NCBI GenBank assembly: GCA_039933635.1
Contig: JBDTNQ010000007.1
Location: 11,244 to 75,243, forward strand
Length of the DNA stretch: 64,000 nucleotides
DNA from: Acidobacteriota bacterium
Lineage (GTDB): Bacteria > Acidobacteriota > Vicinamibacteria > Vicinamibacterales > SCN-69-37
Direction: 5' to 3'
Under the pieces are notes generated by a model. It searched no databases, was not told where the DNA came from, and saw only the letters and a program-made list of their open reading frames with translations. Positions 1 through 64,000 of this stretch are shown here, piece after piece (the first letter of the stretch is position 1; the number at the start of each line of letters is the position of its first letter). The translations under genes were made by a program, and so were the position numbers.

Positions 1-33
1 CGTGAAGTGATCGGGAAGATTCTCAAGTACTAG
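1..33 (+). CDS. 3' end of a gene entering from upstream (…REVIGKILKY*)
   Basis: Open frame from base 1 to TAG at 31-33, converging on the next gene; too short to identify. Confidence 0.35.
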   Translation, partial: REVIGKILKY

Positions 34-62
34 AATCGCCTTTCGACGCGCGGCCTTCGGCC

Positions 63-566
63 TCAGAACGTCCGTCCCACCGTCACGTTGGCACGCCAGT
101 GCAGTTCCCACCCGAGGCGGAACTCCGGCGCGAGGTACCAACCTCGGGCAGCCGGGATGCGCGCACCGGCGCCCGCGGTAAACGTCCCCTCGTTCGAGGA
201 GAAGGGACCGGTACCGACGCGCGTCATCATGTGCGTGACGCCGCCGCCGGCAATGACGTACGGGCGAAGCACGGCAGGGCGTTCGGGTGGCAACAGATCG
301 ACGGTCAGGTTGCCGGTCAGAAACCAATCGCGATCACTCCCGGGACCTCGCATGTAGGTGAACTCAGGGCCAATCGCCAGACGAGGCGTGATGTAGCCCC
401 TCGCACTTCCCTGCACGACTCCGTGCGGAATCGGACTGTCGTCCACGAACGAGGCGTATCCGCCGCCGATCTCGGCCAACGCGCGAAGATTCGTGCCCTG
501 CGCGGACACGGACGCCGCCCACATGAGCCCGATGCCTGCCGCCAGAACGGCCACTCTCCCGGTCAT
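63..566 (-). CDS. Outer-membrane beta-barrel (OmpA/PorT-like) domain protein
   Basis: ATG at 566 with GGAGG upstream; signal peptide (…AASVSA-Q); amphipathic beta strands; terminal Phe (…VTVGRTF). Confidence 0.7.
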   Translation of the reverse strand: MTGRVAVLAAGIGLMWAASVSAQGTNLRALAEIGGGYASFVDDSPIPHGVVQGSARGYITPRLAIGPEFTYMRGPGSDRDWFLTGNLTVDLLPPERPAVLRPYVIAGGGVTHMMTRVGTGPFSSNEGTFTAGAGARIPAARGWYLAPEFRLGWELHWRANVTVGRTF

Positions 567-634
567 ATCAGCCCTCCACCGGAGAGTGCGCAAACGCACG
601 GTCGAACGGCTCACGACGGCGCCACAAGCCGGGC

Positions 635-846
635 ATGAACTGGCGCTTGACCATCGCGTCGAAGGCCATCGCCGAAGCAGACGTCGTCTGGGGCAGCGCC
701 GCATTGGGATGGGAAGTCTCGATCACGATGGCGCACGCCGAGCGGCTCGGCCAGCTCGATCCACATCACACCGATCCGTTCGATCGGATGCTGATCGCAC
801 AGGCCCTCGCCGAACGCCCTACGGCGTGCCGATGGTGTGGACGTAG
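635..846 (+). pseudogene. vapC: Decayed VapC/PIN-domain toxin
   Basis: Segments SAALGWEVSI and HHTDPFDRMLIAQALAE in one frame, and YGVPMVWT* in another, match PIN toxin motifs; the N-terminal LLDT motif and internal segments are missing. Confidence 0.75.
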
Positions 847-853
847 CCGGGCC

Positions 854-3595
854 CTACTTCATCGAGAAGTCGGTCCAGCAGTCGGTTGTCGGCGTCAGGA
901 AGGGATCGTGGTCGTAGTCGTAGCGCGTGGACGACGATGCGCTCGGCGGCTCGCCGACATCCGCCACGCCGGCGCCCCCCACCCGGCCGATTGCCGGGGC
1001 GCCTCTCACCCGCATCGCGCGCGGATCCAGCGTGTTCGCGATAGTCTCGCGCACGTCCTGCAGATGCCGCCGCGTCATCGTGTCGGTCACCGCCGGCAGC
1101 GCGCGCGCCACCTGCTGATCCACCGCCCGCAGTTCGCCCCTGAAGAGCGCGCGGACCTCGTCAGTGGACACCGCGGCGCCATTGAGGCGATTGTCAATCG
1201 TGTCGAGGTACACACGCTGCACGTTGCGGCGGTAGATATCGATAGCGGCCGCGGGCGTCGTGAGTTCGCGCCAGATACCCGCGCGCAGATCGGTCAGGAG
1301 CTGCAGCGGCGAGTACGCGGCCGGATCCACGGCCGATTGCTCCACCATGCGATCGAGCCTGGAGTTCTGGAGCAGCGCGTTCATCAGCGAGTTCTGCGCG
1401 ATGCGGACGCGAGCCACGACGCCGGTGGGCTCGATCCGTCTCAGCAGGTCCGGCTGAATGAGGAACGACGGCGTCGTGAACGCATTGTCGAGCAGGAACT
1501 GCACGGCGCCGGCCTGCTTCGCTTTGGGCACGGGCGTGAATCGCACGCCCGTCTGTCCGGAATACAACTCGCGGGAGTCCATGCCGCCGACGACGTTGGC
1601 CACGTGGCCCAGTTCGAGACGCCACTGCGTGACCACGCGCGTGTAGGCCTCGAACAAGTCGTCGTACGGCTCGGTCGCCCGCGCCGTCGCCGGAATCAGC
1701 AGCGTCGCGACGCGTCGGAGGTTCTTGAGGCCCAACGCGGTGGCACGGGTCGGGTCGCTGTCGCCCACGGCCTCGCGCTGTTCGCCCGGATCGAATGGGA
1801 ACGGATCGCCTTCGGATTCCTCCGACGTCATGAAGCGCAACGTCGGGTTCTTTTCCTGCTCCCGCGCCCACGTGTCGAGCGTCGGCCGCTCGTCGTCGGC
1901 CGTTTTCGCGTTGCTGACCGGTGCATAGCCCCAGCGAATCGCGAACCGATCGTACGCGCCGATCTTCGGGATGAGGTCTTCGACGGCGATACCGTCCTCA
2001 GGCTGCGCCACGTAGTTGAAGCGCGCGTAGTCCATGATGCTCGGCGTGTGCCCGTTGAGCTTGACGAAGGCCTTGTCGCGCACCTGTTCGACCGTATAAA
2101 GCGAGCTGGCCTTCATGTTGTGGCGCAACCCAAGGGTATGCCCCAGTTCGTGCGCGACGATGAACTCGATGAGCCGGCCCATCAGCGGATCCGGCAGCGG
2201 AAGCTTCTGCGCCTGCGGATCGAGTGCGCCCACCTGCGTGAAATACCACATGGCCGCGAGGTTCTGGACGTTGTGGTACAGCTGGATGTCCGCATCGAGA
2301 ATCTCGCCGCTGCGCGGATCCGAGACGTGCGGCCCCGAGGCGTTTTCGGTGGTCGACGGCAGCCAGCGGATGACCGAGTAGCGGACGTCTTCGGCGTCCC
2401 AGTCCGGATCCTCTTCCCTGGTCGGCGCGTCCTTCGCGACAATCGCGTGGCTGAAGCCGGCGGCCTCGAACGCGGGCTGCCAGTCTTCAACCGCCTTCTT
2501 GATCCACGGCACGAACTTCGTCGGCGTGGCGGGATCGACGTAGTAGACGATCGGCTTCACCGGGTCGGACAGGGCGGCACCGGGGTCTTTCTTTTCGAGG
2601 CGATACCGGTTGATGAACGCGCGCTGCACGGCACGCGGCTCCTCCCGGCTGTAGTCGTAGAGGGCATCGGCGAAGTACCCCACACGGCTGTCGTACAAAC
2701 GCGGCGTCATCGGGTGCTCGGGCAGTTCCACGAGGCTGTGGAACAACACGATCGTGCCGCTGCTGCCGCGCATGCCTCCGCGGCCACGACCACCGCCTGG
2801 GGCGGCGTCCGCTGCCGCACCCGCGGTATACGTCTGCGTCACCTGCACGTTGATGTTCTGCGGAAACGACACGACCTTTTCGAGGTACGACCGCGACTGA
2901 TCCATGCCGCGCGCCCCAAGGCTCTGACGCGGTGAGAACTCCGTAACCTCACTCAGAAAGAGGCTGGTCACATCGATCACAGGGTCGCCGTTGGGATTGG
3001 CCACGACCAGAGCGAAGGCGCGCACGATGGCGGGATTGTTCGAATCCGCGACGGCCTGCGCAATCGGCTTCGAGGGATCGGCCGTGACGTCGTAGTCGAT
3101 GGTCTTCAGGAACACGCGCTGGTTGCTCAGTTCCCAGCGCACCACGCGCGAGGTCACCGCCTGGCCGCCGTAACCGGCGCCCAGCGTGTTTCGCTTGATC
3201 TGGGTCACCCAGAGGAAGTCGCGCCCAAGCTGCGCCTTCGGAATCTCGAAGTAGATGTTGTCGCCGACCCGATGCACCTTGAAGATGCCCTCGTCGGTCT
3301 TGGCCTCCGCCAGCAGTTGCGCGTAGGTGCGTTGGGCGAAACCGCGTCCGCGACCGGTCGGCGCCTGCTGAGCGGGGGGCGTGGCGGGATTCGCCGCTGG
3401 CGCGGGGACGGGGGCCGGCGTCTCGGGTTCCTGCGGCGCCGGTGCGGGGTCCTGCGCGAAGATCGGCGAGTCGGGCGTGACAACGCCCTGCGACACTCCA
3501 CGGACGATCTCCTGCGCCGACGCCCCGACAACCAGTGCGCTCACGCTGGCGACCGCCAGTAACCAGGTGGACGTCGCCCTGCTCTTCGACCTCAT
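854..3595 (-). CDS. Secreted zinc-dependent metalloprotease (DUF5117/DUF5118 + Met-zincin/EcxA-like)
   Basis: 913 aa; signal peptide; HELGHTLGLRHN zinc motif; SIMDY Met-turn; DPRSGEIL motif. Confidence 0.9.
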   Translation of the reverse strand: MRSKSRATSTWLLAVASVSALVVGASAQEIVRGVSQGVVTPDSPIFAQDPAPAPQEPETPAPVPAPAANPATPPAQQAPTGRGRGFAQRTYAQLLAEAKTDEGIFKVHRVGDNIYFEIPKAQLGRDFLWVTQIKRNTLGAGYGGQAVTSRVVRWELSNQRVFLKTIDYDVTADPSKPIAQAVADSNNPAIVRAFALVVANPNGDPVIDVTSLFLSEVTEFSPRQSLGARGMDQSRSYLEKVVSFPQNINVQVTQTYTAGAAADAAPGGGRGRGGMRGSSGTIVLFHSLVELPEHPMTPRLYDSRVGYFADALYDYSREEPRAVQRAFINRYRLEKKDPGAALSDPVKPIVYYVDPATPTKFVPWIKKAVEDWQPAFEAAGFSHAIVAKDAPTREEDPDWDAEDVRYSVIRWLPSTTENASGPHVSDPRSGEILDADIQLYHNVQNLAAMWYFTQVGALDPQAQKLPLPDPLMGRLIEFIVAHELGHTLGLRHNMKASSLYTVEQVRDKAFVKLNGHTPSIMDYARFNYVAQPEDGIAVEDLIPKIGAYDRFAIRWGYAPVSNAKTADDERPTLDTWAREQEKNPTLRFMTSEESEGDPFPFDPGEQREAVGDSDPTRATALGLKNLRRVATLLIPATARATEPYDDLFEAYTRVVTQWRLELGHVANVVGGMDSRELYSGQTGVRFTPVPKAKQAGAVQFLLDNAFTTPSFLIQPDLLRRIEPTGVVARVRIAQNSLMNALLQNSRLDRMVEQSAVDPAAYSPLQLLTDLRAGIWRELTTPAAAIDIYRRNVQRVYLDTIDNRLNGAAVSTDEVRALFRGELRAVDQQVARALPAVTDTMTRRHLQDVRETIANTLDPRAMRVRGAPAIGRVGGAGVADVGEPPSASSSTRYDYDHDPFLTPTTDCWTDFSMK

Positions 3596-3630
3596 GCACG
3601 CCTCCAGATGTCCGGGTAACCCCGAACGGG

Positions 3631-3636
3631 ATTATA
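3631..3636 (-). promoter_or_regulatory. sigma70 -10 element (TATAAT) for the metalloprotease gene
   Basis: Perfect TATAAT about 35 nt upstream of the ATG, followed by a GGAGG Shine-Dalgarno. Confidence 0.6.
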
Positions 3637-3717
3637 CGACCGCGTCCGGACTCAGGATTTCATACGACCGGCCAGGCCCCGTTGCTGCAGCCCCCGGCCG
3701 CCTGCCAGAATCGCCCG

Positions 3718-4338
3718 ATGTCTGTCGCCTGGCCGGTGATCCTGATCGCCACGACCAACCGCGGGAAGATTCGAGAAATCACCCAGGCGCTGGCCGGACT
3801 GTCAGTGGACTGGCGCACCCTCTCCCAGCTTCCCGCGACGCCCGAGCCGGACGAAACCGGCACCTCCTTCGCGGAGAACGCCCGGATCAAGGCCTGCGCC
3901 TACGCTGCCGCATCAGGACTGCCGACCGTCGCCGAAGACTCCGGCCTGGCCATCGACGCGCTTCATGGCCGGCCCGGCGTGCTCAGCGCCCGATACCCAG
4001 GCGCGACCTACGCGGAGAAGTTCGCGGGACTCTACCGGGAGCTGACGCCACACCCACGGCCCTGGCCGGCCCATTTCATCGCCGCGCTGGCGTTCGCCGT
4101 GCCGGATCCCGGCCCCCCGAGCGTGATCTATGAATGTGAAGGTGTCGTTAACGGCGAGATTGTTCCTGCGCCTCGCGGCTCGAGCGGCTTTGGCTACGAC
4201 CCGATCTTCGCCTACACATCAGACGGTAGAACCGGCGGCGAGTTATCCGACGATGAGAAGCTCATGATCTCTCACCGCGGCCGGGCGTTTCGCCAGTTTC
4301 GGGAGTGGCTCGAAGGGGCTCAGACGCTCAGCGGCTGA
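3718..4338 (+). CDS. rdgB: Non-canonical purine NTP pyrophosphatase (RdgB/HAM1)
   Basis: ATTNRGK, ENARIKA, EDSGL, GFGYDPIF and ISHRG motifs. Confidence 0.93.
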   Translation: MSVAWPVILIATTNRGKIREITQALAGLSVDWRTLSQLPATPEPDETGTSFAENARIKACAYAAASGLPTVAEDSGLAIDALHGRPGVLSARYPGATYAEKFAGLYRELTPHPRPWPAHFIAALAFAVPDPGPPSVIYECEGVVNGEIVPAPRGSSGFGYDPIFAYTSDGRTGGELSDDEKLMISHRGRAFRQFREWLEGAQTLSG

Positions 4339-5293
4339 GTCGCGCGACGACGCCGGAGGGGATGTCGAGCGTGTAGATCGCCTGGACCTGCTTGGCATCG
4401 CTACCCGCCTCCGAGGTCGGGACGAGCACGAACGCGATCTTGCTGCCATCGGGTGACCACCGGGGATCGATCGCATTCGCACCGGCCATGGCGACGGCAA
4501 TCTTCTGATTGGTGCCGTCCACGTTCATCGTGAACAACTCGGCCGACCCATTCCGGGTGGTCACGAAGGCAATCTGCTTGCCGTCGGGCGACCAGGTCGG
4601 GCCCATCCCGTTCTGGGGATCAAAGGTCAGACGCCGCATGGCGCCCGTCGCGGGATCGAGGATCTGGACGTCCCGATTCATCTGAAACGCGATCTGCCGG
4701 CCGTCGGGTGAATATTGCGGCGCCCAGTTCGAGAACTCCGTCGTCAGCCGCTGCACGTCACTGCCATCCGCCTTCATCGTGTACAGGTCGGGACTCACGC
4801 GTCCGCCGCGGTCGGACGTGAACGCGATGCGCGATCCGTCCGGCGACCACGCCGGGGAGCGATCCTCCGCGGGATTGTTGGTCAACCGCCGGAGGCCTGT
4901 CTTGTTGCGGTTCATGACGTAGATCTCGACGTTGCCGTCGCGATCGGACTCGAACGCGATGTGCTGGCCGTCGGGCGAGATGGCCGGACTCCCCTCGTTC
5001 GCGTCACTGGCCTCCGTGAGGTTCTCGCGCGAGGAGCCGTCCGCTCGCATGGCGAAGATGTCACCCTTGCGCGTCCCGATCTCCGCGGAGAACACCAGTG
5101 ACTGGCCGTCCGGCGCCCAGCCCGGCGCGCCATCTCTGGCCGGTTCCCGTTCGCGATACCACCAGTAGCCGCCGAGGACGATCACCAGCAGCACCGCGAC
5201 GGCTCCGCTGGTCATGCCCCATCGGAGTTGCATCTGGCGACGGAGCTGATCGGATGCGCGACGCTTCTGACTCCGGGGAGCGGACGACGACAT
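4328..5293 (-). CDS. Membrane-anchored TolB-like/PD40 beta-propeller protein
   Basis: N-terminal TM helix then repeated P.WSPDG..IAF repeats. Confidence 0.85.
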   Translation of the reverse strand: MSSSAPRSQKRRASDQLRRQMQLRWGMTSGAVAVLLVIVLGGYWWYREREPARDGAPGWAPDGQSLVFSAEIGTRKGDIFAMRADGSSRENLTEASDANEGSPAISPDGQHIAFESDRDGNVEIYVMNRNKTGLRRLTNNPAEDRSPAWSPDGSRIAFTSDRGGRVSPDLYTMKADGSDVQRLTTEFSNWAPQYSPDGRQIAFQMNRDVQILDPATGAMRRLTFDPQNGMGPTWSPDGKQIAFVTTRNGSAELFTMNVDGTNQKIAVAMAGANAIDPRWSPDGSKIAFVLVPTSEAGSDAKQVQAIYTLDIPSGVVARLSR

Positions 5294-5332
5294 GAGACAG
5301 GGACAGTCTACAGCTACGTGCGGGTCAGTTCG

Positions 5333-8300
5333 TCAATGTTGCTGCGTCACGGGATCGGCGCCGATCGTGCCCTGCAGATGCTCGAGATAGGCCGGTGACG
5401 CGACGAAGGCGAGACGGGCGCGGGCGGCGGCAGAGTCAGTGGCCCGCACGTGACGCGTCCAGAGCGCGGCATCGCGTTCCTGCTTGGTGACCAGGCGCTG
5501 GTGGTACCAGTCGCTGGCCAACACGGACTCGCGCGTGAACATCGCGCGAATGACGGGATCGGTCACGTCACGGCCATCGTACGCGCCGTGCGCCATGATG
5601 TGCAGGAGTGCGCGAACGGGCGGACAGGCGGCGTGGATACTCCCGTCCTCGAAGTAGTTCAACGCCACGCGGCGCTGCGCTTCGCAGATGGCCTCGACGC
5701 CAGCGGCAAACACCGCGCGGTCCTGCAGTTCGGGGCGCAAGAGGTCGTCCGAGAACACGCGATCCGGCATTTCGAAAATCCGGCCCAGGAACCGATCGAC
5801 GAACGCCGCCGTGATCCGGTATCCCAGCCGGCTCGCACGCACCGTCCGCCCCTCGAACTCGAAGTCCCGCACCGGCTCGAGATAGCCGCGCTCGATCAGG
5901 AACGCGGGCTCCCGTTCGTAGGTCCGCATGCGGCACCAGATTTCCGGCACCAGCATGCTGTTGTCGTGGTCGACGCGGTAGAGCGGACCCACATGGCCTG
6001 CCGCCGTCGTGAAGCCGCCATACCCCGTCAGCATGAACGACACGAGCGCGTTGTTGACGTCGATGACGGGTGATAGGGCATTGAACGGCCCCTTCGTCAG
6101 CGCGCCTTCACTCCCGAAGCCCGTCGTCGACGGCGACTTGCCCGTGAGGCTGCAGATGAAGTCCATGAAGAGTTCTGGCAATTCCTGGTACTGAATCGGG
6201 CTGTAGACCGCGAGGGGCGGAAGGCCGGCCTTCGCGTCCGGCGGATTGTTGCGGCGTCCGGCGAGCACGGCGTTCACGGGAAAATGGACCGGCTCATCCG
6301 ACGGGATCTCGCGGGCCAGGCGGGTGCCGACCTCCGCGAGGTAGGGATCGCGCGGGTTCGCGAAGTCCGGCCGCAACTGCAGGTAACGCGGATTCTTGGA
6401 CGGTGCGCCGTCGACGATCCGCGGGTGCGCGGACGAGACGATGTACGCCGTCCGTGGTGCGGCGACGAAGGTCGACAGCAGCCCTTTCATCGGATCGGAG
6501 TACTGATCGAACTCCACGACGCGGTCGGCGATCGCGCGCGCGTCGTCGACCGTCAGCGGCTCGAAATTGGAGCAGAACAGACCCGTCGCGGCCATGTCTG
6601 CTTCCGCGTCCTTGTCGACGCCGCGATGAACGGCATCGTCGGGCCGCTGGAACAGGCGCGCCTCGCAGTTGATCAGGAGCTTGACGCTCTTGTGCGGGTA
6701 CTCGGGATCGAGGTGCGTGAGGCTCTCCCGCGGCAGCACCACGGACGCGGTGATGTCGTCTTCCACCTGGACCTTGTCGGCAGGATTGAAGTCCGGCCGC
6801 AACTTGAAGATGCGCCACGAACCATTCGGGTCGTAGCCGACGCGCAGGTAATTGCCGACGAGTTTCTGGTTGTCGAACTTCAACTCGTGGCCCTGAGAGC
6901 CATCGGTGCGATCCACGGTGAAGTACTGACGCCAGTTGTCGCCCCACTCGGGCCGGTAGTAGCGCTTGACGGTGACGATCAGCTGGCGGATCGTGCGCGG
7001 CAGCCGCTGCAGCCACGCGTTGTGTTCGTCGGTGTACTCGCTCGACGGCGTGAGCAGCTTGATGACCGATCCGAGTGATCGCTGGCCGCTCAGGATGGGA
7101 CGCGCGGCACGGTCGCGGTCGTGATCGCGCTTGTAGATGCCGGCAAAGTCCCGCTTCAGGATCGCTTCCACCTGCTCGATATCGAGGTGGTAGTCATTCA
7201 CGAACACCGGCCCTTTGAGGATGATGCTCGCGAGCGACTTGGAGATCTCGGACTTGCCGCCGCCGGAGACGGTGCACGGCTTGTGGCACAGGATGCCGTC
7301 GGCGCGCGAGGCGATGAGGCGCCACGCGGATCCGCCGGGCTGTTTCTCGAGCCGGATCTTCGTCCCCCACGGCAGCACGTAGGTCTCCGCCGGACGCAGT
7401 ACCAGTTGGTGGGTCCGATCGCCGACGGTCCAACGCACGCGGCCTTCGCGCACCAGGAAGTCCGCGTTTTCCGGCACGTAGAAGATGTCCGGGTAGGTCG
7501 CGTCCACCGCATAGCGCTCGGGCTTGAGCATCACCCGTGTGCCGAGGAGCGCCATCGCTTCTTCGTACACGACCTGTTTCGTGAGCACCGTCCGGCCCGC
7601 GTAGAACTCCTGGCCCAGCACGTAGGCGGGAAAGGCAATGGCGCCCCCGGCGTGTTCCTCTTCCGCCATGCCGAACAGGTTCGCCGCGTAGCTGATCTGC
7701 GTCTTCACTTCCTTCTTGCAGTAGCCGTAGTAGTTGTCGGCGATCACGGTCACGATCACGCCGCGCATGTCGCGGCAGGTGACCTTGAACGCGTCACCGT
7801 CGTTGTACAGGTCCTGCTCGTCGCGCCAGCACATTCCGTCGCGCCGCTGGATCTCCGTGGCATCGTCGTAGTGCGGCAGCCCGACGTCCTTCTTGCGCAC
7901 GCCGACGAGGTGCGGGGCCAGAATCACGCATCCGGTGTGGCCGCTCCAGTGCTCGACGTCGAGCGCGGCGTCGTTCTCGGGGAGATACGGATCACCGGCG
8001 TTGCCAAAGATCGACTCGACGAAATCGAGATTGCTGACGAGACTGGCCGGCGCGATGAAACGCGTCTCCATGCTGCGCGCGGGCTCGGTACCGGTCGCGG
8101 GACAGATGACCGGACGCAACAGCAGCGTCACGAACATCCGCGCCTGGTCGGTCTGGCCGGCCGTGAACGGGAGCGTCAACACGCTCTCCGGCGGATTCAG
8201 CGCCGCGGCCAGCAGCGCGCCGAACGTGCGCTTCGGCACGGTGATCTTGTCGGCCGGCACGGGCAGACCGCCGTCGGCGATGTGAAAGATGCCCTTCGTG

Positions 8301-8740
8301 GTACGCCGGTCGCTCTTGGGGTTGTGCAGCACGCCCTGCGCGAGGCGATACGACTTCAAGTACGGGGATGAGTAGAAGTCCTCGCCCGCCGGCAGTGACA
8401 TCACACGCGCCAGGCCGGGGCGATCGAGCACGAACGTGCGGCCGGGCAGGCGTGGAACGGCCGCGACGGGCCCGTCACCAGTCGAAGACGGGAGCGTTCG
8501 ACCGGGAGAAGGCTCGGTCAGGTACGCATCGAGAAACGCCTGGATGCGCGCGTCCACCGGGCAGAGACGGCCTTCGAGCAGCAGATCCTTCTGGTGATAA
8601 TTCCGCAGCAGCGGCCCCGCCAGCTCGAGGAAATACGGATCGGCGCTCTTGTTGCTGACCGGCTGACCGAGCGCCGCCAGTTTCAGATCGATGTAGCGAA
8701 TGAGTTCCTGTGAATCGGGGACAGACCGGACTCGGTGCAC
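5333..8740 (-). CDS. PPi-dependent phosphoenolpyruvate carboxykinase (PPi-PEPCK family)
   Basis: About 1135 aa; NYYGYCKKEVKTQISYAANL, EEEHAGGA, CHKPCTVSGGGKSEISK, VQVEDDITAS and SEGALTKGPFN motifs; GTG at 8740 preceded by GAGGAG. Confidence 0.82.
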   Translation of the reverse strand: MHRVRSVPDSQELIRYIDLKLAALGQPVSNKSADPYFLELAGPLLRNYHQKDLLLEGRLCPVDARIQAFLDAYLTEPSPGRTLPSSTGDGPVAAVPRLPGRTFVLDRPGLARVMSLPAGEDFYSSPYLKSYRLAQGVLHNPKSDRRTTKGIFHIADGGLPVPADKITVPKRTFGALLAAALNPPESVLTLPFTAGQTDQARMFVTLLLRPVICPATGTEPARSMETRFIAPASLVSNLDFVESIFGNAGDPYLPENDAALDVEHWSGHTGCVILAPHLVGVRKKDVGLPHYDDATEIQRRDGMCWRDEQDLYNDGDAFKVTCRDMRGVIVTVIADNYYGYCKKEVKTQISYAANLFGMAEEEHAGGAIAFPAYVLGQEFYAGRTVLTKQVVYEEAMALLGTRVMLKPERYAVDATYPDIFYVPENADFLVREGRVRWTVGDRTHQLVLRPAETYVLPWGTKIRLEKQPGGSAWRLIASRADGILCHKPCTVSGGGKSEISKSLASIILKGPVFVNDYHLDIEQVEAILKRDFAGIYKRDHDRDRAARPILSGQRSLGSVIKLLTPSSEYTDEHNAWLQRLPRTIRQLIVTVKRYYRPEWGDNWRQYFTVDRTDGSQGHELKFDNQKLVGNYLRVGYDPNGSWRIFKLRPDFNPADKVQVEDDITASVVLPRESLTHLDPEYPHKSVKLLINCEARLFQRPDDAVHRGVDKDAEADMAATGLFCSNFEPLTVDDARAIADRVVEFDQYSDPMKGLLSTFVAAPRTAYIVSSAHPRIVDGAPSKNPRYLQLRPDFANPRDPYLAEVGTRLAREIPSDEPVHFPVNAVLAGRRNNPPDAKAGLPPLAVYSPIQYQELPELFMDFICSLTGKSPSTTGFGSEGALTKGPFNALSPVIDVNNALVSFMLTGYGGFTTAAGHVGPLYRVDHDNSMLVPEIWCRMRTYEREPAFLIERGYLEPVRDFEFEGRTVRASRLGYRITAAFVDRFLGRIFEMPDRVFSDDLLRPELQDRAVFAAGVEAICEAQRRVALNYFEDGSIHAACPPVRALLHIMAHGAYDGRDVTDPVIRAMFTRESVLASDWYHQRLVTKQERDAALWTRHVRATDSAAARARLAFVASPAYLEHLQGTIGADPVTQQH

Positions 8741-8906
8741 GAAGCGCTCCTCGGTCGCCTGCGCCGCACGCGCACGGCGGATGGTTCCATCAGAATAGAC
8801 CGACACCGAGACGCCACGCGTACGGTTTCCACCCGCTGGAGGCCGTCGAGATGCCGCGTCCACAAGGACGTCCCGCGGGCGCGCCGAAAACCGACAACCT
8901 TGCAGA

Positions 8907-9551
8907 TCAGCCCGCGTCGAGCGTCGTCGTCATGCCCTGCAGATGGGCGTCATCATTCACGCGGAGCGTGGACCATCCACCGTTGGCATCAACCGTGATG
9001 TGCAGAATCGAGGCGTTGGCGATGGGATCGACGACCGGTGGCTCTTGAAGACCGGCAAGCGGCAGCCTCCCAGACCCCAGCAGGTGCAGGATCGAGCGCA
9101 CCACGCCGCCGTGCGTGACGACGGCGACGCACGCGCGATCGGCGTAGCGCTCGACGACCGATGACAAGGCCGCGTGCACGCGCGCGCGAAAGTCCGTTGA
9201 CGACTCGCCACCTGGCGGATCGATGGTGCCCGATGCCGTCCGCCAGATCTCGAGGTCGCCCAGGGTTTGTCCCTCGAGTTCGCCGAACGCCCGTTCGCGC
9301 CAGGCCGGGTCGACCACGATCTCGAGGTCGAGCGCGCGAGCGATCGGCTGCGCCGTCTGCAGTGCCCGCGGCAGATCCGAACTGACCAGGACCTCGATCG
9401 GGGGGGTGGCGGTCACGAGCCGCTGCGCCAGCCGCTCAGCCTGCTGCCTTCCCAACTCGTTCAACGACGTGGGCCGATGCCCCTGCAGTACGCCGCTGGC
9501 GTTCGCATCAGTCTGACCGTGGCGGAGAACAAGAATGTGACGGGGAGACAC
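8907..9551 (-). CDS. Histidine phosphatase (phosphoglycerate mutase-like) family protein
   Basis: LRHGQT, SSDLPRA, ER.FG.LEG and VTHGG motifs. Confidence 0.9.
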   Translation of the reverse strand: MSPRHILVLRHGQTDANASGVLQGHRPTSLNELGRQQAERLAQRLVTATPPIEVLVSSDLPRALQTAQPIARALDLEIVVDPAWRERAFGELEGQTLGDLEIWRTASGTIDPPGGESSTDFRARVHAALSSVVERYADRACVAVVTHGGVVRSILHLLGSGRLPLAGLQEPPVVDPIANASILHITVDANGGWSTLRVNDDAHLQGMTTTLDAG

Positions 9552-9611
9552 AGCATTTCATTCTCCCCGATCCCGTCGTGGGTCTGCTCAGGACACGGCG
9601 GCAAACGCTCT

Positions 9612-10523
9612 TCACGATGGCGCTGCCGCCAGTTGCAGTTTCACCCACACCTTGACGGGTTTCACGGCGTCACCGGCAGGCCCACCACTTGGAGAACCTC
9701 CCCCGCCACCGCGGCGACCGCCACCGCCACCATACCCACCGCCCCGGCCGCCACCGTATCCCCCGCCTCCACCCATGCCGCCGCCGGTCCGTCCACGGCC
9801 GCGCTCTTCACCGCCGGACCCGGGCTTCGGCTGTTCAGGCGTGAACAACCCTAGCGCCAGCGACTTACCTGCGGCAGCCCCGACGGCATATGGATGGTCA
9901 GCGGATAGCGTGAGCGGGATCTTCATCTCGAACACGATCGCGCCCTGGTCCATCGCGGACGCCGCACTGAGCCCCAGTGAGACATTGAGCGGCACCAGAT
10001 GCCGTTGCTGGCCTGGACCGAGGACGTCGAGTTCGTCGATTGACGCAGGTTTAGCTGCGCTGCTGTCTGGATCAGGCGTGTCCGAGCCGGGCCCGAATCC
10101 TCGACCGCGGGTCATTGCGGGCAACTGGAAGCCGACGTCCGCCTTCTTCGCGCCGGTCGAATCGACCCACACGACGAGGCCGCGCTCGAGGGTGCGGCGC
10201 ATCTCGGGATCGGTCGCCGAGATGGCCAGATACAGGAAGTCCGCATCGTTGGCGGCGGCCACGGCCGGCCCTTTGTCGAGCGTCGTGAGGCGCGCCCAGT
10301 CCTCAATCCGCCCGTCCACCCGGACGTCGCGCGATTTCCATTCGCTCGCCACGACCGGATCTGGACCGGCGCTCAGGTTGGCCAGCGGCGAAAGTGACAA
10401 GACGCCGAGCAACAGCACAATCACGCGTGAACGAAGAGGCCTCAAGTCACACCCCGCACAGGGATGACGAGGCAGGCACTGGCGATTGATACAGACGATG
10501 GGCGTGGCGAAAAGGACGGGCAC
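9612..10523 (-). CDS. Hypothetical secreted protein with Gly/Arg-rich C-terminal linker (start uncertain, possibly ~10424)
   Basis: Hydrophobic signal-like segment; VDGRIEDW (CBM9/DOMON-like start); GGGRGG tract. Confidence 0.6.
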   Translation of the reverse strand: MPVLFATPIVCINRQCLPRHPCAGCDLRPLRSRVIVLLLGVLSLSPLANLSAGPDPVVASEWKSRDVRVDGRIEDWARLTTLDKGPAVAAANDADFLYLAISATDPEMRRTLERGLVVWVDSTGAKKADVGFQLPAMTRGRGFGPGSDTPDPDSSAAKPASIDELDVLGPGQQRHLVPLNVSLGLSAASAMDQGAIVFEMKIPLTLSADHPYAVGAAAGKSLALGLFTPEQPKPGSGGEERGRGRTGGGMGGGGGYGGGRGGGYGGGGGRRGGGGGSPSGGPAGDAVKPVKVWVKLQLAAAPS

Positions 10524-10553
10524 GGCCGCACACGACGGCCGGAGGGGCTGTCG

Positions 10554-11669
10554 CTAGAGGAATCGGGTCAGCGTGACGTGCACGATCCGCATCTTGTCTG
10601 GCGCGGAACGCCACTGCACCATGATCGGCGTTTGATACTGCCCCTCGACCACGGCCGTCTGTCCCGGCGTGCGGGTGTCTGAGACCAGGAGGTCGACCGA
10701 ACGCTTCATCCGCAGGAATCGCGCGGCGGGGACCTCGAGCGCGCGGGCGACGATGCGCTCCACCCGTGAGTCCCCGAGGCCGATGACGTCCACGAGCCGG
10801 TTGAGCGCACGCACCAGATCGTATTTCGCGTAGTCGAGCGCCTTGCCAGGTAGTGCCCGCGGGTCGTTCCACGCGTGCCGCACCTTCTCGGCCGCGAAGT
10901 GCAGCGGGTTCCGCAGCACCTCCGCGAGATCGTGCTGCATCAGCAGGGTTTCGTATTCGTTGACGGTAAGGCTGGCCGCCTGCTCGCCGGCCGCCAGCGA
11001 CAGCCGTACGCGGCCCTTCTGCACGTCGTACCGCTTGATGAGATCCGCGATCTGCGGGTAGAGCCCCAAGCCCGGATCCTTGAGGCTGACCACGCTGATC
11101 GGGTGGGGAGACACGGGCACCCGCAGTTGCGCGCGCGCGACGACAACCTCGTGGTCGTAGCCGACGAGCGTCGTCACGCGCGACCGGGGCTTGCCGGCGC
11201 AGACCCCGTCGAGATCGATGAAGTAGACCGGTCCCGGGCGGCTCAGGTCGTATGACACGCACGGCCTGAGGCTGCCCGTGATGAACGCCAGGTGCGAATC
11301 GCCGTTGGTCGGCTCGACCTCACGCTGCTCGGGCGAGAGATCCTCGCGGATGTCCAGTTGATCGTGCTTGTAACCGGCCCCCTCGGGGAACGCCGTGCGG
11401 AACAACTCCAGGTAACGGCCAACACCGGGCCCCTTCGCGGACAGCCGTGCGGCCAACCCCTGCGAGAGATACCCCGCTGTGGTGTGCGGTGAGGCGTAGA
11501 AGCAATGGCTGTAAGGCGCGAGCGCGTCGCCGTAGGTGTCGGCGGCCTGCGCGCGGACATCCTGGATGTCCAGCCGGGCCTTGGGAGTCAGTTCGAGCGT
11601 CAGTTCCAGCGGTGGCACGTTGTCGGTCTGGACCTCCGCTAGGCTACGCGAAACCTGCCGAGATGGCAA
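10554..11669 (-). CDS. Hypothetical protein with tandem YjbQ/UPF0047-like domains
   Basis: First half: PHTTAG, YKHD, NGDSHL, FIDLDG..R; second half: SLTVNEYE…DL and GQYQTPIMV. Confidence 0.6.
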   Translation of the reverse strand: MPSRQVSRSLAEVQTDNVPPLELTLELTPKARLDIQDVRAQAADTYGDALAPYSHCFYASPHTTAGYLSQGLAARLSAKGPGVGRYLELFRTAFPEGAGYKHDQLDIREDLSPEQREVEPTNGDSHLAFITGSLRPCVSYDLSRPGPVYFIDLDGVCAGKPRSRVTTLVGYDHEVVVARAQLRVPVSPHPISVVSLKDPGLGLYPQIADLIKRYDVQKGRVRLSLAAGEQAASLTVNEYETLLMQHDLAEVLRNPLHFAAEKVRHAWNDPRALPGKALDYAKYDLVRALNRLVDVIGLGDSRVERIVARALEVPAARFLRMKRSVDLLVSDTRTPGQTAVVEGQYQTPIMVQWRSAPDKMRIVHVTLTRFL

Positions 11670-11730
11670 ACGCCAATCGTACGGTCGGACGCTGGCAAGT
11701 CACGGAAGACTAACGGCTTAGGGCTCAAGC

Positions 11731-12417
11731 CTAGGCAGGTTCCTCGTCGTAGAACACGTTCGCCCTCGTCACTCCTGGCAGCGCGCCGAGGGCGTGGGTG
11801 AGCTGGGGCAGATCGCTGTCTTTCGCCAGTTCCACATAGAACGTCAGATCGATCTCCGCGTCGCCCCCGCCACTGCGCGCGGCGAGCACCCGATAGGTCC
11901 GGCAGAGACGGTCGAGCACGGGCGAGTAGATCGTCGCCACATCCTGCCCGGTCGGCGGCGCGACCGCCAGCTGCAGGACGAACTCGCGGTGGCCCAGCAA
12001 GCCGAAGTTGGTCTTCGCCATGACGAACAGAATCAGCGTCAGGAACAACGTGCCCATGACAGCGAAGAGATGCAGACCGACGCCGGAGGCCAGTCCGACT
12101 GCCAACGAACAGAACACGAACACGAGATCCTGCGCGTCCTTCAGCGCCGTGCGGAAACGCACAATCGACATCGCCCCCACGAGCCCGAACGCGCGCGCGA
12201 GGTTGTTGCCAATCACCATGATGACGATCGCCGTGATGACACTCAGCGTGATCAGGGATCGATCGAACGTGCTGGAGTAGCTCACGCCACGGTACGTCCG
12301 TCGATACGTTGTCGAGAGCAGGAGCCCGCACCCAAAGGCCACGAACAGGTTGATGGCCGCGCCAACAAGATCGATCGCCGTCACCTCGCCGGTGACGAAC
12401 GTCGTCAGCGCGTCCAC
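11731..12417 (-). CDS. DUF4956 family membrane protein
   Basis: IGNNLARAFGLVGAMSIVRFRTALKD signature; C-terminal ACT-like domain. Confidence 0.9.
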   Translation of the reverse strand: MDALTTFVTGEVTAIDLVGAAINLFVAFGCGLLLSTTYRRTYRGVSYSSTFDRSLITLSVITAIVIMVIGNNLARAFGLVGAMSIVRFRTALKDAQDLVFVFCSLAVGLASGVGLHLFAVMGTLFLTLILFVMAKTNFGLLGHREFVLQLAVAPPTGQDVATIYSPVLDRLCRTYRVLAARSGGGDAEIDLTFYVELAKDSDLPQLTHALGALPGVTRANVFYDEEPA

Positions 12418-13253
12418 GCCATCTCCTCAGATCCGTGCGGGCGAAATCCCGACCGGCGATCCGCCCGCCGCCGCCATTCCGATCGGGCGAGCGCCGCGGT
12501 GCGCGAGTGCGCCTGCACGATGCCGAGATCGGTGAGACAGACCGAGTACTTGGACAACGCTCGCCGCACGATGCCATGCGAGGCCAGGAACGGCCGCAAC
12601 CACACCGGAAAGCCCAGTCGCGAGTCGTATTTCACCTCGAGCACGAACGAGCCGCGCAGCGAGCGGCGGTCGTGCTCGAGACGATAGAGATCAGACAGGG
12701 CGGGATACGCAACACTCCGGATATCGCCGTCGAAGGTGACGCGCAGCGACGTTTCGTAGGTGCCCACGTACGGCTCGCGATCGTATTGAACCGTGACGAC
12801 GGGTCGCAACGCGAAGCGACGCACGCGGTGAAGGAACTGCTCGGCATCCGTAACGGCCGATGGGCTCGATCGGTTCGACATGACGTGCGTGCCGATGTCG
12901 CCCGACGCAAGAAGCGCCGGCACGTCGGTGAACTTCATCGGCGCCCGCGCCTTGCTGCCGACGGCACCGTTGCGCTTCTTCACTTCCAGGAACGCCACCG
13001 AGTCCGCTTGTTCGGAATCGTAGCCGCGGATGCGCGGCTTGGCGCGCACCGCCAGGCCATCCTCGTTGGCAAAGTAGTGGGCGAACCGAGAGGTGTCGTA
13101 GTAAATGCTGCGGACGGTGTACCCGCGATACCCACCGTGGGCCTCGCGCGGTGTCGCATGGGGATCGGGGTGGACGAACGGCTGGATCACCGCGCGCAAC
13201 CGCGCCCTGAGCGTCTCGGGAACGAGATATTTATGTTCGACTCGGCTCTCCAC
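12405..13253 (-). CDS. VTC-domain (polyphosphate polymerase-like, CYTH fold) protein
   Basis: RVEHKY, VRSIYYDT, KPRIRGY, FLEVKK, YDREPY, RVTFD, VLEVKY and SKY motifs. Confidence 0.88.
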   Translation of the reverse strand: MESRVEHKYLVPETLRARLRAVIQPFVHPDPHATPREAHGGYRGYTVRSIYYDTSRFAHYFANEDGLAVRAKPRIRGYDSEQADSVAFLEVKKRNGAVGSKARAPMKFTDVPALLASGDIGTHVMSNRSSPSAVTDAEQFLHRVRRFALRPVVTVQYDREPYVGTYETSLRVTFDGDIRSVAYPALSDLYRLEHDRRSLRGSFVLEVKYDSRLGFPVWLRPFLASHGIVRRALSKYSVCLTDLGIVQAHSRTAALARSEWRRRADRRSGFRPHGSEEMAWTR

Positions 13254-13263
13254 GCGCCGGAGT

Positions 13264-13314
13264 GTAACAACGGGGTAAATGGAGAAGATGAAGATTTGTT
13301 AATGAGAGGGTGAA
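13264..13314 (-). promoter_or_regulatory. Pho-box-like pentamer array and -10 element upstream of the VTC gene
   Basis: AT-rich island; minus strand TTCAC/TTAAC/TTCAT/TTTAC/GTTAC at 10-13 nt spacing (last pair exactly 11); TACACT 7 nt before the GTG. Confidence 0.45.
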
Positions 13315-14600
13315 GAAAGAGTGACAGGGCGCTTCGGGATGACGACGAACTCGCGGCTGCGGACCGTGGCGCCCTTCTGCGCGACCCGGACCTTGATGCG
13401 TTGTGCGTGGCCCGTGCGGTCGGCGTCGGTGGCGTCGATGCCGAGGAGATAGTACGCGGACGTCTCGCGGACAATCCGGCCGAACGCGTACTCGCCGTTG
13501 CCCGTCAGGACCTTCATGAACGCGCCGCCTGACGCGCCGGCAAACTGGCCCAGCCATCGGGCCATCACCTCGGCGTCGCGCGCCAAGTTCACCTGCGACT
13601 TCACGGCCTCGCGCCGCTCGGCTGAAAAGAGTTCCAACACGTTGTTGTCGACGAACAGCGTGTAGACGGACACATTCGATCGCGCGGCCGCCTCGCCCAC
13701 CTCGCTCGGCAGCGTGCCGAAGTCCGGCCTGCCGCCTGGTGCGTCGCTCATCGTCAGGCCCGCGCTCGCCAGCACGGCGATCTTGCGCCCCTCGATCGAT
13801 CCCATGTTGACGAGCAAATCGCGCAGCATCGACAGACCGACCCGTCCCTGGATTTCGCCGAGTCCGGCCCGCGCCGACATCTCACTGCTCAGCACACCCC
13901 CACAAGGGCCATCGCCCGCCCCAACCGCGCGCGAGGCAGGACCTCCGCTGTAGGCCCCACAATACCTATTCGAGATCTCCAGGCGGAGCTCCGGTTTCGC
14001 AAACCAGTCGACCACCTCTGAAGGCCTCACGTTGTATCGATACACAGCGTCGGGCTCCTTCTGGCCTGACACCTGGTCGAGCGCGCCGATCACGGCAACG
14101 TGATCCGTAGTCGGCTCCACCTTCGGCCCCAACGGATAGGTCAACAGTCCGACGACAGCCGTCGGAGGCAGCGCACGAACGAAATTCTGCGCCGCCGTCG
14201 CAATGCCGCGAGAGACGCCGGCCGAGAACGACTGCGCGTCTACCAGCACCATGTAAGTCTGCTTCCGTTCGCTTCCGGAGGGCGCCGCGAGCGCAACGCC
14301 CGGAGCGACAACCGTCGCGGAAGGCAGAGACGACGAGGTGGCGACATCCCGAGTGTCCGCGCGCACGAAGTCGAGCACCGACACAGGGCGTGGCTTGCCC
14401 TCGATCTGGACGCTGAACTGATCCCGCGTCAGCCCCGTGATCGGATTGCCGTCGCGATCGACGACCTGCACATCGATCGAAATGAGATCTGCGGACGAAC
14501 GGATAACCTGTCCGGCGCTCTCCCCCGACATCAGCGCAACGAGAGCGACGGCCACTCCAATGCGCGACATCCCGATCGGCACGGCGCTCTCAGTGCCCAA
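13299..14600 (-). CDS. VWA domain protein (Acidobacterial VWFA-related type)
   Basis: IDVQVVDRDGNPITGLTRDQF N-terminus, GRK.AVL.S.G, YYLLG…IKVRV C-terminus; start uncertain. Confidence 0.85.
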   Translation of the reverse strand: MGTESAVPIGMSRIGVAVALVALMSGESAGQVIRSSADLISIDVQVVDRDGNPITGLTRDQFSVQIEGKPRPVSVLDFVRADTRDVATSSSLPSATVVAPGVALAAPSGSERKQTYMVLVDAQSFSAGVSRGIATAAQNFVRALPPTAVVGLLTYPLGPKVEPTTDHVAVIGALDQVSGQKEPDAVYRYNVRPSEVVDWFAKPELRLEISNRYCGAYSGGPASRAVGAGDGPCGGVLSSEMSARAGLGEIQGRVGLSMLRDLLVNMGSIEGRKIAVLASAGLTMSDAPGGRPDFGTLPSEVGEAAARSNVSVYTLFVDNNVLELFSAERREAVKSQVNLARDAEVMARWLGQFAGASGGAFMKVLTGNGEYAFGRIVRETSAYYLLGIDATDADRTGHAQRIKVRVAQKGATVRSREFVVIPKRPVTLSSPSH

Positions 14601-14645
14601 ACGCCGCGCGGATCAAAGCGGGTCGCATGAGTGGGGGCAACGGGT

Positions 14646-16223
14646 CTACTTGTTCAGCACGAACGTCCACACCGTGTCACCCGCGCCAACGACGACGTAC
14701 TGCAGACCGTCGAGCTCGTAGGTGATTGGTCCGTTGCTGACGGAGGCGTTCAGGCCGGCATGCCAGACCGCAGCGCCGGTGGTGGCGTTCAGGGCCACCA
14801 GATCGTTCGACTGGCCGGTGGAGAAGACGAGATTGCCCGCGGTGCTGAGCAGGCCCGACTTGCTGTTGCCCTCCCACTTGTGGCTCCAGCGGATGTTGCC
14901 GGTCTTGTAGTCGATCGCCTGAATCATCGACTCCGAGTAGCCACCGCGGTCCGTGCCGCCCCAGCCCTGCGGATTATCGCCGGGGTCGTAGATGTAGTAC
15001 ACGCTGAATGCGTGTGAGGCGCTCACGTAGAACAGTCCGGTCAACGGGCTGAACGTCGGCGGCGGCCAGTTGGTCGCGCCGCCCTGGTTCGGCGTCACGA
15101 GCGCGCCGTCGATCTGCGGGTGCTTCTCGGGGTTGGGAATCGGCTGGCCCTTCGCGTCGTAGCCCTTCGACCAGTTCGTCTTCACATACTCCTTCGACAC
15201 CAGCGCCTTGCCCGTGGCGCGATCGAGCACGAAGAACTGTCCGTTGCGCGATGCCTGCGCGAGCAGCTTGCGCGGCTGACCGTTGATCTCTCCATCGATC
15301 AACACGGGAGTTTGCGTCGCATCCCAGTCGTGCGTGTCGTGCGGCGACGACTGGAAGTACCACGCCATCTTGCCCGTGTCGGGATTGAGCGCGACGATCG
15401 ACGCGGTGTAGAGGTTGTCCCCCTTGCGATTGATGTGCGCGATGACGGGCTGTGGATTCCCCGTCACCACGTAGATCAGGTTCAGGTCGGGATCGTAGGT
15501 GATCGGCTGCCACGTCATGCCGCCGCCGTGCTTCATCGCGTCTTCCGTCGGCCACGTTTCGGATCCCGGGTCGCCCATCTTCTGCGGCACGACCCACCAG
15601 CGCCATTGCACGTCGCCCGTCACGGGATCGTGCGACTGGAGGTATCCCGGCACGTCAAGGTCGTCGCCGCTCACGCCCGCGATGATGTGGTTCTTCACCG
15701 CCACCGGCGCCACGGAGCCGTAGTAGAGGAGATCGAGATCGCAGATCTCCTTCCGCCAGCGCTCCGAGCCGTCCTTGATGTTGAGCGACACGAGGTGGCA
15801 ATCAGGCGTTTCGAAGAAGAGGTTGTCGCCCGAAATCGCGACGCCGCGGTTGCCGATGTGGATGCCACCGGTCGACGTCCACGCGTGGTGCCAGATCTCA
15901 CGCCCGGTGCGCGCGTCCATGGCCCACACGTGATCCGGCAGGGTCACGTACATCACGCCGTTCACCACGAGGGGTGTGCCCTTGATCGCGCCACCGCCGG
16001 CGGTGAGCCTCGTCATCCACGCCAGGCTCAGCGATTTCACCGTCTCGGTGTTGACCTGGTTCAGCGGACTGAACCGTCGTCCCGAGTAATCGCCGTTGTA
16101 GGTCGGCCAACTCGTCGTGGCCGGACGCGAGAGCGTCGCGGGATCGACGGCGCCGGATCCCTGTCCCTGCAGACCCGCGGCAGCGAGCACCACCGCGCCA
16201 ATCATCACAGCCAGGCGCTTCAT
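14646..16223 (-). CDS. PQQ-binding beta-propeller dehydrogenase-like protein ('acido-empty' quinoprotein group A type)
   Basis: Signal peptide; WPTYNGDYSGRRFSPL, PHDTHDWD, GATNW and PITYELDGLQYV motifs. Confidence 0.85.
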   Translation of the reverse strand: MKRLAVMIGAVVLAAAGLQGQGSGAVDPATLSRPATTSWPTYNGDYSGRRFSPLNQVNTETVKSLSLAWMTRLTAGGGAIKGTPLVVNGVMYVTLPDHVWAMDARTGREIWHHAWTSTGGIHIGNRGVAISGDNLFFETPDCHLVSLNIKDGSERWRKEICDLDLLYYGSVAPVAVKNHIIAGVSGDDLDVPGYLQSHDPVTGDVQWRWWVVPQKMGDPGSETWPTEDAMKHGGGMTWQPITYDPDLNLIYVVTGNPQPVIAHINRKGDNLYTASIVALNPDTGKMAWYFQSSPHDTHDWDATQTPVLIDGEINGQPRKLLAQASRNGQFFVLDRATGKALVSKEYVKTNWSKGYDAKGQPIPNPEKHPQIDGALVTPNQGGATNWPPPTFSPLTGLFYVSASHAFSVYYIYDPGDNPQGWGGTDRGGYSESMIQAIDYKTGNIRWSHKWEGNSKSGLLSTAGNLVFSTGQSNDLVALNATTGAAVWHAGLNASVSNGPITYELDGLQYVVVGAGDTVWTFVLNK

Positions 16224-17152
16224 TTCAAGGTCTCCAGGTAGGCCACGACGTCGTGAATCTGCTTGTCGGTGATCGTCTCGAGCAGCGCGATGTGCGCGGC
16301 CAGCGGCACCGTCTTCTCGACCTTCAGCGATGGTGAGCGCCGGAAGCTGCGGTACGCGCCGCTTTCATCGCGGAGCGCCACCGAGAAGTCGTCCATCTGC
16401 ACGAGCGCGCCGGTCACGGCGGGTCCGCCAGCCGGCGTCACCGTCACCTTGACGGCGGTTGGCGACGGACCGGAGGGGGCGGCCGCACCACGGCCGCCAC
16501 GGCCGGGTCCTGGTGGAAAGAGGAAGCGCTGCTGAATATTGATGGGCGTGTAACGCGTTCCGATGCCGGCCAGAGGCGCGGCGGTCGGGGAATGGCAGCT
16601 CGTGCAACCACCGGGACCGTTGAAGAAGGCCTGCCCCGCCTTCGCGTCACCCGTCAGCACATTCTGTGCTTCGAAGAGTGGAGAGCCACGGAGTGTGTCG
16701 TTGATGCGCTGGCGGAGGAAATGCGCCAGGTCGAAAATCTGCTCGCTCGTGAGGCTTGCGCTGGGCGCCCCGCTCTGGAGCGGATGCCCCTTTTTCAGGA
16801 ACGGCTCGAGCTCACTGCCGCAGCGATCGTGCAGTTCCAACACCGATCGCACGAGGTTCGCGCCCGTGTCCGATCCGCGCGCCTGCGTCCCGTGACAGTT
16901 GATGCACTGCGCCGCGTAGGTGCGACGCCCCCGATCGGCCGCAGCCGTATCGACGACCGGCGCATCGTTGCGGCCCGACCCCATGGGCCCGGTTCCCGAT
17001 CGACCGGCCGGCGGCGGGGCGCACTTGGACGGCGCTCCGATCGGCACAGCCGGCGCGGTCTGTGTCTGCGCGCTCACCCGCCAGATCGCGGACGCGGACA
17101 ACATCAGCACCACGATCGCGGCACACACCTTCGTCGACGTCCACATCTTCAT
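16220..17152 (-). CDS. Di-haem c-type cytochrome, coupled to the quinoprotein
   Basis: CINCH and CTSCH motifs; signal peptide; GAGGAG before ATG 17152; stop overlaps the next start. Confidence 0.85.
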   Translation of the reverse strand: MKMWTSTKVCAAIVVLMLSASAIWRVSAQTQTAPAVPIGAPSKCAPPPAGRSGTGPMGSGRNDAPVVDTAAADRGRRTYAAQCINCHGTQARGSDTGANLVRSVLELHDRCGSELEPFLKKGHPLQSGAPSASLTSEQIFDLAHFLRQRINDTLRGSPLFEAQNVLTGDAKAGQAFFNGPGGCTSCHSPTAAPLAGIGTRYTPINIQQRFLFPPGPGRGGRGAAAPSGPSPTAVKVTVTPAGGPAVTGALVQMDDFSVALRDESGAYRSFRRSPSLKVEKTVPLAAHIALLETITDKQIHDVVAYLETLK

Positions 17153-17251
17153 GCGGCTCCTCGCCTGTCTCTTTTTGAAAACGCGTAATCGTCGGAATGC
17201 TACCACGAGCCCTGCAGGGCGATCTCCAATGGCCTGTTAGACTTGGGCGCC

Positions 17252-18778
17252 ATGTTCGCCCCGGACAGCCCGCGCGTGTCCCGCCCCCTCGTGGTCCTCG
17301 CGGCCATCGTCGCGGTTGGCGCCATCCTGCGGTTCTGGCAGCTCCGAGCCGGCGTGCCTTACTCGCTCGGCGTCGACGAGCCCCAGATCATGGACCGCGC
17401 CGTCCGCATGATGAAGACCGCGGACTTCAACCCGCATTTTTTCGACTGGCCCAGCCTCACCATCTATCTCCAGTTCGTCGTCGCGTGCCTCTCGTTCATG
17501 TGGGGCGCGATGCACGGGACGTGGAACAACCTCGACCAGGTCTCCGCGGCCAACTTCTACGTCACCGGCCGCGCGCTCACCGCGGCGATGGGATCGGGCA
17601 CGGTCCTGCTGACTTTCTGCGCCGCCCGGCGATGGGGCACCGTGACGGGGCTACTGGCGGCCGCCCTCATGGCGCTGATGCCCTACCACGTCCGCGAGTC
17701 CCACTACGTGCTCGCGGATGTCCCCACCGCGTTCTTCACGACGCTCGCGTGGCTCCTCAGCATGCGCGCGTTGGAGCGGCCGACCTTCAGTGCGTTTGCC
17801 TGGGCAGGCGTGTCCGCGGGGCTGGCCGCCTCCTGCAAGTACAACGGATCGATCGCGCTTCTCATGCCGCTGCTCGCGGCAATCATCACCGGCGGCACAC
17901 CAGGACGTATCGTGCAGCGGCTGGTGACGATCGTGGCGGCCGCGGGCGCGGCGTTCCTGGTGGGCACGCCCTACGCGCTCTTGGACCTGCCGAGCTTTCT
18001 GAACGACTACGCGCGGCTGGCGGCGATCTTCGCGCGATCTCGCGGGGGCGAACCCGGCTGGTCGATCTATCTGAAGCACCTGCGCGGATCGATGGGCACC
18101 CCGGGGCTCGTCCTCGCGGCGCTTGGAATCGTGATTGCGGCCACGCGCGTGGCGCTTGGGCCGGCGCGCGCGCGATGGGCCGTGCTGCTGGTGTTCCCGC
18201 TCGTCTACTTCGACGTGATGGCGACGAGCTTCCAAATCTACGGGCGCTACACACTGCCGCTCCTGCCGTTCACCTGCGCCTTCGCGGCCATCGCGATCGT
18301 CACATTGGCCACCGCCCTCTGGGCGATGCCGATCCCGAGGGCAGTCGCGCTTGCGACCGCCGCCGCACTGATACTCGGCACCGCGATGACACCGGCAGCC
18401 ACTTCGATCAGCTTCGACCGTAACCTCGGACGCATCACCACCGTGGATCAAGCCTATCGATGGATCCGGGGCAACGTCGATCGCGGCACGAGGGTCGTCA
18501 TCGAAACACGCGTACTCTTGATTCCGCCCGAACGGAATCCCTCGGAAAACCTGCGCGCCCTCGTGGAGCGGGACTATCAGTACTACGTGGATCAGAAGGT
18601 GGACTATCTCGTGGCATCGACCGATGGGTACGACGCCCTGTTCACAAACCCGGCAGCGCCGGCGCCAGGCTTTGACAACTACCGCAGTCTGCTCGTGCAC
18701 ACCACCGAACTCGCCTCGTTTACACGAACCGGCACGGTGGACGGCCCGACGCTGCGGATTCTCAAGCTCAACCGGTAG
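17252..18778 (+). CDS. GT-C fold glycosyltransferase (ArnT/PMT, GT39/GT83-like)
   Basis: Multi-TM; VDE acidic motif, NPHFFDWP, SHYVLAD, KYNG and GRYTLPLLP. Confidence 0.85.
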   Translation: MFAPDSPRVSRPLVVLAAIVAVGAILRFWQLRAGVPYSLGVDEPQIMDRAVRMMKTADFNPHFFDWPSLTIYLQFVVACLSFMWGAMHGTWNNLDQVSAANFYVTGRALTAAMGSGTVLLTFCAARRWGTVTGLLAAALMALMPYHVRESHYVLADVPTAFFTTLAWLLSMRALERPTFSAFAWAGVSAGLAASCKYNGSIALLMPLLAAIITGGTPGRIVQRLVTIVAAAGAAFLVGTPYALLDLPSFLNDYARLAAIFARSRGGEPGWSIYLKHLRGSMGTPGLVLAALGIVIAATRVALGPARARWAVLLVFPLVYFDVMATSFQIYGRYTLPLLPFTCAFAAIAIVTLATALWAMPIPRAVALATAAALILGTAMTPAATSISFDRNLGRITTVDQAYRWIRGNVDRGTRVVIETRVLLIPPERNPSENLRALVERDYQYYVDQKVDYLVASTDGYDALFTNPAAPAPGFDNYRSLLVHTTELASFTRTGTVDGPTLRILKLNR

Positions 18779-18823
18779 CAGACAACGGTCGGACCTTACG
18801 GCTTTGCGGGAACAGCGAACCGA

Positions 18824-19297
18824 TCAGAAACTCAGTGCGTCCGCCTGGTTCTTGATTTTGGCGACGTCGATGCCCGGCACGGCCACCACGGCGTCGAGAT
18901 CCACGAACGGCCCGTGGGCCTTGCGGTATTCGACGATCTTCTGGGCATCGGCCTGCGTGAGGCCGAGCACGTCCGACAACGCCTCGGGCTCGCCACGGTT
19001 CACGTTGACGCGGCCGAAGTGCGACATCAGGTACGTGAACACCGTATTCAGCTCCTCGTCGCTGCCCTTCGCGCCGCGCGTGATCATGTTCTCGATCACT
19101 TCCTGCCACTGATCCGCCGATCGCCGCGATGCGACGATGCGCTCAGGCGTATGGCAGTTGCCGCACACACGTTTGAACACTGGGACGCCAGGGTCCTCCG
19201 CCTGAGGCTGTGCCGCCGCGAGCGCGCCCGCCACCATCGCGGGCACCGTCGCCACGAGGGCCCAGCCAAGGAACATTCCAGTCGTCAATCGTCTCAT
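18824..19297 (-). CDS. Cytochrome c + helix-hairpin-helix (ComEA-like) fusion
   Basis: Signal peptide; CGNCH; VNVNRG…A.KIVEYRKAHGPF…VPGID HhH pattern. Confidence 0.8.
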   Translation of the reverse strand: MRRLTTGMFLGWALVATVPAMVAGALAAAQPQAEDPGVPVFKRVCGNCHTPERIVASRRSADQWQEVIENMITRGAKGSDEELNTVFTYLMSHFGRVNVNRGEPEALSDVLGLTQADAQKIVEYRKAHGPFVDLDAVVAVPGIDVAKIKNQADALSF

Positions 19298-20163
19298 CGT
19301 CGTAGTTGCGGCACATTCTGCTTCAGGAACGCCACGCCATCGAATGCGATCGCGTCGGGCGTCACTTCGATGTCCCGCCAGATGGCCGCCGCGGCACTGA
19401 GATCACCGAGCGCAAAACCGAAACTCTCGATCGTCAGCCACCCGTCGTAGCCGAGCGTCTCGATGGCGCGAAAGACGCCGGGCCAATCGACGTGCCCGCT
19501 GCCGGGCGTGCCGCGATCGTTCTCCGACGTGTGGATGTATTTCACGTGACGTCCGCCCCGCACGAGCGCGCCGGCGACGTCCTTCGCTTCGATATTCGCG
19601 TGAAATGTATCGAAGAGCAAGCCGACCCTCGGGTGGTCGACGGCCTCGCACAACGCCACGCCATCGTCGATCGTGTTCAGGAAATAGGTCTCGAAGCGAT
19701 TCAGCGGCTCGATCGCCAGCGTGACGCCATCGGCCTCGAGCGTCGGCGCCAATGTCTGATAGGCCTCGACCGCCCGCTTCCACTCGTCCGCCGTGCGCCG
19801 CCGTCCGGGCAGCTCGCCGACCGGTGTGTAGAGCGGGCCAGCGACGACGTCAGCGCCGAGGTCGGCGACCACGTGGATGATGTCGCGGACGTTGTTGATG
19901 GACTGCTGGCGGATGGCGGCATCCTCAGTCACCAGGCTGAATCCGGGCAGGAGCACGGCGGATGCGGCGCATGTCAGGCCATGCTCGGCGAGTGCCTCGC
20001 GAATGTAGCGGGTCTCGAAACCGGCCGGCCTGAACACCGGGAGTTCGATGCCGTCGAAGCCGTGCTGGGCCAGCTTCGCCAGCACCGGCAGTTGTGCGCG
20101 CGTAAACTCCGCGCCCCAGATGTACGTCGTCACGCCACATTTCACGAAAGTCTCCAGAATCAT
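19294..20163 (-). CDS. Sugar phosphate isomerase/epimerase (D-psicose/tagatose 3-epimerase family)
   Basis: EPLNRFETY, DTFHANIE, H.SENDRG.PGSG and TIESF motifs. Confidence 0.9.
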   Translation of the reverse strand: MILETFVKCGVTTYIWGAEFTRAQLPVLAKLAQHGFDGIELPVFRPAGFETRYIREALAEHGLTCAASAVLLPGFSLVTEDAAIRQQSINNVRDIIHVVADLGADVVAGPLYTPVGELPGRRRTADEWKRAVEAYQTLAPTLEADGVTLAIEPLNRFETYFLNTIDDGVALCEAVDHPRVGLLFDTFHANIEAKDVAGALVRGGRHVKYIHTSENDRGTPGSGHVDWPGVFRAIETLGYDGWLTIESFGFALGDLSAAAAIWRDIEVTPDAIAFDGVAFLKQNVPQLRR

Positions 20164-20219
20164 TTTATTCCGCGCGCCAATCGGGAGATACTCTCGGCAT
20201 TCGGTCCGAGGGAGGTCTC

Positions 20220-21332
20220 ATGGAACGCCGGGCATTTCTGGCCACGACCACGGCTGCGCTCGCGATGCCGGCGTGGCGCGCCATTACGTCGGCCGCCGCG
20301 ACGGAACGCCATCTCATCTACGCGGCCACGCCCGGCATTCGAAACTACCTGTCGTACGGTGGCATCGGTGTCCTGGTGTTCGACGCGAGCGACGGCTACA
20401 AGCTGGTGAAGCGCATTCCGACCTGGCCGGAGCCGGCCAACGGGCAGGAAGCGGAGAACGTCAAGGGCATTGCCGCCAGCGCGAAGACGGGCCGCTTGTA
20501 CGTGAGCACGACGAAGCGCATCGGCTGCATCGACCTCGCGACTGAGAAGATGGTCTGGGATCAGACGTACGAAGGCGGCTGCGATCGGATCGCGCTCTCG
20601 CCCGATGGACGAACGATCTGGGCCCCCTCGTTCGAGGGTCCGCACTGGACGGTGATCGACGCGATCTCCGGCAAGGCGACCGCGAAGGTCGTGCTCAACT
20701 CAAGTGCGCACAACACGATCTATTCTCCGACCGGCGCCCGCGTCTACATGGCGGGCCTGCGATCGCCGCTTCTGGCGGTGGCGGACACGCGCACGAACAA
20801 GGTGGTCAACAACGTCGGACCGTTCGGCAATTCCATCCGCCCCTTCACCATCAACGGCTCCGAGACGCTCTGCTTCGTGAACGTCAACGAGCTGCTGGGA
20901 TTCGAGGTCGGCGATCTCAAGACCGGCAAGAAGCTGCACAGGGTGGTCATCGAGGGCTACGAGCAGGGCCCGGTCGACCGCCACGGTTGCCCGAGTCACG
21001 GCGTGGCGCTGACGCCCGACGAACGCGAGCTGTGGGTGGCCGACGGTCACAACAAGATGATTCACGTGTTCGACAACACCGTGATGCCGCCAAAGCAGAT
21101 GACGAGCCTGCCCGTGCGCGATCAGCCGGGCTGGATCACCTTCAGCATCGATGGCCGCTTCGCCTATCCGTCGACCGGCGAAGTGTTCGACGTGAAGACG
21201 CACAAGGTGATCGCGACGTTCACCGACGAGGTCGGCCGCCGCGTCGGATCCGAGAAGCTGGTGGAGATCGTGACCGACGCCGGCAGGCCCGTGCGCGCCG
21301 GCGACCAGTTCGGGATTGGCGCGAGGAAGTAG
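20220..21332 (+). CDS. Tat-exported YncE-like beta-propeller protein
   Basis: MERRAFL twin-arginine signal; propeller repeats (SPDG, HGVALTPD); GGAGG RBS. Confidence 0.8.
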   Translation: MERRAFLATTTAALAMPAWRAITSAAATERHLIYAATPGIRNYLSYGGIGVLVFDASDGYKLVKRIPTWPEPANGQEAENVKGIAASAKTGRLYVSTTKRIGCIDLATEKMVWDQTYEGGCDRIALSPDGRTIWAPSFEGPHWTVIDAISGKATAKVVLNSSAHNTIYSPTGARVYMAGLRSPLLAVADTRTNKVVNNVGPFGNSIRPFTINGSETLCFVNVNELLGFEVGDLKTGKKLHRVVIEGYEQGPVDRHGCPSHGVALTPDERELWVADGHNKMIHVFDNTVMPPKQMTSLPVRDQPGWITFSIDGRFAYPSTGEVFDVKTHKVIATFTDEVGRRVGSEKLVEIVTDAGRPVRAGDQFGIGARK

Positions 21333-21348
21333 GACGCGCCGTTCCGTC

Positions 21349-21420
21349 GGTCCCCGGACCTTGACCTCCGTGGGTCCCTGGACCTTGACCTCTGTGGAAC
21401 CCTGGACCTTCAGGTCCGGG
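21349..21420. repeat. 3 x 24-bp tandem repeat ending in a REP-like hairpin
   Basis: ggtccccggaccttgacctccgtg / ggtccctggaccttgacctctgtg / gaaccctggaccttcaggtccggg. Confidence 0.85.
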
Positions 21421-21451
21421 GCCGCGGCGCAGTGATACGATGAGCGTTCAG

Positions 21452-21529
<78 letters not shown>

Positions 21530-21764
21530 TCGCTCACCTCTCGGTTCGCTCGGCACGAATCCAGTGCCCCATCAGTCCTTCTCAAGCGGGGCAATGTTTG
21601 TGCGCCCGAGCCAGACCTGACTGGTCACGGGCTAGTAGCGGTCCCACATGGGTACCGCTACCATTGCAGCTCCGCTTCTGAACCTCTTCGGCACGTCGGC
21701 AACTTTACCGACCACAAGAGACGGCACCACCCGCGCGCAACCTGTCGACCTTAAGAAGGACAAC

Positions 21765-21917
21765 ATGCCATCCACTACGACCGCACCGAATCGAGAGTCG
21801 AAGAAGAAACTCGCAGCCAAGCCGAAAACCGAGGGCCAGTCGTGGAAGACGCGCAACCTCGCCCGCAAGGAGAAACAGGACGCGCACGCGGCAAAGCTCG
21901 CGCCCAAAGTGGACTAA
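21765..21917 (+). CDS. Small basic Lys-rich protein (50 aa)
   Basis: AAGGA RBS then ATG; MPSTTTAPNRESKKKLAAKPK…; high GC3; followed by a hairpin. Confidence 0.6.
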   Translation: MPSTTTAPNRESKKKLAAKPKTEGQSWKTRNLARKEKQDAHAAKLAPKVD

Positions 21918-21933
21918 TCGGGATTAGAACCGG

Positions 21934-21972
21934 GGCCGGCGACACGACGCGAACACGTGTCCCGGCCGTCTT
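21934..21972 (+). terminator. Imperfect GC hairpin between convergent genes
   Basis: ggccggcgacacg…cgtgtcccggcc followed by gtctt. Confidence 0.4.
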
Positions 21973-22074
21973 GGCCGAACCTGGTCTCGGTGTCACTCCG
22001 TCCGGTCGACAACGATGACCCGAACGGATGCGGCGCCGCCGGCTTTGGCGTCGCCTCCCGTTGACGCAGCCGCG

Positions 22075-24219
22075 CTAACCGCTGTCTCGCACGTTGCGAT
22101 AACCGGCAATCGAAAGCAGCCGGCGGATGATGCGCAGGGACATCGGTCCGAACGGATCGTCCGTCGTGATGTACGTCCAGGTGGCGCTGCGCTCGCGCGG
22201 CACGAGCGCCTCAGCCGCTTCAGGATCGGCGAGCCGCTGCGCAACCTCCGCCACGATGGCTCTCTCGAGTTCGCCGAACATCGCATGCACCTGTTTGAGG
22301 TAGTACCCATGCGGATCGGCGTAACTTTGCGCCACCCACATCGCGCCTGAACGGAGTTCAGCGACCGCCGCAAGGTAGTCCGCCCACAGCTCGTCAATCA
22401 CGTGCAGCGTGATCCGGCGTTCGGTTTCCGTTGTCAGGCCGTCACCGGCAAGCGCCGCCTGTCTCTTCAACGCGACCATCCGCCGCTGACTTTCGATCAC
22501 CGACTCGTACTTGCGCAGAAGCAGGCGGATATCGAGATTCTGCCCCTCCGAGATGCGCTGAATCTGATCCGGCTCGATACCGGCGTCGCCGCCGGCGTAC
22601 TTCACCATCAGCGCGTCTTCGCGCGACACGAAGAACTCGGAGCTGCCCGGATCGCCCTGGCGGCCCGCGCGTCCACGCAGCTGATGATCGATCCGGCGGC
22701 TCTCGTGCCGGCTGGCGCCGATCACGTGGAGGCCGCCGAGCGCCGCGACATCGGGTCCGAGCGCAATGTCGACGCCCCGCCCCGCCATGTTCGTGGAGAT
22801 GGTGACGGCGCCGCGAACGCCGGCAAGGGCGACGATGGCCGCCTCTTCCTCTTCGTGCCGGGCGTTCAACAATGCGTGAGGGACATCTTCGAGTGCGCGG
22901 CTTAGCCGTTCCGACGCTTCGATGCTCTCGGTCCCGACGAGCACCGGCTGGCCCGTCCCGTGAATGCACCGAATCTCATCGACGATCGCCTGTTCCTTCC
23001 CGGCCTTGGTCTCGAAGACACGATCCGGCCGATCGACACGAATGATCGGTCTGTTCGGTGGAATCACTTCTACGTCGAGTCCATAGATGTCCCGGAACTC
23101 CCTGGCCTGCGTCGCGGCCGTGCCCGTCATGCCGCACACGTCGTGGTAGAGGCTGACGAGGTTCTCGACCGTGATCGAGCCCAGCACGCGCCCCTGCGCT
23201 CGCGGCCGCACGCCTTCCTTGCATTCGATTGCCGTCTGCAGGCCTGCCGGCCATCGTCGGTCGCGGATGATGCGGCCCTTGAACTCGTCCACCGAGAGGA
23301 CGGCGCCCCTGTGCACGACGTAGTCGACGTCTTTCTGGAGCAGCGCGTGGGCGTGAAGCGCGTCCTGGACGGCGGTATGCATCGCCAGGTTCGCCGCGTC
23401 GAATAGGTTGAGACAGCCGGTCGTCCTCTCCACTCGTGCAACACCTGCCGGAGTCAGCAACACCAAGCGGCCCGCGGGTTCACAGGTGAAGTCCGAGCCT
23501 GGGCGCAAATGGCGGACGACGCCATCGGCGATGAAGGGCAGGTCGTCATGCTCGGCCGATCCGCCGGCGATGACCAGCGGTGTTCTCGCCTCGTCGATCA
23601 GGATCGAATCGGCCTCATCGATCACCGCAGCGGCGAGGCCCTGGTAGACCCGATGGACACGATGGACCCGATCGTCCACGTTCGGGGCGAGGCCGTCGCG
23701 CAGGTAGTCGAAGCCGATCTCGTTCGCCGTCGCGTACGTGATGTCCGCACAGTAGGCGGCCCGTCGTTCGTCGGGTGTCATCGCTTGCTGGACAGCCGCC
23801 ACTGACAGGCCGAGGCGTTCATAGATACCGCCCATCCACGCGGCATCACGCCGCGCGAGATAGTCGTTGACGGTCATCACGTGCACCCCGTGGCCCCTAC
23901 GGGCGTTCCAGACAATCGCGGGGACAGCCGCCAAGGTCTTGCCGTCGCCCGTCGGCATTTCGACGATCCGGCCACGGGCCAGCGCGAGCGCGGCCTCGAT
24001 CTGGCCGTCGTGCATCTCGAGGCCCAGCACGCGCCAGGCGACGACGGCTGTGATTGCGGCGACGTCCCCCGGGGTGGTCGCGCGTCGATGCGCGGCTGCG
24101 AGCGCGTCGTCGTCGAGCGATCGGTAGCGAGCCCTCAGGCGGTTGACTTCGTCGAGACCTTCCGTCGATGTTCGTACGTCGCTGCCGAGTCGAACGAGCG
24201 AACGCCATACTTGGCGCAT
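22075..24219 (-). CDS. secA2: Compact accessory SecA (SecA2-like) translocase ATPase, 714 aa
   Basis: EMPTGDGKT Walker A, VNDYLARRDA, IDEADSILIDEARTPL, TNMAGRG, HESRRIDHQLRGRAGRQGDPG; AGGAGG before ATG 24219; short C-terminus. Confidence 0.88.
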   Translation of the reverse strand: MRQVWRSLVRLGSDVRTSTEGLDEVNRLRARYRSLDDDALAAAHRRATTPGDVAAITAVVAWRVLGLEMHDGQIEAALALARGRIVEMPTGDGKTLAAVPAIVWNARRGHGVHVMTVNDYLARRDAAWMGGIYERLGLSVAAVQQAMTPDERRAAYCADITYATANEIGFDYLRDGLAPNVDDRVHRVHRVYQGLAAAVIDEADSILIDEARTPLVIAGGSAEHDDLPFIADGVVRHLRPGSDFTCEPAGRLVLLTPAGVARVERTTGCLNLFDAANLAMHTAVQDALHAHALLQKDVDYVVHRGAVLSVDEFKGRIIRDRRWPAGLQTAIECKEGVRPRAQGRVLGSITVENLVSLYHDVCGMTGTAATQAREFRDIYGLDVEVIPPNRPIIRVDRPDRVFETKAGKEQAIVDEIRCIHGTGQPVLVGTESIEASERLSRALEDVPHALLNARHEEEEAAIVALAGVRGAVTISTNMAGRGVDIALGPDVAALGGLHVIGASRHESRRIDHQLRGRAGRQGDPGSSEFFVSREDALMVKYAGGDAGIEPDQIQRISEGQNLDIRLLLRKYESVIESQRRMVALKRQAALAGDGLTTETERRITLHVIDELWADYLAAVAELRSGAMWVAQSYADPHGYYLKQVHAMFGELERAIVAEVAQRLADPEAAEALVPRERSATWTYITTDDPFGPMSLRIIRRLLSIAGYRNVRDSG

Positions 24220-24278
24220 AGACGCCTCCTGACACACCACGAGCGTGAATGAAGAACTGCCCGGACGACCGGCAGCAA

Positions 24279-24566
24279 CTACTTCGCGGACGTGAGCGGC
24301 GGAGGCGGACGCTGATAGCGGGAGAGGGGAACAGCGATCGAGAGGATCGACGGCCAGTCACGCGAGACGGACTGGGCTGGCCGCTCGCTTCGAGGAGCCC
24401 TCGGCACGCGCGAGCGGCGGACCGTCACTGAGGCTCGGTCGTTCTTCGACCAGACGACAGCGGCGAATGGCCTGAGAGACTGAAGCGCACCCTGAGGCGC
24501 GGCCATCCCGCCCGAGAGGGCGATGAGGGTCACGAGCAGCGATGCGAGCCCGACCCGGCGGGTCAT
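24279..24566 (-). CDS. Upstream ORF (95 aa) with signal sequence and C-terminal YQRPPPP; candidate translation-arrest/monitoring peptide
   Basis: MTRRVGLASLLVTLIALSGG signal-like N-terminus; TATACT 8 nt before ATG; stop 59 nt before the secA2 start. Confidence 0.65.
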   Translation of the reverse strand: MTRRVGLASLLVTLIALSGGMAAPQGALQSLRPFAAVVWSKNDRASVTVRRSRVPRAPRSERPAQSVSRDWPSILSIAVPLSRYQRPPPPLTSAK

Positions 24567-24762
24567 GTCGGACGAGTATACAGGGCGTTTGAAACGCGAA
24601 GCGTCCGGGGATACGCCCTGCGCCACGGCCGCAGGCTGGGCCACCGGATCGTCCTTTCTCTGGGCCCCTCGCGATCAGGGGATTGTCACTGCCGCGCCTT
24701 GAAAGAGACGGGGACGCCCCGCCACAAACTCATTGCCACCCAGGAACCTCGAGCACGTCGCA

Positions 24763-25370
24763 CTTGACAATGTGTTCAAGGCCCTGTCCGATCCGACGCG
24801 CGTCGCGTGCTGCAGCTGCTTCGGGAGCGGCCGATGTCAGCGGGCGAACTGTCGGATCACTTCCCCGTCTCGAAGCCGACCATGTCCGCCCATTTCGCCG
24901 TGCTGCGGCGGCGGTCCTCGCAACTGGCTTTTCGTCGTTCGTCGGGGAATACCGCCTCGGTTCGGCGGTTCGCGTCGGTGAACGGCGGGGTGGTATTCGG
25001 CGGACTGATGATGATCATTCCGCTGGCGGTGACACTCGCGCACGCGTATGGCGTCGTGGATGATCCAGACAGCGGTCGACGGATGACCATGATCATCCTC
25101 GGTGCGTACTTGGTCGTGACCGGCAACGCCCTCCCCAAAACCTTTGCGACGGCGTCGTCGATGCAGTGCGACGGCGCCCGAGCACAGGCGTTTCAGCGGT
25201 TTGCCGGTTGGACGTGGGTGCTCTGCGGTCTCGGCTTTGCGACGGCATGGCTCGCACTCCCGACCGAGGCGGCGGAGCCTGTATCGACGGGCCTCGTGGC
25301 TGCCGCCGCGATCGGCACGATCGTGCGACTGCTACGCCTTCGCAGGCTGCAGCAGCCCGCTGGCGTCTGA
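24763..25370 (+). pseudogene. Decayed ArsR/SdpR-like regulator fused by deletion to an SdpI-like membrane protein
   Basis: VFKALSDPTR, a frameshift near 24800, then VLQLLRERPMSAGELSDHFPVSKPTMSAHFAVLR, running into TGNALPK…QRFAGWTWVL (SdpI-like). Confidence 0.7.
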
Positions 25371-25422
25371 ATCGACCGTCGCCGATTTGCGGGATTGCCC
25401 GCGCCGCCAGATCTCGGACTCC

Positions 25423-26427
25423 TCAAGGATTGCTTGCCCCCGGTCCACGTCCCGGTGCCTGGCCACGGCCAGCACCAGTTCCACGGCCGGCGGGCGGCGT
25501 TGCAATCGGCGGATCATCCGTCGGCGGCGGCGGAGCGGCGACGCCGCCCGGCGGTACGTCCAGACCGGCGATCCAGGTGATGGCGTTCAGCAGGAAGCGG
25601 CGATAGTCCGCGACATTGTGCATGTTGTCGTGGAAGTCCGATCCGCCCCAGACGAAGGAGCGGCCGCCGTCGGCTCGGTTGAAGGCCCAGGACACGGGAT
25701 CGGGACCACCATTGTTGGCATTCGCGGGCATGCCCTGTAGCAATTCGGTGCGCCTGGCATCGGTGTACAGGAAATAACGCGAGAACATCTCGTCCCGATA
25801 CGTCCAGGGCTGCACGCCGTTGAGGACCGGATGAGACACTTTCAACGGGGACACCGTCCAGGTGTCCACAGGATTGTGTGAGGAATACGGAATCCAGAGC
25901 CCGCCGAACCAGCTCGTCAGAAAACGCTTGCCGACCCAATTATCGACCCACATGGTGTAGTGGAAGATGGCCAGCCCGAGCTTCTTCTGCTTGATCAGCG
26001 CATCGAGCTTGTTCAGCCACTCGGTGTGCTCCGCGTCATACGTCCGCAAGTCCGTGTCCTGATCCTGCGGAAACAGAATTCCCGTCTCGGTCTTGAGCCA
26101 TGCGCCATTGCCGAAGATCACAAGCGCGTCTGCATCCTCGAGTTCACTGATGTCCCTCGGGGGTTTGGTCACGACCTTCACCACCGCCCTGAGGCCGCGC
26201 AGGTTTGTGGCATGCTCCAGTTGCCAAGCCAACTCCGTCAGGTCTCGCTCATATTCATGCCGACCGGGCGCGCCATGCTCCTTCGGTCCAGCCCAGAACA
26301 CGATCTTCTTCGGCCGAGCTGCGTCCTGCGCGCGGACGCCTCGCAATCCCGCCATCGAACCCGCCACGCCAAGAAGGATCATCGGCGCCAGTGCGCCGCG
26401 AGCCACCATCTTCCAGAAACTGTTCAT
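25423..26427 (-). CDS. ThuA-like (class I glutamine amidotransferase-like fold) secreted protein
   Basis: KKIVFWAGPKEHG.PGRHEYE, HPVLNGV, DE.F, GGRSF and LLNAITW; start 26427 with GGAG (alternative GTG at 26523). Confidence 0.8.
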   Translation of the reverse strand: MNSFWKMVARGALAPMILLGVAGSMAGLRGVRAQDAARPKKIVFWAGPKEHGAPGRHEYERDLTELAWQLEHATNLRGLRAVVKVVTKPPRDISELEDADALVIFGNGAWLKTETGILFPQDQDTDLRTYDAEHTEWLNKLDALIKQKKLGLAIFHYTMWVDNWVGKRFLTSWFGGLWIPYSSHNPVDTWTVSPLKVSHPVLNGVQPWTYRDEMFSRYFLYTDARRTELLQGMPANANNGGPDPVSWAFNRADGGRSFVWGGSDFHDNMHNVADYRRFLLNAITWIAGLDVPPGGVAAPPPPTDDPPIATPPAGRGTGAGRGQAPGRGPGASNP

Positions 26428-26519
26428 TGTGGGTCTCCCGGAGGTCGCCTTTGTCCAGAAGCGCATCGCGCTCATCCGCCGACACGTCGGCCCGTGGCCA
26501 AACGTCCTGCGCTCGTGCC

Positions 26520-27233
26520 TCACTCCATGAACAGCAGCTCACCAAATCGCGCCGGCACGTGCGGCCATGAGGTGGTGTTCTGCGGATCGGACCAGATGCT
26601 CATGCGGCGATTCGGCTCGACGCCGTCCCACCGATTGAAGTTCGCTCTCCACACCGCACCCGCAACCGGCGGGCGGCGGGACAGTTCCTCGAAGTTCGCC
26701 CAGGGGATCGCGACCTCGAGACTCCATCCGCTATCGGTGTCGGTGCGGACGTTCAGCGTGCCGCGAATCGACGTCGCGACCGTCACGCCGGTCGCATCAA
26801 ACCGCTTGAAGAGCGTCCGGCTGTTGTAGTTCAGGTAGTCGTAGAGCACGCCGCGCACGTTCATCTCAAACCCGTAGTACACCGTCTCTTGCTTCGGGTC
26901 CGGATTGATGAAGACCTCGACCGCGTCGTCACGATATGTCGGGTCGTCGCGCTGCAGGAACTGGGCCGTGATGTCGGCGTCGTCGGCGTCGTAGCCGATA
27001 TAGAGCGCCTGCGAGTCCCAGAGCACGCGGCCCAGCGTTCGCTGCTTGGCACCGGTCTGCGAGTCCCAGAGAAACTGCAGCGTCAGCGGCGGTGACGCCT
27101 GTGCCCATGCCGCATCGTCGAGCTTGCCGTCGATGGTGACTGCCGATGCCGCCCGCTTGACCTCGTACCGAGGAATCGCCGACTGCGGCACGAGCGGCAC
27201 TGCTGCCAGCAGCACGGCGATGAGCATTCGCAT
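26520..27233 (-). CDS. Carbohydrate-binding family 9-like (CBM9/DOMON) secreted protein
   Basis: IDGKLDDAAW, DAVEVFI, WSLEVAIPW, WRANFNR and HVPARFG. Confidence 0.85.
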   Translation of the reverse strand: MRMLIAVLLAAVPLVPQSAIPRYEVKRAASAVTIDGKLDDAAWAQASPPLTLQFLWDSQTGAKQRTLGRVLWDSQALYIGYDADDADITAQFLQRDDPTYRDDAVEVFINPDPKQETVYYGFEMNVRGVLYDYLNYNSRTLFKRFDATGVTVATSIRGTLNVRTDTDSGWSLEVAIPWANFEELSRRPPVAGAVWRANFNRWDGVEPNRRMSIWSDPQNTTSWPHVPARFGELLFME

Positions 27234-27311
27234 GGGGAGAGCATAGTGCAGCGCGCGGGCTGAGGCGATAGGCCACACCCGGCCCGCAGGCCGTCACATT
27301 TCCGCTCGCTG

Positions 27312-27835
27312 ATGACCGACATCGTGTCCTATCCGTTCACCGGCACCGTGATCGACGTCGGCGGCGGCTCGGGCAACATGATCGCCAGCGTGCTGAAGCG
27401 CCACCCGGCCGTGCGCGGCGTCGTCTTCGATCTGCCGCATGTTGTTGCCGAAGCGGCGGCGCGGCTGAAGGCCGAGGGCCTTGAGGGGCGCGGCAGCGTC
27501 GCGGCAGGAGCTTCTTCGAGAGCGTGCCGGCCGGCGGTGACGCCTACATCCTGTCCCACATCGTCCACGACTGGGATGAGGCGAAGTGCCTGCAGATCCT
27601 CGGGCACGTCAGGGCGGCGAAGAGGCCGGACGCGAAGGTGCTGATCGTCGAGATGGTGGTGCCGCCGCCGAACGTCATGCACCCGGGGAAGGTGCTCGAC
27701 ATCACGATGCTTACGATCGCCGGCGGCCGGGAGCGCACGGAGGACGAGTACGGCGCGCTGCTCGCCAAGGCGGGGCTACGGCTCACGCGGGTGATTCCGA
27801 CCATGAGCCCGGCCAGCATCGTCGAGGCCGAGTAG
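27312..27835 (+). pseudogene. Truncated, frameshifted SAM-dependent O-methyltransferase
   Basis: IDVGGGSG motif I, then a 1-nt shift near 27508 into FFESVP..DAYILSHIVHDW and GGRERT; the N-terminal dimerisation domain is absent. Confidence 0.8.
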
Positions 27836-27867
27836 GCTGCGCGCAACACGCTGACAAGCGGCCCTGG

Positions 27868-29241
27868 TCAGGGCCTTTCGGCCGTTGGTCCACCAACGGC
27901 ATTGAGGATCAGACGAAACAGGTCCGTCTGATCGATGACGCCTACGACGCGCGCCGCCTGAGGGCCCGATGCCGCAATTCTTACTTGGGTCCCGGTGTGG
28001 TCCTGCGAACGGTGGTAACCGTTGGTCCCGTAGGCCATCGTCATCGGCACGCCGTCGGCTGTCATCAAGACGCTGATCAGGCCGGACGGGTGATCGTCGT
28101 CCGTCGGCAACGGCACGATTTGGCTCGAGTGTCCGTGGTCCGCCGTGACCACCACGAGCGTTTCCGGATGGGCGGCGGCGAACCGGAGGCCGACATCGAC
28201 TGCGGCGTCGAGACCGATCGTCTCTCCAATCTGCCCGCATGGATTCGCACTGTGATCCTGCTTGTCGATCGACGCGCCCTCGACCTGAAGAAAGAACCCG
28301 GGACCGCCACTCTCCGGGCGATCGAGTAGTTCGAGGGCGGACGCGGTCATCTCAGCGAGACTTGGTTGACCCGGAGCGCGCTGGTTCACCTCGCAGGTCT
28401 GCGGTGTTTTGACGTTCGACGGATAGGGTGTCGCCTCGAGTCCCTTCCATTCCAGTGACATGTTCCCAGTCGCAAACAGTCCCAAGACCCGTTGCCCCGC
28501 AGGAACGTAGGCCAGGCCGACGTCCGACGTGACAATGCGGTATCCCGCGGCAATGGCGTGCTGCAGTACCAGGGGGCCCGCCTCCGTGCGCTGATTGAAG
28601 CGTGCGTATCCGCCGCCAAGCAGAACGTCGATGCCATGGTCCAGAAGCTGCTCGGCGATGGACCCGCTTCCGCCGGCCGACCTGAGGTCTTGTGGACACT
28701 TGGCCATGTCTGACGGTCCCTGACACGTCCGGTTGGCCACGTGTGCGCCGAGCACCGCCGGCGTCGCGTCCGTCAGTTCCGCCGTCGTCACGTTGCCGGT
28801 TCGGAAGCCGAGCGTACGAACGATTTCGAGAATGGTTGGGAGATCCTTGTCCGTCGACGCCGACGTTGCGATGCGCCCATTGCTGGTCTTCGTCCCTGTC
28901 GCCCACGCCGTGCCGGTCGAGGCCGAATCGGGCACGTAGTCGGGTTGCAGGGGGTGGGCCTCGTCGACCGCGTAGGTCGTGTACGACCCGGTGAATGGCA
29001 GGCGGTCCATCGCGAGATGGCCGCGCGCGCCGCGCGCGTAGTTGCGTGCCGCTGTGATCTCGGAGTCACCCATGCCATCGCCGATGAACAGGATCACGTT
29101 GCGCGCCCTGCCTTCAACCGAGCGACGCCACTCGCCAGGGTCGAGGGCGGGTCCTGTCTGCGGCGCGGAACGCGAGGCCGCTTCAAGAACCAGTACAAGC
29201 GCGGCCACACCGATCACCCACGCACTGCGAGTTCGTGTCAT
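27868..29241 (-). CDS. phoA: Alkaline phosphatase (PhoA family)
   Basis: IGDGMG, PDSAS (Ser nucleophile), DATPA, EGASIDKQDH, TADHGH and QDHTG; signal peptide; GGAGG RBS. Confidence 0.93.
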   Translation of the reverse strand: MTRTRSAWVIGVAALVLVLEAASRSAPQTGPALDPGEWRRSVEGRARNVILFIGDGMGDSEITAARNYARGARGHLAMDRLPFTGSYTTYAVDEAHPLQPDYVPDSASTGTAWATGTKTSNGRIATSASTDKDLPTILEIVRTLGFRTGNVTTAELTDATPAVLGAHVANRTCQGPSDMAKCPQDLRSAGGSGSIAEQLLDHGIDVLLGGGYARFNQRTEAGPLVLQHAIAAGYRIVTSDVGLAYVPAGQRVLGLFATGNMSLEWKGLEATPYPSNVKTPQTCEVNQRAPGQPSLAEMTASALELLDRPESGGPGFFLQVEGASIDKQDHSANPCGQIGETIGLDAAVDVGLRFAAAHPETLVVVTADHGHSSQIVPLPTDDDHPSGLISVLMTADGVPMTMAYGTNGYHRSQDHTGTQVRIAASGPQAARVVGVIDQTDLFRLILNAVGGPTAERP

Positions 29242-29316
29242 CGCCCACATCCTCCGCCATGCTTGTACGCCAGCCATGTGACGCCCGTGCGATGCCCGTC
29301 CTCTTTTTGCACCACC

Positions 29317-29343
29317 GTTACGTGGATGCAACGCCGCAGTCGC
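29317..29343 (+). promoter_or_regulatory. Pho-box-like 11-bp-periodic pentamers in the phoA/TBDR divergent region
   Basis: GTTAC (29317), GCAAC (29328), GTCGC (29339). Confidence 0.35.
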
Positions 29344-29439
29344 AGTGCGCCGCTACCGTGAGTGTCTCTATGCGGTTTCATGGTTTCAATGCATCTGGCC
29401 GGCACGTCTGGCCGTGTGCGCATTGGGAGGCACTCTGAT

Positions 29440-32400
29440 ATGTCGCCTATTCATCACGTGACAGCCCGTCTCAGGCTGGCGGTCGCGCTGCTCGTCCTCA
29501 CTCTTCCTTCGATGGCCCTCGCCCAGACGGACGCCGGATCGCTTCGCACATTGATCGCCGACCAGTCGGGCGCCATCGTGCCCGGCGCCACGGTCACGCT
29601 GACCAACATGGGGATCGGCGCGGCACGGAGTCTCGTGTCTGACGGCGAAGGGTACGCCACGTTTTCGCCGATTCAGCGCGGCAACTACACCCTCCGCGTG
29701 GAGCTGAACGGCTTCCGTACACGCGAAATCAAGGACGTCACGGTCGACGTTAATGAGCGCAAGTTCCTCCGGGTGGCGCTGGACACGGCGGGCGTCTCGG
29801 AACGCGTCGAGATTACCGGCGGCGGCCGGACGCTGCAGACCGAAGAGGGATCGCTCGGTCAGGTCATCCGCGGTGACATCGCCACCCAGCTTCCACTCGC
29901 CGGACGCCGTTACACGGAACTCGCATTGCTCGTGCCCGGCGCCACGCCAAGCACGATGACGCTCGATACGCGCGGCCCCGGATGGTTCCTGGTGAACGGC
30001 AACACGCAGACGCAGAACAACTTCATGCTCGACGGCTTCGACAACAACAACGGCACACAGAACGCGCAGTCGCTCTCGTCGCAGGTCGTCCAGCCGAACC
30101 CGGACGCCATCGACCAGTTCAAGGTCCAGACCAACAGCTTTTCGGCCGAGTTCGGACGTTCCGCCGGGGCCGTCGTCAACGTGTCGATCAAATCGGGCAC
30201 CAACGCGCCGAAGGGCTCGGTGTGGTACTACAGTCGCGACGCGTCGCTCGCGTCGATTTCGTGGAACGCGCAGCACAACAACCTGCCGAAGGACGACCTG
30301 TCCTGGAACCAGGCCGGCGTCACGTTCGGCGCGCCAATCATCAGGAACAAGCTCTTCTACTTCGGCTCCTACGAAGGCTTCAAGCGCTCGTTCTCCCAGT
30401 CCGGCGTGGTGTCGGTACCCGATGCCACCATCCGCACCGGTGTGTTCCCGACGACGATCACCGATCCGCAGACCGGACGCCCATTCCCCAACAACACCAT
30501 TCCGCAGAACCGGTGGGACCCGCTCGCGTCGAAGATTCTCAGCGCGTGGTCACTTCCGAACCGCCCCGGCAACACGTCCGCGACCGGCATCAACACCAGC
30601 AACTACGCGTACCAGGCGCCCGGCACCGAGAACACAAGCAAGGTCGACCTTCGAGGGGATGCCGTGGCGAGCACCAACAGCCGCTTCTTCGTCCGCTACA
30701 GCATGCTGAGGCAGCGCATCTACCGCGATCAGATTCTCGAGGGGATCGTCGAACAGGCTGGCAATCAGGGCGAACAGTACAACCTCAACCACAACGTGGG
30801 CGTCAGCTGGAACCGGCTCTTCCAGGGTCGGTACGTGAACGAGATGCGCGCGGGCTACACGGCGACCAACGCGGACTTCGCGCAGCCGACGGCCACGGGC
30901 ATGAAGGCGGACGAGTTCGGGTTCACGGGTCTGCCCGCGTCGCAGTTGACGACCGGCGGCATCCCGGCGATCAGCATCTCGAACTACTCCCAGGTCGGCA
31001 TCCGCAACTTCCGTCCGCAGTTCCAGCAGCCGCGCGCCATCCAGGTTCTTGACACGATCTCCGCGCTGTTTGGCCGTCACACGCTGAAGGCGGGCGTCGA
31101 ACTTCGGCGGAAGAAGGACGTCGAACAGGATGACGAGCGGGTCTCGCCGGCCTATACGTTCAACGGCACCTTCACCGGCAACGCCCTGGCCGACTTCATG
31201 CTCGGATCGGCGCAGTCCTATGTGGCCGTGACCAACACCGTCGTCGACTATCGGCAGCACGCGTATTCCCTGTTCCTGCAGGATGACTTCAAGATCGCGC
31301 CGAAGGTCACGGCGAACCTGGGCCTGCGCTACGAGTACACGACGCCGATGTACGGCCACGGCCAGTACGTGAACGTGAACTTCGATCCGTCAACAGGGCA
31401 GCTCTACCCGGCGAGCGAGACTGACCGGTACGCGCAGGACGTCGACCGCAACAACGTCGCGCCGCGCCTCGGCCTGGCCTGGCAGATCGAGCCAGAGAAG
31501 TACGTGCTCCGCGCCGGCTATGGCATCTTCTACTCGGGCGAAGAGATTCATGGCTCGGACGACATGATGGTGTTCAATCCGCCGCAGCTCATCCGGGCCC
31601 AATTGAACGCGAGCGGCACGGGGCCGACGGCCACGCCTGCGATCCGCCTCTCGGATCCGTTCCCGAGCACGCTCCTCTCGAACTACGACTCGACGACCGT
31701 CAGCGTGCGTGCGCACGAGCGCGACTGGAACATGCCACAGGTCCAGCAGTGGAACGTCGCGTTGGAGACGCTGCTGCCGTGGCAGTCGAGCTTCGAAGCG
31801 GCCTACGTCGGCAATCGCGGCGCCAACCAGATTGTGTCGCTCCCGCTCAATGCCGTGCAGTGGGGCCAAAACGGCGCCACCGCGGCGAATCGCCCGTATC
31901 CCACGTGGCAACAGATCACGATGTTCTTCACGGCCGCGCAATCGACGTACGACTCCCTGCAGCTGAAGTTCGAGAAGCGCCAGTCGCACGGGCTGTATGT
32001 CCTCGGGAGCTACACGTTCGCCAACTCGCGCGACGAAGCAGGCGGCTGGGCGGCCGGCGGGCATACCATCCAGGACAACGTCCTGCCGGACTACTCCAAC
32101 CTCAATGACGTGCTGCGTGCGGCGCGGGGCCCGAACACGCAGGTTGCACGTCACCGCCTCACGCTCACCGAGGTGTGGCAGCTGCCGATCGGTCGCAATC
32201 GTGCGATTGGCGGCAACATGTCGCCGGTTCTCGATGCGCTCGTCGGCGGTTGGCAACTCTCGAGCGTCACCTCGTTGCGCAGCGGCATGCCTATCGACGT
32301 GACGCTGGCCAGCTCTGGGACAAATCCCGCCACGGGCCAGACCTACAGCTTCTTCAACCGGAATGGCGGCGGCATCCTGCCGGACGCCACGGGTGTAGAT

Positions 32401-32718
32401 CCGAACAGCAACTCGTCGACCGACGATCTGCTGCACTGGCTCAATCCGGCAGCCTACGCGGTGCAGGCGGTCAACACGCCGGGTAACGCCAGGCCGGTCA
32501 GCGCGTGGGGACCGGGTGCGTTGACGACGGACCTGAGCCTGGTGAAGCGGTTCAGGTTCAATGCCTTCACCGCCGACCTCCGTGCCGAGGCGTTCAATCT
32601 CTTCAACACGGTGAACTACGGCAATCCGAATGGCAGCTTCGGCAGCGCGGCGTTCGGTCAGATCACGACCGCCGGCGATCCCCGCATCATCCAGCTCGCG
32701 GTCCGCCTCGGGTTCTGA
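29440..32718 (+). CDS. TonB-dependent receptor (carboxypeptidase-regulatory N-domain, Oar-like)
   Basis: DQSGAIVPGATVT, SAEFGRSAG, LFLQDDFK, LGLRYEY and C-terminal IQLAVRLGF. Confidence 0.92.
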   Translation: MSPIHHVTARLRLAVALLVLTLPSMALAQTDAGSLRTLIADQSGAIVPGATVTLTNMGIGAARSLVSDGEGYATFSPIQRGNYTLRVELNGFRTREIKDVTVDVNERKFLRVALDTAGVSERVEITGGGRTLQTEEGSLGQVIRGDIATQLPLAGRRYTELALLVPGATPSTMTLDTRGPGWFLVNGNTQTQNNFMLDGFDNNNGTQNAQSLSSQVVQPNPDAIDQFKVQTNSFSAEFGRSAGAVVNVSIKSGTNAPKGSVWYYSRDASLASISWNAQHNNLPKDDLSWNQAGVTFGAPIIRNKLFYFGSYEGFKRSFSQSGVVSVPDATIRTGVFPTTITDPQTGRPFPNNTIPQNRWDPLASKILSAWSLPNRPGNTSATGINTSNYAYQAPGTENTSKVDLRGDAVASTNSRFFVRYSMLRQRIYRDQILEGIVEQAGNQGEQYNLNHNVGVSWNRLFQGRYVNEMRAGYTATNADFAQPTATGMKADEFGFTGLPASQLTTGGIPAISISNYSQVGIRNFRPQFQQPRAIQVLDTISALFGRHTLKAGVELRRKKDVEQDDERVSPAYTFNGTFTGNALADFMLGSAQSYVAVTNTVVDYRQHAYSLFLQDDFKIAPKVTANLGLRYEYTTPMYGHGQYVNVNFDPSTGQLYPASETDRYAQDVDRNNVAPRLGLAWQIEPEKYVLRAGYGIFYSGEEIHGSDDMMVFNPPQLIRAQLNASGTGPTATPAIRLSDPFPSTLLSNYDSTTVSVRAHERDWNMPQVQQWNVALETLLPWQSSFEAAYVGNRGANQIVSLPLNAVQWGQNGATAANRPYPTWQQITMFFTAAQSTYDSLQLKFEKRQSHGLYVLGSYTFANSRDEAGGWAAGGHTIQDNVLPDYSNLNDVLRAARGPNTQVARHRLTLTEVWQLPIGRNRAIGGNMSPVLDALVGGWQLSSVTSLRSGMPIDVTLASSGTNPATGQTYSFFNRNGGGILPDATGVDPNSNSSTDDLLHWLNPAAYAVQAVNTPGNARPVSAWGPGALTTDLSLVKRFRFNAFTADLRAEAFNLFNTVNYGNPNGSFGSAAFGQITTAGDPRIIQLAVRLGF

Positions 32719-32734
32719 CTGCTCTACTTTTCAA

Positions 32735-32766
32735 GGGAGGCGAGTCTCGAAGAGAGACCGCCTCCC
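32735..32766 (+). terminator. Intercistronic stem-loop after the TBDR (mRNA stabiliser/partial terminator)
   Basis: gggaggcg-a-gtctc…gagac-cgcctccc inverted repeat. Confidence 0.55.
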
Positions 32767-32777
32767 GCTCCACATTC

Positions 32778-34238
32778 ATGCGGTTCCACACCGTTCTGCC
32801 CTCGTTGATCATCGCGATGTCGGCGCTGCTGCCGATGCACGCCGCACGTCAGACGCCCGCCATCATCACCTTGTCGGGTATCGTGACGACGGCCGACAAG
32901 GGGACCTATCAGGAACGCCCGTTCGACGTGCCCGCGGGCGTGACGCGCGTCGACGTCGACTTCGCCTACGAGAACCGAGGCAAGGGCACGGAGCTCGAGG
33001 TCGGGCTGTTCGATGCCCAGCGCTTTCGTGGGACGAGCCGTTTCAGCAAGGACCACTTTCATCTGACGGAGTTCGAGGCGACGCCGTCGTACTTCACGGG
33101 CCCGCTGCCGGCCGGGACGTGGCGACTGTCGCTGGGCGTCCCATCAATAGGCGCCGGACAAACGTCGATGTGGACGGCGACGCTTCGCCTGTCCATGCGA
33201 AGCACGCCGATCGATGGGCTCGGTCCGGTACTCAAGGCGGAGGCGGCCTGGTACGTCGGTGATCTCCACGCGCACACGTTGCACAGCGACGGCTTCGGCT
33301 GCATCGATTCCGGAACGACGACCGCTCGCGGCTGTCAGCCATGGGAAGTCGTGGAAGCGGCGCGGGCGCGGCACCTGGACTTCCTGGCCATCACCGATCA
33401 CAACACGACGTCGCATCATGCGGACCTCGCCACGCTGCAGGAGGGCCTCACGTCGCTGTTGCTGCTCCGAGGCCAGGAGCTCACGACCTTCCACGGACAT
33501 GCCAACGTGTACGGCACGAGTCGTCCTATCGACTTCCGTCTGGGTTTCAACGGTCGGTCGATGATCGACGTGATGGACGACGTCGCGCACGAGGACGCGT
33601 TGCTGTCGATCAACCATCCGGGCCGGGAGACGGGTGACACCTGCACCGGCTGCGGCTGGGACGCGCCCTCGACGCCGTGGGATCGCATCGAAGCGATGGA
33701 AGTCGTCAACAGCGGTGTGATCGAGGGGCGCACGGCCGGGATGCCGTTCTGGTACGCGCGCCTGAACGAGGGGCACCACATCACGGCAATCGGCGGCAGC
33801 GACGATCACGGCGCACGGTCGCCTCGTGGCCACATCGGATCGCCAGCAACGGTGGTCTATGCGCGTGACCTCTCGGAGTCGGCGCTACTCGATGGCATCC
33901 GTGCCGGCCGCGTCTACGTGCGCACGCGCGGTCCCGAAGGACCGGCGCTGGAACTCGCTGGAGCCATGGGCGAGACACTCGTGCCGATGGGCGGCATCGT
34001 CAACGTCGCGAAGAAAGGCACTCCGGTCCGGCTGATCGTGCGCGCGGCGGGTGCCGCGGGTCAGCGTGCAGAGATCGTGCGGAACGGCGAGGTGGTCGCG
34101 ACCCTTACCGTGGCGACCGCTGACCAGAAGGTGTCGCATCTGTTGACGATGACTCCCGGCCAGTGGGTTCATGTGCGTCTGCGGGACGCAGCGGGCATCA
34201 CGGCGTTCACGAACCCCGTTTACGCCCGCAGTTTCTAG
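32778..34238 (+). CDS. PHP-domain (CehA/McbA-like) secreted metallohydrolase
   Basis: GDLHAHTLHSDG, AITDHN, QELTTFHGHAN, INHP and GGSDDH motifs. Confidence 0.88.
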   Translation: MRFHTVLPSLIIAMSALLPMHAARQTPAIITLSGIVTTADKGTYQERPFDVPAGVTRVDVDFAYENRGKGTELEVGLFDAQRFRGTSRFSKDHFHLTEFEATPSYFTGPLPAGTWRLSLGVPSIGAGQTSMWTATLRLSMRSTPIDGLGPVLKAEAAWYVGDLHAHTLHSDGFGCIDSGTTTARGCQPWEVVEAARARHLDFLAITDHNTTSHHADLATLQEGLTSLLLLRGQELTTFHGHANVYGTSRPIDFRLGFNGRSMIDVMDDVAHEDALLSINHPGRETGDTCTGCGWDAPSTPWDRIEAMEVVNSGVIEGRTAGMPFWYARLNEGHHITAIGGSDDHGARSPRGHIGSPATVVYARDLSESALLDGIRAGRVYVRTRGPEGPALELAGAMGETLVPMGGIVNVAKKGTPVRLIVRAAGAAGQRAEIVRNGEVVATLTVATADQKVSHLLTMTPGQWVHVRLRDAAGITAFTNPVYARSF

Positions 34239-35266
34239 CTCGACGGTGTCGCCGGGGCGCCGAACTGTGCGGCCCGAACGCGCGCAAGGTCTTCGTACTG
34301 GTCGGTGGCCAGGAAATCCACCGTCGCGGCGATGGCGGCCTTCCACCGGACGAGCGCCGCCGCGGGGCTGCCGAAGTTGTAGCCGCCGGCTGGCGCGTGG
34401 TCGTCGCCGTTCAGCGTATAGAAGCGGATCCACAGGCGCATCGCGTGCGCGCGCGCCACGAGCGCGCGGAGCCGCGCCTCGTCCGTCGTCGTCCACTCCC
34501 CCGCATTGCCCTGGCCTCCGGCCTCCACCACCGACCATGGGAAGTTCACCCAGCGGCGATAGTTGGTGACTTCCGCAGGAATGGCCGACTCGGCTGGCAA
34601 TGTCGCGTACCTGGCTGATCTCTCCGCGGCTGTCGCACCGGGCGTCGGTGCGTCGTTGATCGCGCCGAAGAGCAAGAGCTTCTGGCCGACCGGTACGATG
34701 TCGTGGAAATCCACCTGCTGCTGGTTGTTGCTGCCGGTGAGAACCAGCATCGGACCAACGGTCAGGGGCGCGGGGACGCCTGGCGTGGACGTCCGCACGG
34801 CCGTGGTCAGCCAGGCTTCGTATTTGTGGAGCAGCGCGAGCACGAACGCGTGGTGCTCGGGTTCGTTGGTCTTGAAATCCAGGTTCAGCGTGATGAGCGG
34901 CCAGTCGGCGCGGCGATTATCGGCGAGCGCCTTCTCCATCACCGGCCTCACCTTTTCGAAGAAATACGCTTCGAAGTCAGGCGATGTCGGGACGTCGGTA
35001 CCGCCGTGCGACACGACGGAACGGTACGCGCCGGTGGACGGATCCTTGTACCAGACAAGATCCTGCTCGATGGCGAGCGGCGTCGGAGTGCCGAGCGCGC
35101 GATCGAGTTCGTCATGGTTGTAACAGTTGTGCGCGTCGAGCAGCATGCGCTCGCCGGCCGCGTAGTGCGGCACACTCGGGGCCGGACGCTGGGCATTCAG
35201 CGTGGCTGCGACTGCAGCGGCGGCGACGATCGCAGGAATGACTCGCTGTGCGATGGCGGTACGCAT
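34235..35266 (-). CDS. Secreted PI-PLC/GDPD-like TIM-barrel phosphodiesterase
   Basis: DAHNCY, IEQDL, LNLDFK, RFYTLN and VDFLATD pattern; signal peptide. Confidence 0.65.
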   Translation of the reverse strand: MRTAIAQRVIPAIVAAAAVAATLNAQRPAPSVPHYAAGERMLLDAHNCYNHDELDRALGTPTPLAIEQDLVWYKDPSTGAYRSVVSHGGTDVPTSPDFEAYFFEKVRPVMEKALADNRRADWPLITLNLDFKTNEPEHHAFVLALLHKYEAWLTTAVRTSTPGVPAPLTVGPMLVLTGSNNQQQVDFHDIVPVGQKLLLFGAINDAPTPGATAAERSARYATLPAESAIPAEVTNYRRWVNFPWSVVEAGGQGNAGEWTTTDEARLRALVARAHAMRLWIRFYTLNGDDHAPAGGYNFGSPAAALVRWKAAIAATVDFLATDQYEDLARVRAAQFGAPATPSS

Positions 35267-35288
35267 GTCATGACCCTATCCGCTGGAC

Positions 35289-35304
35289 GTGACGTCGGCG
35301 TTAA
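35289..35304 (-). promoter_or_regulatory. Pho-box-like TTAAC-N6-GTCAC
   Basis: Two pentamers exactly 11 bp apart, just upstream of the phosphodiesterase start. Confidence 0.4.
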
Positions 35305-35506
35305 GTTGACCTTCGAGCGCTCGCATCAGGATTCGGGAGACGTCCCCTGCTCATGCCGCGCCCAGCCCGCTGGTCGCGGCCACCTCACGTGGCGCCATCC
35401 TCCCCTGCAGGCGTCCCACGCGCCCCTTGCGCGTGCTAGGCTGTCGCTCGCCCCCGGCTGACAGCGCCGCCCCGCTGCGCATCCGGCGACCCAGGAGTCT
35501 CCGCCG

Positions 35507-36526
35507 ATGTTCAGCAGCACCATCGAAGACGTGCTCGCGCTGGTCGTCGTTGCTCTGCTCTACCTCGCCATCGTCCGCTATCTCGACGTCAACGAGCGCG
35601 AGCCCGTCTGGAGCATCCTGCTCGCGTTCGTCATCGGCGGAGCGGCGGCCGGCGCGCTGAATCTCGGCGTGACGTCCGTCACCCTCAACCTCGATCCCTG
35701 GCGCGGCGCCGCTTTCCGCGAGATCAGCATCTTCGTGGCGGTGGCCATCGTCTTCAAGATCTTCGACGCGATCGGGCGTCTGCGGGGATGGTCCGAGGTG
35801 ACGGACGTCGTCGACGGACTGATCTACGGCATGGCCGTCGGACTCGGATTCGTCTGCGGTGAAGCCATCGCGCAACTCGGCCCCGCATCCATCGTCGACG
35901 TCGGCCGGTCCGGACCGCTCACCACCATTCGCGCAACCGCGCTTGCCGGGCTGGCGCAGGGCGTATTCGGTGCGGTGATCGGCGCGGGCTTCGGCCTGGC
36001 CACATCGAATCGCGGTTGGGCGCGCTGGGCGTGGCCGTTCGTCGGCCTCTCTGCAGCGATCGTCTGTCACGGCGCCTACCAGCAGCTCGCGTTCGGCAAC
36101 GCGCTCGGCGCCTCCGCTGTGCTGCGCGGCCGGCTGGCGCTCGCGATGCCCATCGTGTCCCTCGTCGCACTCGCCGCGTACGGTCTGGCCACGGAACGAC
36201 GCGTAATCGCGCGCGAGTTGGCCGACGAGAGCGCTGCCGGCTACGTCACGGCGTCGGAAATCGCGCTGCTCGAACGTCCGTGGCGGCGGCACCTGCGCTA
36301 TGCGCGCGCGCTCATGCTGCTGCAAACGAGAGAATTCAGTGCCCGGCCGGCGCTGCACAACCGCCAGGTCATGCTCGCGCTGGCGAAACTGCGCGCGGCA
36401 GGCGCGGCCGATGACCAGGGGCGGCGCGACGCCGAAGTCGAAATCGCCGCCCTCAGGCGCAGCATCACGGCAATTCGCGCACAGCTCGACGGCGCGGCGT
36501 CCGCTTCAGCACGAGGGACGCGATGA
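35507..36526 (+). CDS. PrsW-family intramembrane protein, catalytic motifs degenerate
   Basis: YLDVNEREP, VVDGLIYG.AVGLGF...E, E..E…GY and C-terminal LAL.K pattern; EExxK replaced by REISI. Confidence 0.75.
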   Translation: MFSSTIEDVLALVVVALLYLAIVRYLDVNEREPVWSILLAFVIGGAAAGALNLGVTSVTLNLDPWRGAAFREISIFVAVAIVFKIFDAIGRLRGWSEVTDVVDGLIYGMAVGLGFVCGEAIAQLGPASIVDVGRSGPLTTIRATALAGLAQGVFGAVIGAGFGLATSNRGWARWAWPFVGLSAAIVCHGAYQQLAFGNALGASAVLRGRLALAMPIVSLVALAAYGLATERRVIARELADESAAGYVTASEIALLERPWRRHLRYARALMLLQTREFSARPALHNRQVMLALAKLRAAGAADDQGRRDAEVEIAALRRSITAIRAQLDGAASASARGTR

Positions 36527-37632
36527 GCCCGCGGCGCCCGGGACACAACAGGAGATGGTTCGTTCGGGCGGCGGCATTGGCCGCATGCGTATTGACGAGG
36601 CCCGCCGTGCTGCCGGCGCAATTTCGCCTGACTCCGGATCCGGCTCTCGTCTCGCTCGTTCAATCCGCGCGGTTCGACATCAATCGCTTCTGGGCCTCAC
36701 AAGTTCCCAACTACCTGCCGCCAGCGGACGTCGTCATGGTACAGGTGCCAACGACGACCGACTGCGGTCCTTTCCCGAAGCCCAACGCGAGGTACTGCGG
36801 ATCGACCAACAAGATCTATTGGGATCTGTCGCTGTTCGCCTCCCAGTACAAGATCGGGGACTTCGCGCCGGTCTTCATCCTCGCGCACGAATGGGGACAC
36901 CTGGTGCAGAGCCTCATGGGGTTCGACCGCACCGCGCGGGGCCTCATGACGATCCAGCTCGAGCTGCAGGCCGACTGCCTCGCCGGCACGTACGCGTCCG
37001 ATGCGCGCAGTCGAAAGGTCCTCGACGACGGCGACGATGATGAAGCGGCCCTGGCGCTGCGGCGGGCCGGAGACAGTTTCGACGGCGATTGGTTCGACAA
37101 GAACGCACACGGCACGCCCGGTCAGCGCATCGATGCCTTCACGTACGGCTTCGAGGGCCGGTCCTGCACCGCCAACTCGTTCTTCGATTTCCTGAAAGTG
37201 CGCGGCGTCGATCCCGCGAGGGCACCGCAGTCGGTGCCGACACAGGGCAGCCTCGATGCCCTGATTCCGCGGCAGGCCGGCCGGTTCACGATGACGGCCG
37301 TGACGCGCGAGCACATGGACGGCGCGACGGACTATCTCAAAGCCACCTATCGGACCAACGACGGCATCGACGTGAAGCTCGCCGTGCTCGCGTTCTCGGA
37401 CGCCCAGACGGCCAACGACACGCTCGCCAGCGTCGTCGGGATCTTGAACGAGAAGGGCATCCCTGAGCTCCGGCGCGTCAAGGTCGTCAACGACGCCAAG
37501 ACGCAGATCGGCACGGAGGTCGTGTTGCACGGGCAGCTCGAGACCGTGGTCTGGACGAACAAGCACGTCCTCGGCAAGGCGGACGGGCCCTTCGACGTCA
37601 CGCTCGAACTCTGCCGGGCGCTGCCCTTCTAG
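36523..37632 (+). CDS. Neutral zinc metallopeptidase (YpfJ/Zn_peptidase-like) with extra C-terminal domain
   Basis: NARYC, LAHEWGHLVQ, ELQADCLAG and HGT..QR motifs; ATGA coupling to the upstream gene. Confidence 0.85.
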   Translation: MSPRRPGHNRRWFVRAAALAACVLTRPAVLPAQFRLTPDPALVSLVQSARFDINRFWASQVPNYLPPADVVMVQVPTTTDCGPFPKPNARYCGSTNKIYWDLSLFASQYKIGDFAPVFILAHEWGHLVQSLMGFDRTARGLMTIQLELQADCLAGTYASDARSRKVLDDGDDDEAALALRRAGDSFDGDWFDKNAHGTPGQRIDAFTYGFEGRSCTANSFFDFLKVRGVDPARAPQSVPTQGSLDALIPRQAGRFTMTAVTREHMDGATDYLKATYRTNDGIDVKLAVLAFSDAQTANDTLASVVGILNEKGIPELRRVKVVNDAKTQIGTEVVLHGQLETVVWTNKHVLGKADGPFDVTLELCRALPF

Positions 37633-37649
37633 CCGGCGAATTGTCGCGC

Positions 37650-47053: not shown

Positions 47054-48291
47054 TCCTGGCGCAATCGTCGTTCGAAGAACCGTCGCTCCGCCGGATTTCT
47101 GGCGCGCGCCAGCGCTGCCGCAAAATGCGCGCGGGCGTCGACGACGTGGCCTCGACGCATTTCGAAGTCGCCAAGAGCCGCCGCGTGAAACGGGTAGCGA
47201 TCGAAACGCCCCGCATCCGGAATGGCCCGCAGAGCTTCGACGCCGCGATCGGCGCCGTCGCGCTGGCCGATGGCAATCGCGCGATTGAGCGCGACCACCG
47301 GCGATGGCGCAATCGCCATCAACCGGTCGTAGAGGGAGACGATGGTGGACCAGTCGACGTCGACCGGCGAGGATGCGCTTGCGTGCGCGGCGGCGATTGC
47401 GGCTTCGACGTGATACGCGGTCACGCGCGTGCCTGACGCCGATCGCTCGAGCAGCGCGAGCCCCTGCGCGACGAGGGCGCCATCCCATCGCGCGCGATCC
47501 TGTTGGAGGAGCGGGCTGAGCTCGCCGCCATCATCGATCCGTACCGGCAGGCGCGCGGCGTGCAGATACATCAGCGCGCCCAGCGCGAATGTTTCGGGCG
47601 TCGCGGCCGGCGGATGCTCGCAGAGCAACGCCGTGAGACGAATCGCGTCCTGACAGAGATCCACACGCACCGCTGACTCAGCGGATGCGCCGTGGTAGCC
47701 CTCGTTGAAGAGGAGATACAAGGCGCGTCGGACAGCCGACAAGCGGGAAGCGAACTCGGCGTCGTTCAGGTCGAACAGGCGACGGGATCCCGCCAGCACC
47801 TTCTTGCCGCGGGCAATCCGTTTCTCGATTGCCGGCCGGCCTGTCAGGAACGCCGCCGCGACCTCGCCCGCGCCGAACCCGCACAGGATGTTGAGGACGA
47901 GTGCCACCTGCGCCTCTTCGGGCAGGCGCGGGTGGCAGCACGAGAACATCATGCGCAGCTGCTCGTCCCGAATCGCGTGGAACGAAAAGGCCTCGTCGAC
48001 GAACGAGCCCACGGCCGACTCCTGCGCGATCATCCGCGCCACCTCGGGCGCGAACGTGTGCGCCGTGCGCTGGCGCCGCAGCACGTCGAGCGCGCGGTTG
48101 CGCGCCGTCGCCATGAGCCATCCCGTCGGATTGTCCGGCACGCCGCGCGCCTTCCACACCTCGAGCGCCCGACAGAAGGCGTCCTGCACCACATCCTCGG
48201 CCAGCGTCAGGTTCTGGACGCCGAAGACGCGCGTCAATGCGGCCACCAGGCGGCCGGACTCGCGCCGGAAGAGGTGGTCGTGCAGGTCCAC
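47050..48291 (-). CDS. ECF sigma factor with C-terminal extension (DUF6596/TPR, ECF42-like)
   Basis: AEDVVQDAF, MFSCCHP.L, LYLLFNEGY, QDRARWD and SPVVALNRA. Confidence 0.9.
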   Translation of the reverse strand: MDLHDHLFRRESGRLVAALTRVFGVQNLTLAEDVVQDAFCRALEVWKARGVPDNPTGWLMATARNRALDVLRRQRTAHTFAPEVARMIAQESAVGSFVDEAFSFHAIRDEQLRMMFSCCHPRLPEEAQVALVLNILCGFGAGEVAAAFLTGRPAIEKRIARGKKVLAGSRRLFDLNDAEFASRLSAVRRALYLLFNEGYHGASAESAVRVDLCQDAIRLTALLCEHPPAATPETFALGALMYLHAARLPVRIDDGGELSPLLQQDRARWDGALVAQGLALLERSASGTRVTAYHVEAAIAAAHASASSPVDVDWSTIVSLYDRLMAIAPSPVVALNRAIAIGQRDGADRGVEALRAIPDAGRFDRYPFHAAALGDFEMRRGHVVDARAHFAAALARARNPAERRFFERRLRQD

Positions 48292-48293
48292 GT

Positions 48294-48893
48294 TCAGTAC
48301 TTCGGCGCGTACCGCAACATCACGACGCCCGACGGGTACGGTGTCGCCTCAATCAGCTTGAGCGGTCGGCTCTTTGCCATCCCGGCGACCATTTGCCGGC
48401 CGCGGCCCAGCACGATGGGACTCACGACGAATTGGTACTCGTCGATGAGGCCGTGCTCTGACAACTGCGAGACGATGCTTCCGCTGCCGAAGATGATCAT
48501 GTCCTTGCCGTCCTCGTCCTTCAAGGCGCGAACGGTGTTCACATCGAGGATCGGCACGACCCGCGTGCGCTTCCATGTCGGATGCTTCAGCGTCGTCGAG
48601 AAGACCACCTTCGCGTGTTCGTTGATCCAATCGGCGAAGCCGCGGGCCGCCTCGGACGGATGATCCGGACTGTGTGGGTCCACCGGCTTGGGTGCGCCGG
48701 CCTCGGCCGGCCTCCACGCGCGTTCGAACATCTCGTACGTCTTCCGGCCGAACAACATCGTGTCGACTGCCGGCATGCGCGACGCAGAGCCCTTGTGCAC
48801 CTCCGGTTCCTGCGTCACCCAGCTCAGGTCGCCACCCGGCGCCTCGAAGTACCCGTCGGCCGACACCGCATTGAACATCGTGATGCGTCGCAT
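48294..48893 (-). CDS. Dihydrofolate reductase/RibD C-terminal family protein
   Basis: SADGY, FGRKTY, GSGSI and LIDEY…P.VLG.G. Confidence 0.9.
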   Translation of the reverse strand: MRRITMFNAVSADGYFEAPGGDLSWVTQEPEVHKGSASRMPAVDTMLFGRKTYEMFERAWRPAEAGAPKPVDPHSPDHPSEAARGFADWINEHAKVVFSTTLKHPTWKRTRVVPILDVNTVRALKDEDGKDMIIFGSGSIVSQLSEHGLIDEYQFVVSPIVLGRGRQMVAGMAKSRPLKLIEATPYPSGVVMLRYAPKY

Positions 48894-48905
48894 GCTCGTT
48901 CTCCC

Positions 48906-49289
48906 TTACTGACTGAGCGGCGCCCGCAATTCAGGCGCCGCCATGATCGGCCGAACCTCGACGACGCCGTCACCGGCGAGGATCGGACAGCTCAACGCGA
49001 TCTGGACCGCCTCCTGTTCGTCCCGCGCGCGGATGACCAGGAAGCCGGCGACGACGTCCTTGGTCTCCGCGTAGGGACCATCCGTGATGATGGCCTTTGA
49101 GCGGGGACCGCGGACGACCTTGCCATTTCGCTCGAGCGGCTCACCGCGGCTCTTCAGATGACCGCCCGCTTCGAGCCCGCGAATCCACGCCAGCCACATT
49201 TCCATACTGCGCTGCGCCTGCTCCGGAGTTCCCAGCGCAGCACGCTGGTCGGCGTCGTTGATACGAAACAGGAACACGAACTCGCTCAT
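48906..49289 (-). CDS. YciI/DGPF-domain protein
   Basis: TDGPYAETKD.VAG and VEVRPI motifs; GAGAGG RBS. Confidence 0.9.
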   Translation of the reverse strand: MSEFVFLFRINDADQRAALGTPEQAQRSMEMWLAWIRGLEAGGHLKSRGEPLERNGKVVRGPRSKAIITDGPYAETKDVVAGFLVIRARDEQEAVQIALSCPILAGDGVVEVRPIMAAPELRAPLSQ

Positions 49290-49475
49290 GTGTGTCGTCC
49301 TCTCGTCTATTCGACGTTCGACGGTCTCGAGACCGGACATCTTGTTCAGGATTCACAGATCCGTTTCCGTCGTGCCAGGCGCCGCAGTGTCTCCCGGCCA
49401 CCTGCACGCTCACCCCGCCGCGACTGAATCCTCCCGCTACGGTCTGAAAATTGCACGCTGCACCGCTCGGGTGCA

Positions 49476-50528
49476 ATGGTGAGCAGCTTCCGGTGCGGGC
49501 GATGCGCGGGGACGGTCGAGGCAGGTCAGGCAGGACCAGGCCAGGCCGTCGCCTGTTCACGCTGCGGCCACACAAACGTCTGTCCGGCGCCACGAACCAG
49601 CGCCGAACGCGCGATGCCCCTCCGGTCGGCCGGCCCGTCCCGCGCGATCTGGGCCGGCGTCGCCTGCCTGACGCTGATAACGGTGGGCTGGCTCGGCTGG
49701 GGACGTGCCGGGTCCGGGTTCGCCGGCGCGTCGGCCCGGACACCGACGCCGGCGGAAACGCTGCAGCGGGAACTGCTCGAACACAATCTCGACAAGCCGG
49801 GCGATCCGGAACTCGACGCGCTCTATCAGGCCACTGTCGCGAGGCATTTTCCCGGCGCCATGCCGCCGATCCCCGTGTTGTGGGAGCCGCGACTCGCGCA
49901 GGTGGGACTGGTGGCGGCGGAGACGTTCACTCTGGAAGGCATGTTTGGTCACGAAGGCAAGCAGACCGTGATTCTGCTGAATCCGGATCTGCAACGCGAT
50001 CAACGGGCGCTGGCGCGTGCGCTCTGCCATGAGATGGTTCACGCCTACCTCTACGTGACCGGTGACAAGACCACGGACCACGGCCCGGCCTTCCAATTGG
50101 TACTGCAGCGGCTGTCTGTCGAGGGCGCGTTCGAGGGGATCATGGCGACCGACCAGGAGCGGGCCGCGTTGCGCGCGTGGATCGATGGCGAGTCCCCGCG
50201 GATTGAGGTCGCGCGACGCGACCTGGACCAGTTGGGCTCCAGCGTGGAGGCCGAGCGGGTGGCCATCGAGGGTGCGATTGCCGACGTCAACGCGCGCGGT
50301 CCTGCGTCTGCGACCGAAGCGGCGGCACTCAACGCGCGACGCGAGGCCTACAACCAGCTCGCCATCGACGCCAACGTGCGATCCGCGCGCCTGCAGGCGG
50401 ACCGCGATCACTTCAATCGCGAGGTCGAACGCTACAACCTGATGCTGGTCTACCCTGCCGGCATCGACCAGCGCGCGGCAGTCTCCCCGCCGGCGACGAC
50501 GAGTCCGGGTCGAACCCCAGGTCTGTAG
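49476..50528 (+). CDS. Zn-ribbon + TM + SprT-like metallopeptidase + coiled coil
   Basis: CGRC…CSRC; TM helix; LCHEMVH…HGPAF; heptad-rich C-terminus. Confidence 0.75.
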   Translation: MVSSFRCGRCAGTVEAGQAGPGQAVACSRCGHTNVCPAPRTSAERAMPLRSAGPSRAIWAGVACLTLITVGWLGWGRAGSGFAGASARTPTPAETLQRELLEHNLDKPGDPELDALYQATVARHFPGAMPPIPVLWEPRLAQVGLVAAETFTLEGMFGHEGKQTVILLNPDLQRDQRALARALCHEMVHAYLYVTGDKTTDHGPAFQLVLQRLSVEGAFEGIMATDQERAALRAWIDGESPRIEVARRDLDQLGSSVEAERVAIEGAIADVNARGPASATEAAALNARREAYNQLAIDANVRSARLQADRDHFNREVERYNLMLVYPAGIDQRAAVSPPATTSPGRTPGL

Positions 50529-50562
50529 CGCGGCGTTCGACCGGCGACGACGCGTTCGCCGG

Positions 50563-51951
50563 TCAGTGGACGACCGTTCGAACGTCGCGCTGACAAAGAG
50601 AGATCTGCACGACGCGCTCAAGATACTCCGGCGGGACGAGCGCCGCGACCTCGGCGTTGAGGACGACGCGCCCCTCCGCATCGCGTGCGCTCGAGAGCGC
50701 CGCCGCTTTGATGGCGCTGAACGGCTGCGACATCTGCAGCTGATCGGCCGTACCGCGACGTGCGAAGTGCGTCGACCGTACGACCAGCGTCAGCGCGATG
50801 AGGGCGATGCCGATGTTCCTGACGGCGGAACCGATGCGCCTCGGTTCGGCCGCATGCCAGCGCTGGAGTAACTCAGCGATCAGCAGAGAAACGCCAGCCG
50901 CCGGCACGTACTCGTAGCGCGCGGCAATGCCCCACGTGAAGAAGAGCACCGGCAGCAGCGTGATGAGAATCCACACCACGAAGAAACGCATCCTCGGCGT
51001 GCCCAGCGCGAGCGTGGCCCCGAGCGCGGCGACGAGCACGATATCCTGCACGGGCCCGCGCACCCAGACGAGGATCGCGACCAGGTAGTCGAGCAGCTTC
51101 GGCCCGGCGTGCAGGCCGAAACGGTAGTGCCCTTCGGTGACGAGGTAGCTCCGCGTATTCACGACGTACGCGAGGGCCAGGTATCCGATGACCAGGACAG
51201 CGAACGGCGCGTACCAGCGCAGACGGGCGCCGAGGGCTTCGGCCGTGAAGACGGGCCCGCGTGGCACGAGGATGACGTCCATCGCCACGAGCATCGCAAT
51301 CAGCGTGGCCGAACTCTCATGCGTGAGCAGGCAGATGATGAACGCCGCGAGCGTAGCGACGTAGAACATCCGGCGGCGCCGCCGCAGGAACGCGGCAAAC
51401 ATCCACAACGCGAGGATGTACCAGAAGCCCGGCATCAGGTCTGTAATCGCGCCAATCCAGGCCACCGCCTCGACGGGACCGGACTGCACGGCAAACCACA
51501 GCGCGGCAAAATAGGCGAACGGGCGTGACATGCCGATCTCACGCGCCAGCAGGAACACCAGGCCGCACGTCATGAGGTGAATCGCGACGCTGAGCCAGTG
51601 AAACGGCACGGGATCGCAGCCGAACGTGTGGAGTCCCCATCCGAAATACAGCTCGATGACCGGACGATAGAAGTGGCTGTACCGGCTGAGGTCGAAGAAA
51701 TGGCGCGGGTCGACCTCCCAGGACTGGCTCAGCCATGCGTAGTCATCGTTGAAGAAGAATGCCGTCGACGACGGGGAATAGATGGCGACCACAAGCCCGA
51801 CGATGAGGGCGGTGCCGGCAAGCGGCAGAAGGACACGTGACAGGCGGCTCTCCACGCGACGTAACACTACAACAGGCTGCAGCCTGCGGGATGCGCCGGG
51901 CGGGCCCCGGCTCACGTCCCAAGCGGCGGGCCGAGACCGGCCGTCGTTCAA
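50563..51951 (-). CDS. GT-C-like integral membrane glycosyltransferase (start uncertain)
   Basis: FFNDD, FYRP, EAVAWI, HES and RYEY.P motifs; many TM segments. Confidence 0.75.
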   Translation of the reverse strand: MNDGRSRPAAWDVSRGPPGASRRLQPVVVLRRVESRLSRVLLPLAGTALIVGLVVAIYSPSSTAFFFNDDYAWLSQSWEVDPRHFFDLSRYSHFYRPVIELYFGWGLHTFGCDPVPFHWLSVAIHLMTCGLVFLLAREIGMSRPFAYFAALWFAVQSGPVEAVAWIGAITDLMPGFWYILALWMFAAFLRRRRRMFYVATLAAFIICLLTHESSATLIAMLVAMDVILVPRGPVFTAEALGARLRWYAPFAVLVIGYLALAYVVNTRSYLVTEGHYRFGLHAGPKLLDYLVAILVWVRGPVQDIVLVAALGATLALGTPRMRFFVVWILITLLPVLFFTWGIAARYEYVPAAGVSLLIAELLQRWHAAEPRRIGSAVRNIGIALIALTLVVRSTHFARRGTADQLQMSQPFSAIKAAALSSARDAEGRVVLNAEVAALVPPEYLERVVQISLCQRDVRTVVH

Positions 51952-52040
51952 GGTTTCCGGCTATCCAGCCGATAGCAGTACCGGTGTGACGCTCTCTTCG
52001 CCACCAATCGGACGTGTGCCATCTGTGAGGACCTGCCGCC

Positions 52041-53207
52041 GTGACACTTCCCGGTCCGGACCCACTCACCAGGGCTGACGCCTCCCCGCGGACGTTCGCG
52101 CCCAATACGCGACTGGAGCAGGTCGGCGAACTCGTCTCCGCGATCCAGCGGCTCTCACTCGCACGCACGCTCGAAGACGTACAGGCGACCGTGCGCGTCG
52201 CGGCACGCCGTCTGACCGGCGCCGACGGCGCGACCTTCGTGCTCCGGGAGAACACCCAGTGCTTCTACGCCGACGAGGACGCGATTTCCCCGCTCTGGAA
52301 GGGACAACGGTTTCCCCTGCACCATTGCGTGAGCGGCTGGGTGATGACGCACCGCGAACCGGTCGTCATCGAGGACATCTTCGCTGACCCGCGCGTGCCG
52401 GCCGATGCCTATCGACCGACGTTCGTGAAGAGCCTGGCGATGGTGCCCATCCGGACGGTCGATCCCGTGGGCGCCATCGGGACCTACTGGGCGACGCAGC
52501 GGCGTCCCATCCAGCATGAGATCGATCTGCTGCAGGCCCTGGCGGACTCAACCGCCGTCGCGCTGGAGAACATTCGCGCCTATCAGGAACTCGAAGAGGC
52601 GCGGCTCGAGACGTTGCAACGCCTCGCCCTCGCCGCCGAGTATCGCGACGATGCGACGTATGCGCACACGGAACGCGTGGCGGTGTTGGCGCGGAGACTG
52701 GCCGAACAACTGGGCCTGCCTCCGGCCGAGGTCAGCCTGATCCACCAGGCCGCGCCGCTCCACGATATCGGGAAGGTCGCCATTCCGGACGCCATCCTCC
52801 TCAAAGCCGGGCGGCTCACCGAGCAAGAACACCTCGTGATGCGTCGGCACGCGGTGGCCGGCGCGGCGATTCTGTCCGGCAGCAATTCCGCCGTGTTGAG
52901 GCTGGCGCAGGAAATTGCCCTCACCCATCATGAATGGTGGGATGGCACCGGATATCCGTCTGGGCTATCCGGCACCGACATTCCGCTCAGCGGGCGGATC
53001 GTCGCCCTCGCCGATGTACTTGACGCGCTGCTGCACGAACGGCCGTACAAGCGGGCGTGGAACCTGGACGCCGCGACCACCGAAATCCATCGGCTCAGCG
53101 GCCGTCAATTCGATCCCGCCGTCGTGGCCGCCTTCGGCAGAGTCGACTTGGGGGATCTGGATGCTCCGGCCGAGATCGCGGAACGGTCGGCGGTCCGCAA
53201 GCCGTGA
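52041..53207 (+). CDS. GAF + HD-GYP cyclic-dinucleotide phosphodiesterase
   Basis: GAF domain; HTERV, LHDIGK, HHEWWDGTGYP and RPYK motifs. Confidence 0.9.
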   Translation: MTLPGPDPLTRADASPRTFAPNTRLEQVGELVSAIQRLSLARTLEDVQATVRVAARRLTGADGATFVLRENTQCFYADEDAISPLWKGQRFPLHHCVSGWVMTHREPVVIEDIFADPRVPADAYRPTFVKSLAMVPIRTVDPVGAIGTYWATQRRPIQHEIDLLQALADSTAVALENIRAYQELEEARLETLQRLALAAEYRDDATYAHTERVAVLARRLAEQLGLPPAEVSLIHQAAPLHDIGKVAIPDAILLKAGRLTEQEHLVMRRHAVAGAAILSGSNSAVLRLAQEIALTHHEWWDGTGYPSGLSGTDIPLSGRIVALADVLDALLHERPYKRAWNLDAATTEIHRLSGRQFDPAVVAAFGRVDLGDLDAPAEIAERSAVRKP

Positions 53208-53232
53208 CGCGCCTTCCGTAAGCGGGGTCCAA

Positions 53233-53266
53233 GATCGAGGGCGAGGCCGAAGCCCCGCCCTCGATC
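53233..53266. terminator. Hairpin between convergent HD-GYP and TBDR genes
   Basis: gatcgagggcg…cgccctcgatc inverted repeat. Confidence 0.65.
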
Positions 53267-53283
53267 AGGGCCGTGCGCGACGC

Positions 53284-56200
53284 CTAGAACTGGAACTTCA
53301 CCGTCGCATACCCGCGTGTGCCCTCATTGAAGAGATCCGCCATACCGTAGCGCGGATCGTAGGCCTTCTGGCCGTCAGACGTGGCCAGGATGAGGGCGTT
53401 GTAGTCGTAGCCCTTCGAAAGGTCGGTGCTGCTGAGATCGATGAACGACGACGAGCGATCGGGCACGATGGCGCCCTTGTTGAGGAAGTTGAAGATGTGC
53501 CTGGCCGTCTTCTGGTTGAAGACGTTCAGCACGGTCAATTCCAAGCGAAGGCTCTGGCCGCGTGAGAGCCGCGTCGCGTGCGACACCATCAGATCCGTCT
53601 GGGTCAACGCCGGCGTGCGGCCCATGTCGCCGCGGCCATTCACGAACAGATCCGCGCTGTTCGTGGAGGTCACGTAGGTCGAGATCGGCGTTCCACTCCC
53701 GGCGTAGAAAAATGCGCCGGCCTGCAGGTGCCACGGCAAATCGTACGACCCGTACAGTTTCAGGACGTGCGGCCGATCCGTCGCGAGCCGGCCGAGCACG
53801 TCGAGATTGCCGCGCGAGTCCCAGAGCAGTTCGTCGAGGTCCCAGGCCCGGTTTGCGTTGCCACCCGGTCGCGAGATGCTCGAACTCTGTTGCTGCGCGA
53901 CGGCCGATCCGCCACCCGATGTCGGCGTCGTCACCTCGTCGGACGACGCGAGGCCGGCATAGTTGCCGTAGAGCCGGCTCAGCGTGTAGTTCGCGCTGAA
54001 GAACCAGCCTTTCGCGAATCGGCGATCGTAGCCGAGTTCGAGGGCGTCGTAGGTGCGAACCGGTGTGGGCGTGGCAAAGCCGATGGGCGTGGCGCCCGTG
54101 GGAAACTGAATGGACGTGACGCGTTTGCCCGGATTGCCGATCTTGTAGCCCTCGTCACCCTGGTCGTTCAGGAACCCGATGTCCTCAATCGTTTCCAGCA
54201 GGTCGTTGTGGATGTAGTGGGCCGTGATCACCGCGTTGCCGCCCACTTGAAACTCGACGCCCGCGCTGGTGCTCGCCTGCCGCATCGGCTTGGTGTCGGG
54301 ATCGATGTCGCCGCCGAACGCGGGGACTCGGCGATCCCGGCAGGTGCCGGGCGTGACCCAGATATCGTTGCCGGGCATGTTGCTGAGATTGATTGACCCG
54401 AGGTCCAGGGAATTCAGGCCGCGGTAGAAGATGCACCAGGTCTCGGCCCCGAACGAGCCGCGCGCGAGCTCATACTTCGTCCAGTCGTAGTAGAGGCCCC
54501 AGCTGCCGAAGACCTTGATTTTGCCGTCCCCCCGCAGGTCGTACGCGGCGCCGAGGCGCGGCGCCATCTTGTCCGCGAACGTGAAGTGGAACGCGTCCTT
54601 GAGGTAGTCGGGCCGAAACGTCGGCACCCGCTCGTCCTCGGTTCGAAGACCCAGGTTGAGCGTCAGGCGGTTGCCGAGCGCCCACTGATCCTGGACATAG
54701 AGCGAGTGAATGTTGTTGCCGGCCTTGTTGGTGATGCGTCGGTCGTTCACCTCGTAGTAGCCATAGGTTCCGGTGCCCGTCTGTCCATTGAACGTGAAGC
54801 TCGAGCCCCAGAAGATGTTCACGTAGCCCCCGGGGTACGACGAGTCGATGTCATTCACGGTCCGCTGAAATCCGTACCCGGCCTTGACGGTGTGGAATCC
54901 GAGCGCGTGGAAGATGTGGTTGTAGTCCGCCGCGAACGAGGCGCGGCGGGTCGTGTCGAAGTTCGTGATCTGCGCGCGCGGCGTGTTCACCAGACCGGAC
55001 GGCCCCTGCAGGGACGCCGGAATCAGGTTGTTCACGGCCGTGCTCGGGTTCCCGTACGTGTACGACGTCACGGTCGAGACGCCGGTGTCGCTGTACCGGT
55101 CGTTGAAGACCGAGCCGCGCAGGCTCAGGAACGAGTTGGCCGACAAGGTGAGATCCACCGAGCCGGTCGAGTTGAGCTGATTCTGCTCGTAGCCGCGGTC
55201 GACGTTCGCCGCGAGGCCCGACTGCGCGCGGTTGATCGCGTTGGGCGTCGCGCCGTCGTAGGCTGCCAGCGTGCCGTCGGCCTTCGTGGGCGTCCACAGG
55301 GCCGACCAACTCGCGCTCATGCGGTGCTGCGCATAGGTGACCTTGCCGAAGAGCTGCTGTCGGGTGATATTGCGCTTCATGCTGCCAGTCGAGTCGGTGA
55401 AGACGTAATCACGGGTGCGCGACTCGACGCGCGGTGAGTAGGAGGCGTAGTAGAAGAGTCTGCTCTTCACGATGGGGCCGCCGATCGATCCGCCAAACTC
55501 CTGCTGCAGGTTCGCATCTTCGGCATCCTGCGTATAGAAGCCGGACTGTTCGTTCACGGGATCGAGCACGAGCCGCTTGAGGGGCCGTGCCGTGAGGGTG
55601 CTGCCCTCGCCGTAGTAGTGAGCCTCGCCGTGCCGCACGTTGCCGCCGCTTTTCGTCACGGCGCTGATCACGCCGCCAAGCGCGCCGCCATATTCGGCCG
55701 ATATGCCGCTCGTCTTGACCTGTACCTCCTGCAGATACTCGAAGACGGTGTTCTGACGGGACTGGCCGTTGATCAGCGAGTTGGTCGTGACGCCGTCGAC
55801 GGTGAACGCGTTCTCCGCGCCGCTGGCACCGTTCACCTGAAAGCCACCTTCGATCTCGCCCTGGTTCACCGAGGGCGCGACGAGGGCAATGGACTGGAAG
55901 CTTCGTGCCTTCGGCAGTCGATCGAACTGTTCGGCCGAGACATTGTGCGCGATGAGCGTGCTGTGTGTATCGACGAGTGGCGACGCTTCCGCGACCACCT
56001 GGACGGCTTCGGTCACCTGACTCACCTGCAGCTTGGCGTCGAGCGTGAACGCCCGCCCCAGGACCACGCTTACGTCGGTGAGCTTGACGGCCTGGAAGCC
56101 GGAGAGTTGGAAGACCACCGTGTAGCGGCCGGGGGTCACATCCGGCGCCATATATTTGCCGTTGGTATCGGTCACGTACGTGCGGGACTCACCATTCTCG

Positions 56201-56349
56201 TTGTTGGTGACCACCACCGACACGCCCGGAACCGGAGCACTCTGCTGATCGGTCACGAGACCGGTCAGTGTGCCGAATCGTTCCTGCGCTGAGACCGCCG
56301 CTCCAAGCAGCAGACACAGCGCGCTGAATACACTTCTCCTTACATACAT
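53284..56349 (-). CDS. TonB-dependent receptor (carboxypeptidase-regulatory N-domain, Oar-like)
   Basis: DQQSAPVPGVSV, SAEYGGALGG, YVQDQW, APRLG and terminal KFQF; GGAGG before ATG 56349. Confidence 0.92.
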   Translation of the reverse strand: MYVRRSVFSALCLLLGAAVSAQERFGTLTGLVTDQQSAPVPGVSVVVTNNENGESRTYVTDTNGKYMAPDVTPGRYTVVFQLSGFQAVKLTDVSVVLGRAFTLDAKLQVSQVTEAVQVVAEASPLVDTHSTLIAHNVSAEQFDRLPKARSFQSIALVAPSVNQGEIEGGFQVNGASGAENAFTVDGVTTNSLINGQSRQNTVFEYLQEVQVKTSGISAEYGGALGGVISAVTKSGGNVRHGEAHYYGEGSTLTARPLKRLVLDPVNEQSGFYTQDAEDANLQQEFGGSIGGPIVKSRLFYYASYSPRVESRTRDYVFTDSTGSMKRNITRQQLFGKVTYAQHRMSASWSALWTPTKADGTLAAYDGATPNAINRAQSGLAANVDRGYEQNQLNSTGSVDLTLSANSFLSLRGSVFNDRYSDTGVSTVTSYTYGNPSTAVNNLIPASLQGPSGLVNTPRAQITNFDTTRRASFAADYNHIFHALGFHTVKAGYGFQRTVNDIDSSYPGGYVNIFWGSSFTFNGQTGTGTYGYYEVNDRRITNKAGNNIHSLYVQDQWALGNRLTLNLGLRTEDERVPTFRPDYLKDAFHFTFADKMAPRLGAAYDLRGDGKIKVFGSWGLYYDWTKYELARGSFGAETWCIFYRGLNSLDLGSINLSNMPGNDIWVTPGTCRDRRVPAFGGDIDPDTKPMRQASTSAGVEFQVGGNAVITAHYIHNDLLETIEDIGFLNDQGDEGYKIGNPGKRVTSIQFPTGATPIGFATPTPVRTYDALELGYDRRFAKGWFFSANYTLSRLYGNYAGLASSDEVTTPTSGGGSAVAQQQSSSISRPGGNANRAWDLDELLWDSRGNLDVLGRLATDRPHVLKLYGSYDLPWHLQAGAFFYAGSGTPISTYVTSTNSADLFVNGRGDMGRTPALTQTDLMVSHATRLSRGQSLRLELTVLNVFNQKTARHIFNFLNKGAIVPDRSSSFIDLSSTDLSKGYDYNALILATSDGQKAYDPRYGMADLFNEGTRGYATVKFQF

Positions 56350-56442
56350 ACGTAGAACCTCCATTGACTCGGGGGGACGCGATGCAATGGGTCGCGACGC
56401 CGCGACCCGGGCTTCAGTAGTGGCGCGCTGCCGGAGGCCGGC

Positions 56443-56541
56443 TTACGAAGGCTGGTGGAACGAGCCGCGGCCGGGGAAGGATGCCCGTGGCCGCGCAGGA
56501 ACCCGCGAGAACCCCGGGGCAGGCAAACTGATGGCGTCCAT
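56443..56541 (-). CDS. Possible 32-aa leader peptide (MDAISLPAPGFSRVPARPRASFPGRGSFHQPS)
   Basis: GGAGG SD 8 nt before ATG, lying between the sigma54 promoter and the TBDR. Confidence 0.35.
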   Translation of the reverse strand: MDAISLPAPGFSRVPARPRASFPGRGSFHQPS

Positions 56542-56660
56542 AGGAGTCGCCTCCGTCAGCAGGAAGGCCGGAGGGGAGGCCGGCGTTCGTCAGGTTGTGA
56601 CGATCGAATGAGACTGACTCGCGCCTCGCGCAGAGGGCGATCAACCTCGAACACGCTTAC

Positions 56661-56677
56661 AGCAAGCGCGGTGCCAA
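56661..56677 (-). promoter_or_regulatory. sigma54 -24/-12 promoter
   Basis: TTGGCACCGCGCTTGCT matches the TGGCAC-N5-TTGC consensus. Confidence 0.8.
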
Positions 56678-56967
56678 GAGCCGGACTTTGAGGTCATCGG
56701 CAGTTTGCGGGCTTTCCCTTAGCGTCCTGCGCAGAAGTAAGTAAGACGACCGCGACTGTTGACTGGCCTCTCTACCAGTTTCCAGAACACGAATGTCCAC
56801 AGTACCCATGAGACGACACAGAGATGTCCGGTACGACTGGGAGGATCAGTGAGCGAGCGGCCGGGTTCTACGCCCGAAGGGTCTGTCATTTGACACTTTT
56901 GTCCGGCGCCGTTCCCCTACCAACATTCGCGTCGCACGGACGCTCGAGCCATCCGTCCGTCGGTCGG

Positions 56968-58845
56968 TCAGCCTCCGTAGTGCATCGCGAGGCGCGGCAG
57001 GATCAGCGTGAAGATGGGAAAGGCCGCGATGAGCGCCAGGCCGATGAGCAGAGCCACCAGATACGGTGCATAGCTGCGGCTCACGTCGTCGATGTCCACG
57101 CCCGCGATCCCGGCCGCGATGGTCAGCCCCACCCCTACCGGCGGAAGGAAGAACGCGATCCCCATGGCGGCCACGATGACGATGCCGTAGTGCACGGGAT
57201 CGAGGCCGACGGTGCGGCTGATGGGAAAGAGAATCGGCCCGAAGATGAGCAGTGCCGGCAGGCCCTCGAGCAGGGCCCCGATGACCACGAACACGGCAAT
57301 CGTCAGCGCGAGAAACTCGCCGCGCCCTGCCCCGACGCTGGCAATCCACTCCCCAAGGCCCTGCGGCACCCATTCGCGCACCAGGATCCAGGCGAACGCC
57401 GACGCGGCGGCCAGCACCCAAAGCGTGGTCGCGGTGACGAGGCCGCTCTGCGCAAAGCGCCCGATCAGATCGGCGGGTCGCACACCACCGACGACGACCT
57501 CCGCGACGAGCGCGTACACGACGGCCAGGAGCGCGGCTTCAGTGACGGTCGTGGCGCCGCTGAAGATGCCGCCAAAGAGCAGCACGGGCAGCCCGATCGG
57601 CACGACGGCTCGACGCGCCGCCCGGCCAAGATCGGCGCGGGTCGCCTTCTCCGCGACGGGCCAGTTCTGCCGGCGCGCGCGGATCGCGATCAGGATCAGC
57701 AGCACGCCCGCGAGCAGAAACGCCGGGATGAACCCTGCCAGGAACAGGGTGACGATCGAGAGATTGACGAGCGACCCCAGCACCACCATCGTCAAACAGG
57801 GCGGCACGAGAATGCCCATCGCGGAGGCCGCGGCCACCACGCTCACGGCCTCTTGCGGTGAATAGCCGGCCTTCTTCATCGACGGGACGAGCAGCGAACT
57901 GATAGCTGACACGTCGGCCGCGGTCGAGCCCGAGATGCCGGAGAAGATCACCTCAGCGACCACGGTCACCATGGCCAGGCCGCCGCGGACACGGCCGACG
58001 ATGGCCATCGCAAGATCGACGATGCGCTCAGAGATGCCGGCCGATTCCATCAGGGCGCCGGCGAGAACGAAGAACGGAATGGCCAGGAGCACGAACGAGT
58101 CCACGCCACCGAGGATCTTGATTGGCAGAATCGTCAGCCGCACGCCGCCGATGCCGAGCAGGTACGTCATGGAGGTGAGCGCGAGCGTGAACGCCAGCGG
58201 GAGGCCCAGAGCGGCGGTGGTGAGAAATCCGCACACGAGGATGACGAACGGCGCGGCGCCGGAGACGAGCGGAATGCCGACCGACGCCAGCACCACGACG
58301 GCGGTGCCAAGTGACCAGATGAGCGAACGGCGTCCGAGCCACACGGCCAGCCCCTCGCGCCAGCATTCGTCGAAGAGCACGACCGTCATCAGGATCAGCG
58401 ACACGGGCAGCGCGGCGGACATCGTCGCGCCAGAAAGACCACTGGCTGGCAGCAGTTCGGCGGTGCTCGCCACCGTGAGCCGATACGCCGGCACCATGAG
58501 CATCAGGAAGAACGCGATCAGCACCAGACGCAGACCGCGATCGACGGCCAGGCGATCGGCAGGTGCGAGCAGACGGACGAGCGCGGTCACGCGGGGATGC
58601 TGGCCGCGGCGCAGGGCCGCGACGCCGCCAACACACATGAGCCAGACGAGCAGCAGGCGCGCGACCTCTTCGGTCCAGGGAATGGGCTGCAGCAGGACAT
58701 GACGGCCGATGATCTGCAGGCCAACCGCAGCCGAGAGGGCGGTCATCAGAGCGGCGATGAGCGTGTTGAGCGCGAAGTCCGCGCGCGTCGAAGGAGTCGC
58801 GGGCGCGATCGCGTCCGAGGTCATGCGCGAATGGCCTCGAGCCAT
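56968..58845 (-). CDS. dctM: TRAP transporter fused small+large permease (DctQM)
   Basis: WTEEVAR (DctQ part); LLAIPFF, SGISGS..AD, LVPP and GLDPVHYG (DctM part). Confidence 0.92.
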   Translation of the reverse strand: MARGHSRMTSDAIAPATPSTRADFALNTLIAALMTALSAAVGLQIIGRHVLLQPIPWTEEVARLLLVWLMCVGGVAALRRGQHPRVTALVRLLAPADRLAVDRGLRLVLIAFFLMLMVPAYRLTVASTAELLPASGLSGATMSAALPVSLILMTVVLFDECWREGLAVWLGRRSLIWSLGTAVVVLASVGIPLVSGAAPFVILVCGFLTTAALGLPLAFTLALTSMTYLLGIGGVRLTILPIKILGGVDSFVLLAIPFFVLAGALMESAGISERIVDLAMAIVGRVRGGLAMVTVVAEVIFSGISGSTAADVSAISSLLVPSMKKAGYSPQEAVSVVAAASAMGILVPPCLTMVVLGSLVNLSIVTLFLAGFIPAFLLAGVLLILIAIRARRQNWPVAEKATRADLGRAARRAVVPIGLPVLLFGGIFSGATTVTEAALLAVVYALVAEVVVGGVRPADLIGRFAQSGLVTATTLWVLAAASAFAWILVREWVPQGLGEWIASVGAGRGEFLALTIAVFVVIGALLEGLPALLIFGPILFPISRTVGLDPVHYGIVIVAAMGIAFFLPPVGVGLTIAAGIAGVDIDDVSRSYAPYLVALLIGLALIAAFPIFTLILPRLAMHYGG

Positions 58846-59834
58846 GGGCCGACGCCAAGGGCCGTCGCTTCCCGGCGCCAGAGCTGCTCCGCCCGGGACT
58901 CGAACGGCCGCTGGTCGAACTCGCGAATGGTCATGCCGTACCCCGTCAATTCCTTGCTGGCGGTCTCATCCTCGCGTGGTCCGATCGCGCGCTGGTCCGC
59001 GGCCGCATCCCGCGCGGCCTGCTCGAGCAGGCGACGAATGTCCGCCGGCACGCGTGCGAGTCCCGCGGACGATCCGAACAGGCCAAGCACCCCCGCGATG
59101 TGCCGCGTCCGCGCCATGAACCGCGCCACCTCGTAGAAGCGCTGATGGAGGGTCGTGCTCGAGTCGTGCTCGTACCCGTCGATCACGCCTGTCTGCAACG
59201 ACGTGTAGACCTCGCCGAACGCCATGGGCGTCGGGCTCGCGCCCATCAGCTCGACGGCTTTCACGTAGATGGCTGATTGAATCGTTCGAATCTTGAGTCC
59301 GGACAGGTCGCGAGGCTCCGTGATGTCGGTCGACCGCGTGACGACCTGGCGAAAACCGAAAGAGTCGCCCCACGCGAGCGGCCGCACCGCGACCGCCGCC
59401 TCCTGATAGTCGGCCACCTGCTCGCCGAGCGGCCCGTCGACGAGGCGATGCACGTGATCCCAATCGCGCCAGAGAAACGGAAAATCCAGCACCTGCAGGC
59501 GTGGCGCCACGCTGCCCCAGATGGCGCTGCCGGACACCATGAAGTCGACGAGGCCTTCCTGAAGCTGCTGGACGATCTCACGCTCCTGGCCAAGGGTGCC
59601 GTTCGCGAAGATACGCACCTTGACGGCGCCATTAGTCGCCGCCTCGGCACGATCGCGGAAGCGCTCGGCGAATGTGTTGAGTGAGGTCGGACCGGTCGCC
59701 ATGGAGTGCGACAGGCGCAGGACGAGCGCGCCGCGTCCCGCGCGGCGGCAGCCGGCAGCGGCCGCCACGGCGCCAGCCGCGCCCGCGAGAAAGGCGCGCC
59801 GGCCAATGGCCCTCGCGCCGACGAGCACCGTCAT
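58821..59834 (-). CDS. dctP: TRAP substrate-binding protein, Tat-lipoprotein signal
   Basis: GRRAFL…AAGC signal; NG.LG.E, GLKIR and PTPMAFGEVYTSLQTGVIDG. Confidence 0.9.
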   Translation of the reverse strand: MTVLVGARAIGRRAFLAGAAGAVAAAAGCRRAGRGALVLRLSHSMATGPTSLNTFAERFRDRAEAATNGAVKVRIFANGTLGQEREIVQQLQEGLVDFMVSGSAIWGSVAPRLQVLDFPFLWRDWDHVHRLVDGPLGEQVADYQEAAVAVRPLAWGDSFGFRQVVTRSTDITEPRDLSGLKIRTIQSAIYVKAVELMGASPTPMAFGEVYTSLQTGVIDGYEHDSSTTLHQRFYEVARFMARTRHIAGVLGLFGSSAGLARVPADIRRLLEQAARDAAADQRAIGPREDETASKELTGYGMTIREFDQRPFESRAEQLWRREATALGVGPWLEAIRA

Positions 59835-60547
59835 CGTGCCGGGCGATCCGGTTTGCCGAGCAACGGCCGCATGATCTTCACCCGGATGAGGTAGCCCTCG
59901 TGGTTCGGGTGGATGCGGTCTTCGACCCAGAGGTCCTCGCGCGGCTGGCCGTCTTTCGTGAGCATCGCGTCCCAGAGGTCGATGAACAGCAGGTGCTCCT
60001 GCGTCGCGATGTAGCCCTTCAGCGTCTGGTTCGTCCGCCTCCGTTGCTCGGCCTGATTCCATCGGCCCGGGCCAGGCGTGATGCTGGAGTAGGCGATCGG
60101 CACCGTCGGCATCGCCTTGCGCACGATGGCTACGAAGGTCTTGAAGTCCGCCAGAATCCGTTCCGGCGTCTTGCCGTTGTTCACGTCGTTGCCGCCGACG
60201 TGGAGCACGATCATTCGCGGTTGGTACGGCAGGACGAGCCGATCGGCGAAATAGATGAGGTCCGAGATCTGGAAGGAGTCGATGCCGCGATTCACAACCG
60301 TGAAGTCCGGCAGATCTGCGTGGAGCGTCTTCCAGCGAAAGAACTGCGAGTCGCCGGCCAGCAAGATGGCGTGCTTCGGCGGCGGCTCCTGCCTGTCGGC
60401 CTCTTCGTAGAGACGGACGTTCGGCTCAAATTGACTACCGGCCTGCGCTGCCGGAGTCTGGGCCGGCGCGCGCCCCTCGGCCGTCGCCATGGCCAGCAGT
60501 CCGACCATGACGACGACGGATGCCGAACGGAGAAGGCGCGTTTTCAT
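59831..60547 (-). CDS. SGNH/GDSL esterase
   Basis: GDS, NRG, GGND and DRIHPN catalytic blocks; signal peptide. Confidence 0.9.
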   Translation of the reverse strand: MKTRLLRSASVVVMVGLLAMATAEGRAPAQTPAAQAGSQFEPNVRLYEEADRQEPPPKHAILLAGDSQFFRWKTLHADLPDFTVVNRGIDSFQISDLIYFADRLVLPYQPRMIVLHVGGNDVNNGKTPERILADFKTFVAIVRKAMPTVPIAYSSITPGPGRWNQAEQRRRTNQTLKGYIATQEHLLFIDLWDAMLTKDGQPREDLWVEDRIHPNHEGYLIRVKIMRPLLGKPDRPAR

Positions 60548-60685
60548 GATGTGGTCGCTACTCTAGATCACCGTGTGGGTGATGGCGACGTATCGAGCGG
60601 TCGGGCGTCCACTGCCACAGGACGCATCGCGGCCCAATCAGATCGCCGAGTCGGTCGGATACACTCTTGGCCTACGAGCCCGTCG

Positions 60686-60711
60686 AACCGGGAGTCTTAA
60701 GACTCCCGGTT
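60686..60711. repeat. Perfect 26-bp palindrome (REP-like)
   Basis: aaccgggagtc-ttaa-gactcccggtt. Confidence 0.85.
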
Positions 60712-60741
60712 TCGTCTGCTGCGGCTGGGTGGAGGCCCAAG

Positions 60742-61248
60742 ATGGAGTATCTCTCGCTGGTGTTCTTGCACATCCTTTTTGGCGTGGTCTGGGCTGGCGG
60801 AGCGATCAGCGCGGGACTCTTCTTCATCCCGTCGGTCGCGGAAGCCGGGCCTGGCGGTGGCCTCGTCGTCGCAGGCCTCGTGAAACGCAAATTTCCGGTC
60901 GCCATGACCGTCTCCGGCATCATCGTGGTGCTGTCCGGCGCCCGGATGTACATGATCCGTTTTTCGTCCGACTGGGTGTCCACGCCGGAAGGGCTCGTCC
61001 TGTCACTCGGTGCCCTGCTCGGCCTGGGAGCCATGGCTCTCGGCCTGATCGTGCAGAAGCCCACGGCCGAACGCCTTGGGGCGCTGGGAGCCCAGGTCGC
61101 CGGCTCCGGCGCTCCCCCGACTCCCGCGCAAGCGGCCGAGCTGAAGGCACTGCGCGAGAAGATGACCCGGATCGGCCGCCTCATCGCCTGGCATTTGATC
61201 GGCGCCGTGACACTGATGGCCATGCATCGTCTCGCAGCCGCGATGTAG
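60742..61248 (+). CDS. Four-TM hypothetical membrane protein
   Basis: LHILFGVVWAGG N-terminal motif; GGAGG RBS; four hydrophobic helices. Confidence 0.8.
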   Translation: MEYLSLVFLHILFGVVWAGGAISAGLFFIPSVAEAGPGGGLVVAGLVKRKFPVAMTVSGIIVVLSGARMYMIRFSSDWVSTPEGLVLSLGALLGLGAMALGLIVQKPTAERLGALGAQVAGSGAPPTPAQAAELKALREKMTRIGRLIAWHLIGAVTLMAMHRLAAAM

Positions 61249-61489
61249 CGGTGCGGCCATACTGGCCCGCAGTCTCTGCGGGCTGTTCCGCTATCTGGCG
61301 CGAAATAAACCGGGCGCGTGGAGCGCGGCCCGCGCGCATTGGCAGTATTCTTCTCACCGACCGAACAGCCGTTTGTTTTTGCTGACGCGTGGCGACGCTC
61401 GTGCGAGTGCGCCGCGTTCAGCGTGGGCGAGCGACGTGCTGTTCGGCAATGGATGGGCGTCGCGAAACGCACGCCACCTAGGAGGCGGT

Positions 61490-63076
61490 ATGAGGGTTAA
61501 AGGCTTGGCAGGCCCGTGGTTTGTGGCGGGCGCGTGTGCGGTTGCGCTGAGCGCCGGCGCGCTCGGCGTCCTGCATGCACAGGCTCCAGCACAGGGAGCG
61601 GCGCCTGCGGCCGGACGTGGCGGCGGACGTGGCGGCGGCGGCGTGGCACCGGGCGTCTTCACCGTGGCAGACATCAACAAGGACGGCACGGTCACGCGCG
61701 CCGAGTTGATGACGGCCCTCGAAAAATGGTTCACGGATGCCGACGCCGCAAAGGCCGGCACCGTGACGCAAGAACAGCTGGTCGCGGCGCTGAATGCGTC
61801 GTTGCCCGCGCCGCCCGCTCCGGCGCCTGGCGCTGGACGAGGCAACGCGGCCTGCGGCGGCCAGGGCAATCACACGCCCTGCCCGGAGGACGTCGCCAAG
61901 ATGATGGCCGCGCTCCCCGACAAGGCTTACGCAAAACCGGCAAGACCACGCAAGCTGCTGGTCTACGGGATCGACAATGATTCACCGGCGAAGGGATTCG
62001 TGCACGCGTCGATTGCGCTGCAGGCCGCCACCGTCAAGGCCATCGGCGACAAGCTCGGCACGTGGTCCACGACGCTGTCCTACAACCCGAACGACATCAA
62101 CACCGAAAACCTCAAGCAGTACGACGCGATTCTGCTCGACAGCACCACGGGCTGCTTCCTCGATCAGCCAGGCGACAAGGCCGTCACCGATGCCCGGCGC
62201 GCGGCACTGCTCGCGTTCGTCCGCGGCGGCAAGGGCATTGCCGGCATTCATGCCTCGACGGACTCGTATCACAGCCCCTGCCCGAACGACGCTGGTGCGG
62301 CCGCTCGTGCCGGCGGTGGCGGCGGCGGACGCGCGGGTGGCGGCGGCCAGGGCGGACAGCTCGCCACGCAGCTGCTGACGCAGGGCGACAAGAACAGCGA
62401 TCAGAAACTGTCACTCGTCGAGATCGATGCCGTGGCCACCGACTGGTTCGACAAGCTCGACACCGCGAAGGCGGGTCGCGTCGCACAGGCCGACTTCGCA
62501 ACGCGCTTCGCGGCGTTGACGCCCCAGCCAGCGTTCAGTGCGGCCGGCGGCCGCGGTGCGGGCGCCAACGCCGGCGCCGTGCCGGTGGCACGTGGGGCCG
62601 GGCCGCAGGGCGTGGGCTCCTGGCCCGAGTTCAACAAGCTCATCGGCGGGTTCTTCAAGTTCCACTGGGTGGACCCGCAGCTGATCACCGTGAAGATCGA
62701 CGATCCGAAGAGCCCGCTCACCCAGATGTTCGGCGGCAAGGAGTTCGAGGTCAACGACGAGACCTACACCTTCGCGCAGGACTCGTTCTCGCGGACCAAC
62801 GTCCACGTCCTCACGAGCATCGACTACGCGAAGATGAGCGATGAAGACAAGGCCAAGGAACCGGCGGGCACGGCGCGCACCGATGGCGACTACGCGCTGA
62901 GCTACATCCGCAAGGAAGGCCAGGGGCGCGTGTTCTATGAAGCGCACGGCCACAGCGAGCGGATCTACGCGATGAAGAACATGAACGAGCACTACCTGGC
63001 CGGACTGCAGTACGTGCTGGGCGACCTGAAGGCGGACGACAGCCCCAGCGTGAAGACGCCGGCCGCCAAGAAGTAG
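61490..63076 (+). CDS. ThuA-like domain protein with EF-hand-like insertions
   Basis: DINKDGTVTRAE and DKNSDQKLSLVE loops; GFVHAS, GIHAS, DETY and GRVFY..HGH; AGGAGG RBS. Confidence 0.82.
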   Translation: MRVKGLAGPWFVAGACAVALSAGALGVLHAQAPAQGAAPAAGRGGGRGGGGVAPGVFTVADINKDGTVTRAELMTALEKWFTDADAAKAGTVTQEQLVAALNASLPAPPAPAPGAGRGNAACGGQGNHTPCPEDVAKMMAALPDKAYAKPARPRKLLVYGIDNDSPAKGFVHASIALQAATVKAIGDKLGTWSTTLSYNPNDINTENLKQYDAILLDSTTGCFLDQPGDKAVTDARRAALLAFVRGGKGIAGIHASTDSYHSPCPNDAGAAARAGGGGGGRAGGGGQGGQLATQLLTQGDKNSDQKLSLVEIDAVATDWFDKLDTAKAGRVAQADFATRFAALTPQPAFSAAGGRGAGANAGAVPVARGAGPQGVGSWPEFNKLIGGFFKFHWVDPQLITVKIDDPKSPLTQMFGGKEFEVNDETYTFAQDSFSRTNVHVLTSIDYAKMSDEDKAKEPAGTARTDGDYALSYIRKEGQGRVFYEAHGHSERIYAMKNMNEHYLAGLQYVLGDLKADDSPSVKTPAAKK

Positions 63077-63103
63077 ATCGATTTTCGATCGAGTTGGAAC
63101 GAC

Positions 63104-63135
63104 GACGAAGGGCGCGGGCAACCGCGCCCTTCGTC
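63104..63135. terminator. Bidirectional terminator-like hairpin
   Basis: 14-bp perfect stem gacgaagggcgcgg/ccgcgcccttcgtc with GCAA tetraloop, between convergent genes. Confidence 0.8.
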
Positions 63136-63143
63136 ATTTCAGG

Positions 63144-64000
63144 TCAGTAGATCTTCTGCGGCGCGCGAACCGTCAGGCCCTTGCGCTTGACGTCGACGTC
63201 GAGCGTCACGCCCGTCGGCGCGTCCGGTGACTGGTACGTCAGCGCGTACTGCCCCAGGAGCTCGTCCGCAATCCGCTCGAGCACCGGCGTCACGCCCTGC
63301 ACACTGACAATGCGCTCGGTGCGACCACCGGACTGTGCCGGCGCATCCACCGGCCACGAGTACTGCACCCTTGGCGTGTCGTTGTTGACGCCACGCGCCG
63401 AGTAGGTGTCGAGGTGCAGCATGTAGAAGATCGTGTGGCTCCGACGCAACGCGTCCTGGACAGCGGCCGGCGCGGGGCTCGACGGGTTGACCGTGGCGCC
63501 GATCGTCTTGGTCGACGGCACGGGGCCATCCGGGCCATCCTCGGTCGACGCAACCTCAATGCCGGGCGATGCGATGGCAACGATCACCGAGCGTTCGACG
63601 GGCTGACGACTCCAGTTCAACCCGAGTTCCAGCATGCCGTTGGTGAGGTTGGCCAGGCCCGGGCTCACAAGGGGGAGGTCATCGATTGCGGCCGCGGTCG
63701 CCTGCGAATCCTTCGTGAACGGGAGGCGCACGTTCGCTCCGCCCCGGGTCGTGACGATGGCGATCTCCGCGCGGCCGGTCATCTTCTTCGCAAAGGCCGA
63801 GAGACCGGCCTTGAGCGCACGACCGCCCTGGTCGTCGTCATCGATCACCAGCGCGACATGAAGCGGCGCGGTGGCGACCTCAACCTTTACGAGGTCCCGT
63901 GCCTTTCCGCCTTCCTTCAGCGCAAAATCGGCCGCAGTCAATCCCGCCACCGGCGCCTTCTTGCCGTCGAGCACGCTGACGTAAATCGTCCGCGTCGCCG
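63144..64000 (-). CDS. VWA domain protein (Acidobacterial type), 5'-truncated by the window edge
   Basis: IYVSVLD…PVAGLTAADF, SGGR and QYALTY…RKGLTVRAP. Confidence 0.8.
   Translation of the reverse strand, partial: ATRTIYVSVLDGKKAPVAGLTAADFALKEGGKARDLVKVEVATAPLHVALVIDDDDQGGRALKAGLSAFAKKMTGRAEIAIVTTRGGANVRLPFTKDSQATAAAIDDLPLVSPGLANLTNGMLELGLNWSRQPVERSVIVAIASPGIEVASTEDGPDGPVPSTKTIGATVNPSSPAPAAVQDALRRSHTIFYMLHLDTYSARGVNNDTPRVQYSWPVDAPAQSGGRTERIVSVQGVTPVLERIADELLGQYALTYQSPDAPTGVTLDVDVKRKGLTVRAPQKIY

What the first reader, a model, noticed from the sequence alone, without database searches (positions are those of the whole stretch)
24279..24566. Candidate new secretion-monitoring arrest peptide upstream of secA2
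Seen: a 95-aa uORF with an N-terminal signal sequence, a ~60-aa polar spacer and C-terminal YQRPPPP five residues before the stop, directly upstream of a SecA gene. Known: SecM, MifM, VemP and RAPP/RAGP-type peptides share this layout (export signal, then Arg/Pro arrest motif, then a sec/yidC gene). Inference: an Acidobacterial QRPPP-type arrest peptide that induces SecA2 when export stalls.
Basis: partly seen in the sequence, partly recalled or inferred. Interest (0 to 1): 0.85.

Follow-up and report, generated by a model that had tools for sequence, protein, structure and literature searches.

The report
Secretion-sensing stalling peptide before secA2
A small gene just ahead of a second copy of the protein-export motor SecA looks like a previously uncatalogued family of ribosome-stalling "export sensor" peptides in soil Acidobacteria, which probably switches that spare motor on when protein export falters.

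Summary
Window 24279..24566 (minus strand) encodes a 95-aa peptide: signal-like N-terminus, variable spacer, ...YQRPPPP-LTSAK-stop. It ends 59 nt before the ATG of a 714-aa SecA paralog; a 978-aa housekeeping SecA lies elsewhere in the genome.

The peptide belongs to a real family confined, as far as sampled, to Vicinamibacterales.
- Nine of 10 testable secA2 orthologs in the family carry it.
- Seventeen of 17 distinct loci with enough downstream DNA have secA2 behind it.
- The word-indexed profile search gave 68 proteins. The index-free search gave 177 representatives at E<=0.001, of which 137 listed ones were new.
- [FY]QRPPP is near-invariant at the peptide level, with synonymous codon variation. 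The spacer is only 20-30% conserved.

The secA2 Shine-Dalgarno is predicted to pair with the Pro-codon region in 14 of 18 loci. A -10-like box sits 6-8 nt before the start codon in 18 of 19 loci, which suggests a leaderless mRNA.

Best reading (0.7): a Sec-monitoring arrest peptide of RxPP type. Stalling was not shown. I found no description in the searchable literature. It is a new member of a known kind.

The parts
24575..24580 (-). -10-like hexamer TATACT, 8 nt upstream of the uORF ATG, with no Shine-Dalgarno in between. Candidate promoter of a leaderless uORF-secA2 transcript.
   Evidence: Read. A matching hexamer (nATACT, TAGTAT or TAGACT) lies 6-8 nt before the start codon in 18 of 19 distinct loci (one search prints the -10 alignment). 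G stands 2 nt before the hexamer in 9 of 12 loci. The consensus sigma-70 scan found no full promoter.
24279..24566 (-). uORF, 95 aa (P0001): candidate secretion-monitoring arrest peptide.
   Evidence: No Pfam or NCBIfam family matches it. Homologs.
24498..24566 (-). Signal-like N-terminus (residues 1-23): basic n-region MTRR, hydrophobic core, then ALS/GG..AAP.
   Evidence: Hydropathy. Column identity is 50-80% across the family. AlphaFold predicts a helix at 4-19. SignalP was not available.
24450..24461 (-). Conserved Trp box (AVVW here, VSIAW in the consensus), about 15 residues after the hydrophobic core.
   Evidence: W39 is invariant in alignments A1 and A2. A Trp lies within 33 residues after the core in 64 of 68 proteins. 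Column identity is 60-90%. Its role is unknown.
24297..24317 (-). Putative arrest motif Y84-Q-R-P-P-P-P90. The family consensus is H-[SAW]-L-F-Q-R-P-P-P.
   Evidence: Arg and the three Pro are invariant in all 17 DNA loci, using 4 Arg codons and 3-4 codons at each Pro.
24301..24307 (-). Anti-SD segment CGCCUCC inside the Pro codons.
   Evidence: The MFE fold pairs it with GGAGGCG of the secA2 ribosome-binding site, with P(paired) 1.0 for 5 of the 6 SD bases.
24220..24278 (-). 59-nt intergenic spacer with an inner hairpin. It holds the secA2 Shine-Dalgarno AGGAGG at 24225..24230.
   Evidence: No Rfam family matches.
22075..24219 (-). secA2: a 714-aa SecA paralog. ATG at 24219; an upstream GTG at 24240 gives the 721-aa ORF.
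   Evidence: Pfam SecA domains. It is 38% identical to the genome's 978-aa SecA1 and lacks the NBD2 insert, most of the helical wing region, and the C-terminal linker and zinc finger. It is below every NCBIfam cut-off. The start is chosen by the SD and the conserved N-terminus MRxWWRS...

Best explanation
The uORF encodes a Sec-monitoring arrest peptide of an uncatalogued family, here called FQRPPP-type. It controls translation of the accessory secA2 gene.

Proposed mechanism, all steps inferred:
1. A promoter whose -10 box lies 6-8 nt before the start codon gives a leaderless uORF-secA2 mRNA.
2. The ribosome stalls on ..[HxL][FY]Q-R-P-P/P. By analogy with RAP/P and LPP/P, the second Pro codon would be in the P site and the third in the A site.
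3. At that point about 70 residues separate the signal's hydrophobic core from the peptidyl-transferase centre, so the signal is exposed.
4. In the free mRNA, the secA2 Shine-Dalgarno is paired with the pyrimidine-rich Pro-codon region. The stalled ribosome covers that region and frees the SD, so SecA2 is made.
5. When export is working, pulling on the nascent chain releases the arrest. The ribosome finishes the last 2-9 codons and the SD is sequestered again.

SecA2 would therefore be induced when export capacity falls, as yidC2 is induced by MifM and secDF2 by VemP.

Shown here: the anatomy, the conservation pattern, selection at the peptide level, and the predicted SD pairing.
For: LINKAGE
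- Family f1 has 71 genomes and 11 carry a secA2 ortholog of at least 58% identity. One of these is cut by a contig end.
- Nine of the 10 testable orthologs have the uORF directly upstream.
- Across 19 distinct loci, 17 of the 17 with at least 300 nt downstream encode SecA2 at 52-64% identity.

CONSERVATION PATTERN typical of monitoring substrates
- 68 of 68 proteins have [FY]QRPPP. Leu stands at -3 in 66 of 68, and His at -5 in 48 of 68.
- Column identity is 50-80% in the signal, 60-90% in the VSIAW box, 20-30% in the spacer, and 60-99% in HSLFQRPPP.
- The index-free HMM search gave 177 representatives at E<=0.001. Of the 137 new ones listed, 124 have a C-terminal motif: FQRPPP 98, YQRPPP 13, others 13.

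PEPTIDE-LEVEL SELECTION
- Every motif codon varies synonymously across 17 DNA loci.

SPACER
- The distance from the hydrophobic core to Arg is 62-73 residues, median 67. This exceeds the 30 residues required by Fujiwara 2024 (PMC10987492, section 6, read).

SD SEQUESTRATION
- The MFE fold pairs the secA2 SD with a segment 0 to +40 nt from the F/Y codon in 11 of 12 species loci and in 14 of 18 distinct loci overall.
- This holds although the intergenic length varies from 55 to 167 nt.
- Synonymous recoding predicts 4.9 of 12, P about 5e-5. That value is overstated because the loci are related.
- CCT makes up 21 of 51 motif Pro codons, against 8.1% in the genome.

LITERATURE
- RxPP with x = Pro partly retains ApdA/ApdP arrest, and RAPP arrest is refractory to EF-P (PMC12992588, passages read).
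- The Arg of RAP stacks on 23S rRNA pseudouridine 2504 (PMC10951233, passages read).
- uA_LPPP stalls with its third codon in the P site (PMC10987492).

OTHER
- AlphaFold predicts no folded domain: only helix 4-19, pTM 0.24.
- SecA1 has no such uORF.
Against: - No experiment or expression data exists. No RNA run holds the locus.
- RPPP alone is not prohibitive here. It occurs 18 times in 2373 coding-like ORFs of this genome, equal to the independent expectation of 18.0, although it is only 0.48 of expectation among XPPP. Any strong arrest must therefore depend on the extended context.
- The genome has EF-P and a second EF-P-like gene, which could relieve PPP pauses.
- SD pairing with the motif region fails in 4 of 18 loci. 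In three of these the SD pairs 9-25 nt upstream of the motif, and in one it pairs elsewhere.
- Proline codons alone give pairing in about 40% of recoded sequences.
- SDs are often paired in this GC-rich genome: mean P(paired) is 0.70, and it is at least 0.95 in 18 of 139 control genes.
- Two secA2 orthologs, in G251 and G139, lack the uORF, so the control is dispensable.
- The signal type is unverified. RR stands in the n-region in 49 of 68 proteins. A basic residue is seen by eye after the core in the printed sequences. These leave a Tat-like or uncleaved signal possible.
- The window's own motif (S-R-Y-Q-R-PPPP) departs from the consensus H-x-L-F.
Confidence: 0.7

Rival explanations
1. The uORF is an EF-P or proline-supply sensing leader. 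The pause at RPPP depends on EF-P activity or Pro-tRNA availability rather than on export, and that pause sets secA2 translation by the same SD unmasking.
For: The polyproline core is the classical EF-P-dependent pause. EF-P and a paralog are encoded in the genome. SD pairing with the Pro codons fits any stall at that site. Fujiwara 2024 suspected that the in vitro stall of uA_LPPP in E. coli was an EF-P artefact. A tRNA-Pro(UGG) gene lies next to secA2 in the window.
Against: A sensor of EF-P needs no export signal. Yet the signal-like N-terminus is conserved, and the distance from signal to motif is held at 62-73 residues in 68 of 68 proteins. The conserved H-x-L-F-Q-R context goes beyond what a PPP pause needs. 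The target is an export ATPase. The tRNA-Pro neighbour is absent from 9 other loci scanned.
Confidence: 0.12
2. The uORF encodes a genuine small secreted or membrane-anchored protein, for example a dedicated SecA2 substrate or cofactor. Its C-terminal LFQRPPP would then be a binding or sorting motif that acts after synthesis. Co-location with secA2 would reflect function, not translational control.
For: There is a signal-like N-terminus and two conserved islands, the Trp box and the C-terminal motif. In accessory SecA2/SecY2 systems the substrates are encoded nearby (recalled, not from a call).
Against: The region that would be the mature protein is 20-30% conserved, rich in Ala, Arg and Pro, and predicted to be coil. 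The conserved motif lies 2-9 residues from the stop in most members, the position typical of arrest sites. The SD is predicted to pair with the motif codons, with CCT enrichment. Only one SecY was found, so this is not a SecA2/SecY2 locus.
Confidence: 0.12
3. The frame is not a functional gene. It would be a chance open frame over a structured 5' leader of secA2, and the conservation would be RNA-level only.
For: Long chance ORFs abound in this GC-rich DNA. No gene-family model matches the peptide.
Against: Residues are invariant while codons vary at each motif position. The frame, start position and length are kept across loci whose secA2 products are only about 60% identical. 177 representatives at 50% clustering match the profile. 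No Rfam family matches the region.
Confidence: 0.02

Closest known systems
uA_LPPP arrest peptides (Planctomycetota; Fujiwara et al. 2024, PMC10987492)
   Same: A small signal-bearing uORF directly upstream of a secA gene, with an X-P-P-P motif within the last 15 residues. In uA_LPPP the stall is mapped to the third motif codon in the P site. Three of 124 representatives of the present family even carry QLPPP instead of QRPPP.
   Different: - Different phylum and no detectable common origin. I had no uA_LPPP sequences, so homology was not tested.
- X is Arg, not Leu.
- An extended conserved H-x-L-F-Q context is present.
- The target is an accessory SecA paralog, not the housekeeping secA.
- A leaderless start is predicted.
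RAPP-like / RQH family and ApdA/ApdP (Sakiyama 2021; Fujiwara 2024; Morici 2024, PMC10951233)
   Same: An Arg-x-Pro-Pro core near the C-terminus of a signal- or TM-bearing uORF upstream of a sec gene. The Arg and the prolines are invariant. The Ala-to-Pro variant of RAPP partly retains arrest (PMC12992588).
   Different: The second position is Pro, not Ala or Gly. RPPP was not among the motifs used to define the RQH family (PMC10987492, section 24). Those uORFs sit upstream of secA or secDF, not a secA paralog.
SecM-secA of Gammaproteobacteria
   Same: The logic is the same: signal sequence, C-terminal arrest ending in Arg-x-x-Pro a few codons before the stop, and a downstream secA whose SD is sequestered in a stem that the stalled ribosome opens (PMC10987492 introduction).
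   Different: There is no sequence similarity and no Pfam SecM hit. The motif is RPPP rather than RAGP. The target is a paralog. SecM spacers fall into two classes (medians 71 and 131.5), whereas here the spacer is narrow at 62-73.
MifM-yidC2 and VemP-secDF2
   Same: The regulated gene is a back-up paralog of the export machinery, not the housekeeping copy. The narrow spacer distribution resembles that of MifM (median 54; PMC10987492, section 12).
   Different: Different target (a SecA ATPase), different arrest motifs, and a secretion signal rather than MifM's TM anchor.

Membership tests
Sec/YidC monitoring-substrate arrest peptides (criteria of Fujiwara 2024, PMC10987492 section 6) | Small uORF of no annotated function directly upstream of, and co-oriented with, a secA, secDF or yidC gene | tested here: met
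   95-aa ORF, 59 nt before the secA2 ATG. No Pfam or NCBIfam match. Homologs are named 'hypothetical protein'.
Sec/YidC monitoring-substrate arrest peptides (criteria of Fujiwara 2024, PMC10987492 section 6) | N-terminal secretion signal or transmembrane segment | tested here: met
   Heuristic only. There is a basic n-region in 67 of 68 proteins. The 12-residue core has mean hydropathy of at least 2.19 in all 68. AlphaFold predicts a helix at 4-19. SignalP and TatP were not available, so the signal type is open.
Sec/YidC monitoring-substrate arrest peptides (criteria of Fujiwara 2024, PMC10987492 section 6) | C-terminal sequence conserved among homologs | tested here: met
   [FY]QRPPP in 68 of 68 proteins. 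A C-terminal motif in 124 of 137 new representatives; of the 13 misses, about 7 are contig-end fragments, about 4 are frameshifted, and 2 keep the motif with a longer tail. Synonymous codon variation.
Sec/YidC monitoring-substrate arrest peptides (criteria of Fujiwara 2024, PMC10987492 section 6) | Spacer of more than 30 residues between the localisation signal and the conserved C-terminal sequence | tested here: met
   62-73 residues, median 67, in 68 proteins.
Sec/YidC monitoring-substrate arrest peptides (criteria of Fujiwara 2024, PMC10987492 section 6) | Demonstrated elongation arrest (peptidyl-tRNA, toeprint) that is released by export | not testable with these tools
   Needs in vitro translation and reporter assays.
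Sec/YidC monitoring-substrate arrest peptides (criteria of Fujiwara 2024, PMC10987492 section 6) | Stall-dependent exposure of the downstream gene's ribosome-binding site | tested here: inconclusive
   Predicted SD pairing with the motif region in 14 of 18 loci. This is above the synonymous-recoding expectation. The genome background of SD pairing is high, and these are predictions only.
RAPP-like / RQH family | C-terminal R/Q/H-[A/G]-P-P (or the listed RAGP/RAPG-type) motif | tested here: not met
   The motif is R-P-P-P, and RPPP is absent from the paper's list of query motifs. It does fit the wider 'RxPP' notion.
uA_LPPP | L-P-P-P within the last 15 residues of a signal-bearing uORF of secA, in Planctomycetota orders | tested here: not met
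   X-P-P-P within the last 15 residues is met. However, X is Arg in the window and in 121 of 124 representatives, and the taxon is Vicinamibacterales. Homology is untested because no uA_LPPP sequences were at hand.
SecM (Pfam PF06558) | Match to the SecM family model | tested here: not met
   0 Pfam families for P0001 at E<=0.01.
Accessory SecA2 (NCBIfam TIGR04221, TIGR03714, TIGR04397, NF012136) | Score above the curated cut-off of a SecA2 equivalog | tested here: not met
   609 bits against a cut-off of 725, 478 against 930, 574 against 1085, and 460 against 1100. It is also below the SecA cut-offs (634 against 814).
Accessory SecA2 (NCBIfam TIGR04221, TIGR03714, TIGR04397, NF012136) | A second SecA paralog besides a full-length housekeeping SecA | tested here: met
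   The own genome has a 978-aa SecA1 with a Zn-finger tail on C33 and this 714-aa paralog. Only one SecY was found, split over two contig ends.

The most novel reading that the evidence does not exclude
The peptide is a leaderless force sensor that is refractory to EF-P. Its arrest relies on an extended H-x-L-F-Q-R-P-P-P nascent-chain context, a natural RxPP motif with x = Pro. Its signal-to-arrest distance is tuned to 62-73 residues. It would be the first monitoring substrate found in Acidobacteriota and the first dedicated to an accessory SecA paralog. It would switch on a minimal back-up SecA when the housekeeping Sec pathway is saturated.
Probability: 0.45. Interest if true: 0.65.

Novelty: new member of a known kind. 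Interest (0 to 1): 0.55.

Why it matters
Arrest-peptide 'monitoring substrates' are a small set of systems in which a nascent chain reports the state of the export machinery.
- This family would add a natural Arg-Pro-Pro-Pro arrest core with a long conserved context. That is useful for understanding how polyproline pauses are made resistant to EF-P.
- It would extend the principle to Acidobacteriota, an abundant soil phylum with few cultured members.
- It would give the first regulatory clue to the role of a widespread, unannotated, shortened SecA paralog of Vicinamibacterales: expression on export stress.
- The predicted leaderless start and the narrow spacer are testable peculiarities.
- It also shows that motif-restricted screens (RAPP-like only, XPPP only in Planctomycetota) leave families undiscovered.

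Tried and rejected
LEADS THAT GAVE NOTHING
- A direct protein search of relatives with the single peptide gave mostly noise. Only two hits, at E 1.9e-4 and 9e-4, were real. Profile searches were needed.
I re-sent it with a narrower 6-sequence alignment. That pattern (H[SAQ]LFQRPPP) cannot find variants such as the window's own.
- Hits G021, G245 and G233 were signal-peptide or spurious matches with no secA2 behind them. I dropped them.
- Expression: no RNA holder was listed for the locus.
- Rfam: no family in 24100..24800.
- The consensus promoter scan found no full sigma-70 site. The -10-only box was found by eye and by comparing loci.
- The tRNA-Pro neighbour is not conserved: 0 of 9 other loci.
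- No consistent -35 element was found.
- AlphaFold gave no fold, so no fold search was run.

NOT DONE
- Phylogenetic placement of SecA2 against actinobacterial and firmicute SecA2. No reference sequences were at hand. PDB and NCBIfam scores do not discriminate.

LITERATURE SEARCHES FOR A PRIOR DESCRIPTION
- 'arrest peptide'+secA+Acidobacteria: 0 papers.
- vicinamibacter+'arrest peptide': 0 papers.
- 'FQRPPP': 0 papers.
- Acidobacteriota, arrest peptide, monitoring substrate and secA, at least 2 of 4: nothing relevant among the 12 papers listed of 100.
- RPPP+'ribosome stalling'+secretion: only Fujiwara 2024.
They could list acidobacterial uORF groups. Not all 19 RQH groups are named in the text I read.

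- The 71-genome family tallies include G232, which is flagged unpublished. It showed only a SecA1-type match and no uORF. No positive claim rests on it.

Full report
WHAT IS THERE

On the minus strand, an ATG at 24566 opens a 95-codon frame that ends with TAG at 24281..24279. The peptide has three parts:
- A basic, then strongly hydrophobic N-terminus: MTRRVGLASLLVTLIALSGG...
- A spacer rich in Ala, Arg and Pro.
- The end ...SRYQRPPPP-LTSAK.

Downstream, 59 nt on and 5 nt after an AGGAGG, an ATG at 24219 opens a 714-codon gene that ends at 22075. This gene has the Pfam SecA_DEAD, PP_bind, P-loop and partial wing/scaffold domains.

The genome also encodes a 978-aa SecA with the usual zinc-finger tail. 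The window's gene is 38% identical to it. It lacks the NBD2 insert, most of the helical wing region and the C-terminal tail. It scores below every NCBIfam SecA and SecA2 cut-off, and it resembles B. subtilis SecA, C. difficile SecA2 and M. tuberculosis SecA2 about equally. 'secA2' is therefore correct as 'second, shortened SecA paralog', not as membership of a named SecA2 family. Only one SecY was found, so this is not a SecA2/SecY2 locus.

IS IT MORE THAN A CHANCE FRAME?

Yes. In the window's family (71 genomes), 11 genomes hold a secA2 ortholog of at least 58% identity.
- One (G250) is cut by a contig end and cannot be tested.
- Nine of the other ten have a homologous uORF directly upstream.
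- One of those nine (G013) shows a frameshift between the N- and C-parts, in an assembly whose secA2 is also frameshifted.
- G251 lacks the uORF; a pseudouridine-synthase gene abuts its secA2.
- G139, in another family, also lacks it.

A sample of 401 genomes of the class found the uORF in 8, spread over three families of one order. It was found in none of the 134 genomes of families f20-f26. I take those families to be other orders because they did not appear in the order-level search. Record titles name Vicinamibacterales or Acidobacteriota MAGs.

Adding the genome contigs and metagenome scans gives 19 distinct DNA loci. All 17 with at least 300 nt downstream encode SecA2 at 52-64% identity. 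One has only 69 downstream codons, and one contig ends 49 nt after the stop.

CONSERVATION PATTERN

A profile search of 5.8 billion proteins gave 68 proteins, all unnamed or 'hypothetical'.
- All 68 have [FY]QRPPP.
- Leu stands at -3 in 66, and His at -5 in 48.
- A tail of 2-3 residues follows in 54.

This retrieval is word-indexed and so is biased toward the motif. I therefore ran the index-free HMM search of 1.84 billion representatives. It gave 177 hits at E<=0.001. Of the 137 new ones listed, 124 end with the motif:
- FQRPPP 98
- YQRPPP 13
- LQRPPP 3
- YRRPPP 2
- YNRPPP 2
- Single instances of CQRPPP, AQRPPP and FERPPP
- Three with QLPPP

Of the 13 without it, about 7 are contig-end fragments, about 4 are frameshifted, and 2 keep the motif with a longer tail.

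Column identity across the family:

| Region | Identity |
|---|---|
| Signal | 50-80% |
| VSIAW box, about 15 residues after the signal | 60-90% |
| Spacer | 20-30% |
| HSLFQRPPP | 60-99% |
| Tail | 20-30% |

Across 17 DNA loci, Arg uses four codons, each Pro uses three or four, and Leu, Phe and Gln all vary, while the residues stay fixed. Selection therefore acts on the peptide. AlphaFold with a 53-sequence alignment predicts only the signal helix (pTM 0.24). The window's own Y-Q-R-PPPP with S-R before it is a divergent member of the YQRPPP minority.

RNA LAYER

In the window, the MFE fold pairs CGCCUCC (24307..24301, inside the Pro codons) with GGAGGCG of the secA2 ribosome-binding site. The z-score for the 171-nt region is -1.88.

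Across 12 species-level loci, the SD pairs with a segment 0 to +40 nt from the F/Y codon in 11. This holds although the intergenic length varies from 55 to 167 nt. With six further distinct loci the count is 14 of 18. Three of the misses pair 9-25 nt upstream of the motif, and one pairs elsewhere.

Controls temper this result:
- Synonymous recoding of the uORF 3' ends still gives such pairing in 4.9 of 12 on average. The observed 11 of 12 has P about 5e-5 if the loci were independent, which they are not.
- In this genome, GGAGG sites of 139 other ORFs have mean P(paired) 0.70, and it is at least 0.95 in 18 of 139.
- CCT, which creates CCUCC, makes up 21 of 51 motif Pro codons against 8.1% genome-wide.

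A ribosome held with the second or third Pro codon in its P site would cover most of these partner segments. That the SD is then freed is inference.

START OF THE uORF

In 18 of 19 distinct loci, a -10-like hexamer (TATACT, CATACT, GATACT, TAGTAT or TAGACT) lies 6-8 nt before the ATG or GTG, with no room for a Shine-Dalgarno (one search prints the alignment). G stands 2 nt before the hexamer in 9 of 12 loci, which is reminiscent of an extended -10 box. No conserved -35 was seen. In the window the uORF faces a divergent ArsR-type gene, so it needs its own promoter. A leaderless uORF-secA2 mRNA is the simplest reading, but it is untested.

MECHANISM AND ITS RIVALS

The anatomy meets all four in-silico criteria for Sec/YidC monitoring substrates (PMC10987492, section 6, read).

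The core R-P-P-P is an 'RxPP' motif.
- In ApdA and ApdP, the Arg stacks on pseudouridine 2504 and the stall is RAP in the P site with Pro in the A site (PMC10951233, passages).
- Ala-to-Pro variants keep part of the arrest, random-library screens recovered RxPP with x = G, A, S or P, and RAPP arrest resists EF-P (PMC12992588, passages).
- The planctomycete uA_LPPP stalls with LPP in the P site (PMC10987492).

I therefore favour (0.7) an export-released arrest that unmasks the secA2 SD. This would induce a back-up SecA when export falters, as MifM does for yidC2 and VemP for secDF2.

The narrow distance from signal to arrest site (62-73 residues) fits a force sensor. It is closer to the MifM pattern than to the broad SecM or VemP distributions.

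Points against:
- RPPP occurs 18 times elsewhere in this proteome, so the extended context must matter.
- EF-P and a paralog are present.
- The signal type is unverified. RR is found in 49 of 68 n-regions, and a basic residue is seen by eye after the core.
- Two orthologs do without the uORF.

Rivals:
- An EF-P or proline sensor (0.12). This does not explain the conserved signal and spacing.
- A real secreted partner of SecA2 (0.12). This does not explain the disordered, unconserved body or the RNA pairing.
- A non-coding leader (0.02). This is contradicted by the synonymous variation.

NOVELTY

Fujiwara et al. 2024 screened 30,175 genomes. Their RAPP-like query motifs did not include RPPP (section 24), and their XPPP search was limited to three Planctomycetota orders. 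'Acidobacter' and 'Vicinamibacter' do not occur in their main text. Five further literature searches found no description.

I rate this a new member of a known kind with three unusual traits: the target is a SecA paralog, the start is predicted to be leaderless, and the spacer is narrow. Nothing here shows stalling; that needs the bench tests listed.

Noticed in passing
window 21453..21529 (+): A tRNA-Pro (anticodon UGG) gene lies 545 nt beyond the 3' end of secA2, on the opposite strand, next to an operon whose leader hinges on Pro codons. None of 9 other secA2 loci scanned has a tRNA nearby, so it is probably coincidence.
   Followed up: yes
window 24450..24461 (-), residues 36-39 of the uORF: A conserved Trp box (VSIAW in the consensus) lies about 15 residues after the signal core, with a Trp present in 64 of 68 proteins. 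At the predicted stall it would sit just outside the ribosomal tunnel. Its role is unexplained.
   Followed up: partly
window 24807..25370 (+): A divergently transcribed gene has an ArsR-type HTH (Pfam HTH_5, HTH_20) followed by a hydrophobic C-terminal half. It shares the 240-nt intergenic region with the uORF promoter. It is not conserved next to the uORF in other loci, where for example a pseudouridine synthase lies upstream in G184.
   Followed up: partly
L060 (G013:C14) 1501..1960: In this genome the uORF is split by a frameshift. The signal part is in one frame and ...HHLFQRPPPANNT-stop in another. The secA2 behind it also shows a frameshift. This is either assembly indels or a decaying locus.
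   Followed up: partly
G000:C4:23528-24076 and G000:C5:33717-34274 (L072, L073): There are two EF-P family genes in the genome. One scores above the TIGR00038 cut-off (219 bits) and the other below it (175 bits). The second may be an EF-P-like paralog, which is relevant to how polyproline pauses are handled.
   Followed up: no
proteins (P0190-P0326): Three of 124 representatives carry Q-L-P-P-P instead of Q-R-P-P-P. This is the same core as the planctomycete uA_LPPP peptides and suggests that Arg and Leu are interchangeable at this position in some lineages.
   Followed up: no
L002 157..3093 (-), SecA1 of the same genome: The housekeeping SecA carries its own proline run (..PAPPQPPPPPRRP..) in the C-terminal linker before the zinc finger. 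An M23 peptidase gene, not a small uORF, lies upstream of it.
   Followed up: partly
one search hit list: The ~700-aa SecA paralog is abundant in metagenomes: the 120 best hits listed are 60-100% identical and all but one (636 aa) are 693-735 aa long. It is annotated only as 'preprotein translocase subunit SecA', 'DEAD/DEAH box helicase' or 'hypothetical', never as SecA2.
   Followed up: partly
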